From NCBI RefSeq assembly GCF_963676685.1, contig NC_092345.1, positions 99,200,001 through 99,264,000 of the forward strand: DNA of 64,000 bases, in the 5' to 3' direction. The notes under the pieces were generated by a model. That model had not been told where the DNA came from, searched no databases, and was given only the letters and a program-made list of their open reading frames with translations. This DNA comes from Mytilus edulis. Its lineage: Eukaryota. How positions within the stretch are numbered: position 1 is the stretch's first letter; every line of letters begins with the position of its first letter. Shown in pieces: positions 1 to 64,000 of this stretch. The position numbers were made by a program, and so were the translations under genes.

Positions 1-477
1 ACTTCAAAGGATTAAAAAAAAAGTAACATGTTCCTGTTAGAAATGTAAACAAACAATGAATTTGATTATCAAAGTTGACAACCCAATGAGACACCATGAC
101 CAAAAAAAAAAATGCAAGTAAAATATCATACCAAACACTTGATAGTAACAGTAACTAACAGCAGTCTTAACTGTACTTAATCTGCTAATGTGACATCATG
201 CCTTTCACAAGATATTCTTCAAGTTTATAATGAAGCTGTAAAAACAAACAATTTGAATGCTTATATTTGCTAACACTTAAGTTTTGGTAAGCCTTCGACT
301 TTTGTCGAAAAAGTGAGACATAGTGATCTTACATTCCGTCGTTGGTGTCGTCCACAAATATTCACTCTGTGGTTAAAAGTTTTTGAAATTTTGATAACTT
401 TCTTAAACTATCCTGGATTTCTACCAATCTTGGACAGAAGCTTGTTTATGATAGTATCCAGGAGTAAATTTTGTAAA

Positions 478-712
478 AAACAAGAATGTGTCCCCAGTAC
501 ACGGATGCCCCATCCGCACTATCATTATCATTTTCGATGTTCAGTGGACCGTGAAAATGGAGGGAAATCTCTAATTAGAAAGATCACATCATAGGGAACA
601 TGTATAATAAGTTTCAAGTTGATTGGACTTACTTCATCAAAAACTTTAACCTGAAGCGGGACGAACGGACGCACAGACCAGAAAACATAATGCCCATAAT
701 TGGGGCATAAAA
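478..712 (+). mobile_element. Non-autonomous HINE/DINE-1-like interspersed repeat, nested in another repeat (~287-960)
   Basis: Begins aacaagaatgtgt, contains a GACG/GACA microsatellite, and ends in the hairpin atgccc...gggcat plus an A-run. A near-identical inverted copy lies at ~1901-2190. The host repeat has an internal unit repeated at ~364-440 and ~778-850. Confidence 0.6.
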
Positions 713-1900
713 ATCCATTTTTTCTGTATTTTACTTATAAATGGACTAAGTTTTTCCCCCAGTTAACATTACATTCACTCTGTGGCTAAAGTTTAAAAAA
801 AATTAATAACTTTCTTAAACTATCCTGGATTTGTATCAAACTTGGACAGAAATTTGTTTATGTTCAAAAGCTAGTATCTATAAGTTTATCACGTATATTA
901 GTTATAAATGGACTTACTTTTTCCTCAACATATATAAAGTTTTAAAAATTTTAATAACGAAGCTCAAACCTTATATGGAATTTACTGACCCTATATACAT
1001 CGTATTCGATCACTAGCACACTATGTAACGAAGTTATCATACCGACTATCTTTATTTGTTGAATTTAGACCAGAGTACGTTGTCTCATTTGCAATCATAC
1101 CACATCTCAATGTGTTAAAGTATTCAATTTTAAGACCTACTATACCATTGGTCTGCACAAAAAACTAAATTCAACAATAACAATTTAATATCAACAACTT
1201 TGATATAACAATATTAATCAGAACTTTCAATACTTTTTTAAAAATAATCAAATAATGCCAAAGTCTTCATAAAAGAAAGGAAGGACATCTTAAACAGATA
1301 TAATAGTATATCGCAAATCGAATATAAAGAAACAATATGGGACACGATACTTTTCAAACAAAAACGAGAAAATTTCGGACTAAAAGCAAATAGTGAACAA
1401 AAAGCCCTGTATCAGGTACCAACGATTATGAACTATACCATCAGAAGACATAGCTTAAACATTTAACACTTGTAAAAGAATGCATTCACGAGAACTACTG
1501 ATAAAAGTCCATGTGAAGATATATCCAACTGTTTTCAGTTTAAAAAAATGGCAACGTTGTAATGTTTTACGGTACAATATTTGGTTATCATGTAGAGTTT
1601 GTGTGAACTGCTTGATCAAATTCAGTGTAAATCGTTCAGAAAAAATATTTGAAAAATAAAATCATTTTTGTGTGCTTATTCAGAGTTGATTTGCTTAGTG
1701 CGAGTTGTAGGAGAGATGCTGATTTATAGCATTTGACTCCATGCAAATATATAGAAACAAAGCTATGATTTAAAAAAAAACACACATTTTAATACTTGGT
1801 TGAGCCAAGACAAGCCAGTCACGTTATCAACTGGTGCAAGAAATCTGTTTGACATTCTTGATGTTGCATTCTCTTTAGTGAATAATTTCCCGTAAATATT

Positions 1901-2190
1901 TGTTTTATGTCCCATTTATGGCCATTATGCTTTCTGGTCTGTGCGTCCGTCCGTTCGTTCGTCCGTCTGTCCCGTTTCAGGTTAAAGTTTTGGTTAAAGT
2001 TTTTGGTCGAGGTAGTTTTTGATGAAGTTAAAGTCCGATCAACTTCAAACTTAGTAAACATGTTCCCTGTGATATGATCTTTCTAATTTAATGCCAAATA
2101 GAGATTTTATCCCATTTTCACGGTCCACTGAACATAGCCGAAAATGATAGTGCGGATGGGGCATCCGTCTTCTTGGAACACATTCTTGTT
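1901..2190 (-). mobile_element. Second, inverted copy of the HINE-like repeat
   Basis: The reverse complement matches 478-712 (caagaatgtgt...ggatgccccatccgcactatcatt...cagtggaccgtgaaaatggg...gaccagaaa.cataatg). Confidence 0.65.
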
Positions 2191-2709
2191 CTCTATAACT
2201 TATAAACTGGTTTTCAAGACATAAGAGTTTTACCCTAAAATGAAGGTTGGAAGATCTAAGAGCTTATGAAGTAAACCTATAAGTTTTTTCCATGTAAGAA
2301 ACGGCAGATTTTTTTGGGGTATTTAACTAATGAGTGAACTACTTCTTATTTTTGTACATACGTTTTTTGCAATCAATAATTCTGATGTTTACAGGATGTC
2401 TATTTTGCTTAACGGGATGTGCCAATTAGACATATATCTATCAGAAACAGTCAATCTTGTTTTTTTTTTAGACATTTAGGAAATGGAAATTATAGCAATG
2501 TTTCTCTTTTTTCGTGTTTTGAATTGCCACGTGAGGTTGCTACACCTACACTGTGTGTGCTGTAACAGTCATTATTGTATCTATGGAACACTTTAAAAGT
2601 ATAAACATCCAATACAGTATTAGTCTGTAGATTATACATTAGTTATGTCGTAGTTTTCAAGTATCTACACTTGTTATTACATTTGTTTGACCAGTATACT
2701 TAAGATTCC

Positions 2710-2777
2710 TATAAACACGACATCCTCTAGATATTTTATACGGAAGACAGTGTTTCGTGAGCTAACAAAAAGTGAGT
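2710..2777 (+). promoter_or_regulatory. Candidate TATA box and non-coding first exon/donor of the LRR gene
   Basis: TATAAA at 2710-2715 and a GTGAGT donor at 2772. The matching acceptor tttgcag ends at 3136, 2 nt before the ATG at 3139. Confidence 0.5.
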
Positions 2778-3138
2778 TTTTTTATTTGTAATTTGTCTTT
2801 AAAAAACTATGAAAATATAAGAAAATTAGGCATCAATAGTTCAGAGTAATGTAGATTAAAAAATAGCTTTTGCAAAATACAATAAACATTTCTTTCTTTA
2901 TTAATGGAATAGTTAACAAAACAATGCTAATCTTAATCTGATATTTGTCAAATGCAAACCAAAGAGCAACAAATACGAACAATAACCATAATAAAACGGA
3001 AAACGTCTGCTTAAAAGTCATTCATGGAATAAGTTATTCTATATCTTGTCAATGAAATAACTTGCAACAACAACAAAAAATTATTGAAAACTATATAATT
3101 TAAAACAAAAATTACAGCCTTCTGTTTAATTTGCAGTG

Positions 3139-4443
3139 ATGACCGTAACGATTTTTGCCATCATTCTGTGTTTTGGATTAGCCTTTATACAATGCAGTAT
3201 TGACCAAGAGTGTTTTAGCATCGATAAAGTGTTGTCATGTGGTACGATCAAACATTTCCCGACGTCAATTTCGTCTGATATTGAAACGATAACTATTTAC
3301 GAAATGGAGGCTGAATCTATTCCTTCAGACTTATCACATAGAATTCCGCATCTACGTTTATTACAAGTTTACTTTGGAAAAATCGACAGAATTTCTGCAA
3401 GTGCATTCGCAAATTTGCATCAAGTCGTCGAAATCAGCTTTTTCCAGTCAAAAATCCGTCTCATTGAAACTAATGCTTTCAGAAATATATCGACATTATC
3501 TGTATCATTCCATAATACAACCATCGAGGAAATGCAAGGCAACAGCTTTTCCCAAATTCAACGTATGGACAACTTTGGAATGACGCTTTGTAATGTATCG
3601 ATTGTCCGTCAAAACGCAATTAATTCCATTGCCTATGTAAACAGATTCCAAATTCAAAATTCGAACTTTGGACTTATCGAGAAGCAAGCTCTTAATAACT
3701 TTGGCAAATTGATTTTCTTTCAAATTCATGATAATACTTTTAAGCTGTTTAAGTGTATGTCTTTAGAACCACTTTTAGCTGCTGCTAATAATAGCGCCTT
3801 CTACCAGAATGTATTTTCATGTTCGTGTGACCTACAGTGGATCGTCAGGGACCAAATAACCAGCACTTACTTATTTTCAAACATGTGTGAGGAAAAAGAT
3901 TCTAATAAAAGAGTCGTGCTAGACAAGTTTGACTTTCAAGCAGCCGAATGTACTGACGTGAACGATACTTGTAAAGAGAACTTTAGGATCACCATAGCTT
4001 CACGAGCAGTTCCATCTACACAGATAACTGTTCCTGTGACAACAACAAAACGGAATGTACTTCATTCCACAAGTGATATCAGAACAGTTTTTGCTAAAAC
4101 CGAAATAACAACCATTCCCGCGACAAAAGAAAAAATTCTAAGCACAAGTAACCTGAAGCCAAGTACAGTCAAAGAAGTAAATATCAAAACAAAATCTACA
4201 ATATCGGCTACTACTTTCAATTTATCAAATGGAACGCTTTCGTCGGAAGAAACTACTCAACGACGTACACGTTTATATTCTGAGTCAGTAACATCTACTA
4301 GGGTCACTGACCTACATACCACGAAATTACGACAAACTGTACCAAGTTCAAGGGGTCAAAATATAAACAATTCGGAAAATCTTAAATTGCATCATAGTTT
4401 GATAATGTTGATGGTAGCAATGGTCATTTTAATCTTGTTATAG
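3139..4443 (+). CDS. Cell-surface leucine-rich repeat protein with Ser/Thr-rich stalk, probably GPI-anchored (434 aa)
   Basis: Signal peptide MTVTIFAIILCFGLAFIQC. LRR motifs (IxxIxxxAFxNL) and an LRRCT-like NVFSCSCDLQW...C. Mucin-like T/S-rich region. The C-terminal hydrophobic tail ends at the stop codon with no cytoplasmic residues. Confidence 0.88.
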   Translation: MTVTIFAIILCFGLAFIQCSIDQECFSIDKVLSCGTIKHFPTSISSDIETITIYEMEAESIPSDLSHRIPHLRLLQVYFGKIDRISASAFANLHQVVEISFFQSKIRLIETNAFRNISTLSVSFHNTTIEEMQGNSFSQIQRMDNFGMTLCNVSIVRQNAINSIAYVNRFQIQNSNFGLIEKQALNNFGKLIFFQIHDNTFKLFKCMSLEPLLAAANNSAFYQNVFSCSCDLQWIVRDQITSTYLFSNMCEEKDSNKRVVLDKFDFQAAECTDVNDTCKENFRITIASRAVPSTQITVPVTTTKRNVLHSTSDIRTVFAKTEITTIPATKEKILSTSNLKPSTVKEVNIKTKSTISATTFNLSNGTLSSEETTQRRTRLYSESVTSTRVTDLHTTKLRQTVPSSRGQNINNSENLKLHHSLIMLMVAMVILILL

Positions 4444-4888
4444 AGCTGTGTTGGTGTCTTTTGAATACGTTTGGTTTTACATACATATCTGACAGTGTTA
4501 GGTATAGTAATATCTTGTGAATAAGGATGAAGTATTAGAATAGTGCTATCTTACGTTTGTAAATTATCGAGGGAAGAAAGGAAGTTTTCTCCGAAGATTC
4601 AGATTGTAGGAATTTCATGTGGACTGCAGAAAAAAAAATCAAACGACATATTTTTTGAATTGATGAGTCAAACTTGGGACTGATAAAGAGAAATATTGAT
4701 ACAAATAAATATGCATTGCAATTCGAATTAGAATTCACGTTCACGTTCGATTCGAATTCAATCCCAATTAAATATACATGTAAACGAGGCAATAGATCGC
4801 GTCTAGTCCAAAATACGTACAAAGTGTTGATGCATTATAGTGCAGTCATTGTTAATTGTTTTGGTTTTTTTTACTTTTTGTAATTTTG

Positions 4889-5262
4889 TGCCTCGTTCAC
4901 ACCTACATTTAATACGAATCGAGATCAAGTTCGCTAATCGCGTTCACACACTCTTCTTTTTTTAAATCGAATTGATTCGAATTGGCTAATTCGAATTACC
5001 CAATTCGAATTAGAAATACGTTTTTGTTAATACGAATTAAAAGTTAACGTCGTTTGGAAAGTAAAGCAAAATTGACGCGCATTGCAATTCGAATTAGAAT
5101 TGACGTTAGGACGTATAACGTCGTCATGGTCGTTCGGACAGTAAAGCATTTGACGCGCATTGCAATTCGTATTATAATTGATGTTATGACGTTTAAACGT
5201 TTCAAATGCGAAATAAACTAATTCGAATTAGTTAATGCGAATCGAATTCCAATTACGTGTGA
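4889..5262. repeat. TTCGAA-rich palindromic MITE-like repeat (related patch at ~4710-4770)
   Basis: Termini ttcacac...gtgtgaa with many aattcgaatt palindromes inside. Confidence 0.45.
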
Positions 5263-6424
5263 ATATTGATATTTGTTTCTGTTTGTTGTAACTAAAATAT
5301 GATAATTCAGGCAAATCGGTGAACAAGAATATGATAGCTAATGCAACTCTATGGAAAAGGGATAAAGCCTTCGGTTGTCGATATAGGATCATGTCTGTAA
5401 ATACGAAATAAACAAAAATTGAACATGAAAAAATATAGTTTTAACATGTACTTATCAAAGTAAAAGGTTTATTATTTTTCATCATTCAACTTCTTTTCTT
5501 TAGAAGGGTATAAGTTTTCTGACAAGAAGAAATATACTAATATAAAAAGTTTTCAAAACGAAATGGGTAGGAGATGCAAAACAGAATATGATAACGTTAG
5601 ATCTGAGATTAAGTGTTCAGAAAAAAAGACAGTTAAAGTTGTGAAAGACCGACAAATTGACCACATTTCTACCCATTACCATAATTATATATAAACAAAT
5701 AGATTTATAAATGACTGTAAACTATAATACATGTTTCATTTGATTTTCAAGGTGTTTGTTTTCATCAATGTTGTTAATTCCATGCAGCCTTTTATATGCT
5801 GTTTATATTTCTATCTGGTGCCATGTAACGTTTCACTTTTTCCTTTAATTCCAATGTTTATAATGATATGAATCCTAACGACGTATTTGACCATGTTAGA
5901 AATGTTTATCTGCTAATTGCTATATTAGTATGCTTGTTTGTCCGTGTGGATGTAAACTGAGAGATAAGCAGGAGCTTTGTTTGACTCTGTATATATGCCA
6001 AGCCCATTTTATATACAAATTGTTTCTCTAAGTGTGAGATTTTCTTTGTGATTAAAATGTTTATTAATAGAGAGAAATGTATAATAATACTTTTTTTATT
6101 GTGTCCTTTTTACATTGGTATTATACGTTAACTGATTTGAGAAGTAAAAATTTAAGTAAAGTTCTTCACCAATGTATTGGTAAACTCACCGTAGTACCAG
6201 AAATAAAATTCTGTATGTCAAAGTTGCTTTTCGTCTACATTATACTCATCAGTGACGCTCGAATCAAAAAGATTTGTGAAGGATAAGCATCAGAAGATGT
6301 CTGCCTATTATACGCTGAAATTAAGTAACTTACTAAAATGGATGACAAATCACAAATCAAATAATAAACCAAGAAGGAAAACAATTTAAAATGGAGCAAT
6401 TATTTTTTTCTAGAAATAATTTTT

Positions 6425-7777
6425 CTATCCGATTAGAAACCCTGAAAAGGAAGAATAACCAGAGCCGTAAATTGCTTGCTGGGCGGAACTAAAATGTCGA
6501 ACATACACAAGGTCGCCTTTCTGTGCCATAACAACTACGTCCATTGTTCCAGACGATCTGTTTTCATTTCCATAGTTACGACCAATTTCAACGGAGTTCT
6601 TCATGATTTGAGTATGAATCTGATTGTTAGCGCTAGTCATCTGTAGCATGGTGGTCGAAAAATGGTAAAGCCCGGTAACGGGAACAGTAAATATACCAGA
6701 TATGCCATTATATGCTCCTCCAATGTTGGTGCTGACTTTATCAAATTCTACTGTTTGCTGTTGTCCTAATGTTGTATGTGCTGTTAGAGTTGCATAGAAG
6801 GCAATGTGTTGGTTGTTCTCATTCACTGAAATAAACGTGGTTAGTTTTATTTGAAAAATGAAACGTGAATGACAGACCGGGAAAGTATATAAAACTTAAA
6901 ACAAAAATCATCATTGACGTAGATGTCAAAATCCCCACTCGAAGAAAACTGCCTTGTCATACCATAACAGAAACAAAGAAATGTGACAATATCATGACTA
7001 AAAGAAATTAAGAAAGAGCAACACATACGCCGAAACCTGCAGATTAAGACAGATTTTGAATGAAGATAAAATTAAAAGCAGTAGATGTTAGATTATGATA
7101 ATTTGGGTTGGTCATACCCACAGACAGGTTCCTTTGTCTTATGTATCGTAAATTGTATATTAATTTTTCTAACACCGTATATTTACATTAGATGTATGTT
7201 TCGTCATAATACGTTATTCTGATTGGCTAACTGCAATCTCGCATTATTCCTTAAACAATTTCATTACACAATAAAATGAACAGATAAATTAAATAAAAGC
7301 TTGATAAAAATCGTGTTTTCATGATTCTAGCTAAAAAATGTAAAAATAAGTATTGAATGCTTCTATTTGTAACTTCATAGGGTTGTAAAAGCGCACATTT
7401 TTAGAATGAAACGTGGAAACAAAATGTACTTTTGTCGACGCTTTTACACCCCAATGAAGTTACAAAAAGAAGCATTCGATTCTTACAGAATCAGCATTAA
7501 AAGAGTAATTAAGTAAGTACATTCGACTGCGAATGATTTGAATATTTGATGTCAAGGCATTCGTTACAATCAGTAAATAAAAACATTTTACAGATATATG
7601 AATACCTTTTTCCTGTAACAAGTGCACAGTCTGTGTTAAGTTCTGTACCTGTATTTCCATCTGCTGTAACCTATCATCAGAGGTACCAAGTAACAATCTC
7701 TTCAGTTGTCCTTTGGATGAAACATGATGAAGTGTGGATATGCTCAAGACCACAATAAACATTAATCTAAGCGCCAT
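6425..7777 (-). CDS. Secreted C1q domain-containing protein (190 aa; exons 7777-7606, 6825-6425)
   Basis: Exon 1 encodes a signal peptide and a short coiled coil (RLQQMEIQVQNLTQTVHLLQEK). The phase-1 GT/AG intron restores the frame (G+TG). Exon 2 is a gC1q domain (IAFYATL...FDKVSTNIGGAYNGISGIFTVPVTGLYHF...SSFSGFLI). Confidence 0.92.
7355..7477. repeat. Hairpin/MITE-like inverted repeat in the C1q intron
   Basis: gaatgcttct.tttgtaacttcat.ggg.tgtaaaagcg pairs with cgcttttacacccc.atgaagttacaaaaagaagcattc. Confidence 0.6.
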
Positions 7778-10700
7778 TCTTAAGTCGTTTATGTGATAAG
7801 GCTTTTGATAAGAATACATAGCCAAAGTATGTACATGTAAGTCAGGAATCTGATGTTCACTAGTTGTCGTTTGATATTGTGGTTCATTCGTGTTTCTCGT
7901 TTCTCATTATTTTTAATATAGATTGGTTGTTTTTCCCGTTCGAATGGTTTTATACTAATCATTTTTGGGGCCCTTTATAGCTTGCTGTTCGGTGTGAGCC
8001 AAGGCTCCGTGTTGAATATAAAATAAGATATGAAATGTTTGCCAATGAGACAACCCTCCGCAATAGACCAAATGGCACAGAAATTAACAACTATAGGTCA
8101 CCACACTGCCTTCAACAATGAGCAACTCCCATACCGCACAAATGTATAATAATTCAAACGAGAAAACTAACGGCCTAATTTATGTACAAAAAATGAACGA
8201 AAGACAAATATGTAACAAACGACAACCACAGAATAAATAACAAGCTTGATATTCTCTGTTAACTTACCGTTTAGAAAATGTTAAAATAATTTGATACACT
8301 TCGTCCTCCCAAGGCACGGCATACCATTACACAATTGTGAAGTTTTAGTTTTCAATGCTCTATAACTTTGTAAATGATTTGACCTTCCAATTTTTCCAAC
8401 TCAATTTGTTCAGCACTGATGAGTCTTATATATATATACTTAATGGGTGTCTGCCATGGTCAATTATAATCTCATGTATTTGATAACTTTTAAGAAGCAC
8501 TGACGCGGGGTCGACGCCACTTCTTGTGGGCGCATACATTACGGTCCCCGAGGAAACCACCAGTACAGTAATCAGTGCCACTTTGCTGACATGAGATGTA
8601 AGTGATATGGTAATATTCTATAAGTTTAGAGTTCATAAAATGTTAAAATCAGATTTTTTTTTCTACACTTGTAATTGATTCTACCTTGAAACTTTTCCAA
8701 CTCGACTCGAAAGTCAATGGTTAGTCTAATGAGACGAAATGCTCGATTGGAGTACGTACTGAATTAAAAGCCTGGTTGGTATTTTTGATTGAATTTTTTT
8801 ACAACCTTCTTGCTGGTAGACATAATGTTGTCACAAGTAACCATCGCTCTGTCATTGATACGGTCATTTTCTGTAAGTTGAATGTTTTTCATATGGTAAA
8901 TAATTTGGTAAACTCAGGATTTTCTTCACAAAACATGGATCCGAAAGCAAAATTTTGTGCAATTTTTGGGGAACTTTTGTTTTTTAATGCTCTCTAAATT
9001 CGTAATGGATTTGGCTTTCCAATTATTTTGACACAAGCGCCGACGAAGAGACCGTGTGTTACCAAAACGCGAGTGTAATATAGACTTGTAAGGGCTCTAT
9101 AGCGAGTATAGGTCGTTAAAAACTTCCATTAATTTTGTTGTAGCTTTGAAGAGTTTTCTTCTTCTTCTTTGACTTATTTTAAGAAAAAGGAAACAAGCCT
9201 TTCATTGTCCCATTGACATCATCTTAATTGTTTTACAAGGACCATTCTTGAATATCATTTTTGACAAGTTGTTGAATTTGAAGTATGGTTTTCCTATGCG
9301 TCCGGAACATTAAGTTATTTCCCGGTACTAAAAGGGTGACATGTTACTTATAGTTTGTTTGTAAATCTATTCATGTCTTACTCATTGTCTTCGCTAAATC
9401 AATTTGTAGTTAAGGTTTACCCTTCATAAAAATAAGGAGATGTGGTATGATTGTTATTTAAACAACTATCCACCAAAGTTCAAATGAAGTGGATGATAGA
9501 CAATTATAGACAACCTTCAACGGTGGGGAAACCCCATACTTTATAGCCCGGCGATCAAGACTTAGTCCTCAACATGACAAAATTGAAATAATTTAATTGA
9601 GAAAACTAACGGTCTAATGTACAACAAAACTATTTACGAAAAAAACAAATATTAAAAACATGAGCAACCACTGAATTACAGGCTCCTAACTTGGATCAGA
9701 CACATAAAGAATGTAGTGGGGATGAACATGTCTTAAGTTGCCAACCATCACCCAACCTGGACAGTGGTGTAACAGTAACAGTTTAAAATAAGAACACTAT
9801 AAAAATAGTTAAACGGGACTTAACTCTTCAGATCGATATAAATCAGAAATCATCTAACAAGAACACAGACAGGACATGGCAGGGTGTTTCTATACATCCC
9901 TCACAACAAAAAAGACACAAAGTACATTTCTGAGAGAAGAATACTCGCAGTTACTGACAGCTAGTTCAAAGCCAATAACAAATTATTAAAAAAATCAGCT
10001 TTTTCAAGCCAAAAACAAATGATAAAGAAATATGTATCAGACTAAAATAAAAATAGGTACACATAAATTTTTTAGGATAAAGATGTCATTAACAATCAGA
10101 GAAGTGTTGCTCTCCACCTATTGTAATTTTTCAAAATTCTAACCAAATTGCGAATAAAACCGACTCTTCAATTGGTCAGAATTCTTGTGCACACTAATTC
10201 TTCGCAACTGTAAAAGATTTTAACAAAATTATTTTACCAAATTGGTCATTACATCCACAGGTTGTTGAGAATAATTTTGATCGAAGAGATCTGAAGATCT
10301 CATTTGAGAGTTATGTATTTGACAAAAGTGAAATGCAATGGAAACTAATAAACCAGAAGTTATTGAGACCTAGGGTCTTTTGATTTGAGGTCCTGTATCC
10401 ATCAAAAAGAAAATGAGGTAAAGGTCAAAGGTGAAGGTCATATTCTAATTTTTTGCTTTTGCTTGTGCATGCAACTTCTAAGAAACTGCTGTATAAATTG
10501 TTAGTTACGATATGTTCTAACAGGTCATTTTGTCTTTGAGGTGATATGGCTACCGTACTCATACTCTGAGTTGTATTGTAAAATATTTTATTAACAATAC
10601 ATAATAGAGACCTAGGATCTTTTGATATTAGGTTCTTGCCTGGGACCTTGAAATAGAGGTCAAGGTAAAAAATATATTTGACGTTCTAAATTTTCACCTT

Positions 10701-11521
10701 TGCTATAACTTCCGTTTCTTACATGATTAAGACAGTATTTTACAGTGAATTAACTGGAAGGTGTCAACTGAGAAATTTTATAAAATTAATCATTTCAGTT
10801 GCAATAACTCCAAATTGGGTTGTCCCATTGTCTGAATCTTTTCTAGAAAATTAATCTTGACCTGCTGAAAATGTTGACCTGACCTCTTGTTTTGTTATTA
10901 CTGCATTTAACCCCTTAGCCATTGCAGTCATATTTATTGACATACCATAGGGATCATTCACCTCAAGTTGGGTTGATATTGGTTCAGTAGTTTCAGAGAC
11001 CTTGATCAGACAATGGACACCAAGTGATTGCAATAGCACACAGTCTTTAATAGATCACACTAGTTTTATAGCATAGACAGATGGCAAAGTTAAAAGTTTG
11101 TATTGTTGAAAGCATGCTGAACTCATTTTCTTTGAACAGCTGTTTATCACCAAATTACCTCATCTGTTCTAAGATATTGGATAATAAAGGGTCAGTAGAT
11201 ATAATACAAGTATTGGAGTTATTACAGTACATGTACTACAGCTGACTGCACCCAAGTAGATCATTAAAGCTAGTACAAAGAACAAATGAGCTAGATAGCT
11301 TGAACTTGTCCCTGTTTTCGTCCCTTTCTAACTACCTTGTGTATCACATAGTAAGTATATAGATTATCAGTTTTCTGCACATTGATATCATGATTTCATA
11401 TACAACTGCATTAGCTGATAAACTTTTCCTCAGACATTGTAACATTGATGATAAGTTCTGCTTTCATCTCATAGCCTCAATCTAAATTACAGAGTGACTG
11501 AGCAAGATGATATATATAAAG

Positions 11522-12549
11522 TAGTGTTGTCAAATCGTACACTTTTGCCTAACCGGTTACTCGGATAATCGTTCGACCGATTAACCGGTTAACCGGTAGT
11601 TTAAGTTGATGTTTGAAAGCCTTATCAACAGAACCCTACACATAGATGTGGTATGAGTGTCAATTTGACAACCTTTCATCCAAGACATAAATACGCTTTT
11701 AGAATTGAAGTTTTTCCTTTAGCATTATAAGGCTTGTCCGTGGGGATTCCTGGCGAAATTTGACTTTTAATAATCAAATACACCGTGTCAACTATAATAG
11801 CGTTTTTTGTTCAGATTGAAAAAAAAAATCTTAATCTCGTAGAATTGAATATGTCATATGTCTAAAACAATACATTCTTTCCTTTTCTCTTGTTGTCTCC
11901 GAAAATAATGTGGTGTGTTTCAATTTGAAATGATTGATTATAAAAAGAGAAGATGTGGTATGATTGCCAATAGGACAATTCTTCACAAGAAACCAAAATG
12001 ACACAGAAATTAACAACTATAGGTCATCGTACGACCTGTTTCTTTACTGTGTTTGCTTTTTTCTTTAGGCGTGTTATTCGTACTTACACCTACATTAATT
12101 GAGTACATGCACATTGGTTTGCATTTTACAATTTTTTTAATGTAAAGTAAGACTAACCCTTGCACTACGGAGGTTGCACATTTAGATGTAGGTTTACACA
12201 ATATTAGATCAAAAACGAAATAATGAAGTAATTAGTAAAATTTAATCTCATTACTGATTTAAAGTTACTGTTAAAAAAACATGTATACTAATTATGTTTC
12301 TTTAAGATCCTGCCCCGAACTCTAATCAATTTTATGTTTAAATTTTAGGATTAACAATAGCAATCAATATACTGGACAATTGATCTGTCAAATGAATTAC
12401 CACGACGACATTTTTATGATTTCAATACAGATTTATATCAAATCTATCAAAATTGAAAAAAGTCCGGTTAACCGGTTAGCGTTTTTTGTATTCGGTATTC
12501 GGTCGTTCGACCGATTAACCGGTTAACCGGTTAACCGTTGACAACACTA
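11522..12549. mobile_element. Non-autonomous hAT-type DNA transposon
   Basis: TIRs TAGTGTTGTCAA...TTGACAACACTA. Perfect 8-bp TSD ATATAAAG (11514-11521, 12550-12557). Subterminal TTAACCGG repeats at both ends. Confidence 0.9.
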
Positions 12550-14565
12550 ATATAAAGGGAAGGTGAATAAAGATACATATTCTCTTCTATATTTTGTTGA
12601 TTTTATAAAAATAAGTCAATTAACCATTTAATCATTGATATGGTGTTATTCTTCACTTTTATAAAATACATAAAAGACACAAAGAAGATTCTTTCTTTCC
12701 TTTTACTATAAAATGAATATGAAATGACAGATACTGTTATTCGTATAGAAAATTATTCAAAGTAAATAGATTTAAATGATGATCAAACTATTATACAACA
12801 GTCTGACAAACAAAACACTTCCATCAAATTAGATGTTTTTTAAAGAACAAACTACATGTTTACTATCATTATTCATGTACACCTTTCAAAAGAATATGAC
12901 ATTACATCAATATAACAATATACAAATCTAACAAATAATCATATTATCTCCTCTGTTATTATTTTGAAATGTATTTGAATGCAACAGCAGCTACCACCGA
13001 GGTTAAGTTGTCTAGCAACCAAAAATTGATAGTCCATAGCAAGAGGGTTCCCAATTTATCATATAAACTTGATTGAGTTATCTTTACAAATTCAACTCCT
13101 CTAACATTATACCCTGCTTTCAAGTATAACGTTTTGCTTGCATTATGATCACTTTTGAAGAAGTAACTTAATTGCTCTGCTTATTTCGAAAGCAAACATT
13201 CATTGAGCCAAGATCTTTAAACCAAGAAACTAATTTACAAACACATAAAAATACTACACAATTTGGTGTGAAAACACCCCAATATGAAAACAATAAAAAA
13301 AAAAAAAACCAACATGAAAATGTTTCTCTTTAAAAAGGTACCACATTGTTTTAAATCAAATTACACATTTTTTAGGGATTTTTGTTTATTGTGCTTTGCT
13401 CAAAAACATATATGTTTTAATAGAGGTCTTCAAATAAAGATATGTTATTATTAATTTTGAGTTCTAAAGATAAGCATTTGATGTAAGTAACATTTTCTTA
13501 ATCTTCATATTAACTTTCAGAGTTATAAATAATATTCTTATATTAAATTCAGTGATACCAGTATGTGTGTAAGGGCTTATTAGAATTTATTTTATCAGAC
13601 ACATGAAATTGTTTTTTTTTATGTACAATGTTTCTTGAAGGATTATTGGATACTGTCCCTTTTATTAGTTAACAAAAATAGTATTTTACATCAAATCATA
13701 TAGCCATATACGCACATGCTCAAAAAGTCCGTTAATACTATTGCTGTTAACAATACTCTTGAAAGCATAAAGGAATTAGAAATAAATCTGTAAAGACTTA
13801 TACATTGTATTAAATATATAGAGAAAGGTAAAGTTTCTCTTATCTTGCCCTATTTAATATAGTATTTATTAAATGTGCCTGATATATAGCAGTCTCATAT
13901 TATTTCAATTCGATGTGTTCTAAAAAGGGTGTGGACTGGAGAGTTACACATTAGAATTGAAATAAATGTAATATTATACACATTTAAAAACTATTTATTT
14001 GTGCTATTTACTCCAGAAGTAAGAACACTGTGGTAATAAGTTATATACATACGGCAGCAGAACACATTTACCATGATTACAATATACACAATTTAAAATT
14101 TACAACAAATGATACACCTGTCAAAGCTATTGTTTTTAAAAATGTTTAATCCAATTTAAACCATAAACTAAAAAATTCTTCAAATGGTCATGGGAATACT
14201 GATATGATGTATTACTTTCTCAAGACATTTAAAATGTCCTTTTTTATGTTACGTTGTTGAAAGACATGTTAATTCTTATATAAAAACTGAATTGACAAAT
14301 GTGAAATCTCTCGAAATAAAAAAGTGAAATTCTCATTTTTTGTACAAATGTCAAGTATTGAATCACAAGTGTAAAGAAGATGTGCCAGATATTTCAGCTA
14401 GCTTCATTCAAGACTTTCCAAGAAGCATGCTGACGTAACATGCTCTTCTACATCAAATTCTTTCCATTTCACCTAAACTGTAAGTTAAACCAGTAGAACT
14501 GATATCTTTCTATAATGATACAATTACTAAACAATATCCAACAGACACACATGGTATTTCTCTAC

Positions 14566-17500
14566 TTAAAATTTCTTTAGTGTTTTCTTTATCAATGCCA
14601 TTCTCTGGAAAAAAGAAAAATGTCTTATAGTGATATCATAATATCTAAATTCTTTGAAGCATGTTTCTAAGTGGCTTTTATAAATTAGTATAATATAAAT
14701 GTGTATAATTGTGAGGAATTTATTTCTGTGGTTTGAGAAACATTTGCTATTTCAATAACAAATCTTTTGTGAATAGTTGTCTTATTGTGAATAAACCACA
14801 TCAAAGTGTGTTTTTTTTTTTATTGTATAAAAAAACGTTAAAAGGCTATGAAAACAAATGAGGTAACTGATTTGATGTTGTCTTTTCTTTAATATTTTTA
14901 ATCACTTTTGGTTGAATATCTATTAGTATGCCGTGGCAAAATTTAAATGTGTGGCTTTACAGTTGTTCTGTGCTATGTATCCTAAACTTATTATATACCA
15001 ATTTAGTTATGCCATACATCTATGACCATAAATTCAATAAATTCAACAATAAAATGTAATTAATTTCTTTGTATAATTAACACCAAGTGAATACATGTAT
15101 AAAGTTTCAATGATTGGATTTAATTCTCAAAGGCTTCTCGAAAAGTTATAGTAATTTGAATAGGACCTAATAAGAAGTAGGGTCCTTTTGGTCCTTGAAT
15201 TTGTATCTTAAGATGTTAATACATTTAAGTAAACTCTGGCAAAGATAATTTAATTTGTGAACACCTCTAACAATGATAACTACTGATCTTTCTTTAGTAA
15301 CAACTTCTCAGATTTATACTAATACATCCTTTCCTTTCCTATGTTAAACTATCAATTAAGCTAGGACAAAACATGTGTTTTGTATTTTTAGATAACTATG
15401 GGCTTTTTAATTGGAAAAGAGCAGAAAATGTAAGGAACTGAATATGTTTTTTTCACACAATCCCAATTTATTTTGGTGTATCGTCAGCACCTGTCTTGAC
15501 AACACCTATTGTTGTACAATATCATACTCATAGGAGTGAAATTATCATTTTTTATTTCATAAGTGAATTATCTGTTTTGCTTCATAAGTGAATTATCTGT
15601 TTTATTTCACATGTGAAATTATCTGTTTTTACTTTACATGTGAAATTATCAGTTTTTATTTCACATGTGAAATTATCTGTTTTTACTTCACATGTCAAAT
15701 TATCGTTTTTTTTTATTTCACATGTGAAATTATCTGTTTTTACTTTACATGTGAAATTATCAGTTTTTATTTCACATGTGAAATTATCTGTTTTTACTTC
15801 ACATGTCAAATCATCTGTTTTTATTTTACATGTGAAATTATCTGTTTTTACTTCACATGTGAAATTATCAGTTTTTACTACACATGTGAAATTATCGTTT
15901 TTTTTTATTTCACATGTGAAATTATCTGTTTTTACTTTACATGTGAAATTATCAGTTTTTATTTCACATGTGAAATTATCTGTTTTTACTTCACATGTCA
16001 AATTATCTGTTTTTATTTCACATGTGAAATTATCTGTTTTTACTTCACATGTGAAATTATCGTTTTTTTACTTCACATGTGAAATTATCAGTTTTTATTT
16101 CACATGTGAAATTATCAGTTTTTATTTCACATGTGAAATTATCGGTTTTTACTTCACATGTGAAATTATCAGTTTTTATTTCACATGTGAAATTATCGAT
16201 TTTTACTTCAAATGTGCAATTATCTTTTTTAACTGCACAAGTGTAATTATCTGGGTTTTTTTCACTTGGAATTCATAATTCATTGCAACCAATGTAACAA
16301 TATATGTTTTCTCAGTCCACAGATTATGTGTGATTGTGGAAGAACTAATGGTACATGTTTGATCATATTATCATACCTGTTTATGAGCTTCTGTTGTTGC
16401 TGCTTTCTTGTATGGCCTTAACTCATCTGAACCATATCCTGGCACATATATATTCCAATTCCTCTCTGTAATAATTAGCAAATATTTAACTGCAATGTTG
16501 CTATACACTATGAACAAAACAAAAGTAATAATTGAAATAATTGAAATTTAACAAGAAGATTCTACTTTTTCTTAATTATAATTAAAAGAAGACAACACAG
16601 TTTGCATACAAAACATCAGCAATAACTGAATAAGGTTATCTTTTTATCACAAATAATTCTAGTCATTTTGAATTTGTCCTGTCAAATAATAAAATGCTGG
16701 TAACTGAATGTTTTAGAGAGACTTCTTTTCATTTACTAAGTTATTTATACATCCATCTGCCATGTCCGCAGATTGATAAAAAAAACTAATCCCTATAACA
16801 AACCTAAATGCATCTGTACATCTTTGACCTCTAATGTATTAGATTTTCTGTGTTTAGCTATCTTACATGCTGCACTAACAACATTTTCTATAAAATCATC
16901 AGCTATATGCATTAACACCTGTAAAATAAAGTTATAAAAGTACATATGTATCAAGATGTGAGCTCTTATTTAAGAAATGTTGTATTTTCTACCAAGAATT
17001 AACAATAATATGTTTTTTTTCAAGCTTTCAAGTTATCTGACTTATAATAATAAGTTATTCTGCATCCATTTGAATTGCTTAATGTAAACCTGACCTAATT
17101 TCTTCCTTGGTGATACCCTGTAATTGTTTTTAAGTAGATGTTATGTCTTATGATCAAAAAGCCATGTCAGGCATATAAATGAGAGAATTAGAGAATTTGT
17201 GCTAAGACTTTATTCATATTACATGTAATTCATTGATTATTATATAACTGCAGGTCTACTGTTAGATTGATGTACCAATGATTATGAATATACTAAGTTA
17301 GGAGCCTGTAATTCAGAGGTTGTCGTTTGTTGCTGTGTAACAAATTTGTTTTTTGTTTATTTGTTGTATATTGAATAGGCTGTTAGTTTCTCTTTTTATA
17401 GCTGACTATGCGGTATGTGCATTGTTAAGTGTTGGAGTCTGTACTATGACCTACAACTGTTAATTTATGGTTCATTTGGTCTCTTGTAGAGATTTGTCTC

Positions 17501-19745
17501 ATTGGTAATCATTCCATATCTTCTTTTTTATAAGTAAGTTGACATACAGAGTTATCTCCCATTTTGTTCTCCTTTTACAGTTGTTGAGGATGTCAACGTT
17601 TTTCCTTTCTATTCAGCAATTAAATAATTTGAAAAAATTAAGTGTATGAGGTCACTCCTGGCTTTAATTAAGTGTATGAGGTCACTCCTGGCTTTAATTA
17701 AGTGTATGAGGTGACTCCTGGCTTTAATTTAAACTATAAGCTGCTCAATGTTTAGTATTTCACATGTTGGTTTTTTTTTATGACTGCGGCTGTGACATAG
17801 TATGTTTCACTTCAACTTTGTTTTCCATTATTCCAGCTGTATCTTCTTTCATTTTTAAACAACAAATAGAGGCTTGTAGGAAGGAAGAACTTTAATTTTG
17901 AAGTGTTTAAGTCTTTTTACATAGTATGATTGCAGAATGTAGATTTACAAAAGTAATTGCAACAAAATTTACAATAATAATTAAATAATCTTGTTGATAC
18001 TTTAAAATACAATCCCTTTTGATTCAAAAACTTATATTTCATTGAAATTATTACTATCCATGAAAACCTTTTTGTTATCCATGGGACTCAATCTGATGTG
18101 TTGTTCATAGAGCCAACATAGTTTTGCTCACAAAGCAGCCAGGATTTCTTGTTTGTTTTATTCAACATTTTGACATGGTTGGGCCTTTTAACTTACTTTA
18201 ATGTGTGACTCATTGCTGACAGCCATACAGTGAACTTTAGTTGCTTACATGTTTATGAACTTTATCTATAGTTTTTGGTCTCTGGTTGAAAATATCAACT
18301 TGAGATGTGTCTTATTGGCAATTATACTGCAACTTTTAATCTAAAGCTGTTTTTTTATCACTTTTTATACATCTGTCAAAAAATGTATTCAGATAGCACC
18401 ATTGTAAAGATACAATAGCTACAACACCCTTGGAAGTACACTACTATACTCTACCTCTTCTACATCATCATCCAGCTGTTCCATTGGATCCACTTCCTTA
18501 ACCAGCTCCTGTAATCTTCTTTTATCTAATACTTTAGTGTCTTGTACACCCATGCTTGATTGACCTGAGGAAGGTATAGGCTGTCTTATTGCCAGACCTG
18601 GCTGACCTAAGGTCATCACTGGTGTAGGAGCTGAAGATGTAACACCAACTGGTATAGAACTGCTACCAGTCACTAACTGTCCTTGCTGGTGAGTCTGATA
18701 ATTGAAATTGATACATTTATAACAGATTTAAAACATAATCTAAATCATTAATTTTTCTGCTTTCTTTGAAAAATTTCAAAAGTAATATCTGGAAGAATGA
18801 ACAAGTTGTCATTCATATTCTACCCACTTGTTGTTTAAAGTATTGGAAAACAGGGAGATGGTGTTTGATAAATCTGATAGGGACACACACTTCACAAATC
18901 ATCACTCTAAAGCTGCTGGCAACATATGAAGTCATTCAGAGAAAAAAATAAACTAACAAAATTTAAAGTTCATTCAACTTATTAAAAAAATCATAGTATC
19001 GACAAACAGAAGTGCTTACATGTTACAATTCATCAATTTAGAAGCTAATGAAATATGAAGTCATTTTATTCAGTAGTATCTGTGAAAAGTGTAACAAAAA
19101 TATTTGTTAGGCAAACTGACCTAAAAAAAATCAGAATGAAGAAGGTGATTGTAATATAATCCTTTCTTTTAGAGTGGGGATATAAAATATATTTCACACT
19201 ACAGCCCATATCAAAGTTAGACAATCAATGTAAGAGTAAATGTCAGCAAACTGAGTATATTACACATGTATTATAGAAAAAATAATATGTGTCATAATCA
19301 AATTTCTTTCAGTCATTCTTTATGAAGCATATACATTTTTAGCTTTGCTTCACGGAATGTAGATTTTTTTTCAAAATAGAAATATTCAGCATTTTTCTGT
19401 GGTCTTGAGTGTTTTTGTTTAAGAAAAATGTTACTTGTAAGTTGTTGCAAACAAATGGATTCTGACATCTACATTTTTTGTAAGTTTCTCATCTAGTAGA
19501 GCTACATCATGGAGATTGGACGTGACAGAGTTTCTGTTTCTGTTTCTGTTTGTTGAATTGTATTTGTTTTAGATCAATGCAAATTATCACAAAAAAGGAA
19601 CAATACATGTAGGTTGTGTCAATATCAATATTGCTTAAAACATAATAATGAGCAAACTATGACTGGGTAATGTTCTTACTGTGTTGTGAAACTGAACATT
19701 TGAAGGCTGTCCAGGTAAATTAGAAGTTACTTGTACTTGATTCAT
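14566..19745 (-). CDS. TAF12: TFIID subunit 12 (182 aa; exons 19745-19680, 18694-18455, 16918-16804, 16465-16377, 14604-14566)
   Basis: The spliced product contains the TAF12 histone fold VLDKRRLQELVKEVDPMEQLDDDVEEVLMHIADDFIENVVSAACKIAKHRKSNTLEVKDVQMHLERNWNIYVPGYGSDELRPYKKAATTEAHKQRMALIKK. All introns are GT-AG and phase-consistent. The N-terminal exon is the least certain. Confidence 0.95.
15534..16250. repeat. ~27-bp minisatellite (~26 copies) in TAF12 intron
   Basis: Unit tcacatgtgaaattatctgtttttatt with recurring variants. It accounts for the repetitive ORFs at 15582-16278. Confidence 0.95.
17635..17729. repeat. 30-bp tandem repeat x3 in TAF12 intron
   Basis: agtgtatgaggtcactcctggctttaatta repeated three times. 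Confidence 0.95.
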
Positions 19746-20721
19746 CTCTGTATAAGCACATACATGTATACCATACTACAGTCTGAAAAATAATTTAAAA
19801 GAGTGCACACACTGAGATGTCTAGTCTGCTTTCTGATCATGATCTGATGATTGATTTTGTGTTGAATGTCTTACAAAAAAGTTTATAAGTAATAAACACA
19901 AACGTTGACATGATTGATAGTAATTGATCAAATATATGTATATATACTAAAAAAGGCACCAGATTCAGAGGGGTTAAATGTAAAGATAGAACCAATATCA
20001 TTAAAAATCTGGTTTACAGATAATGAATCAAATCATCAGGTTGGGCTCAAGTCAGAAAAAGTGGGGTATTCAGTTTTCAGAGTACACCCTAGTTTTCTGG
20101 GTCTTCCTATTTCTATTTCAATTTATGGCATGAAATCTACAAAAGCGCATATTTAAACTGTATAAGTAGTATTTGTAAATATTTGAATTATTTCAGGAAC
20201 AACAAAATATGTAAGAATGAAGCCTTGTTTTTACTAGAACTCAAAAACATACAGATCTTGTTTATGAATCAAATGATTAAGCTGCATGCTCCAGGTGTAA
20301 CTGACCATAACTGAATTATGTTCACTCCCATCGAAACTTTTTATCCATTAAATTTAAATACGGTTATTATACCCAAGTGATTAACTCATCTTTTTGTCAT
20401 CTCATAATTGATGATCAATGTATGAATTGTTGAACAAAGGAATTATTTTGTTGTGAGTTCAGCATCAAACTAGACTTGATATTAGCTTGATTTGTTAACT
20501 AATAGAAACACTTGCTATCATAAAAATATGTTATCATATGTAGAAGGTGCGGTTTTGTAGATTTTATACCATAAATTGAAAAGGATAAACAGAGTCCTGG
20601 TAAACTGGTGTGTTCTCTTAAAACTGGGAATACCCCAATTTTCCTGACTTGAGCCCAACCTGATCATAGTTTTATTCATTGCAACTGTTGTAAGCTCTAC
20701 AGTCTCTAGTGATCAATTTAA

Positions 20722-21266
20722 GGGGGCTCGCGGGTCTAACTAGGATTTTGCTATTTTTTTCTATGATTAAACTTTATCTTATACCTAATAGAAATATTAA
20801 ATAAAATTATGGGGTCACCATTCATTGAAGCTCACAATCTGCCTCCGAAAGAAGCATACATTTTTGTTAATGTCCTTTTATTCTGTTGAACTAATAGGAG
20901 AAATATTGGTAATATCAAATAAAAAAAGAACTACAGAAATCGCTTAAATTTTTCATTTGTGTTTAGTTTAAGTACAGCTTGTATGAAAACAATAATAAAA
21001 AATATGGGTCACCAATTCATGAGTTAAAAAAGATATTTCAATTTAAACGTCAAAAAATGACATTTTTTGCACCAAAGGGAGATAATTTGGAGCTTTTTCA
21101 ATGATATAAATATTTTAAAACTCATCTGTGGCCAAACCAAATCGATTTGTCTGGGTGATTTTTGTACCATATTATAAAGTAATAACTAATAGTGTAATAA
21201 CTAAAATTTGTAATGAAAAAACAAATATTTATTTTTTTGCTGAATTTTGTGTACCCGCGAGCCTCC
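20722..21266. mobile_element. Non-autonomous TTAA-targeting DNA transposon (Kolobok-like)
   Basis: TTAA on both sides. TIRs GGGGGCTCGCGGGT / ACCCGCGAGCCTCC. Purine-purine termini with a TTAA TSD fit Kolobok rather than piggyBac. Confidence 0.8.
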
Positions 21267-21532
21267 TTAAATTGTCATTATGATGCATGTATATTACACA
21301 TACACACATAGTTAGACAAACATACATATAATTTTTCACAATAAGACATATAACAGGCAAGCATTCAAGCACATAATCAGGGACTTTCTATAGTATAGTC
21401 TAAAGTCATAATATAACCAAAATAAAATAAAACTGTTATGGTAAAATCAAAGCAAACTAATTTAGCTTTAAATGATTGCCCGTAGTAGTTGGATATAATT
21501 TTCAGCACTAATTAACGTTTATGTTTTATATT

Positions 21533-21612
21533 ACCTATATATTATGTGAAAAAGGGGAATTTTTAAATATACTACATTTCAAAAGTAAACATCATGAACA
21601 TAAACCGGAAGT
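21533..21612 (-). promoter_or_regulatory. Candidate TAF12 promoter/non-coding first exon
   Basis: ETS motif CCGGAAGT at 21605-21612 and a minus-strand donor AG|GTAA at 21535/21534. The downstream acceptor tttttcag is at 19783. Confidence 0.45.
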
Positions 21613-21724
21613 ATGACATAGAAACTAAATTAAAATCGGAATCCGTTCGCCAAACCCATTCACGCTCGCCCTATTATCGTTCGCCCCTTTCACGTTTGCC
21701 CGCTTTCACGTTCGCACCTACTCA

Positions 21725-21810
21725 AAATAATTATGACGTCTGGCAAGGCAATTTGCGTCCAAGAAAAAAAACCCAGAAAAAAATAGCCTTGCCAGACGTC
21801 ATAATTATTT
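21725..21810. repeat. Small fold-back MITE with 25-bp perfect arms
   Basis: aaataattatgacgtctggcaaggc (21725-21749) and its reverse complement (21786-21810), inside a ttcgcaccc-rich repeat. Confidence 0.8.
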
Positions 21811-22289
21811 GGACTAGTTCGCACCCCACCCTTTTTACTGAAGGTGTTATGTTGCATAAGATTTTTATCATGATTTAATTTTAGTTAGTGTATTGCTAGA
21901 AGTTAATGAAAAGAAGTGTGTTTATTGTATTTAAAAAAAATAGAGTGGAATACTTAAAACATAGAAGGTTTTATCAGTTTTGTGATTTTTTTGGCGAAAT
22001 TCAAAGAAGACTTCTGTAAAAAAAAAAAAGGTGGTCCAAACAGAAAGTCCGTAATCAAATGGCAAAATCAAAATTAAGCTCTAACACATCTCTGAAACGA
22101 ATGGAGAACAACTGTCATGTTCCTGACTTGGTACAGGCATTTTCTTATGTAGAAAATGATGGATTGAACCAAATGGGCATTTAAAAAGTCAGAATGCGAA
22201 TAATATATGTTCAAACTCTTTTCTGTTTTTTTAGTAACAATAAACAAAAGAATCATGTCAATTGGACCTGCTTTGATACTATAACTGCC

Positions 22290-22760
22290 CTTCAAGTGAT
22301 TTTTTTGCTAGATAACATTTTTGTTCTCTATGGGGATTCCGTTGTCGTCAAATTATCGGAATTCAAATGAGGACAAACTGTGCACCATTTATTGCTGCCC
22401 TGTTTATGTATTGTTACGAGTTACCATGTATGACTAAAATCAGCAAAGACCCATCGAATCAACATCTAATACAAAAAATAAATAACACTTTTAGATATTT
22501 GAATGATATATTGGCTCTCAATAAATTATGACGACTATAGTATATTCACTAAAGAGATTTATCCTGCTAAACTGACTTAAAATAAAGCTAATAATAACAA
22601 TGAAAACTGCCCTTTTTTGCATTTCGATATCTTAATATTGAACTAGAAGCTTTCCTTTTGTTAATTATCCATTTTTAGATGGCACCACAACGTTCCTGTT
22701 TAATTCGCTTGTGTATGAAACAACGTATTTGTTTTTGACGAAAGAAATCTCTGTATTACT
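22290..22760 (+). pseudogene. Penelope-like retroelement RT relic, 5' part
   Basis: Frameshifted RT motifs LLDNIFV / RQIIGIQMRTNCAPFIA / NNTFRYLNDILALN. The sequence continues at 28219 after the insertion. Confidence 0.75.
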
Positions 22761-25425
22761 CACGGTGGGTATGGTTGTCCTGCGAGAGAACGTTCTGTGC
22801 TGGTGATTTGGTCCTGTCAGGTGCTGGTGGGTCCTGATTCTGTGCTGGTGGGTTTGTTTACATTATATCAGAACGGCAATAAAAGGCGACTGTTTTGTTG
22901 CTTAATTTTTCTCTGATGCGTCAGAACCATGCAAAGTATATTACAACAATATTATATTGCAAAAGTCGTGCAAGTTCGTTAAACGGAATTGTCCTGACGC
23001 TGTGCTGGTGATAAGAAAAACGGTCCTGGTTCTGTGCTCCTAAGTCCTGGTTCTGTGCCTTTATATTTTAGTTAAAAGTGGCATATATTCAAGACCATTG
23101 ATGCTGTACTGTTACTGACTAATTAACTGTTGTCTGCTTTCTTGAAATTGACATTGTTGTGGTTCTGTTTACTGTTATTATGAGAGAAAAAATACCCCTA
23201 TTTTTTTATTTTTTTAACATTAACTGTAATCTTAGAATGAAATTCAAAACAGTGTAGCTGTGGCCGTTGATTGACACATTAAAATCATCCATTGACTGGG
23301 CTGTTAATGGAACCCTTCTTGCCCCCTTTTAAGATAAGAAAATATGTTTACGATTTTCGGGATTACGATCATTTTGCAAGATCACCAAAATACGTTGTAA
23401 TTTATACAATACCTATATAAAGTAGATGATGTGGTATGTTTGTTGTCAATGGACGAATTTCCATAAGAAACCAAAGGAAGTATGTGTTAACAACCATACG
23501 TCGTCATCGTACGACCTTCAACAATAACCCATAACATAAAAATGTAAAAGGTTTTGCATAAAAATGGAGAGCAACAATATAGAACAAAGGACTTTCTGAG
23601 CGATTGAATCATATGTGAATTTGATAGCTGACTATAAGAATGACAATAGTATTGCGGGTTTGATTTGTTTGTTGTTTTTTTTGGGGGGTGGGGGGTGGGG
23701 GGGGGGGTGATAAGTTAGAGCGAGGTTACAGTGAAAGTTTTAAGCTTGGAATAGTTTCCCGTAAGATTTAAAAGTTGTATTTCAAAAGAAAAATGTATCT
23801 TATAGCTATTAAGAATCACTTGCTGTATCTGTAAGATTTTTTCAACATAATTTTTTCACTATTTTATGAAAGGGCAGACTAGAATATGTCAGAGAATGAA
23901 GACGAAATAACCTAGAGAACACTAACAAAACTAAGATGTCTTCGCTTTTTCATTTTAAAATTCCAAAATAAATAAATATTTTTGATAAAGAATTACGGGG
24001 GAGGAAGTGAACAATGTGTCCTACTTTTCTATATTTAAATATTTTTATGAATAAAAATCAAATGTGCCTTTATTATAATTGAAAATGAGTAAATGGAAAA
24101 AATACCCAACTAAAATACACTTTTATTTTAATATTGATAATATCACTAAGCTTTTAAGTTTTGTGTGTCAAACACACCATCTCTGTAGTAATGACTCCTT
24201 ACTAAGATATTTCACTTCATCCATTTTTTTTCTGCATTTTTTTCTATTGTAAATTTTAAGTATTATTATATTAAAATGTAGCCTTAATTTATGTTTAAAA
24301 AAACTGAATCTAAAGCCAGATATATCAAACATTTTTGTTTCCATCTTTCCGTTTTCAGGACTTTAACAATCAACGTAAACACGCCTGGAAAGTAAAATGA
24401 CGCAACGTTAGATATTGCTACTACCACGAAAAATAGCGTTAAGTAAATATTTGACCGGAAATTTTTTATAGAAATGCTGTCAGAAATAAATATTTCAAAT
24501 TATACATGAAAATAAAGATTGATTCTTACATTTGCACATTATGATAGAGAAAGAATAAAAATATATGCATAGGCTTAGGAAGACACAGATTATCCGAAAA
24601 ACGTTTACCTAGCGTTGTCCCATGTAACAAACTCGGGACATAAAACTCGCACAATTCGCGAAATGTTCACGCAACTCTTCGAAATTTTGCATGAACCTTC
24701 TATGGCGTGATATATTTCAGTATTGGTTAACATGGCTGTCTCCATTTAAAATTTGCATACATATTTTCAAAAGAATATGATGTATGGAAATGTCCCATCG
24801 GAAATTTAATTTGGAAACTTCAAACATTTCAGTTCATGAATAAAATTTTTACAGAAAATTAATTAAATTGTAAGCACGATCGTTTTGTACTAAGTGTAAG
24901 CTTCCAAAATTCGAATTGAAAAATAAATTGAGCTACATATTCAATTCAAAACAATAGATTTGCAATGTCTTGCGGAAATGTCCGAGTTAAACTTTCATGC
25001 CTTCACAAAACTTTTACGGCCAGAAAAACAGAGATTTGATTTCGTGAAGATTATTTTTCGGCTTTGATAACCATACCAATAAAAAGTACTTTTAAAGTTG
25101 AAGTTGGTACACCAAATAGCATTAACATTACATGGTTATCTATAAAAAATACGGATTAATGAAAATTTCTTGCAAGTTTGTCCGTTGTCATAATTTGACG
25201 TCGCCAGAAGCGTTATGCTAGCTATAGGGACGGTATAAACTGCATTCGCTTGTTCCTTCCTCCACTAAATACAAATGTCCTGCTTTCAACAAAACGAAAT
25301 GATGCACACATTACAAAAATACACATCTATAAGACGATAAAAAAAAAAAAAAAACATCAGTATCATACCTATAAGCTATTGTATGTTGCTGCTTGAATAA
25401 AATCATACTCGGGTTGAATATATAA

Positions 25426-25650
25426 GGGGGTCTCATTGGGGGGTTCCGATCCCGGATCCCGCTTACTGTTTTGTCAGGTTCCCGTATCCCGCTTACACTA
25501 TGTACGTAAACAATTCTCATTTTTTTGTCATTTCCCGGGTCCCGCTAGACCTCATTTCCCGTTTTCACGACACAATAATTTGACTTTCCCGTGTCACGCT
25601 TACCAAAAATCGGCAGTCCCGCATCACGCTTAGACCCCAATGAGACCCAC
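25426..25650. mobile_element. MITE nested in the CAC element
   Basis: TIRs GGGGGTCTCATTGGGG / CCCCAATGAGACCCAC, flanked by atataa on both sides. Confidence 0.75.
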
Positions 25651-25992
25651 ATATAATGCAGCAATATTCCTCCAAAAACACATAATTACTAGCATTAAAA
25701 TTGCATTTCCTATGTTAATTATAAAATCATATTGGATTGGATTCTCACGGCATTTACACTTGTGTGTTATACTTTGCATTTACTAAAAAAGGAAAGCAGG
25801 AAGAATTAGATAGTGTACGTTTTCAATTTAACGTCATTTTTCTGTTACACTAAATGGTAGCAATATCTGACGTTGCGTAAAATGCGTACTCGGCTGTCTG
25901 TAATCGACCATTTTTAGACACCCTCCTAAAAAAACAAGCCGGGGGTGGGGGTTCAGAGATGTAAATTAAGTACTTAGATCAATATTTTATCC

Positions 25993-26237
25993 CTTGTCAC
26001 CATTGGTGAGTATGGTCTTGAGGAAACGATGAAAGTCCGTCGGAAGGGGACGATAAATGGCTGACCCGTGTTAAGAGAGAGCCACATCTCTTGCACATTA
26101 AAGACACCCTTGTAGATTTCGAAAAAGAGTAGGCTAATGCCGCTACAAGGCAGCACTCGCACCCGCCAAGTGGAAAGGGATTAATATAAGTTGCAAAACT
26201 TGTTTCCCAATCCACTATAAATAAATATGTTTAAACT
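25993..26237 (+). mobile_element. 5'-truncated SINE (Meta-domain-like) nested in the CAC element
   Basis: Target duplication aatattt(t)tatc at 25981-25992 and 26238-26248. Central tgcacattaaagacaccc motif and AT-rich taaact tail. The family assignment is from recall, not from a search. Confidence 0.6.
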
Positions 26238-26560
26238 AATATTTTATCTTTTCGTGTATGGTTCATGACCCCGTCTGTGGCCTGAACAGTTTAAAACAAT
26301 ACAAATCTACACACACAAAAAACTGGCTTAATTTCAACTGGTTATCAACCCGAATCGCTATAAGATCATATATAAGCTCACCTGTGTCGAGGGGTCGTGT
26401 GAGGTTCATTTATTGTCTTTGCGTCCGCAATTACAAAAAGATCTTTTCTGAAATTACTTGACCATATGTTACCAAATGATTTATCAAGAGTGAATCTAGG
26501 AAATACAATATTCATCAACAAACATGACCACTGTCTGTTAAAATGTATTCGAGTTTTTAG

Positions 26561-26829
26561 TTACAGCCGATTCCATTGAGTATGTAGGCAAATGTAATAT
26601 CTTTGGTTAGCTTGCTTGTTAGCTAAACCTTGAAGTCATTGTTAGGTAAGGTATACTACCCTCCTTTCGAAGTAGCCTGGTCCTAAAGACAGAAAGATGT
26701 ATCATTTGTCGGACTAGTCTACTCTTAAAATAGGGTAGTTTACATAACCTAACAATGACTTTTCTGTTCAGCAAGCAAGATAACCAAAGATATTCCCTTT
26801 GTCTTCACACTCATTGAAATCGGCTTTAA
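26561..26829. mobile_element. Fold-back MITE (~270-bp imperfect hairpin)
   Basis: agccgatt...atatctttggtta.cttgcttg...agtcattgttaggt...actaccct is mirrored by agggtagt...acctaacaatgact...caagcaagataaccaaagatat...aatcggct. Confidence 0.75.
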
Positions 26830-28218
26830 TATTGCAAAAGTTCAAGCAATTAGGGTAAAACTTACCGAGTAAAAAAATCAAAATGTCTATCTACCTTGCA
26901 CATTTCAGAAAATTCAGATCAGATAACGAAACTGGGTCCAGCAACATTTATAAGCAATTTAAGATTTTGACCCTCACAGTTTCCATTCACCACAAATATT
27001 ATCGTTACAACGAATCATTTTTTAAAAATACAAAAATACCAGTTGCAGCCGTTTGTTTATCTATTAATATATGTATACGGATAAAGGTATGAAAGGCAGC
27101 AGGGTCACCAGGGTGAGGAGTCCATGTCATCTGAAATAAATGCTAAGCATAGATCTAGAAAGCGACAGATAATCATGACATTAAAAAACTCTCTTCTTTT
27201 CGACTTTTTTCGAACAAATTGACACATAAAATGAATTATATAGTATTGTGGAATTTTTAACTTGTGTTCAATTCATTGTGTTGAAAATGCGGCTTCGAAC
27301 TAGCTTTCAGTACCTGCGAGCATTCGTTGTTCAATAATGTGTGTCATTGTTTTATTATTTTATGTGATAAATTGGTGTGTTAGTATACCACTGTAACAAT
27401 GAAGGAGGAAATGAGAAGGGTTGGTTGGGTAGAAGTGGGGAGGGGTATGCGGAGCGCTAACAAACACGTCTATGCGGCATGGGCTTTGATCATTGTTGAA
27501 GCATCAATGTAAGGGGCATTTAAGATCTTAATAAAACTATTTTTATTTTAGATACTATATATTGTTATCTGATATTGAACGAAAGATGTTGCCCTTTTAT
27601 GTAATTATGTAATACAAGTTACGATCATTTGAAAACACATATTAAACAGCCACATGGATGCACAAGAGCTAAAATAGGAGTCATAGATCCTATTGACAAC
27701 AATTATCTGCCCAATTTTATTGATTTTCTAACATTTGTTTCAAATATGACCAACTTCTTATCCAAAATCACCAGCACCGTATCAGGACCCACCAGCACAA
27801 TGACAGGACCCACCAGCACAGTATCAGGACATGAATAAATTGAGAAAATGCTAAATTTTAATAAATTGCAATGTTTTTTTACAAAATAGTTTTGTCGTGT
27901 GGATTGCGGTATAGAAAGCGGACTCTATGAGCATTTTTGTTTATTTTTTTCAGTTCGAGATTTTCTGAAAATAAGCATTTTTGTGTTACGCTTACTGGAA
28001 CAGTTTAGAGGGTCAACTTTTTAATGGTTTACATAGGAACCTATATATAAGAAACAAAATTGAAAAATCTCAACTGTTTTCTTCCATTTTTTATGAGTGA
28101 AAACGTCAAAAATCATCTTTTTAGTCTTTGTTTACATTTTTTCATTGATCACCAGCACCCGTCAGGACCGAATCACCAGCACAGGACGTTCTCTCGCAGG
28201 ACAACCATACCCACCGTG

Positions 28219-28690
28219 ATTACTGAAAAATATTATACAAGGGTTTTCGATATCACAAACTAGTCAAAACATTTACTAAATTTTATCATCGGCACAAGGA
28301 CATCATTCGTAAATATAAATCAACATGCAGACATTTTATACTTTCAAGTATTTCATATCCAATCTTTTATGGTAGCATTCTTTACAAGGCCCAAAAATGT
28401 CGGCGTTCACCTCAAAAGCTAACCAAACATTTGAACAGACATCTATGGCTTATTTTGGTATAAATATTGATTCACTCATAGGGTCTTTGCATCGGACTAG
28501 ATACATTTATTCTAAAATCAGTTGTTGGTATGATACGGTTGTGTTCTTCTCATATAATATTTAATATTTAATGATGGTATGATATTAAACTCCTAACGAG
28601 AGGGATTGCTTTATTTCATATGATGAAGACATACTCTTTCAATCAGATTGATCGAGGTCTGGAGCTGGCATGTCAGTAACTGCTAGAAGT
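28219..28690 (+). pseudogene. Penelope-like retroelement relic, 3' part
   Basis: Continues 22760 with ITEK / QGFRYHKLVKTFTKFYHRHKDIIRKY, followed by 3' repeat sequence. Confidence 0.7.
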
Positions 28691-29459
28691 CATATAATCA
28701 GGATTTCATGAAACTCTCTCAGAATCTGATATAATTAGATTGTTCACCTTTTATATTGTTTTTATGAAAAGATATCTTTTGTTTTTCTCTTAGCAAATCA
28801 TTTTACCAACTTCAAACACTACTATATTCGGGGGGGGGGGGTAATTTTATTAGTCTTGTTTTCACAGTACAAGATTACTTTAATTTATGTACATCAAATA
28901 CAAAAAACTCAACTTTTGACAGACTTTCGGCAAATTTTGTAAATTTTGAAAGTTATCGAAAAAAAGTACGATGACAATCTAAATAAACAACAAATAAAAT
29001 CGTCGGCAATAAAGCAATGTTATGCTTTAGGAAACATTTTTCATTTTGAATATTAAAGATCCTCAACAAAAATCTGACAGAAATAAACAAGATTATTTTG
29101 CAATTTTGTATCAATCTGTTGAGAAAAAAACTTTTAACATTTTATTGAAAAAAGGTTCTAAGTACATGATACAATATACTCTTTTATACACGAATAGGAT
29201 TTGAAATCCTTTACTTCTACCAAGGATTTGTATAGCAAGGATTTGTATAGTATAGTCTTACTATACAAATCCTTGCTTCTACTTCTAATCTACCTCTACT
29301 TTGTAGACCACCATCTTCAACACTTGTACCGTGCATTGCTTTGTGGAGACGTATATACAGTAAAAAATTTAACATTTTTATTTATAATTAAAAAAAACCA
29401 AAAATTGATTGTCACATATTTACATAGTGGTAGTGCATATTTTTATTTCATTTATTTTT

Positions 29460-30995
29460 AATATTAAGATAAAACTATTTACACATGATGAATTTACTGG
29501 CTGTAGGTGTAGGTTGATATGGCTGTTTTGAACGACTCTAAAGAGTCGCTCTTACAATACTCAAAGGAAGGCTGTTACAGATTTTTAATTGTACGTGGAA
29601 AGAATGATTGTTGGCGTATTTGTGTTGTGCAGGATGGAATCTGATATGAGAGTGCGTGTATGTTCCTGGACTGTCTGAGCGGTTGTGTTAGTCTGTCTGT
29701 TTTGTGATGGCGATGAGGTGGTAAGTGATTTTGTAAAACATGACAAGGCGTCCATCAGTTCTTCTGTATGCTAGGTCTCTCCATTTTAAGTGATCAATCA
29801 TGTCAGTAACACTTGATGTGTTTCTGTGTCGGTAAGTGACAAATCTAGCAGCCCTTCGTTGTACCTTTTCTAGTTTGTTATATCCACAGTAAGGTAAGGA
29901 TCCCATACTGGACAGGCATATTCTAGTGATGGTCTGACTAAAGATTTATATGCCTGTTCCTTTTTCCTTCTTAGAAAACCTAGTGTACTGTTAGCCTTAT
30001 TACAAATGGTGTTTATGTGACTGTGCCATTTTAGGTCTGATTGTATTGTCAATCCTAGGTATTTTGCCTTGTTAACATGTTCTAGAACATGGCCGTGAAG
30101 AGTGTAATTGTAAGTGAATGGATTTTTATTTCAACTGATGGACTTAACATTACACTTGTCAGGATGAAAAGCCATTTTCCAAGTATGTTCCCAGATGCCT
30201 ATTGAGTCTAGATATTTTTGTAGGGTTTCGAAATCGCTGTTAGATTTTATAACCAGATAAGCAATAGTGTCGTCTGCGAATATGCGTATGGTGAAATTAA
30301 ACCCAACTGGTATATCATTAATATAACATAGAAACAGACTTTGGCCCAGAACTGATCCTTGAGGCACTCCTGATTTCACAGGGACATACCCTGAAGTCTC
30401 ACCCTCTAAGATAACTGCATGGGTGCGACATAATAAAAAGCCCTGCATCCATGCATTAGTTTCCCCCTGTATCCCATAGTAATTTAGTTTATGTGTTAAT
30501 AAGTTATGACTCACTTTATCAAAAGCTTTGGAAAAGTCCATTATAAGTACATCTGTCTGTTTTGAAGTTTCAATATTTTTAGTGACAGGGGCGGATGCAG
30601 GAATTTTCGAAAGGGGGGGTGCTAACCCAGGGCAAAGGGGGGGTGCAGGGGGGGGGGGGGGTGCAAAACATATGTCCCGATACAAATGCATTGATCGGCA
30701 AAAATAAAGGGGGGTGCGCACCCCCGGAACCCCCCCCCCCCCCCCCCCTGGATCCGCCACTGTCACACATCGTCTATAAATTCCAAAAGCCGAGTTTCAC
30801 AAGATCTATTTTTTCGAAAGCTGTGTTGTAGGGGATACATGATGTTATGGTTGTCTGCCTGTGTCATGATTGCGCTAACTACAACATGTTCCATAATTTG
30901 TAACATATGCATGTTAAAGAAATAGGCCTATACTTCTCTGTATTATATTTGAACCCTTGCTTGAAGATGGGAGAAACATGTGCAGTACGCCAGCT
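29460..30995 (-). mobile_element. 5'-truncated, degenerate CR1/L2-type LINE (RT ORF2 relic)
   Basis: Motifs in order: WRTAHVSPIFKQG, YRPISLTCI, DFSKAFDKVSH, GVPQGSVLG, IFADDT, DLKWHSHI, YKSLVRPSLEYACPVWDP, LEKVQRRAARFV, SFFPRTI. Contains frameshifts and stops. Confidence 0.9.
30586..30762. mobile_element. hAT/Tip100-like MITE inserted in the LINE RT
   Basis: TIRs CAGGGGCGGATGCAGG / CCTGGATCCGCCACTG with poly-G/poly-C tracts inside. It interrupts the RT at IDDV|TKNI. Confidence 0.8.
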
Positions 30996-32999
30996 TGATT
31001 TCTGATATATGAGGCACCGATACAGTTACAGGGGAGGTAATGACGTTGCTAACGTAAAATGTTATTTTCGCGACGTCAAACTATGACATATCGGGAAAAG
31101 ATGCATTTTCGACTGATTTTTATCGTTCAAACTGATTTAATTTGAAAACGAGTGCATGGACCCCTATTTTTTAAAACGACATTTTGTTTCATTTTGCAGG
31201 GAGATTATGTGGACCAAATTTTATAAAACTGTAAATAGTGCATTTTTTTTAATTTTGATAAATATACGGCACAAAATTACGTTTTTTTCTCAATTCATGA
31301 CCATTTGATAAATGTGAGTTATTTTTGAATAAAAAATTGCATAAATTTTTAGGATACTTATAAAATACAGAAATTACAAATTATTTATCAAAAAACAATT
31401 TGTGTTTATCTTTTCATTGGCAATCATACTATGTCCTGTTTTATATATAATATAAAAGTGGAATTTACCCTATCTGTTTAGATGGAAGTTGAGTCAGTTA
31501 AAGTCGTACACTAGTATACATATATATAGACGGACAATTTATATGGAATGACAGTAGAAATCCATTTAAAAAAAAACTTCTTTTAAAGATTTAGTGATGT
31601 AAGTTAAGCTAGATTAAAGATTATTTTAATTAAATCATCAATGTTATTGTTAAAGCAGCTAGTTTCTTTTCCTTATTAACCGCTCGTCGGTTTCCAAAGT
31701 TTCATGTAACAAACTATTATAACGTATTCTCTCCAAGTTAACGAAACACTGAAACATGTAAAAACATAGGCAAAGATTATTCACAAAATTTATAACAAGT
31801 TTTAAAAAGTTATCAAAACATATTTTCGTGATTTAATGTTACATTAGGAGATCAAATGTGTAAACCGATGCCAATTGTCATAAATTAAACTATCGTCGAC
31901 ATAAGTCGATCGCAAAACCTTTTTACATTCCAAAATCCATAAAACGTGCACGTAGAAAAATATTTCTAAAACTAATATTTGAACAATTAAATATTAGTCG
32001 TACAATTGAAACTAAAATAAATGTAATTAATCTATGGGATCTTTTACTTTTTGATTCTTTTGTTGAGTACCCTTTAAAGTATTTTTTATGCTTTATTTAC
32101 TTTTTTCTTATCCATTGAAATTGTAAATCTTATAGGTTAGAAAAATAAATAGAAAATTGTTCAAATATTCGTTTACTTAACTTTTATATATATTATACAT
32201 TTAGAATAGTCTTTTTGTTTACCCAAAATGAACACCAAACGTAATTGACATCCTAAATGAAATTGACACATTTAATTCACAACAAATGATTTTGAACTTT
32301 TGAAACACATGTTTGTTTTCCCTCGTTAAAATCAAATACGAGATATGAATAATCTCAATGTAATACTTTGTGGAGGAAATGGTCTTTCTACGTGTAACTT
32401 GGTCTACAATATTTATTGAAACTATAATTATAATATATAATAACACTTTCTATTTTTTTCTTGCTAAAATGATATCAAATAATAAGACACGTTCTTTAAA
32501 ACTTTAAAATGTATATAATGCTAGGGGCCGTCTTAAACTTGCAGTGAGGTGAGAGCTTGTCCTGCTCCGTATTAAAGGCCTCTTTGTGACTTTGAGATGA
32601 AGAACAGCAACAAAAGCGCTGTTCCTTAGCATTTTGACTGGGTTTTTTTTTGTGAGCATTAACTGATATTGTGTCATGAATGGATACTCCATATCCTTTG
32701 GTTTTTTTTTTATTGTTTCGTATATAAATCAGGTCGTTGGATTCTGGTTTGAATTGTTTTAGACTTTCCTCGAAGTTCAGTAATTTTGTGAATTTACTTT
32801 TTTTTTGTCACGCCTCTCAATGATATCTATACTGTATGGGTTGTGATCACTGCGGAATTTACGGTTACTCTGGGAATAGAATATCAACTGTAATACTAGT
32901 ATTGAAAGACAAACAATTTAAAGGTCTTTCCTGTTAAAGTGATGTTTTCGTAATGTACTTTGTATGACCTTTCGTTTGATATACGACAAGCATACCTTC

Positions 33000-34339
33000 T
33001 GAAACTTTTCGCTTTTTACACTTAATGACCACAGCCGCCTTCATTTTCGAGTTGATATATGTAACATATATTTGATGATCTTTCATTTGATATGCGACAA
33101 CGCCATGTTCTAGAAAGTTTTATTTTTGTACTAAATAACCCCATCCAACTCATTTGTGGAGGTCAGGAATTTGATATTTCAAATGTACACATCATGACCT
33201 TTCATTTGATATACAACAACCTTATCTTAAAAGAAAATATATTTTTTGCACTCAATAACCCCACCCAACCATTTTTAGGGGGACGTCAACTTGATATTTG
33301 AAATGAACGCTTTGTGGACTTTCATTTGATATGCAACAACCTGACCATCTGAGAAGTTTGAATTTTTGCACTAAATGACCCCACCCTGCCCATTGGGATG
33401 AAAAGGGGGTTTAAATTTTTCAATTTTGAGTAGAGCTCATTAAGACCTTCAATTTGATATATCAAAATACCCCATTTTACAAAGTGCCAAAAATGACGCA
33501 ATATCAATTTAATAAATAGAACTTAGGCAACTTACAAAGTCAATGCAAAACATGAAAATTTCATATTGACTTTTTGATCTTTTTTCCATGGAATGTTTTT
33601 GGTATTTGGTCAAACACATCACTATGTTAACTTCTTTAATTTCTAAATCATTTTAAGTGGTAACCTGTTGTTGATTCAGAAATGCATGCCTCTGCTCGCA
33701 AAATTTCAAACTGCAATTTCTCTAAAACGACAACAGATATCTCAAATCTGTTAAGTGATAAATGATCTGCAGTTGAAGGATAACATTGTAAAGTTCATCA
33801 AGGTCACAACAAATCATCAAATATATGATGCAATACAAAACTTGAGAACTGGAAGTGGTAGAGACATGGGACTACCACCATTCAACTCAAGACTACTTGA
33901 CCTTTCAAATGTCAAAAGTTCAAGGTTATGGTTCACATTGAAGGTCAAAGGTTAAATTTCATCATGACCTGACATTGACCTCAAATTGAAGGCCTTGAAT
34001 TACTGATCATCTTTGCAGTTTATAGTAGGTTGATATCTGTTACCCTTTCAAAGATATACACATGTTAATATACTTTTAAGAATTATGTTGATGTATCTTT
34101 TGAACAGACGGTCAGGCATTTTTGAGCTCGATTTATAAAATGTAGAGCTCGTCGAGAGGAACATTTTATACACAGTATGTATGCAGCAAACTCATGGTTT
34201 TCTTAATATGCAAGCTTGAAATTGCAGCGTAATTTATTTTTGCACTCAGTGACCTTTGACCTAGGGTGCAAATTGAAGGTCACGTGAACCTAAGATTGTT
34301 GGTGTAGGTCCCAAATCTCGCGTAGAGGGAAGACCTTAA
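33000..34339. repeat. TGACCT-rich interspersed repeat (HINE-like), boundaries approximate
   Basis: Internal repeats of gacctttcatttgatat...taaccccacc and many tgacct/aaggtca motifs, ending in ggaagaccttaa. Similar composition at ~10120-10930. Confidence 0.4.
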
Positions 34340-35749
34340 TTATATGTATATGTTTTATGTCCCAGGGTTACCTCAACTCCATTTGATTGTCAAGCATACC
34401 ACATATACATAGTCTGTATGACACTGATAAACACTAAAACGTCAGTAAAATAGATTAGAATATTTTCTTTTTATCAAAAATGAAATGTTGACGTTTATCT
34501 TAATATTCGCATGTGCTACATGTGGAGAAGTTTTATTATAAGCTTGATCTAATATGATTTCATAAAAATTATAAAATAACAGTTATAATTATTAGTTAAA
34601 TTTGCCTATATAGAAATATGAAATTAAAATTTATTCTTCTACGCAAAAACGTTGGTTGGATAAACAATCTTCTGTTTTTAAAACGAGGTTTTTCAATAAA
34701 ACGTTTAAGATCGCAGGGAGTATTGTTTTGAAAGTAGAAAGATTTACAAAAGTTGGATCAGAATATTGACATTTAAATCTAATTTATTGATCGGACCAAT
34801 CATTTCTTATTTTAAAGGATAAACTCCAATATCTGACTTTGATTTTAAACACTCTGCTGATGTGAAATACATATCGTGTAAGCTTTATAATTATTGAAGG
34901 ACCTTTCAATAAAAATATGATAAATTTCTCACGAATATCTTAAACGGCACAACGTGAAGTTGCAGAAATCCTTATTAATTACTGATAAAGGACCAAAACT
35001 GATTGAAAAGTTTTGTTTTGTCAAATTCAATATTTGAAAATCGATGGACTTAAAGATATCAAGAAGTTCAAACAATAAGTTAGGCTTTTTGTTTGTAAGA
35101 ACCATACACGATAGATATAAAGGATTTATCAACTGACACAAGTTTTAATATTACATTGTTTGTAACAAGGAATATATCGGGAAAGATACAACATTCAAGT
35201 GTGGCAAACTTTTAATAATTCTATTATTACGACGAAAGTTAATATTAAATTTGTTGTAATCTTTTCTTTTTGAAGATAGAGTTTATCAATTGTTCCACTT
35301 TAATCTAAGTTATTGGAACTGGCCGAGATCTGAGTGGAGACAATGGAACTACGTCTATGATTCTTTTGTACAGGAGATTTCTGGATAAGAAAAGAGTAAT
35401 TAAAAAACGACATACATAAATATTTATATCTGTGACATTTATTCTAAAAGATTAAGACGGAACACTGTGATATTTTCTGATAGAAATATAAGATTGAATG
35501 ACTCAACAGCTTCCGAAATGTAAAACGACACGAGTTACCTTCTGTAATTGTGAAGTTCCGTACGGTCAGATAACGTCAGTCTGAATCAAAGCTCGCAGAA
35601 AATTGGAACATATCCGACCGTGTGATTATCAAGATCTCCGAGTTTAAATGTAATACTTTTCAGATTGTTCAGGTTGAGGAGGGTTTATTACAAAGTTGAA
35701 AGTTTGTGACAATAAATCACTGTTTGAAGCAATACCTGCTGATTTAGTA

Positions 35750-37327
35750 ATGGGGAGACATTTTTCTGAAAGTGAGGTGTCTGCTATGAGCAGAAATAAA
35801 GTAGAGGACAGAGGGTTGAAGGAACGTCTGTTCCGATTACACGAGGAAAAGACAATGACTTATGATAACTATGCCAAAGAGAAGAAAAGAGTAATGGATC
35901 TGTTAAAACTAAATAAGCGAACATCTGGTAACATTGAGGCTGAGTTTGACGATTACGATGTTCCAGAGGAAAGTTTTAAGAACGTTTTGTTATCACGTCG
36001 GCCATGGTCGTGTACGCCAAAAGAAGCAACTTTTAATGTGATCTTTAGAGAGGCTACAGACCCAGCTATCTTAAAGGCTTCATACCTGATGAAAGAAAAA
36101 GGTAAGAAAGCTCATTCAATTTCAAGAAGAAACTCTACCAAAAGTGCCCAAAATGGGAGTAGGTCGCTGGCAGCTAGCCGACAATCAACACGGAGTGAGC
36201 CATTGCACAATCGACAGTTTTCTTACGGTACACCTAAAGTGAGAAATTCAGCTAACCGACCTATAACCGTCGGAAATTCTTTTAAAGCAACTGTTGTAAC
36301 TTTTCATAATCAAGAACCAGAATTAGAGTTACCAAAAGAAAATAGAAATCTGAAACCGACAGCCACCGTTTGTGTGGAGGACAACAACACGGAAGACCAA
36401 CAAACGAGCCTGGAGCCAGGCAAGGGAATACTGAACTTGGGGAACCTTACACCCAAAACCGATGAAGATACAACACAAGGTAGCAATGACCCAATCTATT
36501 ACGAATCACCAAGACACAATAACTCCACTACGATAAAAGTATGTGTAAGTCCTACTAGTATTAGGCATGAACCAACGGAACAAAGAGGAGACTCTCCAAC
36601 AAAAATTAGAATTAACAAACGTTTATCCATACAAGAACCAACGTTAAAAAAAGTTGAAGAAAACAAATTAGTTTCTATAACAATTCATGAAATTGGAGAT
36701 ACTCGTTTTTCACTAAAAGAACCAATGAGTTCTCAGGAAATCTGTGACAAAGACTTGGATAAGACTAGGGTAACAGAGGAAAATACCACTGAAAAAATTA
36801 ACCAAGCAAGTAATTCTGAAAACCTTCAATCGGAATCGGGTACCACATTGAAAAGGGAAAATGGAAATGAAGCTGGGGAATCACAGCCAGAACTAGCAGA
36901 TCGTCAGATTTCACGAATTAGTACTACAGCAGGAGCAGATTCCATTGAAGTTGTTGATTTTTGTTCGGTGCAAAACGAAAGTATAGACAAAAACTACATA
37001 AGATATAAAGGAAAAGTAATCCACAACTATGTGAAACCACAGTTAAGATATAAATACGACCCGTTTGTTGCTAAAAGTCGGGAAAAATTATTACGCAAAT
37101 TGACTTCTGATATTCCCGTTTACTTCGAGGAAGAAAAGAGTAGCTCAGTCAAAATTCACAGGATGTACTCAAAAGGAGCAAGGAAAAGAATGTTAAAACA
37201 ACTCATCGAGGACAATAATTCTCAAAATAAAGGCGCAGGTTTTAATTTGGAAAATGGTAAAATAGAGGATAAAATGAAGGACTTTTTTTATTCAATATCT
37301 GAATTCTGTCGAGAAAATTGTTCCTGA
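35750..37327 (+). CDS. Uncharacterised ~525-aa hydrophilic protein with N-terminal coiled coil
   Basis: A 1.6-kb stop-free ORF in AT-rich DNA. First ATG at 35750, with an upstream acceptor tttcag at ~35663. Charged helical ends flank a disordered S/T/E/N-rich middle. No recognised domain. Confidence 0.75.
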   Translation: MGRHFSESEVSAMSRNKVEDRGLKERLFRLHEEKTMTYDNYAKEKKRVMDLLKLNKRTSGNIEAEFDDYDVPEESFKNVLLSRRPWSCTPKEATFNVIFREATDPAILKASYLMKEKGKKAHSISRRNSTKSAQNGSRSLAASRQSTRSEPLHNRQFSYGTPKVRNSANRPITVGNSFKATVVTFHNQEPELELPKENRNLKPTATVCVEDNNTEDQQTSLEPGKGILNLGNLTPKTDEDTTQGSNDPIYYESPRHNNSTTIKVCVSPTSIRHEPTEQRGDSPTKIRINKRLSIQEPTLKKVEENKLVSITIHEIGDTRFSLKEPMSSQEICDKDLDKTRVTEENTTEKINQASNSENLQSESGTTLKRENGNEAGESQPELADRQISRISTTAGADSIEVVDFCSVQNESIDKNYIRYKGKVIHNYVKPQLRYKYDPFVAKSREKLLRKLTSDIPVYFEEEKSSSVKIHRMYSKGARKRMLKQLIEDNNSQNKGAGFNLENGKIEDKMKDFFYSISEFCRENCS

Positions 37328-38485
37328 CTTTTACTTATTATCAGTAAATAACGGTAAAATAAAAGTGATATATTAACTGTTTCTATGTATATTTTTTTAT
37401 GAATCCTCTTTTTAAATTTTTAGTGTGTTTTTATTTCACTTAAAAAATGTTCCAGTAATCATCCGGCGCTGAGGTCATCCATCATGAGTAGAAGAAATGG
37501 AGCGAGTATCCATATTTGCTATAATGTATACATGACTAAAGACTTCGTTTTTATTCCAATTATCTTGTATCATGTATGCCTAGCACATGTATTTGCACGG
37601 AAGTCACAACTGTTGATTTAATTTTAAATTCACATTACGAATCTATATCAAAGTAACATCCAAATGCGTGTCTTGTCAACATACCAAGCAATCATAGACC
37701 TACATAGTATGGAAAACGAGGAGAAAGTTACACACATTAAAAGAGTCTAAAAACATGCATACTAGTATACAATATTCACTTTTAAGAGAGTGTGAAGAAA
37801 TACTTCGAAATGATATTTTAAAAGAAATGGATACAGGTATCTCTTCAAACCTGGTTTTGTTGTAAAACTTTACCGCTGTTTGAAGTGTTTGCGGCTTATT
37901 ATTTTCATAGTTGTTGGGTGCTTGTCACAGTCTTGGGACAATTTCTTTTAGTTACAAAACTTCATCGTAATACCGATATAAACAATTACTGTCAGAAACG
38001 TTATTTTGTTTTTTGAGTTTTGGGTCCTCTGCCTTAGAACTCTTTAAAACAACACATGGTGGGTTAGGAGATGACACGCAATTTTGCCAGAGAGGAAAGA
38101 GCTATGATCCAGCTAATAGTAGGAGGACCGGATCGTAACCATTGCCTGAAGATGTTTGAAACGTTTCTTTCTTTATTTAACATACCTTCTTTTTAGTAGC
38201 AGTCCTAATTTCTAGTCCATTATCTTAAGTCTAACGACTCTGAAACCCTATCAACTGGTTTAGTTGTTCCTCCAATCCTATTTCTAAGTATTTTCTTTAC
38301 CCTATTCCTCCCTTTGGATAATTTCTATGCAGGCCATAATAAATATTAATTTAAGCCTCAGAAAATACAAAGAGAACAACTAAAAACAATAAGTCGAAAC
38401 CCACAAAGACTAAAAGAAACAACGATCAGCACAAATCTGAACAGGTGCTTCTGGAAAATTGAAATTATTTCTTTTTTTGAAGTTC

Positions 38486-38694
38486 TCAAACAACCCTAAT
38501 TGTCAATTTCCAAATGCAAGTCAAGATATTAGACAATCTTTGCTGTATCTTTGGTTTATTTAGTTGGATCAGGATAGATGTAACATAGTCTGCAAATTTT
38601 GAATTATTCATTGATAGAATATCATTTTTATAGAGAAACATTATGCTATCTTCTTTTATTTTTTTCTTGAAAGATTGCTGTATGGTTTCTTCTA
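38486..38694 (-). pseudogene. Penelope-like RT fragment
   Basis: FLYKNDILSMNNSKFADYV and frameshifted KDTT...DL motifs match the RYIDD.LSLNN region of Penelope-type RTs. Confidence 0.55.
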
Positions 38695-38696
38695 TA

Positions 38697-39173
38697 CACC
38701 TGGAAAAAAGTATTGCAACACTTCTATTGAAAACAATGTAAAATGACATGATTGTAGAATGTGTATGTTTTGGGTTTTACCAAATACTTTTGGTTCGTTT
38801 ATGGTTTAAAATTGAATGTGTTATTAATTTACATTCAAAAGTTCTGAATGAGTTTAATGCATAAAAATCTGTATTTGTTGCAGAACCAATGTTTTGGAAA
38901 AAATGAGTCCTGCAAATTTGTATTTTTGTGAAAAGCACGAAAAACTATTTCACTGCAGCTGCTATTATGTCATAACCATGTAGCATTAATATTAGATGAA
39001 AAGTAAGTTAATACAATAGAATTCAATTTAGAATTTATGCATAAAACTCATTCAGATTTTTTGAATGTAACCATAAACTGACCAAAAGTATTTGGTAAAA
39101 CCCAAAATATACTCATTCTACAATCATTTTACATTGTTTTCAATGAAAGGGTTGCAATACTTTTTTCCAGGTG
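38697..39173. mobile_element. Tc1/mariner-like MITE with long TIRs
   Basis: TA|CACCTGGAAAAAAGTATTGCAAC...GTTGCAATACTTTTTTCCAGGTG|TA. The arms extend ~170 bp. Confidence 0.85.
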
Positions 39174-39685
39174 TATAGTTGATGTGTTACCTCGGTTATA
39201 GTCACTTTAAGTTTGTAACCTGGATTTGTTTTCTCTCAATTGATTTATGACTTTTGAACACCAGTATTCTACTGTTACCTTTATTTAAGATATTTTTCCA
39301 CTCAAGAAAGTTTAATTTTAATATTTTAAATGCAGGCTTGTCGAGCCTTTAAATAAGTAAAATGTAACTGTTCATTTGTTTTTACCAATTTACCATTTTT
39401 GACAACTTACTTGAAATCTAAATGGGACAGGTAGTATGATTGCCAATGAGGCAACTATCTATCTATGTTCAAGTGAAATGGATATCTGCTAGAAAGACTT
39501 AAAATGTAAACAGCAAAACTGATACAATGCATACACAAACAACTGCTTTATTGCAATCCATCTTAAAATATAATTTGAGGAAATTACGGTTATTTAGATT
39601 ACCCCCTCTCAAAGAATCTTTGAAATATGTCTTGCTTAAAGTCAAACAGTCATCACATACAATAGATGTTGCTAGCAGCTATACC

Positions 39686-40160
39686 TAAAAAGTAAAATTA
39701 CAAAAATACTGAACTTAGAGGAAAATCAATTGGGAAAGTCCATAATCACATGGCAAAATCAAATAACAAAACGCATCAAAAACGAATGGACAAGAACTGT
39801 CCTATTCCTGACTTGGTACAGGCATTTTCAAATGTAGAAAATGGTGGATTAAACCTGGTTTTATAGCGCTAACCCTCTCACTTTGATGACAGTCTCATCA
39901 AATTCCGTTATATTTACATTGATGCGTTAACTAAACAGACACAATAAATAAAATAGTCAAAATATGGGTACATCAGTCATCATTGTATAACAATTTTAAA
40001 AGGAACAATTTAACAGAACACAAAAACATCTATCTACAAACACATTCATTGATTTGTGTGTCTGACGTCAAAAAAGTTTATACGTCACATAGATTTGTCG
40101 TTCAATGTGTAAACAAACAATTTAACTGACTGTCCAAGAGTACAATTCAAATAGAGCTTC
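39686..40160 (+). repeat. Abundant interspersed repeat (Penelope-associated terminal sequence)
   Basis: aaaagtaaaattacaaaaatactgaact...atggcaaaatcaaa...cctgacttggtacaggcatttt recurs at ~22040-22170. Shorter pieces lie at ~32770, ~40565, ~61520 and ~62680. Confidence 0.6.
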
Positions 40161-41803
40161 TTACAGAGGAATTGCTGGATAGGGACAATCTGATTAATTA
40201 CAATGTGTATGATGAGATCACAACAGATGTCAACCATGGTGTATAAAAAAGGAATACAAAGCAAAATATAGGTAGACATCTTTTATTACCTTTAAATGAA
40301 TAAGTAAAATTAATTAATATTGATCTCTTCATTACATAAATTATATAAATATGGAATATCAACATGATCAATTCTATACTGTAATGAAAGCACATATTTG
40401 TGGTGAGAAGAGTTTGACTCTGATCTTTAATGATAAAGATTCTCAGTGTATTTTGTTTTCTCTGAGTACACCAAATTCCATCACTAACATAAACTGTTTG
40501 CCATCATACAGCCAAGGGAATATAATGAAAGAGGCATTAAACGGACTTTCCGAATTGATTTTCCTCTGAGTTCAGTATTTTTGTGATTTTACTTTTTAAA
40601 CACCAACAAAAAATCTAATTTCTACAGTCCAATTTTTTTAATGAGGTGATTAAAACATCTGAATATCATGACAATTTTAGAACCTTTAATATTTTTCTTT
40701 CTGTCTATACTAAAGATAGATTTTACTGATGACAAAGTGACAGGAAAATACATGTAGAATGCCTAATTGTTTAACACTAATGCTGAAAAATTTAACAGAT
40801 TATTGTAATCACTAACAACATTTTTCTTGGTAAGGAAATTTCCATGGTGTGCTTTAAATAAAATCTCCTAAATAACATTTCCCTCTGTTTTTGGATTATC
40901 ATAGATATACTTTTGACCAAAGCATTTAATTTAGGTACATAAAGAATTAGGTACTGAACATTTCTGAAATTTTTATTGGCATTTTTTCACTGGCTTGGAG
41001 AAATTTGTTGAAATGAAATAGACCAATCCTCAGAGAAAGACAGACAGGGTAAATAATGCTATCCTCACAGTTTATATGTATAAATCATCTAAAAGACCAT
41101 AGAATGTATCTAATGGACAAATACAAATTATGACCAATAAATTTGTAAAAAACACAATTATGGCACTATTATCAAATATAACAGTTTATAAACATTTTCA
41201 TATCTTGATATAAAAATTCTTTCAGTAAAATCTGAACCAAATAAATAAAAACAAATATTATACAATGAACTATAGTATTGAGCCATCATTAATGGAACAA
41301 CTACTATAACTTCTGTGAAAAGGATTGTCTGCAATAGTATTGATTTTGTATGTATCTTACAAGTCTTTTTTCAATTTAAATTGTTATATTGATTCATATT
41401 CACAAAGTCATTTCTTCCTGTTTTCCTTTTTGTCTAGACATCTGTATTAAACCTGAATGTGTGTGGCACCAGGTAAGTGGTATCTATGGATATAGTTACT
41501 TGTATAATATAACTCTTAACAGAAGACAAAAATGAAAAAGAATAACTCAGCATAAGAAAAGGGTGGACTGTTGCCCAAATTGTATGCATCCATGATTAGA
41601 ATTACAATTGAGGGGAGTTTCTCGGTCATTCATCTCAAACCTTTTCTGCCAAAAGCATTTCTCAAGTTTCAAATCCAACATAACACACAGAAGTTTGAAC
41701 AATGGCAGACTAAGAGTAGTCTATGGTATATATCATTCATCCTTGAGACATCTGATACCATGGTTAATTGTTCATCTATGAAACAAATACTTTGGTATTT
41801 CAT

Positions 41804-44800
41804 TCAACGTTGTGACATCTGATATACAAACTGATTGCCAAATTTATCTCTTGCCTTTTTATTGTCTAATTCATCCAAGTCAGCTGCAACTCTTTTCATT
41901 GTAGACCTAAAAGGGAAGCACATTCATATAACATTGAGAATGGAGAATGTGTCAAAGAGACAACAACAAGTATGTTATATATGTAAATACAAATGTACTG
42001 AAATAACACATTAAATCACTAATGAGTATAACTTAGCCATAACAATATCCTTAAAACCCCTCCTAACTGAAAGATCAACTCTTTAATCATTGTAAAAAGT
42101 GCAGACACTGAAGCATGACAAAGTGACTTAATTGTTACTGTTTTACTTTGTAAGTATGTTGGTTGGTGTTTAACACTACTTACAGCAATCTTGGCTGTAT
42201 CATGTCAGCCAAGTTTTATTGAAGGAGGAAACAAAGTGTCAGAAGAGAACCACAAACCTTTGGTAGGCTATCCTTTAAATGTAATATATCAGATTCTGAT
42301 TCTGTATTATATTATATCATTCAATGTATTATATTATATCATTCAATGTATTATATTATATCATTCAATGTATTATATTATATCATTCAATGTATTATAT
42401 TATATCCTTTTGTGTACTATATTTTTCTTTTTACTGTATAATATCATGAATATTACCTTTTAAATATCTTCTTCTCCAATCTATTCCTTGATGTATTTTT
42501 AACCTCTGTAATATCTGTTAAGTTTGGATATTTTTTCTGTTTACCTTTACCTTTGCCTTTTCCTTTCTTTTTACCTTTACTAGAGCCTAGGTCTATCCCT
42601 AATGCTGCTTCAATATCGGCTTCTAGTTCTGGATCTCTCCAATAGGACTGGTCATTGCTTGTTACTACAATTACACAAATAGACATGAGGTCACAGCAAT
42701 ATATTTCTTGTAGAACATGTGATATTCATATCTTCTTTAAGCTCCCAATAGATGCCTTCGGTAATGACAATAACAATATTAACTAAAAACATGTCAAGAA
42801 TTGTGTAAATGTTTTAAGGCCGAAAAAGGTGAACAAGAGAACGCATCTGTAACAGCTAATTTTTCTTCTTCAGTTTTGACAATTTTGTTTTTACTATCAT
42901 ACTGCTCTAAACATTTTGACAAGTAATCATTGATGTGAACATCAACCTATTAAAATGAAGATATAAAACAGCTTGATAGTCAACTTTAGCAGGAGGTTAG
43001 AAGTGGCAAATTACCGTAAATATTTTGCTAAATTTGAAACTTCTCCCTCTTGAATATTTCCATCACCTATATCTATATGGATACATTAACGTTGCAATGA
43101 TATGAAAAGATAAAATTATGGATAAATGTGCATTGGTGGAAATGTGAGGGAAAATCTAAGCAATTAACTGTACATTAATTTATTATACAGTGATTCAAAT
43201 AAACTGAAAATAGTCTTTGTCATCATTAGATAAACTTATCTTACTATCAATATCATCATGTTGACTAGACAGAGAGGCTATGTCTTTTGGATCAGTCGGC
43301 TGTCCTGAGTCATTTCTGGCTATTATCTTTCCATGGAATGGACACTACAAAAAATACAAACATACAAAGTTGTTTTAGTTCAATAATCTATTGACAACCA
43401 GTTTTTAAAACATTTCTGTTAATATGTTTACTTATGTTAAAAACTTTAGTAAAGGTATCAAACGTTCACATATTTTGAAAGAATTCCTTCAATAGAGGTA
43501 CTTTGTAATACTTTATACATCATTCAACAGTGATACCAAGTATCAGCAAAGATTTAACTACCCGTTATAAACGTACCTTAAATCTATCCATTCTTTCACA
43601 AAACTTTCCATTAGGCATAGGAGCTCTACATTTCCACTTTACAGCTTCAAATTTTCCTGCAAAACTTATGCTTCTATTCTTAAGTGCTGCCAAGCCATCC
43701 TGTTCAAAACATGTGAAGATTTTATATGTTAGCAAATTACATTTAAATGCGCTAGTGTACAATTGACAAATATAACTACATTTATGTTCAGCATACACCA
43801 CATATAGTTCAAAGTAACAGAAAACAGGAAATATGTGTCTGACAGATAAAATAGTAGCACACACTTTACAATAAATGTATTTACACTATTATTTAGCTGA
43901 ATTTTGTCTCTGAATGACCTTAACCTCCTAATAACCTTATGACGTCAAGCAACAGGAACTTTCTCTGAATGACCTTAACCTGCTCCTAATAACCTTATGA
44001 CGTCAAGCAACAGGCACTTTCTCTGAATGACCTTAACCTGCTCCTAATAACCTTATGACATCAGGCAACAGGCACTTTCTCTGAATGACCTTAACCTGCT
44101 CCCAATAACCTCATGACGTCAAGTAACAGGCACTTTTTAATCTGAATGACCTTAACCTGCTCCTTATAACCGTCAGCAACAGGCACTTTTTAATTGTGAT
44201 ACAAACTTATAAAATTGTGATGTAAAAGTTTAAGGGAACTTGTGTGATTTGACGTAATGGCGGACAAATTTGTATACAAGTGTAAATACGTCTATTCATC
44301 TCTATTAAGTTGCTGAGCAGATGTAAAGTTATTCTGTCAAGTATTTGATAGGGAACAAAATTGTCAAGGTGAGGGCAAAATATGAAGTCTATCTATTTAG
44401 CAATTTTTGAGAAAAGAGTCATTTAAAAAATATTGAATGGTCTTTCAAGGGCAATAACTTCTAAAAGGAGTCTATGACAATTTCATTATGTTGTCTTATT
44501 TGTATTTATTATATACTTAGCATTGATATGATAGCTTTTGCTATGTGTAATGAACAGAAGTACACAAGCCATAATTTCGAACCAGGGCTGATAACCCATA
44601 TCAGTGGCATCTCGTGCACAAAACCATAACAGTGCCCCATGTGCAAGTTACTTTCGATATTTCCGGTATTGTCTGTTTCATTTTCCATTGTAACGTCAGA
44701 TATTTTTTATTATGATGTCAACATTTTACGGGAACTCGACTTCTTCTTGGGCTGATATGGGGGTCTCTGGACGATACCTGGGCCGATATGAAAGGGCCAT

Positions 44801-47800
44801 GTATTAATCTCTATATATCTTATTCTGCTGATAATTTTTACTATTAACAGTTTCAATCTACTGCAAGATTATCGAACACATTTTTAAAATAGATATCTGA
44901 AGGATGATTATGATCATGTGTTGTTCAAATTGGACTGGTAGTTTCATAGACAGTTTTTGTGAAAGTTGCAAGCAATACGACTCCAAGTGATGAAAATATG
45001 TTGCATGATCCTTTAGGCCAAGTGAGCTAAAAAGGAATTGCTGGCGAAATAAAGCAGCTTCCCCAATAACAGAAAACATTGACCTCTACATAATGACCTC
45101 TACATACTTGGTCAGCTTTAGATTCCCCATTATCACGTTCCGTATACGCCCACACTGTATTTAGCCAATCATAACTGTAAATAAAAATTTAATTCAGAAA
45201 TTATTGCAATGATTTTATTTATGCAAAAGATGAGAAATGCATAAACTCTCATTCATAATTGAGAAGCAATATTTTTTTCACAAAATTGGTCCAAGCAGAT
45301 TGATAAGATTACAATTTTTTGACAGTGGTGCAGGATTTGCAATTATAAATGCATGAACTAATTTCTGAATTGACAGTAAAGAAATATATTCTACAAGTGA
45401 CTGAACAAAACATTATTTCTTAAATTCTGTTTTGTCTGGGCTCTTCCAGTGTTTGTAAAACAACTTACTTAACAACCATTGGAGCCTCCATTTTGTCTGG
45501 ATTTTCCCAGTGTTCTAAGTCTACTCCATATGGTACTACTGGTGCCTTCTCCAACAGTTTGTCTTTTTGTGAGTCTCCACTGACTTGTAATGGTACTTTA
45601 GGTTTGGACTGGTTACTTGTTGCTGATGTACTACAATTACAAAGATGTCAATTTTTACTTAATGTACAGAAATAAAGTTCACTATCTTTAAGTTATTATA
45701 AATTCTTTTACCCTTTGCTTTGAACAAATATATGTGAATCAGAAGATTATTTATATGCCATTAAATGCAATGCTGGAATGTCAAATGGAAACCACAAGAA
45801 AGAAAATATAATTAATGGTTTAATCTAAAAAAAGACCATTTAAATGGTTATTATTACTGACCAATAACTGATTGCTTGGATAGAAAGATAAATGGTGATA
45901 ATTACTGACCAATATATAACTTATTGCTTGGATAGAAAGAATAGTTTTTTTTTTAAATATCTACTTTATCTAACAAAGTTACAGCTGTATGTTGACATAT
46001 CCTTTAATTTATTTCAAGCTAGCCATATATTATCATACCTAGAGGTTTGTTGGTGTAAACGAGCAAAGTTAGCTAGCCATATATTATCATACCTAGAGGT
46101 TTTTTGGTGTAAACGAGCAAAGTTAGCTAGCCATATATTATCATACCTAAAGGTTTGTTGGTGTAAACAAGCAAAGTTAGCTAGCCATATATTATCATAC
46201 CTAGAGGTTTGTTGTTGTAAACGAGCAAAGTTAGCTTTCATTGTGGTTGGATCACTTTCTGGTTTCTGTTCTATTGTTTTAGACAGACTCCAGAAACCAG
46301 AGGTATTCTTGCTTGTACTGGCTTTGGGTTTTTGTGTAACAGTCTCTGATCTTGTTGATGTTGGCAATGGGTCTAATCCTAAAAAGTAAGTAGGAAGATC
46401 TATAAACAAGTAGTTTAATTGAGTACTGGATATGTTTAAAAAAAAAAAAAAAAAATTAATTGGAAAGATTTTTTGTTTTTTTGTTTTTGTTCCATTCAGT
46501 AATTCAACTGTTATGTCAAACTATCAAAGTACTGGTTTATGTGTTTAGAAATTTGTTAAAGTAAATTATGTAAACCTATATTTTAGATAAAAAATATCTA
46601 TTGTAAATTATGCCATATTTGTTTCAGAAATACCATATTCAGCTCTTTTGTGTGGAGGTATAGTTGGTTCATATCCTTCTTTCTCAGGAACATCTTCAAA
46701 GTCATCATCACTATCATCTATAAAACAAAATATTCATTTTAATGGCAGTTATCAGATGCATGTATTATCTAAGGAAGAAGTCAACCTTTCCAGACAACAT
46801 AATAATATTTTGATAATACAAACTGTTTCCCTTTAGGTTAATTATTTGTGTTTTAGATATCTGTCAAAAATTTCAACCTTCTTAAATAATGTAAATTTAA
46901 GCTTGTCATTAATGAAATATTGCACATCTGTTCCTTTGGAACAAACAGTGTCCATTTGGCTCTGCTGTATGTATAAATTACAGACTTGTTTGGTGATACT
47001 GATAAGAATATTGAATCTGATGCCTTGAGCAGAGAGTGACATGCTCTCTGTTCATTAAAGAAGCCTTGCAACAACTCTTTAAGGAAATGGTATGGCCTGT
47101 TACAACCATTTAAAATTTTTCTCCTTCTGAAGATGAATGAAATATTTCCCCCTGATTATAAAGCAAATAACAATCAACCAATCAGTTAGCTGAGGTGACC
47201 AGAAGTGTATGGTCAAGAATTGATACCTTATACTAGATGAAGAAATTCACAGTTTAATCTTTCTCATTTATGCATAAAGGAAGTGTTTCAATGAAACCAA
47301 AACTGGTGCATGTAGTCAATCAATGATTTATAAAACGGTGATTTGATTACCTTCCATCTCTACATCAGGTTTATCATCAGGTATAATGTTCATCTCGTTA
47401 TACTTAGACAATAAACTATCCAGGTCAGTTTTAACGTCTATCACACTCTTTGTTAGATCTTCTTTATCTCCATACTTTGTCAGATTCTGTACAATATTAT
47501 AATAAATCAGGAATTATAAATATTTTTAACAAATACTGAAATGCAATAAGAACAGATAAATGTGAAGTGCATTCATTCATTGATTTATTCAAAACTAAAA
47601 TTAAGCAACATCAGAACACAGTTAACAATATGTTCTCTACTTTACATTTGTAGAACTATGATTCCATTATAACGTTTGCTTAGTTACACTTAAAAATATA
47701 CATGTATAGCATTCACAATAAGGTATAACGGCATCACAAATGATACATAACATTCTAACTTTACCATAATTCACATAGGTGAATTAATTATAGGTGAAAA

Positions 47801-50800
47801 GCAATCTCAAAAACACGAACATAGCTACTGTTCTTTATAATAATACATTAAATACTTGTACAATTATCCCAACTGATACAAAATATGAAGGTAGCAGCTT
47901 TATTATCATAATATTAACTTTACCTGTATCCATTTATTGACAATTGGTTTATATTTAGTAACAATCAGTCTATAATGATCTTTAAGTGTCTGGAGTAGAT
48001 CTTTGTTATCGTCTGTTTCCTGCAGCGACACGACACCTGGTGTCATATCTATAGATAGATTATATTTAAAACTGTGTAGCCCATGTTCCTGTAGGACGTT
48101 CTCTTCCTCATCACTTTCACTATCATCGTCCATTTCATTCTCGGTACAATTTTCATCACTTTCAGAATCATTATAGACAGAATTACTTCCCTTGATGGAA
48201 GAACTGTTTGTTTTATCATCCGTAGCTATATCCTCACTACAATTTTCACTTTTAATTTTACTAGTTAATGTACCAATGGGTTTATCATTATCATTTTTAC
48301 TACTAATACATGTGGATATATTATTAATTTCCAAGTCTGATGAATCTTTCACCTCACATTCTGGTTGATTACTGTTTGAACCAGAAGTCAGATCATCGTC
48401 GGTTGTTGTAGTCACTTTATCACCATCTGTCTCTGTACAGGTTTTTGATGATTCACCATCTGTCTCTGTACAGGTTTTTGATGATTCACCATCTGTCACT
48501 GTACAGGTTTTTGATAATTCTCCATCTATGACTGTACAAGTTTTTGATGATTCGCCATCTGTCTCTGTACAGGTTTTTGATGATTCACCATCTGTCACTG
48601 TACAGGTTTTAGATGATTCGCCATCTGTAACTGTACAGGTTGCAGTTCTACTATTCTCAACACATGATTTTGTTATTGAACTTGTGTCATCCTCTCCTGT
48701 CTCGATGAAGAAATCATCAGGACTAGGTAATATCAACTGGAAACCAGTTTTTGCTTCTGTTATAGTATTCTTGATGTCTTCTAGCATTTCTGTAAGATGA
48801 TTTAATAAAGGGTTACTGTTAAAGTAATGGTGAAAATATACATTAAAGTGAGTACTGTAAATTCCAAAATAATTGTGTGCAAAAATTACTTAATCATTGA
48901 TTCTAGACAATAATCCTGTTTAATTAATGTAAAAAATTTAAAAATGCAACTTTAAATTATTTCGATCATAACTCTGTCACTAATTTTTTTACAATAATAA
49001 AACATTGCAATATTTTCTGATTTTACATTATATGTTTGAGAATGAAAAATAATTTTGTACAGCGTTTAACTTTAAAGATTTATGTAAAGTATAAATAGTC
49101 TATAGTACAAAATCATTCTATAAACTTTGGATTTTATTCTTCACCGGGATAGGTTTGAAAGGGGACATGTCCCTCTATGAAGCAAATATGAATAATGCAT
49201 ATATTTGAAGAGATAAGATCTCAAGCAATTCTAAATTAGTTCATAATGGAAGAGGATGCAATTAATAAACAAAAAACTAGATTAAATCAGTCAAATGAAG
49301 TAGAAATTTCCATTTACTGACCATTCATTTGTTCTAATGTCTTCTCCATTCTTTCTTTGGCAATTTTCTTCAGTTTCTCCTCTTTCTCCTTTTCTTGTTT
49401 TTGCTGTAGTTCAGTTCTTGATCTAATGCCATTAAAATCAATCTAAAACATTTTGATTATATTGTAATTATCTTATAAAATACTTGTATAAAATAAACCT
49501 ATAAACTTAAATTTACAATCATAAAAGTTGTTAACAAGAAAACATCCATTAAATCATAAAACCCTTTTCAATATTGAATTACTTATCAAAATTGCTATAG
49601 GATTTGGTTTATTGATATGAATGCTGCTTACATGCATTATTTTGAACCTAGATAATTATAAAAATTAATCAAAAATTTATAAAAGATTAATTAAACCATC
49701 AATTTTTTTTATGAAACATTACAATCAACTGTTACAATAATACTTTTTTAATATACCTCTTTATGGTTTTGTGTTTTTAGCATTTTACGAAAAGTTTTCA
49801 ACTATGTATAACTTGAGGTCGTATTGAGGAGGAGTTCCTCCACCATTTTGCATTATAAAATGGAGAAAAGAGCTAGATTTTCAATGAAAAAAGCAGGACT
49901 GCAATTCATTTGTTACTTTCATTAAATTGAGGAAAAGAACATGATTTTATAATATTATTTTGACTATTCTTCTTTAAATAATTGATTGAAAATTCTTTAA
50001 ACTTTTCCTTATAAGAGGAGATAACCCAGATAATCTTAATATTTAATAAAGGAATAAATTGATTTTTTTTGGAATTACAGCAAGAATTAAATATATTCTA
50101 ATAATACAAAGCATTCTATAAGAAGCTATATATATCTTCTCATATTTTATTTAAAATTTCTGTCATTTAGTTTTCTTTTTATTCACATAATAATACTCTT
50201 CACAATATAATCCAACCTTTTTGCAAGTTTTGAGGAAATTGAATCCCAGAGTGAGTCTTTTGTATTCCTCCCCAAACTTATCATACCACTTCTGTATGGC
50301 TGAGTAAGCACTAGACTTCAATAAATCACTGGCGGCTTTAGGTGGAGGTAAAGGATTATCATAATCTGTTTCTGTAATGTCAGAAAAACTCATCTATTAT
50401 AATAATACAATAACAATATCCACGAAGACTAAATATTACAAACATCATCAAAGAGTCAAGTTTTAACCAAGTAAAATAAACAAAAGTTCAATGCAACAAT
50501 TTAAAGTACAGTCTTCATAACATAATCCAACTAATCTATCATTTTGATGATGATGGGTGTTTATGACCTTGACAGGCTATCCAGTCCTCGCATGGTTGGT
50601 CAGTCTCATGTTAAATATGCGAGACCATTTTTAAGGTGTACACAGCATTTTTGGTTATGTCTATCACTGTGTTTAATTTCCCCAAATATAAGTGGTCAGT
50701 TAAGGTTGATAAATTAAAGGAGGGGTGTATGCCAATGAGACAGTAACTTAACAACATAAAATACCAACATGTAGACAAAAACTTTTTCTGATGTGATGAA

Positions 50801-51792
50801 AGTAGATTTGAGATGGGACGCAATATTAGTACTCACCAACTGTAAGTTCTAAGAAATGTTGAAAGTTAGAAATAAGTAGTTCTCTGAAGCAGTGGGATCT
50901 GTTGAATAATTCCTCTATCATTTGGAAAGCTGATAGTCTTATCTCTGAATGTCCTTTCTCAAGCTGAGTAATCAAAAGGTGATATGCTTGTTCACAATAC
51001 AAAGATGATACTCTGAAAAAAAACCAGGTGAAACAAAGTATATAATTTTATCTGCTTGTATTACACATTTTACTTGTCACAAAGAAAACACTCATCTGGT
51101 TTTAAATGTTTATTGATATCTTGAAAGTGATACCTATCATTTGTGAACAATTATGTCATACTTATAGCAGGACAAAAACTGTTTCTCATATTTGTCTTTG
51201 TAAGAGACTATTTAATATCAGCATACAAACAATCTGAAGTATGCGTCATGGTTATTCTAAAAAAAATGTGTCCTAAACAATAAAACTGGTATCAAAGTTT
51301 ATAGCTATGCATTTGTACATTATTCTCAAAGTTTAGGAGGATCTTGCAAAAACACTTTATATTTCTCTTAAATATATTTATGAAAGCTGCAATTGAATGT
51401 TCAATTTTCTTATTTGTTTTCCTTTCTCTCTTTGGATATAACTTTGCATCTAAATTAAATGTATATCATATCCATGTATCCTCCGGGTGCGGGAATTTCT
51501 CGCTACATTGAAGACCTGTTGGTGACCCTCTGCTGTTGTTTTTTATTTGGGCAGGTTGTTGTCTCTTTGACACATTCCCCTTTTCCATTCTCAATTTTAT
51601 ATGTACCTATATCTATTGTATATTGTTCATTGTTAAGTAAATATAATGCAGAATATCCTACCTGCAAATTTTCTTGAAACTTTTCATGATATCAGGATTT
51701 AAGGCTGGTCTTCCACTGGTTGTTAATTCCTCAACATATTTGGCCATCTCCTGACATAAAGTATGGTCAAGCACCTCAGATTCCTTCGCCAT
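41804..51792 (-). CDS. UVSSA: UV-stimulated scaffold protein A (~869 aa; exons 51792-51662, 51012-50837, 50371-50217, 49442-49322, 48789-47924, 47486-47351, 46717-46634, 46378-46201, 45630-45469, 45174-45108, 43699-43577, 43344-43245, 42664-42457, 41906-41804)
   Basis: VHS-like N-terminus (YVEELTTSG...[23 protein letters not shown]...NPLPPPK...WYDKFG). [13 protein letters not shown] motif. Zn-finger [38 protein letters not shown]-terminus YPNLTDI...RLEKKIF...KFGNQF. All 13 introns are GT-AG with consistent phases (2610 nt CDS). Confidence 0.95.
42303..42405. repeat. 22-bp AT-rich tandem repeat (~4.5 copies) in UVSSA intron
   Basis: Unit tattatattatatcattcaatg. Confidence 0.9.
43908..44190. 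repeat. 58-bp tandem repeat x5 in UVSSA intron
   Basis: Unit tctgaatgaccttaacctgctcctaataaccttatgacgtcaagcaacaggcactttc. Copies start at ~43909, 43964, 44022, 44080 and ~44141. Confidence 0.95.
46017..46236 (-). repeat. 54-bp tandem repeat x4 spanning a UVSSA exon/intron boundary
   Basis: Each unit contains AG|GTATGA. Possible exon ends at 46201, 46147, 46093 and 46039. Confidence 0.95.
48422..48640 (-). repeat. Coding 33-bp repeat (TCT[VE]TDGESSK x~7) inside UVSSA exon 5
   Basis: Visible in ORF 47906-48787. Confidence 0.95.
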
Positions 51793-52511
51793 GCTTACTT
51801 TTTAATGCACACAGCTAAAAATAAATGAAAACTCTATTTAAGCACAAACTTAAATGAACATACATTGTACAACAAAATGAACATGATAAATTCTTATTAT
51901 TAAATAAACATTCACAGCTAGGATGTAGCTATCATAATTAGCAGGACACAAATATGAATTAAGTTTTCTAAATAAGGTAGAGAATTTTGTTGCTTAAAAG
52001 TAAATTGTATGATTTTACAATTTGTAGGCATTCAATAAAAATTGAATTTAACAATAAGGTACATTTAATTAAACCAACAAACTTTATTTTTATTAAACCT
52101 TCTTGTTCATGTTTTTGCAATTGGCTAGAGGTACAAAATGTATTTTACATGATTAATATTCAAAAAATTTCTGAGCATTCACAAGTTTATGCCTTCTTGT
52201 ACTGTTTATATTTGCTGAATGAAACCTACTCATTTTTCATCTATTTGGTTATACATTTGTACTAAGACTACTAGTCTCAGATTTGTATGAGCTCTTGTCA
52301 GGAGCTTGTAATTATTTGGTTGTTCTTCAAACTGATTTAACCACACCACATTTTATCTGTGCCTATCTAAAGTTTTGCCTGTTTCAGTTTACAGAATGAA
52401 ACAGTAGATGCAAAAGTCACTGTTCTGAAGAAAGGTAGTAAATATAAAATAAGCAATTTCTGTGGACAGTCATATCAGAAAATCACTTCAGATCCAGAAT
52501 TTCAAAAGAGA

Positions 52512-52670
52512 TACACCTTATCGCTATTTCTCCGCCATTGCTGGATATCACACAGGTTCCTGTAAAATATTGACGTCATAAAACAAAATATCTGACGCCA
52601 CAATGGAAAAGTGATTGTTGTTGTCAAAAGTTCAAGCGGCCGGGTCAGCCGGGATTAGCGATAAGGTGTA
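52512..52670. mobile_element. Small TA-flanked MITE
   Basis: TACACCTTATCGCTA...TAGCGATAAGGTGTA. Confidence 0.75.
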
Positions 52671-52741
52671 TTATAAATAAAGGTGTCTTACCTTTTTCCT
52701 TACATAGTTTTGTTCATAGCACATCACTAGATGTTCATGAA

Positions 52742-53073
52742 GTTCTGTCAATAGTAAAATAAATTGCTAATGGGAAGAAAATAGTGTATGTATATATAAT
52801 AGGGCTCTTCACGGTTAGTTCGGCCATATTGGATAGGGGGCAGATTTTTTGGAAGGAGGTGAAAATGGTATGAAAGTGTGGGAAATCCTATGTGTGTTTC
52901 CAAGCAACAGCTCTGTTTTAATGATGTTTTCCCGTATTTTTCACACCATTTTTACCTCTATTATGAAAATCTGCCCCCTATCCAATATGGCCGAACTAAC
53001 CGTGAAGAGCCCTATTATATGGATACTATTTTCTTCCCATTGCCAATATTTTATTACTTAGTATTGACAGAAC
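52742..53073. mobile_element. Nested palindromic MITEs upstream of the UVSSA ATG
   Basis: Outer arms gttctgtcaata...aatgggaagaaaatagt / actattttcttcccatt...tattgacagaac. Inner ~55-bp arms tataatagggctcttcacggttagttcggccatattggataggggg. Confidence 0.8.
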
Positions 53074-53823
53074 GTATAGTGCCTGTGTTCATAGTTTGAA
53101 AAGTTGAGCTTAGTAATGTAAGTCAAAACATTTCAAATTGAGGATGTTTTCATAGATTGTTCTGCTCCTGTCATTTAAAATGGCAATAATCAACATACAG
53201 TCAAACTGAAAATTAATGCTTTGACTTTTTTTTTTTTATCAAATCACGAATGTTTAACAAAGAAAATAACAGCTGTGTGATTTTATTTAATTCTTGATTG
53301 AATTTTGGACTCTCGATTTATTTTTCTTACTGGAAACCAGCTTGTTAAAAACAGCCTTGATTTGTCAGTTATTTTAAATGAATGATAATGCTGTCCGACT
53401 GATCTGGCTCAGCATTTTGATATTTTTGTAAACAGGAAGTTGTGAAATGTTACTAGTATACATATAATTCCGGAAACGTTGTGAATTTCGGCCCATAACA
53501 TTTTTTTTCTCAGTTCGCCACCTGCCCAGTTACATGATTCCGATATTTCCATTTTAACCAACCAGTCAATCATTCAATCAATTAGTGTGAGTTCGAGGTC
53601 TATTGGTTAAGAACGATGGCTACTGTTGATGATACCTTTGTAAATACGCGTGATTTTGACCAAGCGATGGTAATGTTTTTTTAAGAGAAGTAACGGTTTT
53701 AATTTTTATTTCGCTAATTTTATTATGAGTATAGCAAGATTTAGTATCTATAAAAGAAGAAATTCCGTATTTTTGAATACCCAAGTTAAACTGATTTTAG
53801 TCATTAGATATCTCTCACTAAGT

Positions 53824-54002
53824 NNNNNNNNNNNNNNNNNNNNNNNNNNNNNNNNNNNNNNNNNNNNNNNNNNNNNNNNNNNNNNNNNNNNNNNNNNNNN
53901 NNNNNNNNNNNNNNNNNNNNNNNNNNNNNNNNNNNNNNNNNNNNNNNNNNNNNNNNNNNNNNNNNNNNNNNNNNNNNNNNNNNNNNNNNNNNNNNNNNNN
54001 NN
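53824..54002. other. Assembly gap (179 N)
   Basis: Run of N. Confidence 1.
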
Positions 54003-54859
54003 AGAAAATGAAAAATATTTCCAATTAAGATGTATTTATAATAATGACCGGTTGTATATATCATATATGTATTATATTGTAGGTATGTCACGTATATGTC
54101 ATGTATATGTTGTAATTGTTGGAAATAAAAATATCAAAAGTAAAAAAACACAAACAAAAAACAGGGTAAAAACCGTTATGTTTGATCTATAACAAGATAA
54201 ATGTTTCTCTATATCTTAAGCGCAAAACAAGACATACATATACATTGTCCAACTTATAATTCATTAGTGTTGATTTCAGTCTTCATTTTTTCAATAGTTC
54301 TAATGTATTTTGACTTACTGTACATATCAACTTTTAAAAACCTTGTATATGTATAGAATTTATTCTTTTCCTTTGTATTTTTTCAATAGCGTCCTTATAT
54401 TCGACAAACCATTGTTGCGATCTAAAGACTGGCAAAACAAAAGATGTTGGTATTTGTAAGACTATATGGAAAATTAAAAACATTAAATTCCAAGATTTAG
54501 TTCAGACAATATAGTTCCATGAAAAGGACAGGGAATATTGATCAAACAATTATTAGACACAGCAAAATTTTACTTCCTTCCCATAAAGAACCAAAAAAGA
54601 GTCATAATAAAGGCATGAATTTAAAGACCCGAAGATATGTCAGATATATACCGTTATAAGATTAAAAATAAAAAATGCAACTGAAATAATCCAAAATTTT
54701 GGACAATGCAACAGACTACAGCAACCATCAACACAACATTAAAGAAGCATCAACGAACAACAAATCTTCCAAATAACCTAACTTGGTATTTTGGACCTTT
54801 TGGATTATAGCTCTTCATCTTTTATATAAGCTTTGGATTTCAAATATTTTGGCCACGAG

Positions 54860-54901
54860 CATCACTGAAGAGACATGTATTGTCGAAATGCGCATCTGGT
54901 G
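54860..54901 (+). ncRNA. Minimal type I hammerhead ribozyme in a Penelope-associated repeat
   Basis: catca-CTGAAGA-GACA(tgtat)TGTC-GAAA-tgcgca-TC-tggtg. It has the core boxes, stem II, a palindromic stem III and stem I pairing catca/tggtg. Confidence 0.8.
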
Positions 54902-55025
54902 CAAACAAAATTGGTACCGTTAATTTTATTGGTACCGCCACACAGGTATTTGTCTCTGATTTATTTTTACCTTGTATATACCTTTATGTTATAAGATCTA
55001 TATACTATAGGTTGAAACAACATAT

Positions 55026-55104
55026 GAGACAAGTGCTTGTGTAAAGCCACGCAAACATGTGGTGAGACAAGTGCTTGTGTACAGCCAGGCAAACATGTGG
55101 TGAG
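55026..55104. repeat. 38-bp tandem duplication
   Basis: gagacaagtgcttgtgta.agcca.gcaaacatgtggt x2. Confidence 0.85.
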
Positions 55105-55194
55105 GTTATTCCAGTTTTAACGTGAGCACTCACAACCTTTTTGCCTATCTATAGGCCGCATGTTTTAAGTGTAAATAAACACTACATCGTGATA

Positions 55195-56567
55195 TGTCGT
55201 GTACAAGTTGCAATTTTGTACAGGTTATAACATGTACAAAAATATTGTACATGTTATAATTTTACAATGCTAAAATACAAGTTATAACATGTACAAAAGT
55301 ACCCCGTACATGTTATAACATGTACAAAATGTTGCTTAAAAGTGGTTTCAACCTGTACAAAATTTGAAATAGTAATAAAGCAGAATATACATGCACGATT
55401 GAAATTTACTAAATAATAAAGAACGATAATCAAAAGCAAAAAAAAGTGCATTATTTACAGCATGCATTAAATACTACATGTTCATACATTTCAGAAACAA
55501 TTTTGTTTTACTTGTTGCTACGAGACAGATAAATTTGAATCCTTGAGTTGCACAAAACGTTCATTCTCCTACATTTACACCTACCAGACTTACAAATGCC
55601 TTTCTTACACTGACAATGCACAATGTCGTGCCCTCCACTCAATGATAACTTACAAACTATTTTTCTCACACTCATATGTGGACTTCAGACACATATGAAG
55701 TTGCATTTGCAAAAAACTAAACCGGGTTTCTACTCAAGTATCCCTTTATTTGTCTAATTGTATAGCTGCCAATTGTTCATTCACATTCATCACCACCCCT
55801 TTTATGTTTCTCTCATCGGCCAGACCCCTATCAATGAACGGCCTGAATAGGAACGATAACGCTATCGCCTTGGGGTTTGGGAGGGAACGAAGAAGTATAC
55901 CAGTAGGTTTCATGCTGAAACTTGCGTTATCAGCCATGTTGGCATCACTTAATTCAATTACCATTGTGTCTGTGTCTAACTCAATGGTTTGTTTATCTGG
56001 TGAATCATGACCATTTGCAATTGTAATGATGAATTTACCATCAGTTTCAGTGTTCGTGTCAGTAATAATGTCCGTCTCTGACATTGTTTTCTCAGTGTCG
56101 GTATTATGTTTTGTCTCTGTAAAAGGGTCTTCACTATCAGTATTATTGGCTACAGAACTTGCTTCAAAAATTGCTTCTAAGTCTTCTTCTGTTTGAATAT
56201 CAGATGAGAATACCGAATAATGTTTATTGACTACATGTGTATCTTAAAAGCCTTTAAGGTATTAATTAAATATTAAAAGTATTTATTTGGTCATTAATTG
56301 TATCAAAAAGGCAGCACACTAACATGAATGGAAAATAACAAAAATATTATTGAAGTTAATGGCATGTGTTGTAAGAATATAAACATATTTTGTTTTCAAA
56401 TTTTGTACAAGTCAAAACCATTTATAAGCAATATTTTGTACGCAATAAGATGTATGAGGTACTTTTGTACATGTTATAACTTGTATTTTAGCATTGTACA
56501 AATTATAACATGGACATTTTTTTTGTACACGTTATAACCTGTACAAAATCGCAACCATTACACGACA
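55195..56567 (-). mobile_element. Internally deleted Ginger2/KRBA2-like (integrase-type) DNA transposon
   Basis: TGT...ACA termini with ~120-bp TIRs rich in gttataacatgtacaaa. Flanks gata/tata. Degenerate transposase C-terminus IQTEEDLE...PFIDRGLADERNIKGVV...SGGHDIVHCQCKKGICKSGRCKCRRMNVLCNSR...NK*. Confidence 0.85.
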
Positions 56568-56865
56568 TATATATAGCTAACAAACAACTTAATATATTAA
56601 AAAGACGACAAGACTCAAGCATGATTTATTGTATATTAAAAAAGATTTAATCTAACGGAATTTCTAAACTTTCAATAGCTATAAGGACAATGATCAGTCT
56701 AGAGTCAGTCTAGAAGCCAGTTTAATTGTAGATAAACAGACAGATTAATACAAAAAATAGACAACATAGTAAATTCAAGAAAATTGTAAAATAAATATAA
56801 ATACAAATCAAGTTTTTTTTATCGTTATTCACATAAAAATTAAAAGGAATAATTCATGCCTAATT

Positions 56866-57942
56866 CTATTGGCACATGCAACAGATAGCAGCCAGATCCG
56901 AATTGTCACAGACGGAGCTTTTGGCATCCAAGCTCTTGAAATACTGGTCATATTCTGTACATGGTGTATTCAAAACAGAGTCATAGCATACTGCGTCTGT
57001 CAAATCTTTAGAAAATAGAAAGAAAATACAACTAACAATATCTCAATATGTAAAGATCGAGAAAGTGAAAATTAATATTTTGTTATTTATTGACGAACGA
57101 ATCGACCTGACCAAGTCTTACATTATATTTTGCTGCATCAGAGACATATATAGTACAATACTCTTGTTGTATAATGAGCAGATAACGAGTAAACTGGTAT
57201 AATAGAAGTGCATGTTTGTTAACCATCTGGTTTTTTTTTTACTCATTATGACACAAGTTAAAACTCGTTCAGTGTAGGTTATAACAGATTTCATGGGACG
57301 GTATAATCCTCTGCAATTACATAAACCATCATAAAGGTTTGTTGTCTCTATTACATATTCCACATTTTACTTCTCAATTTTACTGGAATCTAATAAATTA
57401 TCTTGGTTAACATGTGCGAACCCATGGATATCTTTCCATGTCTTGACTTAAAAGACACAATTGTTCGATTATTGATGGGCGTTTCCATAGGAAAATATTT
57501 ACTCCAATTTTCTTCTACACGCAGATGTCTTTTCTCGTTCATAATATCCCGACGAAACACTTACATTTCAAAACACATTATTACATCTATCAGACCTCGT
57601 CCTTACAGAAAAAAGTTACAAATATTCTATGTCCTCGATTACCAGTTCTGTGTAAAGTGTTCTAGTAAAGGAACCTAAAAATCAAAAGGATCCTATATGT
57701 TCGTGATAAGGCTAAAACTACTTTAATACTGTTGCCTGTATATACCAACCAATAAAGAAGTGTGGAAAACTGATGTGCTCTATGTTTTTAGTCCATGCAA
57801 AACAATCGTTCAACCAGAAAAAACTAACTATTAAAGGATAAGACAGTATACTATTTTATCTCATCAACTGATTCAGACCAACGTATTACTTACATGTTAC
57901 AAGAAGGAGTCCAAAAATTACAAACAGAAATAATTTGTTCAT
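56866..57942 (-). CDS. Small secreted 6-Cys peptide, paralog B (62 aa; exons 57942-57894, 57005-56866)
   Basis: MNKLFLFVIFGLLLVTYLTDA|VCYDSVLNTPCTEYDQYFKSLDAKSSVCDNSDLAAICCMCQ*. GTAAGT donor and tttctattttctaaag acceptor with a phase-1 join. Same exon architecture and Cys spacing as paralog A. Confidence 0.75.
57120..57674 (-). pseudogene. Possible decayed exon inside the paralog-B intron
   Basis: Acceptor gatttttag at 57675, then coding-like segments broken by stops and frameshifts (LFSVR..., METPI..., TWKDI..., VLTCVIM...ICSL). Weak resemblance to FaMeT/PAN modules. Confidence 0.25.
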
Positions 57943-59117
57943 TTTTTTTTTATCTGTTTCACTAAACTCTCAAACTTTAGAAGACGTAATGAATCAAATA
58001 AATGTTTGCTTGTTTATACATCCGAATTAATAATGAATTAGAAATCACATATACCAATGGCTTAACATAATACACTAACAATTCCCAAACGAATAACCCA
58101 GCTTTACAAAGAAAGCGGGTATTAATAAAACATAATCCATCGGATTTCGTATTTGCATGATACAAATGATTGAATGGTCAACATATCACGGTTTATGTCA
58201 AATGGTATATACTAATTTAGAAAAAGGGGGAGGTACATCTCCTAGCAGTCCTTTGTAAATTTATGTTGATAATTATCATTTTGCTTAGTTTCCTCCAAGA
58301 CCAATTCTAAAATCGGACTCGGACTTCTTTTAAACCGAGTTTCACTGTATGTAATGCTGTGTTTGTGCTTCTTCCATATCGGCTAGAGATATGGAGGAGG
58401 TTGAGATCTAACACAATATATATTTAACCCCCGCCGCACGTATGCGCCTGTCCAAAGTCAGAAACATATAGCCTTTGTTAGTCTTGTGTTGTTGTTTTTT
58501 TTAATTCAATTACGTGTTTCGGAGTTGAGTGTGGCCTCCATTTTCGCTGAACTAGTATACATTAATTGTTCAGCCTCCGCTGTGTTGAGGAACCATTGAT
58601 GGCCTTAGTCTGTTTTCTGCTCTCTAATCGAGAAATTTCTCTTTGACACATTTCTTGTTTTTATTTACATTTTGATATCAATTACAATGAGATGTTCGTC
58701 AGATATAACTTGCTATGGTTGCTTTTTTAAAACAAGTTTTATATAAACCTAACACAATTTTGTAAAATTTGCATCGAAGAACTCACCAGTAAACTGCGAT
58801 AATTTTTATCGATAGATAATGAATAGTTTTCTGGTAACGGATGTCGTTCTTTTGATTTTTTTAAAAACACACAATTTGCCAAAATCTTGCAAATTTGCCG
58901 TTTTAAGTTATGATTTATAGTACTTATAATTAACTTATCTGTTTAAAAATAGCCCATGCAATAGACTGAAAGACTGAAAATGACCATAGCGTGAAATAAT
59001 GAGGAAATTGGCCCCCTCTCTTTGTGGTACATCTAAGATTCATTGCTTTCTTAGGTGAAAATCATTAAAAAAAAAAGAGCCCCATACCTTAATGTGAGAA
59101 GGAAAGGCACTCTTCTT

Positions 59118-60157
59118 TTACTTTCTTCCATTGGTCAAACATAAGCAACACGTATGAGGTAGCTGGTCATTGTCACATATTGATTGTCCATACATTTCAC
59201 GCGAAGCATCATCTAGTTCTTGGCACGAACTACTAAATATATAATCTACACATTCAGAAAATTCTACCTCACTGGACGCAACATCTGAAAAAGAATCAAG
59301 GGATTGCTAATTTGAAAACTAAAAAGCCTATTTCGAAACTTTTATTAGATTGCTATTGAGACAGCATATACATATAATACATGTACATTGTATTTCATTT
59401 TTCTCAAAGAGGTGTATATTAATATAGTTATCAAAGGTACCAGGATAATAATTTAAAACGTCAGACGCGCGTTTCGTCTACATAAGACTCATCAGTGACA
59501 CTAAGATCAAAATAGTTAAAAAGCCAAACAAGTAAAATGTTGAAGAGCAATGAGGACCCAATATTCAAAAAGGTTGTGCCACATAAGGCTGAGGTAATCT
59601 ATTTCTGGGATAAGAAAATCTTTAGTTTTTCGAGAAATTCAAAGTATATCCGTCGTTATTTGTTGAAGAACATACAAAAGACTTTTCATTGCATTGAAAA
59701 GGGTATGCTTGATTAGGGCTAAAATTTTGCCATGCACAATAACACACATGGACCACTCATATAGTTGTTGCAAGCTTTAGCGTGGTGTTTACCCTAGGCA
59801 TATACGAGAACGGTTGGATTTGATAACGTCTCAATATATCCTGCTCACCTATAACGTCCACCTCTATTTAGCATTGATTTTTACCATCGAATTGAAGGAG
59901 ACTAGGAATGACTTTTGATGTGATCTCTAATGGTAAAATCACACAATAATAATAAGCCATATATCAAGAAATATTGAATATCAATTTTAGAAGCCTTTTT
60001 CATAATCGCAGCACATGTAAAAACTATTTAAGGTGATCAAATAAGGATTCCACCACCAATAATTGCTTATTAAACTCATTGAGTAATACTGAAACTACTT
60101 ACAGTTAAGAATGCAAATTCCAGTAAAACAAAGAAGAAATGCGAAAATTCTATTCAT
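59118..60157 (-). CDS. Small secreted 6-Cys peptide, paralog A, with C-terminal amidation signal (73 aa; exons 60157-60103, 59284-59118)
   Basis: MNRIFAFLLCFTGICILNYVAS|SEVEFSECVDYIFSSSCQELDDASREMYGQSICDNDQLPHTCCLCLTN-GRK*. GTAAGT donor and tctttttcag acceptor with a phase-1 join. TATATATA at 60241-60234. Confidence 0.8.
59460..59499 (-). ncRNA. Minimal type I hammerhead ribozyme in the intron of peptide gene A
   Basis: Minus strand gtca-CTGATGA-GTCT(tatgt)AGAC-GAAA-cgcgcg-TC-tgac. It has an intact core, stems I and II, a palindromic stem III and a GUC cleavage triplet. Confidence 0.85.
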
Positions 60158-61093
60158 TCTAACAAATATTTGTACTCAAACAATGAAAAGCAATTATTTA
60201 TGTCGTTGATAAAAATCTTCAAATATTTTTCAATATATATACTTTTTAAAATACTTAATCTATCAATTCTTTTACAATCGTTTTGTAACACATTTGAAAA
60301 CAAATTTTAATTCTTTATTTAAACGATAATCCGCTTTTACTTATATTACGATTGGCAAAACAATAACAAAAAAAAAAGGAAATACTTTTTGTAAGATTTT
60401 TAAGTCACAAAGTCACAAATTTACCCTATATACTAAACAATTTCAACTTTTTTTTATGTAACTGGAAATTTCGTTTATCAAGAAAAATCAGCTTCATTAA
60501 GCTGAGCGTTACATAGAAAAATGGAAATATGTATGTTAATGAACAACTCAACGACGAATGAGTAACTTTGCCTTGTATTCAAAAGGCGTAATATCGAAAT
60601 TTAGAAATCGCTGAATGAATGAATGAGAGGAAGGCCTGGATCAGTGTCATACAGTTTTACGTTTACTGGTTTTTTTTTAATAAAGAAATACATGTATTGA
60701 GTTCACTCAAAATGCCAATATAAAGATGACAAGAACTAATTTCGAATCAATAATATCACTCCTTTTCGATGACATAATTTTGATTCAACAGCTGTCTTAT
60801 TCAATAATGGCGTTGATCATTGATATTTTGCACTTTTCAACATAAAATTAGCTAACAAAGTATTACAAGTTAAATTGTTTTGATTTTGTTGTTGTTGTAA
60901 TTTTTTGGTGAGTTAATGTCGTCCATTTGAAAACTGGCTGTACTGAATATTGTATATACACATGACTTTCTAGTAAGTTGAACTGAATGTAGTTCAGTGG
61001 CAATTATACGACATAAATAATACGAACTTATCTACATATATATGTGTGATAAGATTTTATAGCCATTAATATAAGGCTGTACTTTAGTAAACA

Positions 61094-62615
61094 ATGAGAA
61101 TTTTAACTATTGTGTTCGTGTGTCTTTACACGGGTAAGTTGTTAAACCAATGGTAAAGTTTTACAATATAAACAACAGGCAAAGGCATATACAATAAATA
61201 CAACACAACATAGTACATGAGATAGATTTTAGACAACACACAAGTTCCCAAAAACTGTCTTAGGAATAGGCATTCATTATTGGAACAGCACGGTTTCACT
61301 TCTGTGATTCTTCTCGACAAGCATTAAAAAAATTAAAAACCCAAGCGGCGACTAAAGAGATAACCATGAAAATATGCAGATGTTGTTGTTTCATTGCTTT
61401 ACGATTACAATATCAAGTCAGGAAATTATCAGGTTGACAGTTGTTATCCATTCGTTTAATGTGTTTGGGCGTTTGATTTGCCATTTTAATAGGGACTTTC
61501 TATTTTGGGTTTTCCTTGAAGCTCAGTATTTTTGTGAATTTACATTTAAGAGTGTTTTTCCCCTTGTACTTGCATTCCAAATTTTGGGCTTATTTGAAAA
61601 AGGTTTGAATTGTTGCACATTTGATAAAACTACTACTTTTACGTAAAAAAAATATTTTCAAACGTTAGGAAACTTTATAAAGTAGGGATCTTCTTTTTTT
61701 ATATTTTCGCGGCAGAGTATTTGTTCAGATGCGTTCAAAGTATTATTGATTATATTTATATGTAAAATGCCATGTCAAAACATTTCAGTCGTTGCGGAGG
61801 TAAAAAGAAGAGATGTTGAATTGTTTGGATTGAAATTCAAAAACCCAGCTAATATGCAAACAATGCTTGGGACAAGTGGAAATACTGGAGTTCAGAACCC
61901 TTCAAACTTTGCTGGATCATTATCCAGTTCTGGTTCAATTAGTACGGGAAGTGTAGGGATTAAAAATCCATCAAACATGGCAGCAACATTATCGGGATCG
62001 GGATCTCTAAATCCAGCCAACATCGGAACGCAATCTGGACAAAATCCGCATAAACAGGTCCCTGGAGATATGACTGGCTCTTTGGACCAAATACACAGTA
62101 AATATGGTATTCAGGGAGGATATGTCCAACATCAGATCCACGAAAAACCAGGTGAACATATGATCGTTGGTAAAGTGATGCAGTAGTTTAGTATGCACAA
62201 TATATATTTGATTCGTTTCAATGTATAGGTCAAATATGAAGGAAGACTAACTACGTTTTTGTAAAACATTTATTGTTATTATAATTCAGAGTTCGTTCTT
62301 TTCCTTAAATATACATTTATGAAGTTGATAGGAAGCTTATTGAACAGGAAAGCATTAAAGATAAATTGTATTGTAAAATCATCAGTTTGGCCAGGTTTCA
62401 TATATAAATTACTTTTGAAAAAAAATCTTTAATCGGCTGATCACAAGTTAATGTACTTTATTCAACATTTATCGCAGGAACAAGTTTGAATGGTGGAGGT
62501 GCTGGTAACAGCCATCTTCCCGGCAGATGCATTAATTCTCATCCAGAGAAATGTCCCATGTCTTGTGAAGAGGTTGATTCGGTCACAGGCTGTATTGTTT
62601 GCATCAGCAGCTGCC
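61094..62615 (+). CDS. Secreted protein, partial (exons 61094-61133, 61789-62169, 62478-62615; continues beyond window)
   Basis: Signal MRILTIVFVCLYTVVA, then EVKRR and G/S/N-rich NP[AS]N repeats. The third exon encodes RCINSHPEKCPMSCEEVDSVTGCIVCISSC (antistasin-like Cys spacing). All junctions are phase 1 and GT-AG. The window ends on a polypyrimidine tract. Confidence 0.8.
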
Positions 62616-62821
62616 GTGAGTATACAAGAAATAAAAAAAAAAAAAAAAAAACAACAACATTGCTACTTTTGAACTAATAAAAGTAAAATCACAAAAATAC
62701 CGAACTCAGAGGAGAATCCAATCGCGGAAAGTCCATAATCAATACGTATAATACACAAATATAATAGTGTGCAAACATTTTGATATTATTAGCAACGAAC
62801 AAAAAATACCAACACATAATT

Positions 62822-63541
62822 TACAGACAATCGGCAGTCAACACAGCGAAAATTCCGAACAGACAATCGGCAGTCAACATCACCCTACACAGATAATACC
62901 GAACAGACAATCGACAACACGCTACACAGATATACCGAACTACAGACAATCGACAGTCAACATCACCCTATACAGATAATACCGAACAGACAATCGACAA
63001 CACGCTACACAGATATACCGAACTACAGACAATCGACAGTCAACATCACCCTATACAGATAATACCGAACAGACAATCGACAACACGCTACACAGATATA
63101 CCGAACTACAGACAATCGACAGTCAACATCACCCTATACAGATAATACCGAACAGACAATTGACAACACGCTGCACAGATATACCGAACTACAGACAATC
63201 GACAGTCAACATCACCCTATACAGATAATACCGAACAGACAATCGACAACACGCTACACAGATATACCGAACTACAGACAATCGACAGTCAACATCACCC
63301 TATACAGATAATACCGAACAGACAATCGACAACACGCTACACAGATATACCGAACTACAGACAATCGCCAGTCAACATCACCCTACACAGATAATACCGA
63401 ACAGACAATCGACAACACGCTACACAGATATACCGAACTACAGACAATCGGCAGTCAACATCACCCTACACAGATATACCGAACAGACAATCGACAACAC
63501 GCTACACAGATATACCGAACTACAGACAATCGGCAGTCAAC
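62822..63541. repeat. 83-bp dimeric satellite (~8 copies) in an intron of the secreted-protein gene
   Basis: The unit consists of two related subunits, each acagacaatcgaca...acagat(a)ataccgaac. Confidence 0.95.
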
Positions 63542-64000
63542 GAAACATTACATAGCATAATAATACTTTTAGTTGACAAACAACAATCATTATGATCAAA
63601 CGTCGAAATACCGAACCACACACACACTACCAAACACACATACAATGTGGATGTTCTAGCAAATTAGACAGTCACCAAACCATACATACAAAAATAAGAT
63701 TCAATAACAGATACCCTACTTATAACTGGACATGAACTCATCTAAACACGACAATTGATAGATTTATCACTTCAAATTCTAGTGGCAAAACAAAAGCCTT
63801 ATATCTCTTCTTTATCAGTTTGAAATACTTATTTTGTATGGATTTCAATTTAATATATTTTAATTTCAGTTTATATGCTAGGGTCTGCATACATCTTCAG
63901 ATTCTATTTTTTGTATTTAAAAATTGGTTTCGTATTTACTAGTTGTGTGTATCGTTTTTTTGAGTGATATTCTTAAACCCAGTACATTTTTTTATTTTAC

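Follow-up and report, generated by a model that had tools for sequence, protein, structure and literature searches.

An expressed three-exon mussel gene for a probably amidated six-cysteine peptide: an old tandem paralogue supplies the untranslated last exon

Mussels serve as a reference in the study of lineage-specific secreted peptides, and the mussel families of which we know are cationic, multi-copy and hypervariable defence peptides. Among the closest described systems is CRP-I, characterised by the array C(X3-6)C(X1-7)CC(X3-4)C(X3-5)C, by a conserved pro-region, about 15 residues long, that closes with a dibasic KR or RR convertase site before the mature peptide, and by four-exon genes that constitute a multigene family with a hypervariable mature region. 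Peptide A of the locus described here is likewise mussel-restricted, short, predicted to be secreted and six-cysteine, with a phase-1 intron after about 17 signal residues and the cysteine part in one exon. The family to which it belongs differs from CRP-I in its C-C-C-CC-C order with loops of 8/15-16/8/0/1, in having no pro-region, one locus and a conserved mature region, and in showing no sequence similarity to it; the preliminary description of this DNA had already set the array apart from the C-C-CC-C-C of CRP-I, and this was confirmed.

The order C-C-C-CC-C is also that of the K-superfamily, framework XXIII conotoxin im23a (PDB 2LMZ), which, like the present peptides as predicted and modelled, is molluscan, secreted and partly helical; an acidic surface cluster, suggested as calcium-binding, is a further common trait. 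The likeness to framework XXIII proposed earlier holds for the cysteine order and ends there: loop lengths differ, neither the sequence nor the fold of 2LMZ was matched in PDB, and the shared order shows no homology. Conotoxin superfamilies are defined by the signal peptide. In terms of functional class, A resembles the precursors of amidated hormones and neuropeptides, which have a signal peptide followed by Gly and basic residues before the stop and are low-copy and conserved between species. No homology to catalogued molluscan prohormones could be demonstrated, and the mollusc neuropeptide surveys consulted give no indication of such a peptide at the level of their descriptions.

The window, i.e. 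the whole stretch of 64,000 nucleotides that was analysed, had been described as holding two head-to-tail minus-strand genes, A and B, each made of a signal-peptide exon and a terminal exon with one module. A six-frame regular-expression scan of the window for C-x8-C-x15/16-C-x8-CC-x-C returned precisely these two minus-strand modules and no other. The features of the locus are as follows.

60103..60179, minus strand: exon 1 of A, with at least 22 nt of 5'UTR, then the ATG (60157) and 18 codons plus 1 nt of hydrophobic signal peptide, closing in phase 1 next to GTAAGT
59285..60102, minus strand: intron 1, 818 nt, GT..AG, from the RNA contig joint
59088..59284, minus strand: exon 2, 197 nt, with the end of the signal peptide, module A and the stop (59120-59118), then 30 nt of 3'UTR up to a second GT donor
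59118..59129, minus strand: Gly-Arg-Lys-stop of A, an amidation-type C-terminal processing signal
57006..59087, minus strand: intron 2, 2082 nt, GT..AG, with the joint 57005/59088 in X1, X3 and X2 (side lengths 197-201 nt)
57894..57942, minus strand: signal-peptide-like exon of B, intact, with ATG, 16 codons plus 1 nt and GTAAGT, phase 1
56614..57005, minus strand: exon 3, with which the observed mRNA ends, covered by an X1 contig on 56614-57005
56866..57005, minus strand: open frame of module B, six Cys with loops 8/16/8/0/1, stop at 56868-56866, no Gly-basic tail
56625..56630, minus strand: AATAAA polyadenylation signal, 11 nt upstream of the end of the longest RNA contig (56614), a contig end that is consistent with an RNA end but is not proof of one

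RNA contigs from three runs (X1, X2 and X3), belonging to three studies and two species labels, revealed one three-exon mRNA comprising 60179..60103, 59284..59088 and 57005..~56614. The predicted joint between 60103 and 59284 was found in X2 only (organism B label), where a contig lies on 60103-60179, while the joint between 59088 and 57005 was present in all three runs, with contigs passing through it unbranched; both are canonical GT..AG. Contig depths over exon 2 were 138 in X1, 25 in X3 and 121 in X2, and those over exon 3 ranged from 25 to 138. In a fourth run, X24, no raw RNA reads fell on the exons, which points to restricted expression. A is thus a real, spliced and expressed small gene. 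Since every one of the three contig runs joins its exon 2 to 57005, we are dealing with one three-exon transcript and not with two head-to-tail genes; of the two-gene model, the expression and splicing of A stood, whereas the exon ascribed to B is the 3'UTR of A, and the module-bearing exon of A, taken to be terminal, ends in a GT donor at 59088.

It should be added that under the organism A label the 5' exon in use may differ from exon 1. The X1 contig ends there 4 nt past 59284, and the X3 contig, also from organism A, continues for 116 nt further, none of which falls on 56500-60500, with TCAG preceding 59284. No alternative 5' exon ending in TCAG before a GT or GC donor was found upstream within the window; DNA runs of organism A hold 80-89% of the words of the window.

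Intron 2 encloses the entire 5' half of "gene B", and the B signal exon had no RNA contig coverage: depth was 0 in X1 and X2, and the nearby piece in X3 was intronic (57742-57883). Correspondingly, the junction 57894/57005 expected from the two-gene model was not seen in the RNA contigs of X1, X2 and X3. Exon 2 is left in phase 0, module B needs phase 1, and a TAA at 59091-59089 closes the B frame, so that exon 3 is 3'UTR. In the RNA examined, the sole use made of the module exon of B, itself an old tandem paralogue, is therefore that of an untranslated final exon in the A mRNA, to which it gives, out of frame, its 3'UTR and polyadenylation signal. The gene structure is a clean case of a coding exon from a tandem duplicate that the gene upstream has co-opted for its 3'UTR and poly(A) signal, and automated annotation would miss the A gene or label it non-coding.

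The common origin of A and B is visible at the protein level, with a local alignment score of 78 against 26 +/- 5 for shuffled sequences, none of which (0/5000) reached 78. At the DNA level, blastn found no similarity between the A and B units, which makes this an old duplication whose unit limits cannot be traced. Both module exons begin (59284 and 57005) right after AG, and both signal-peptide exons end in phase 1 at GTAAGT as had been proposed, their coding parts being 60157..60103 in A and 57942..57894 in B. The signal peptides were called from hydrophobicity and position, the mean Kyte-Doolittle value being 2.37 for A (residue 4 to end) and 3.02 for B. The claim of acidic mature peptides was borne out by core pI values of 4.3 (A) and 4.05 (B), and in neither does a dibasic site separate the signal peptide from Cys1.

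A HMMER profile search of 1.84 billion proteins retrieved five unnamed clusters of genomic ORFs with E-values from 2.6e-19 to 3.5e-6, whose cysteine spacing is identical to that of the A and B modules and whose pI is 4.05-5.0. All five types (P0001, P0002, P0003, P0005 and P0006) carry the C-terminal tail x(1-3)-G-(G/R)-K or G-K, which B does not have, and Asp/Glu positions adjoining the cysteines are conserved in all members of the family. P0001 is 77% identical to A, whose orthologue it is, while P0002, at 63% identity to B and 43% to A, bridges the two. A further match, P0004, a low-complexity protein of 1461 aa with spurious Pfam matches, was discarded. Against metagenome contigs, P0005 matched only via its intron-derived N-terminal part (two JYMV01 contigs); P0002, searched against genome contigs, hit one alphaproteobacterial MAG, rejected as a chance match having no Cys array.

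The search of 5.8 billion clusters yielded seven unnamed genomic-ORF clusters (ENA, JGI, Logan), three of them near-identical variants of one type, and no named or NCBI/UniRef protein. A word-indexed protein search with module A gave no candidates. Hmmscan against Pfam-A found no family for A or B at E<=10 and none for P0001, P0002, P0003 and P0006 at E<=1, which leaves affinities to ShK, PLAC, myticin and other mussel antimicrobial peptides with a Pfam model unsupported, including the ShKT/PLAC likeness suggested before. The negative is meaningful as regards myticin, since the model PF10690 matched 14 other places in this genome and so works here. In PDB sequences the family profile met only a chance tektin match (E 0.23). 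All searches and folding used single exons as queries. The suspected disulfide-rich family is real and appears undescribed, with no named match in Pfam, PDB or the 5.8 billion clusters, and the best reading of A and B would be a low-copy, conserved and so far unnamed peptide family of mussels, whose members are probably secreted and amidated.

AlphaFold2 models, of moderate confidence and based on a shallow alignment, had a pLDDT of 72.7 for A (core 80-88) and 68.2 for B, and agreed in a helix right after Cys2 and in helical turns at Cys3 and around CC-x-C. Foldseek and VIA-align returned no fold match in PDB, 2LMZ being absent from the returns, and the best matches in the ESM Atlas were KRAB boxes at 0.87, within chance. 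The peptide would thus be a small scaffold without a detectable structural relative.

With a probability of roughly 60%, we read the locus as one expressed three-exon gene of a mussel with a Mytilus-type genome, encoding a precursor of about 74 residues for an amidated A peptide that would most likely act as a signalling ligand. The signal peptide, encoded in exon 1 and at the very start of exon 2, would direct the precursor to the ER and then be cleaved, with no dibasic pro-region to remove; the module of about 47 residues would form three disulfides on the invariant C-x8-C-x15/16-C-x8-CC-x-C scaffold. A carboxypeptidase would trim the C-terminal Arg-Lys, and the exposed Gly would be converted to a C-terminal amide by peptidylglycine alpha-amidating monooxygenase, the end product being a secreted, strongly acidic peptide. 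Signal cleavage, disulfide formation and amidation of A are deduced from its sequence, in which an N-terminal signal peptide is combined with Gly and basic residues before the stop, as in amidated secreted bioactive peptides. The predicted role, most likely that of an extracellular ligand (hormone, neuropeptide or pheromone-like) over that of a fast-evolving antimicrobial or toxin, may possibly involve binding of Ca2+. Anionic, low-copy, conserved on a fixed scaffold, probably amidated at the C-terminus and absent from every annotated set searched, the family differs on each point from the known mussel families, and is for that reason a candidate overlooked signalling molecule of bivalve physiology, e.g. 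in reproduction, settlement or neuroendocrine control.

The same exons may be read as a locus that makes two peptides, with B being live in an unsampled tissue or stage via its own promoter and signal exon (57942..57894 to 57005) and sharing the terminal exon with A, which amounts to two alternative first-exon units; exon 2 skipping could also fuse signal A to module B in frame, A exon 1 and the B exon being phase-compatible. The B signal exon is indeed intact, with its ATG, hydrophobic core and a GTAAGT donor in phase 1, the phase that the 57005 acceptor requires, and no stop or frameshift interrupts B under either species label. Furthermore, B keeps the six cysteines, S-V-C-D-N and CC-M-C-Q, and these, together with its 63% identity to P0002, indicate that it was under constraint for most of its history. 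However, the B signal exon is uncovered in three runs that express exon 3, whose contigs show no branching at the 59088/57005 joint, and B is without the Gly-basic tail that every other member, its closest relative included, has kept. Between the species labels the B frame shows 4 differences in 140 nt and is no better conserved than the UTR beside it, where 126 nt hold 2 substitutions and 1 indel, although 2 of the 4 listed differences are synonymous. A second peptide therefore appears to us possible, if on the doubtful side, and B is a silent relic unless a promoter of its own drives it in further samples. In an extended version, which we hold to be unlikely, the locus would have two promoters and belong to a hormone- or pheromone-like peptide family that is specific to mussels and adopts a new disulfide fold. 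Amidated A would come from promoter 1, with the B exon as 3'UTR, and B from promoter 2 or from exon 2 skipping; if true, one exon would be coding in one mRNA and UTR in the other.

As to the role of A, its acidic, disulfide-rich composition also fits anionic defence peptides and mineral or matrix binding. The preliminary description considered the pattern of conserved and diverged residues typical of defence, toxin or signalling peptide families, and a peptide this small, secreted and rich in disulfides, whose gene has its phase-1 intron where CRP-I genes have theirs, might well be an anionic antimicrobial or a channel- or receptor-targeting effector: C-terminal amidation and the order C-C-C-CC-C occur in conotoxins, im23a is also acidic, and mussels have many lineage-specific defence peptide families. 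A defence or toxin role is not what the locus supports, and we rate it as rather improbable. The family has a single locus with no expansion, in contrast to at least 14 myticin matches (PF10690) in the same genome; the peptide is strongly anionic, has neither the pro-region nor the dibasic site of CRP-I, and matches no toxin or antimicrobial peptide in sequence or fold in Pfam or PDB. Taken with the invariant loops, the 77% identity between orthologues and listed allelic changes that are mostly synonymous, this is the reverse of what a hypervariable mature peptide would show. The five RNA-versus-genome differences listed for the A coding exon all fall on third codon positions, and four of them are synonymous, against about 20% expected for random changes; since the listing takes in no more than 4-5 of the 8-10 differences present in exon 2, the evidence from this synonymous excess is incomplete. 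The same variation, along with five divergent homologue types that keep all cysteines, loop lengths and the tail, makes it extremely unlikely that the transcript is a non-coding RNA with untranslated frames and a relic cysteine pattern, even though the gene is missing from every annotated protein set searched and one genomic copy of A has an in-frame TAG. Very unlikely, too, is a Ca- or mineral-binding additive of shell, byssus or mucus: pI values of 4.0-5.0, Asp/Glu conserved by the cysteines in all members, and restricted, locally high expression are in line with an acidic matrix peptide, but the peptide is very small, has no repeats or low-complexity acidic runs, and keeps a conserved amidation-type tail. 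Such a tail is what one expects of a bioactive peptide and not of a matrix protein.

The genome copies found by profile search of 1.37 Gb are this locus and one duplicate contig (C432), 99.2% identical and indel-rich, with none elsewhere; among weak own-genome matches (L007-L010, E>3), L007 was rejected since its translation is without the array. It is the C432 copy of A that contains the in-frame TAG. Aligned over 4.5 kb, C432 and the window show 3 mismatches and 30 gaps, the pattern of an unpolished duplicate, and the two 1-bp indels of C432 are thus probably assembly errors; real disablement was accordingly rejected in favour of an assembly artefact. Two side observations on the window itself may be added: a stretch of about 225 bp in intron 1 (59420-59650) is an abundant repeat, and a run of N lies at about 53.8-54.1 kb.

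Two six-cysteine modules, A and B, are present on the minus strand, and at sequence level they are genuine rather than a chance pattern. Both leader exons of the preliminary description were reproduced when 56700-60300 was read on that strand and the four pieces were translated, each leader exon ending in phase 1 at a GTAAGT donor:

60157..60103, minus strand: piece A1, ATG with 18 codons of hydrophobic leader and one base, then GTAAGT
57942..57894, minus strand: piece B1, ATG with 16 codons and one base, then GTAAGT

The module pieces (A from 59284, B from 57005) are each preceded by a pyrimidine tract with AG, and their first two bases complete the split codon. Loops between the six cysteines comprise 8, 15 or 16, 8, 0 and 1 residues in A and B, which confirmed the proposed framework C-x8-C-x15/16-C-x8-CC-x-C, and a six-frame regular-expression scan of the 64-kb window returned the full array at these two sites only. 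Local alignment of A with B scored 78, against 26 ± 5 in 5000 shuffles (shuffle maximum 54). The peptides are acidic, as had been stated, with core pI values of 4.3 (A) and 4.05 (B).

RNA contigs from three studies (X1 and X3 under the label organism A, X2 under organism B) and the raw-read RNA run X24 were mapped on 56500-60500; the contig runs were picked for holding 7-12% of sampled words, approximately the amount expected of spliced mRNA. In each of X1, X3 and X2, one contig (depth 138, 25 and 121, respectively) joined 59088-59284 directly to 57005 downwards, leaving out 2082 nt with GT..AG ends (minus strand). The X2 contig ran on from 59284 to 60103-60179, with 818 nt skipped and likewise GT..AG bounded, so that the predicted junction 60103/59284 was seen in this organism B run. 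The observed transcript, 60179..60103 / 59284..59088 / 57005..~56614 (exons 1, 2 and 3, minus strand), is a spliced mRNA; the longest contig ends 11 nt past an AATAAA (56630-56625), a poly(A) signal close to the inferred 3' end of the transcript. The module exon of A, previously regarded as terminal, is thus spliced onward in X1, X3 and X2, and the postulated pair of tandem genes has to be replaced with one gene of three exons, the last of which is a captured paralogue exon. No reads fell on any exon in X24 (1.87 billion letters read), hence expression is restricted to particular samples.

The second donor follows the stop codon of A (59120-59118) after 30 nt. Exon 2 has 197 nt and ends in phase 0, the B frame requires phase 1, and a TAA in the frame of B (59091-59089) directly precedes the junction; therefore, in the observed mRNA the B module is untranslated 3'UTR. 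With its stop only 30 nt from the last junction, the mRNA would, on the usual 50-55-nt rule (established mainly in vertebrates), escape marking for nonsense-mediated decay.

Word-indexed protein search with module A gave no matches. A HMMER profile of A and B run against 1.84 billion representatives recovered five real clusters (E from 2.6e-19 to 3.5e-6), and a second search of a 5.8-billion-cluster set, using an alignment of these, added one near-duplicate and nothing else. All matches were unnamed and came from ENA, JGI/IMG and Logan assemblies, with none from NCBI or UniRef; they were genomic open-frame translations running from intron sequence into the module, with no spliced precursors among them. 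Homologue modules have an acidic pI and loop lengths identical to those of A and B, and the conserved positions are C-x-D, an aromatic residue or Leu at the fourth position past Cys1, C-x-[ED]-x-[DE], S-[IV]-C-D-[ND] and CC-x-C. Every homologue ends with a tail of 1-3 residues, then Gly-Lys, Gly-Gly-Lys or Gly-Arg-Lys and the stop, and B of the window is the only member without the Gly-basic tail. Cluster P0001 is an A-type orthologue, 77% identical to A; cluster P0002 is of B type (63% identical to B, 43% to A) and has kept a Gly-Arg-Lys end. The similarity of P0002 to both modules, together with its tail, establishes A and B as true homologues and shows that B has lost the tail secondarily. 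Altogether, the gene is real, and so is the conserved peptide family to which A and B belong. Collection scans for homologue DNA gave intron-repeat or chance matches only. The intron-derived N-terminal part of another cluster, P0005, matched JYMV01011858.1 and JYMV01042958.1 at 61-74% identity, which suggests that the stretch upstream of its module is itself a dispersed repeat.

In the 1.37-Gb assembly that holds the window, protein and profile searches over the whole genome found nothing beyond A, B and a duplicate of the two on contig C432. C432:26101-30582 matches the whole locus over 4.5 kb at 99.2% identity; its few mismatches (3) and many gap openings (30) are typical of a haplotig or of a duplicate contig left unpolished, and the family accordingly has a single locus per genome. 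An in-frame TAG in module A of C432 results from two 1-bp indels at a distance of 15 nt and most likely reflects faulty assembly. The mussel-specific myticin model PF10690 gave at least 14 matches above its cut-off in the same genome, in clusters, which identifies the source as a mussel of Mytilus type.

B has retained the cysteines and motifs, with 63% identity to P0002, and was thus clearly a working gene over most of its past. Its signal exon is intact and phase-compatible, but was not covered by any contig of X1, X2 and X3 at ≥90% likeness (a contig gap alone is no proof), and junction 57894/57005, expected for a separate gene, was not seen in these contigs. The contigs of all three runs read straight through the 57005 acceptor with no branch, so that in the sampled RNA the first exon of B is used little or not at all. 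Besides the loss of the tail, B shows no constraint between the two species labels: its frame is no better conserved than the adjacent UTR. Of the differences listed in it between RNA contigs and genome, two are shared and synonymous and two, nonsynonymous, occur in organism B only. With B seen solely as UTR, we consider it less likely than not that B still yields a peptide, whether from a promoter of its own or through exon 2 skipping.

The A open frame, on the other hand, shows coding-type variation. All five listed RNA-versus-genome differences in its coding exon fall on third codon positions, four being synonymous and common to X1, X2 and X3 and one (Phe to Leu) found in X2 only; as exon 2 has 8-10 contig differences in total and only some are listed, the synonymous count is incomplete. 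Among random single-base changes in this exon only ~20% would be synonymous. Set against the expressed alleles, the window shows 8-10 differences over the 197 nt of exon 2, but only 1-6 over the 235-392 nt of exon 3 covered by each contig. Since four exon 2 differences are common to both species labels, the exon 2 of the window looks like a divergent haplotype.

The 5' end differed between runs. Of the window's words, 80-89% occur in the DNA runs of organism A, and exon 1 of the window was not covered in either organism A RNA run, its joint with exon 2 being directly seen in X2 only. The X1 contig ends 4 nt past 59284, and that of X3 carries 116 nt more 5' of exon 2, which match nothing in 56500-60500 and have TCAG directly before 59284. 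Fragmentation by polymorphism could account for X1, but not for X3. A scan of the window's minus strand further upstream gave no TCAG/GT or TCAG/GC donor. Organism A may use an alternative or structurally variant 5' exon.

As to known families, neither A nor B (E ≤ 10) nor any of four homologues (E ≤ 1) matched Pfam, and so the suggested resemblance to ShKT/PLAC modules, as well as affiliation with mussel families represented in Pfam, is unsupported. PDB sequences gave only a chance tektin match to the family profile, and ESM Atlas only chance-level KRAB matches. AlphaFold2, run on a shallow family alignment, yielded moderate models (pLDDT 72.7 for A, with a core of 80-88, and 68.2 for B), both predicting a helix that follows Cys2 directly, with helical turns at Cys3 and around CC-x-C. 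Foldseek and an exhaustive VIA-align comparison with 48,161 PDB representatives were without match, which for a 54-residue model is no proof of a new fold. The Mytilus cysteine-rich peptides CRP-I share with this family a phase-1 intron after ~17 signal residues, but differ, as had been noted for the array, in their C-C-CC-C-C order, and also in their four-exon genes and a pro-region that contains a dibasic site. With conotoxin framework XXIII the proposed likeness holds for the cysteine order, and its member im23a (PDB 2LMZ) is likewise acidic, whereas sequence or fold similarity was not found. Literature searches turned up no account of such a peptide, a weak result since papers are not searchable by sequence. 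With no named relative in the protein-cluster searches, Pfam or PDB, the family is apparently undescribed, as had been supposed.

From what is known of the secretory pathway, the leader of A would be cleaved, probably behind the small residues encoded near the beginning of exon 2, three disulfides would form, Arg-Lys would be taken off by carboxypeptidase, and peptidylglycine alpha-amidating monooxygenase would convert Gly to a C-terminal amide, giving a peptide of ~47 residues with net charge near -8. Considering the single locus, fixed scaffold, good conservation, lack of a pro-region and amidation tail, we infer that a signalling ligand (hormone, neuropeptide or pheromone-like), perhaps Ca2+-dependent, would be a likelier role than the defence or toxin function suggested before.

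Intron 1 contains a repeat of ~225 bp (59420-59650) that occurs in thousands of copies genome-wide (4943 first-look candidates, the listed ones being 89-91% identical). A type I hammerhead ribozyme match within it (59458-59501, minus strand; E 6e-5) scored 31.8 bits, just below the Rfam gathering score of 34. RNA depth over the repeat was enormous (up to ~27,000 in X1), with frequent read breaks at 59458/59462 and 59498/59499. These features would suit a self-cleaving or circular RNA element of retrozyme-like type, such as have been reported in mussels. It should also be added that two long open frames lie downstream, presumably as exons of neighbouring genes: one of 112 aa (55746-56084, minus strand) begins ~530 nt past the poly(A) signal, and the other, acidic and of 293 aa (47906-48787, minus strand), has ~10-residue repeats in which Thr, Asp, Gly, Glu, Ser and Cys abound.
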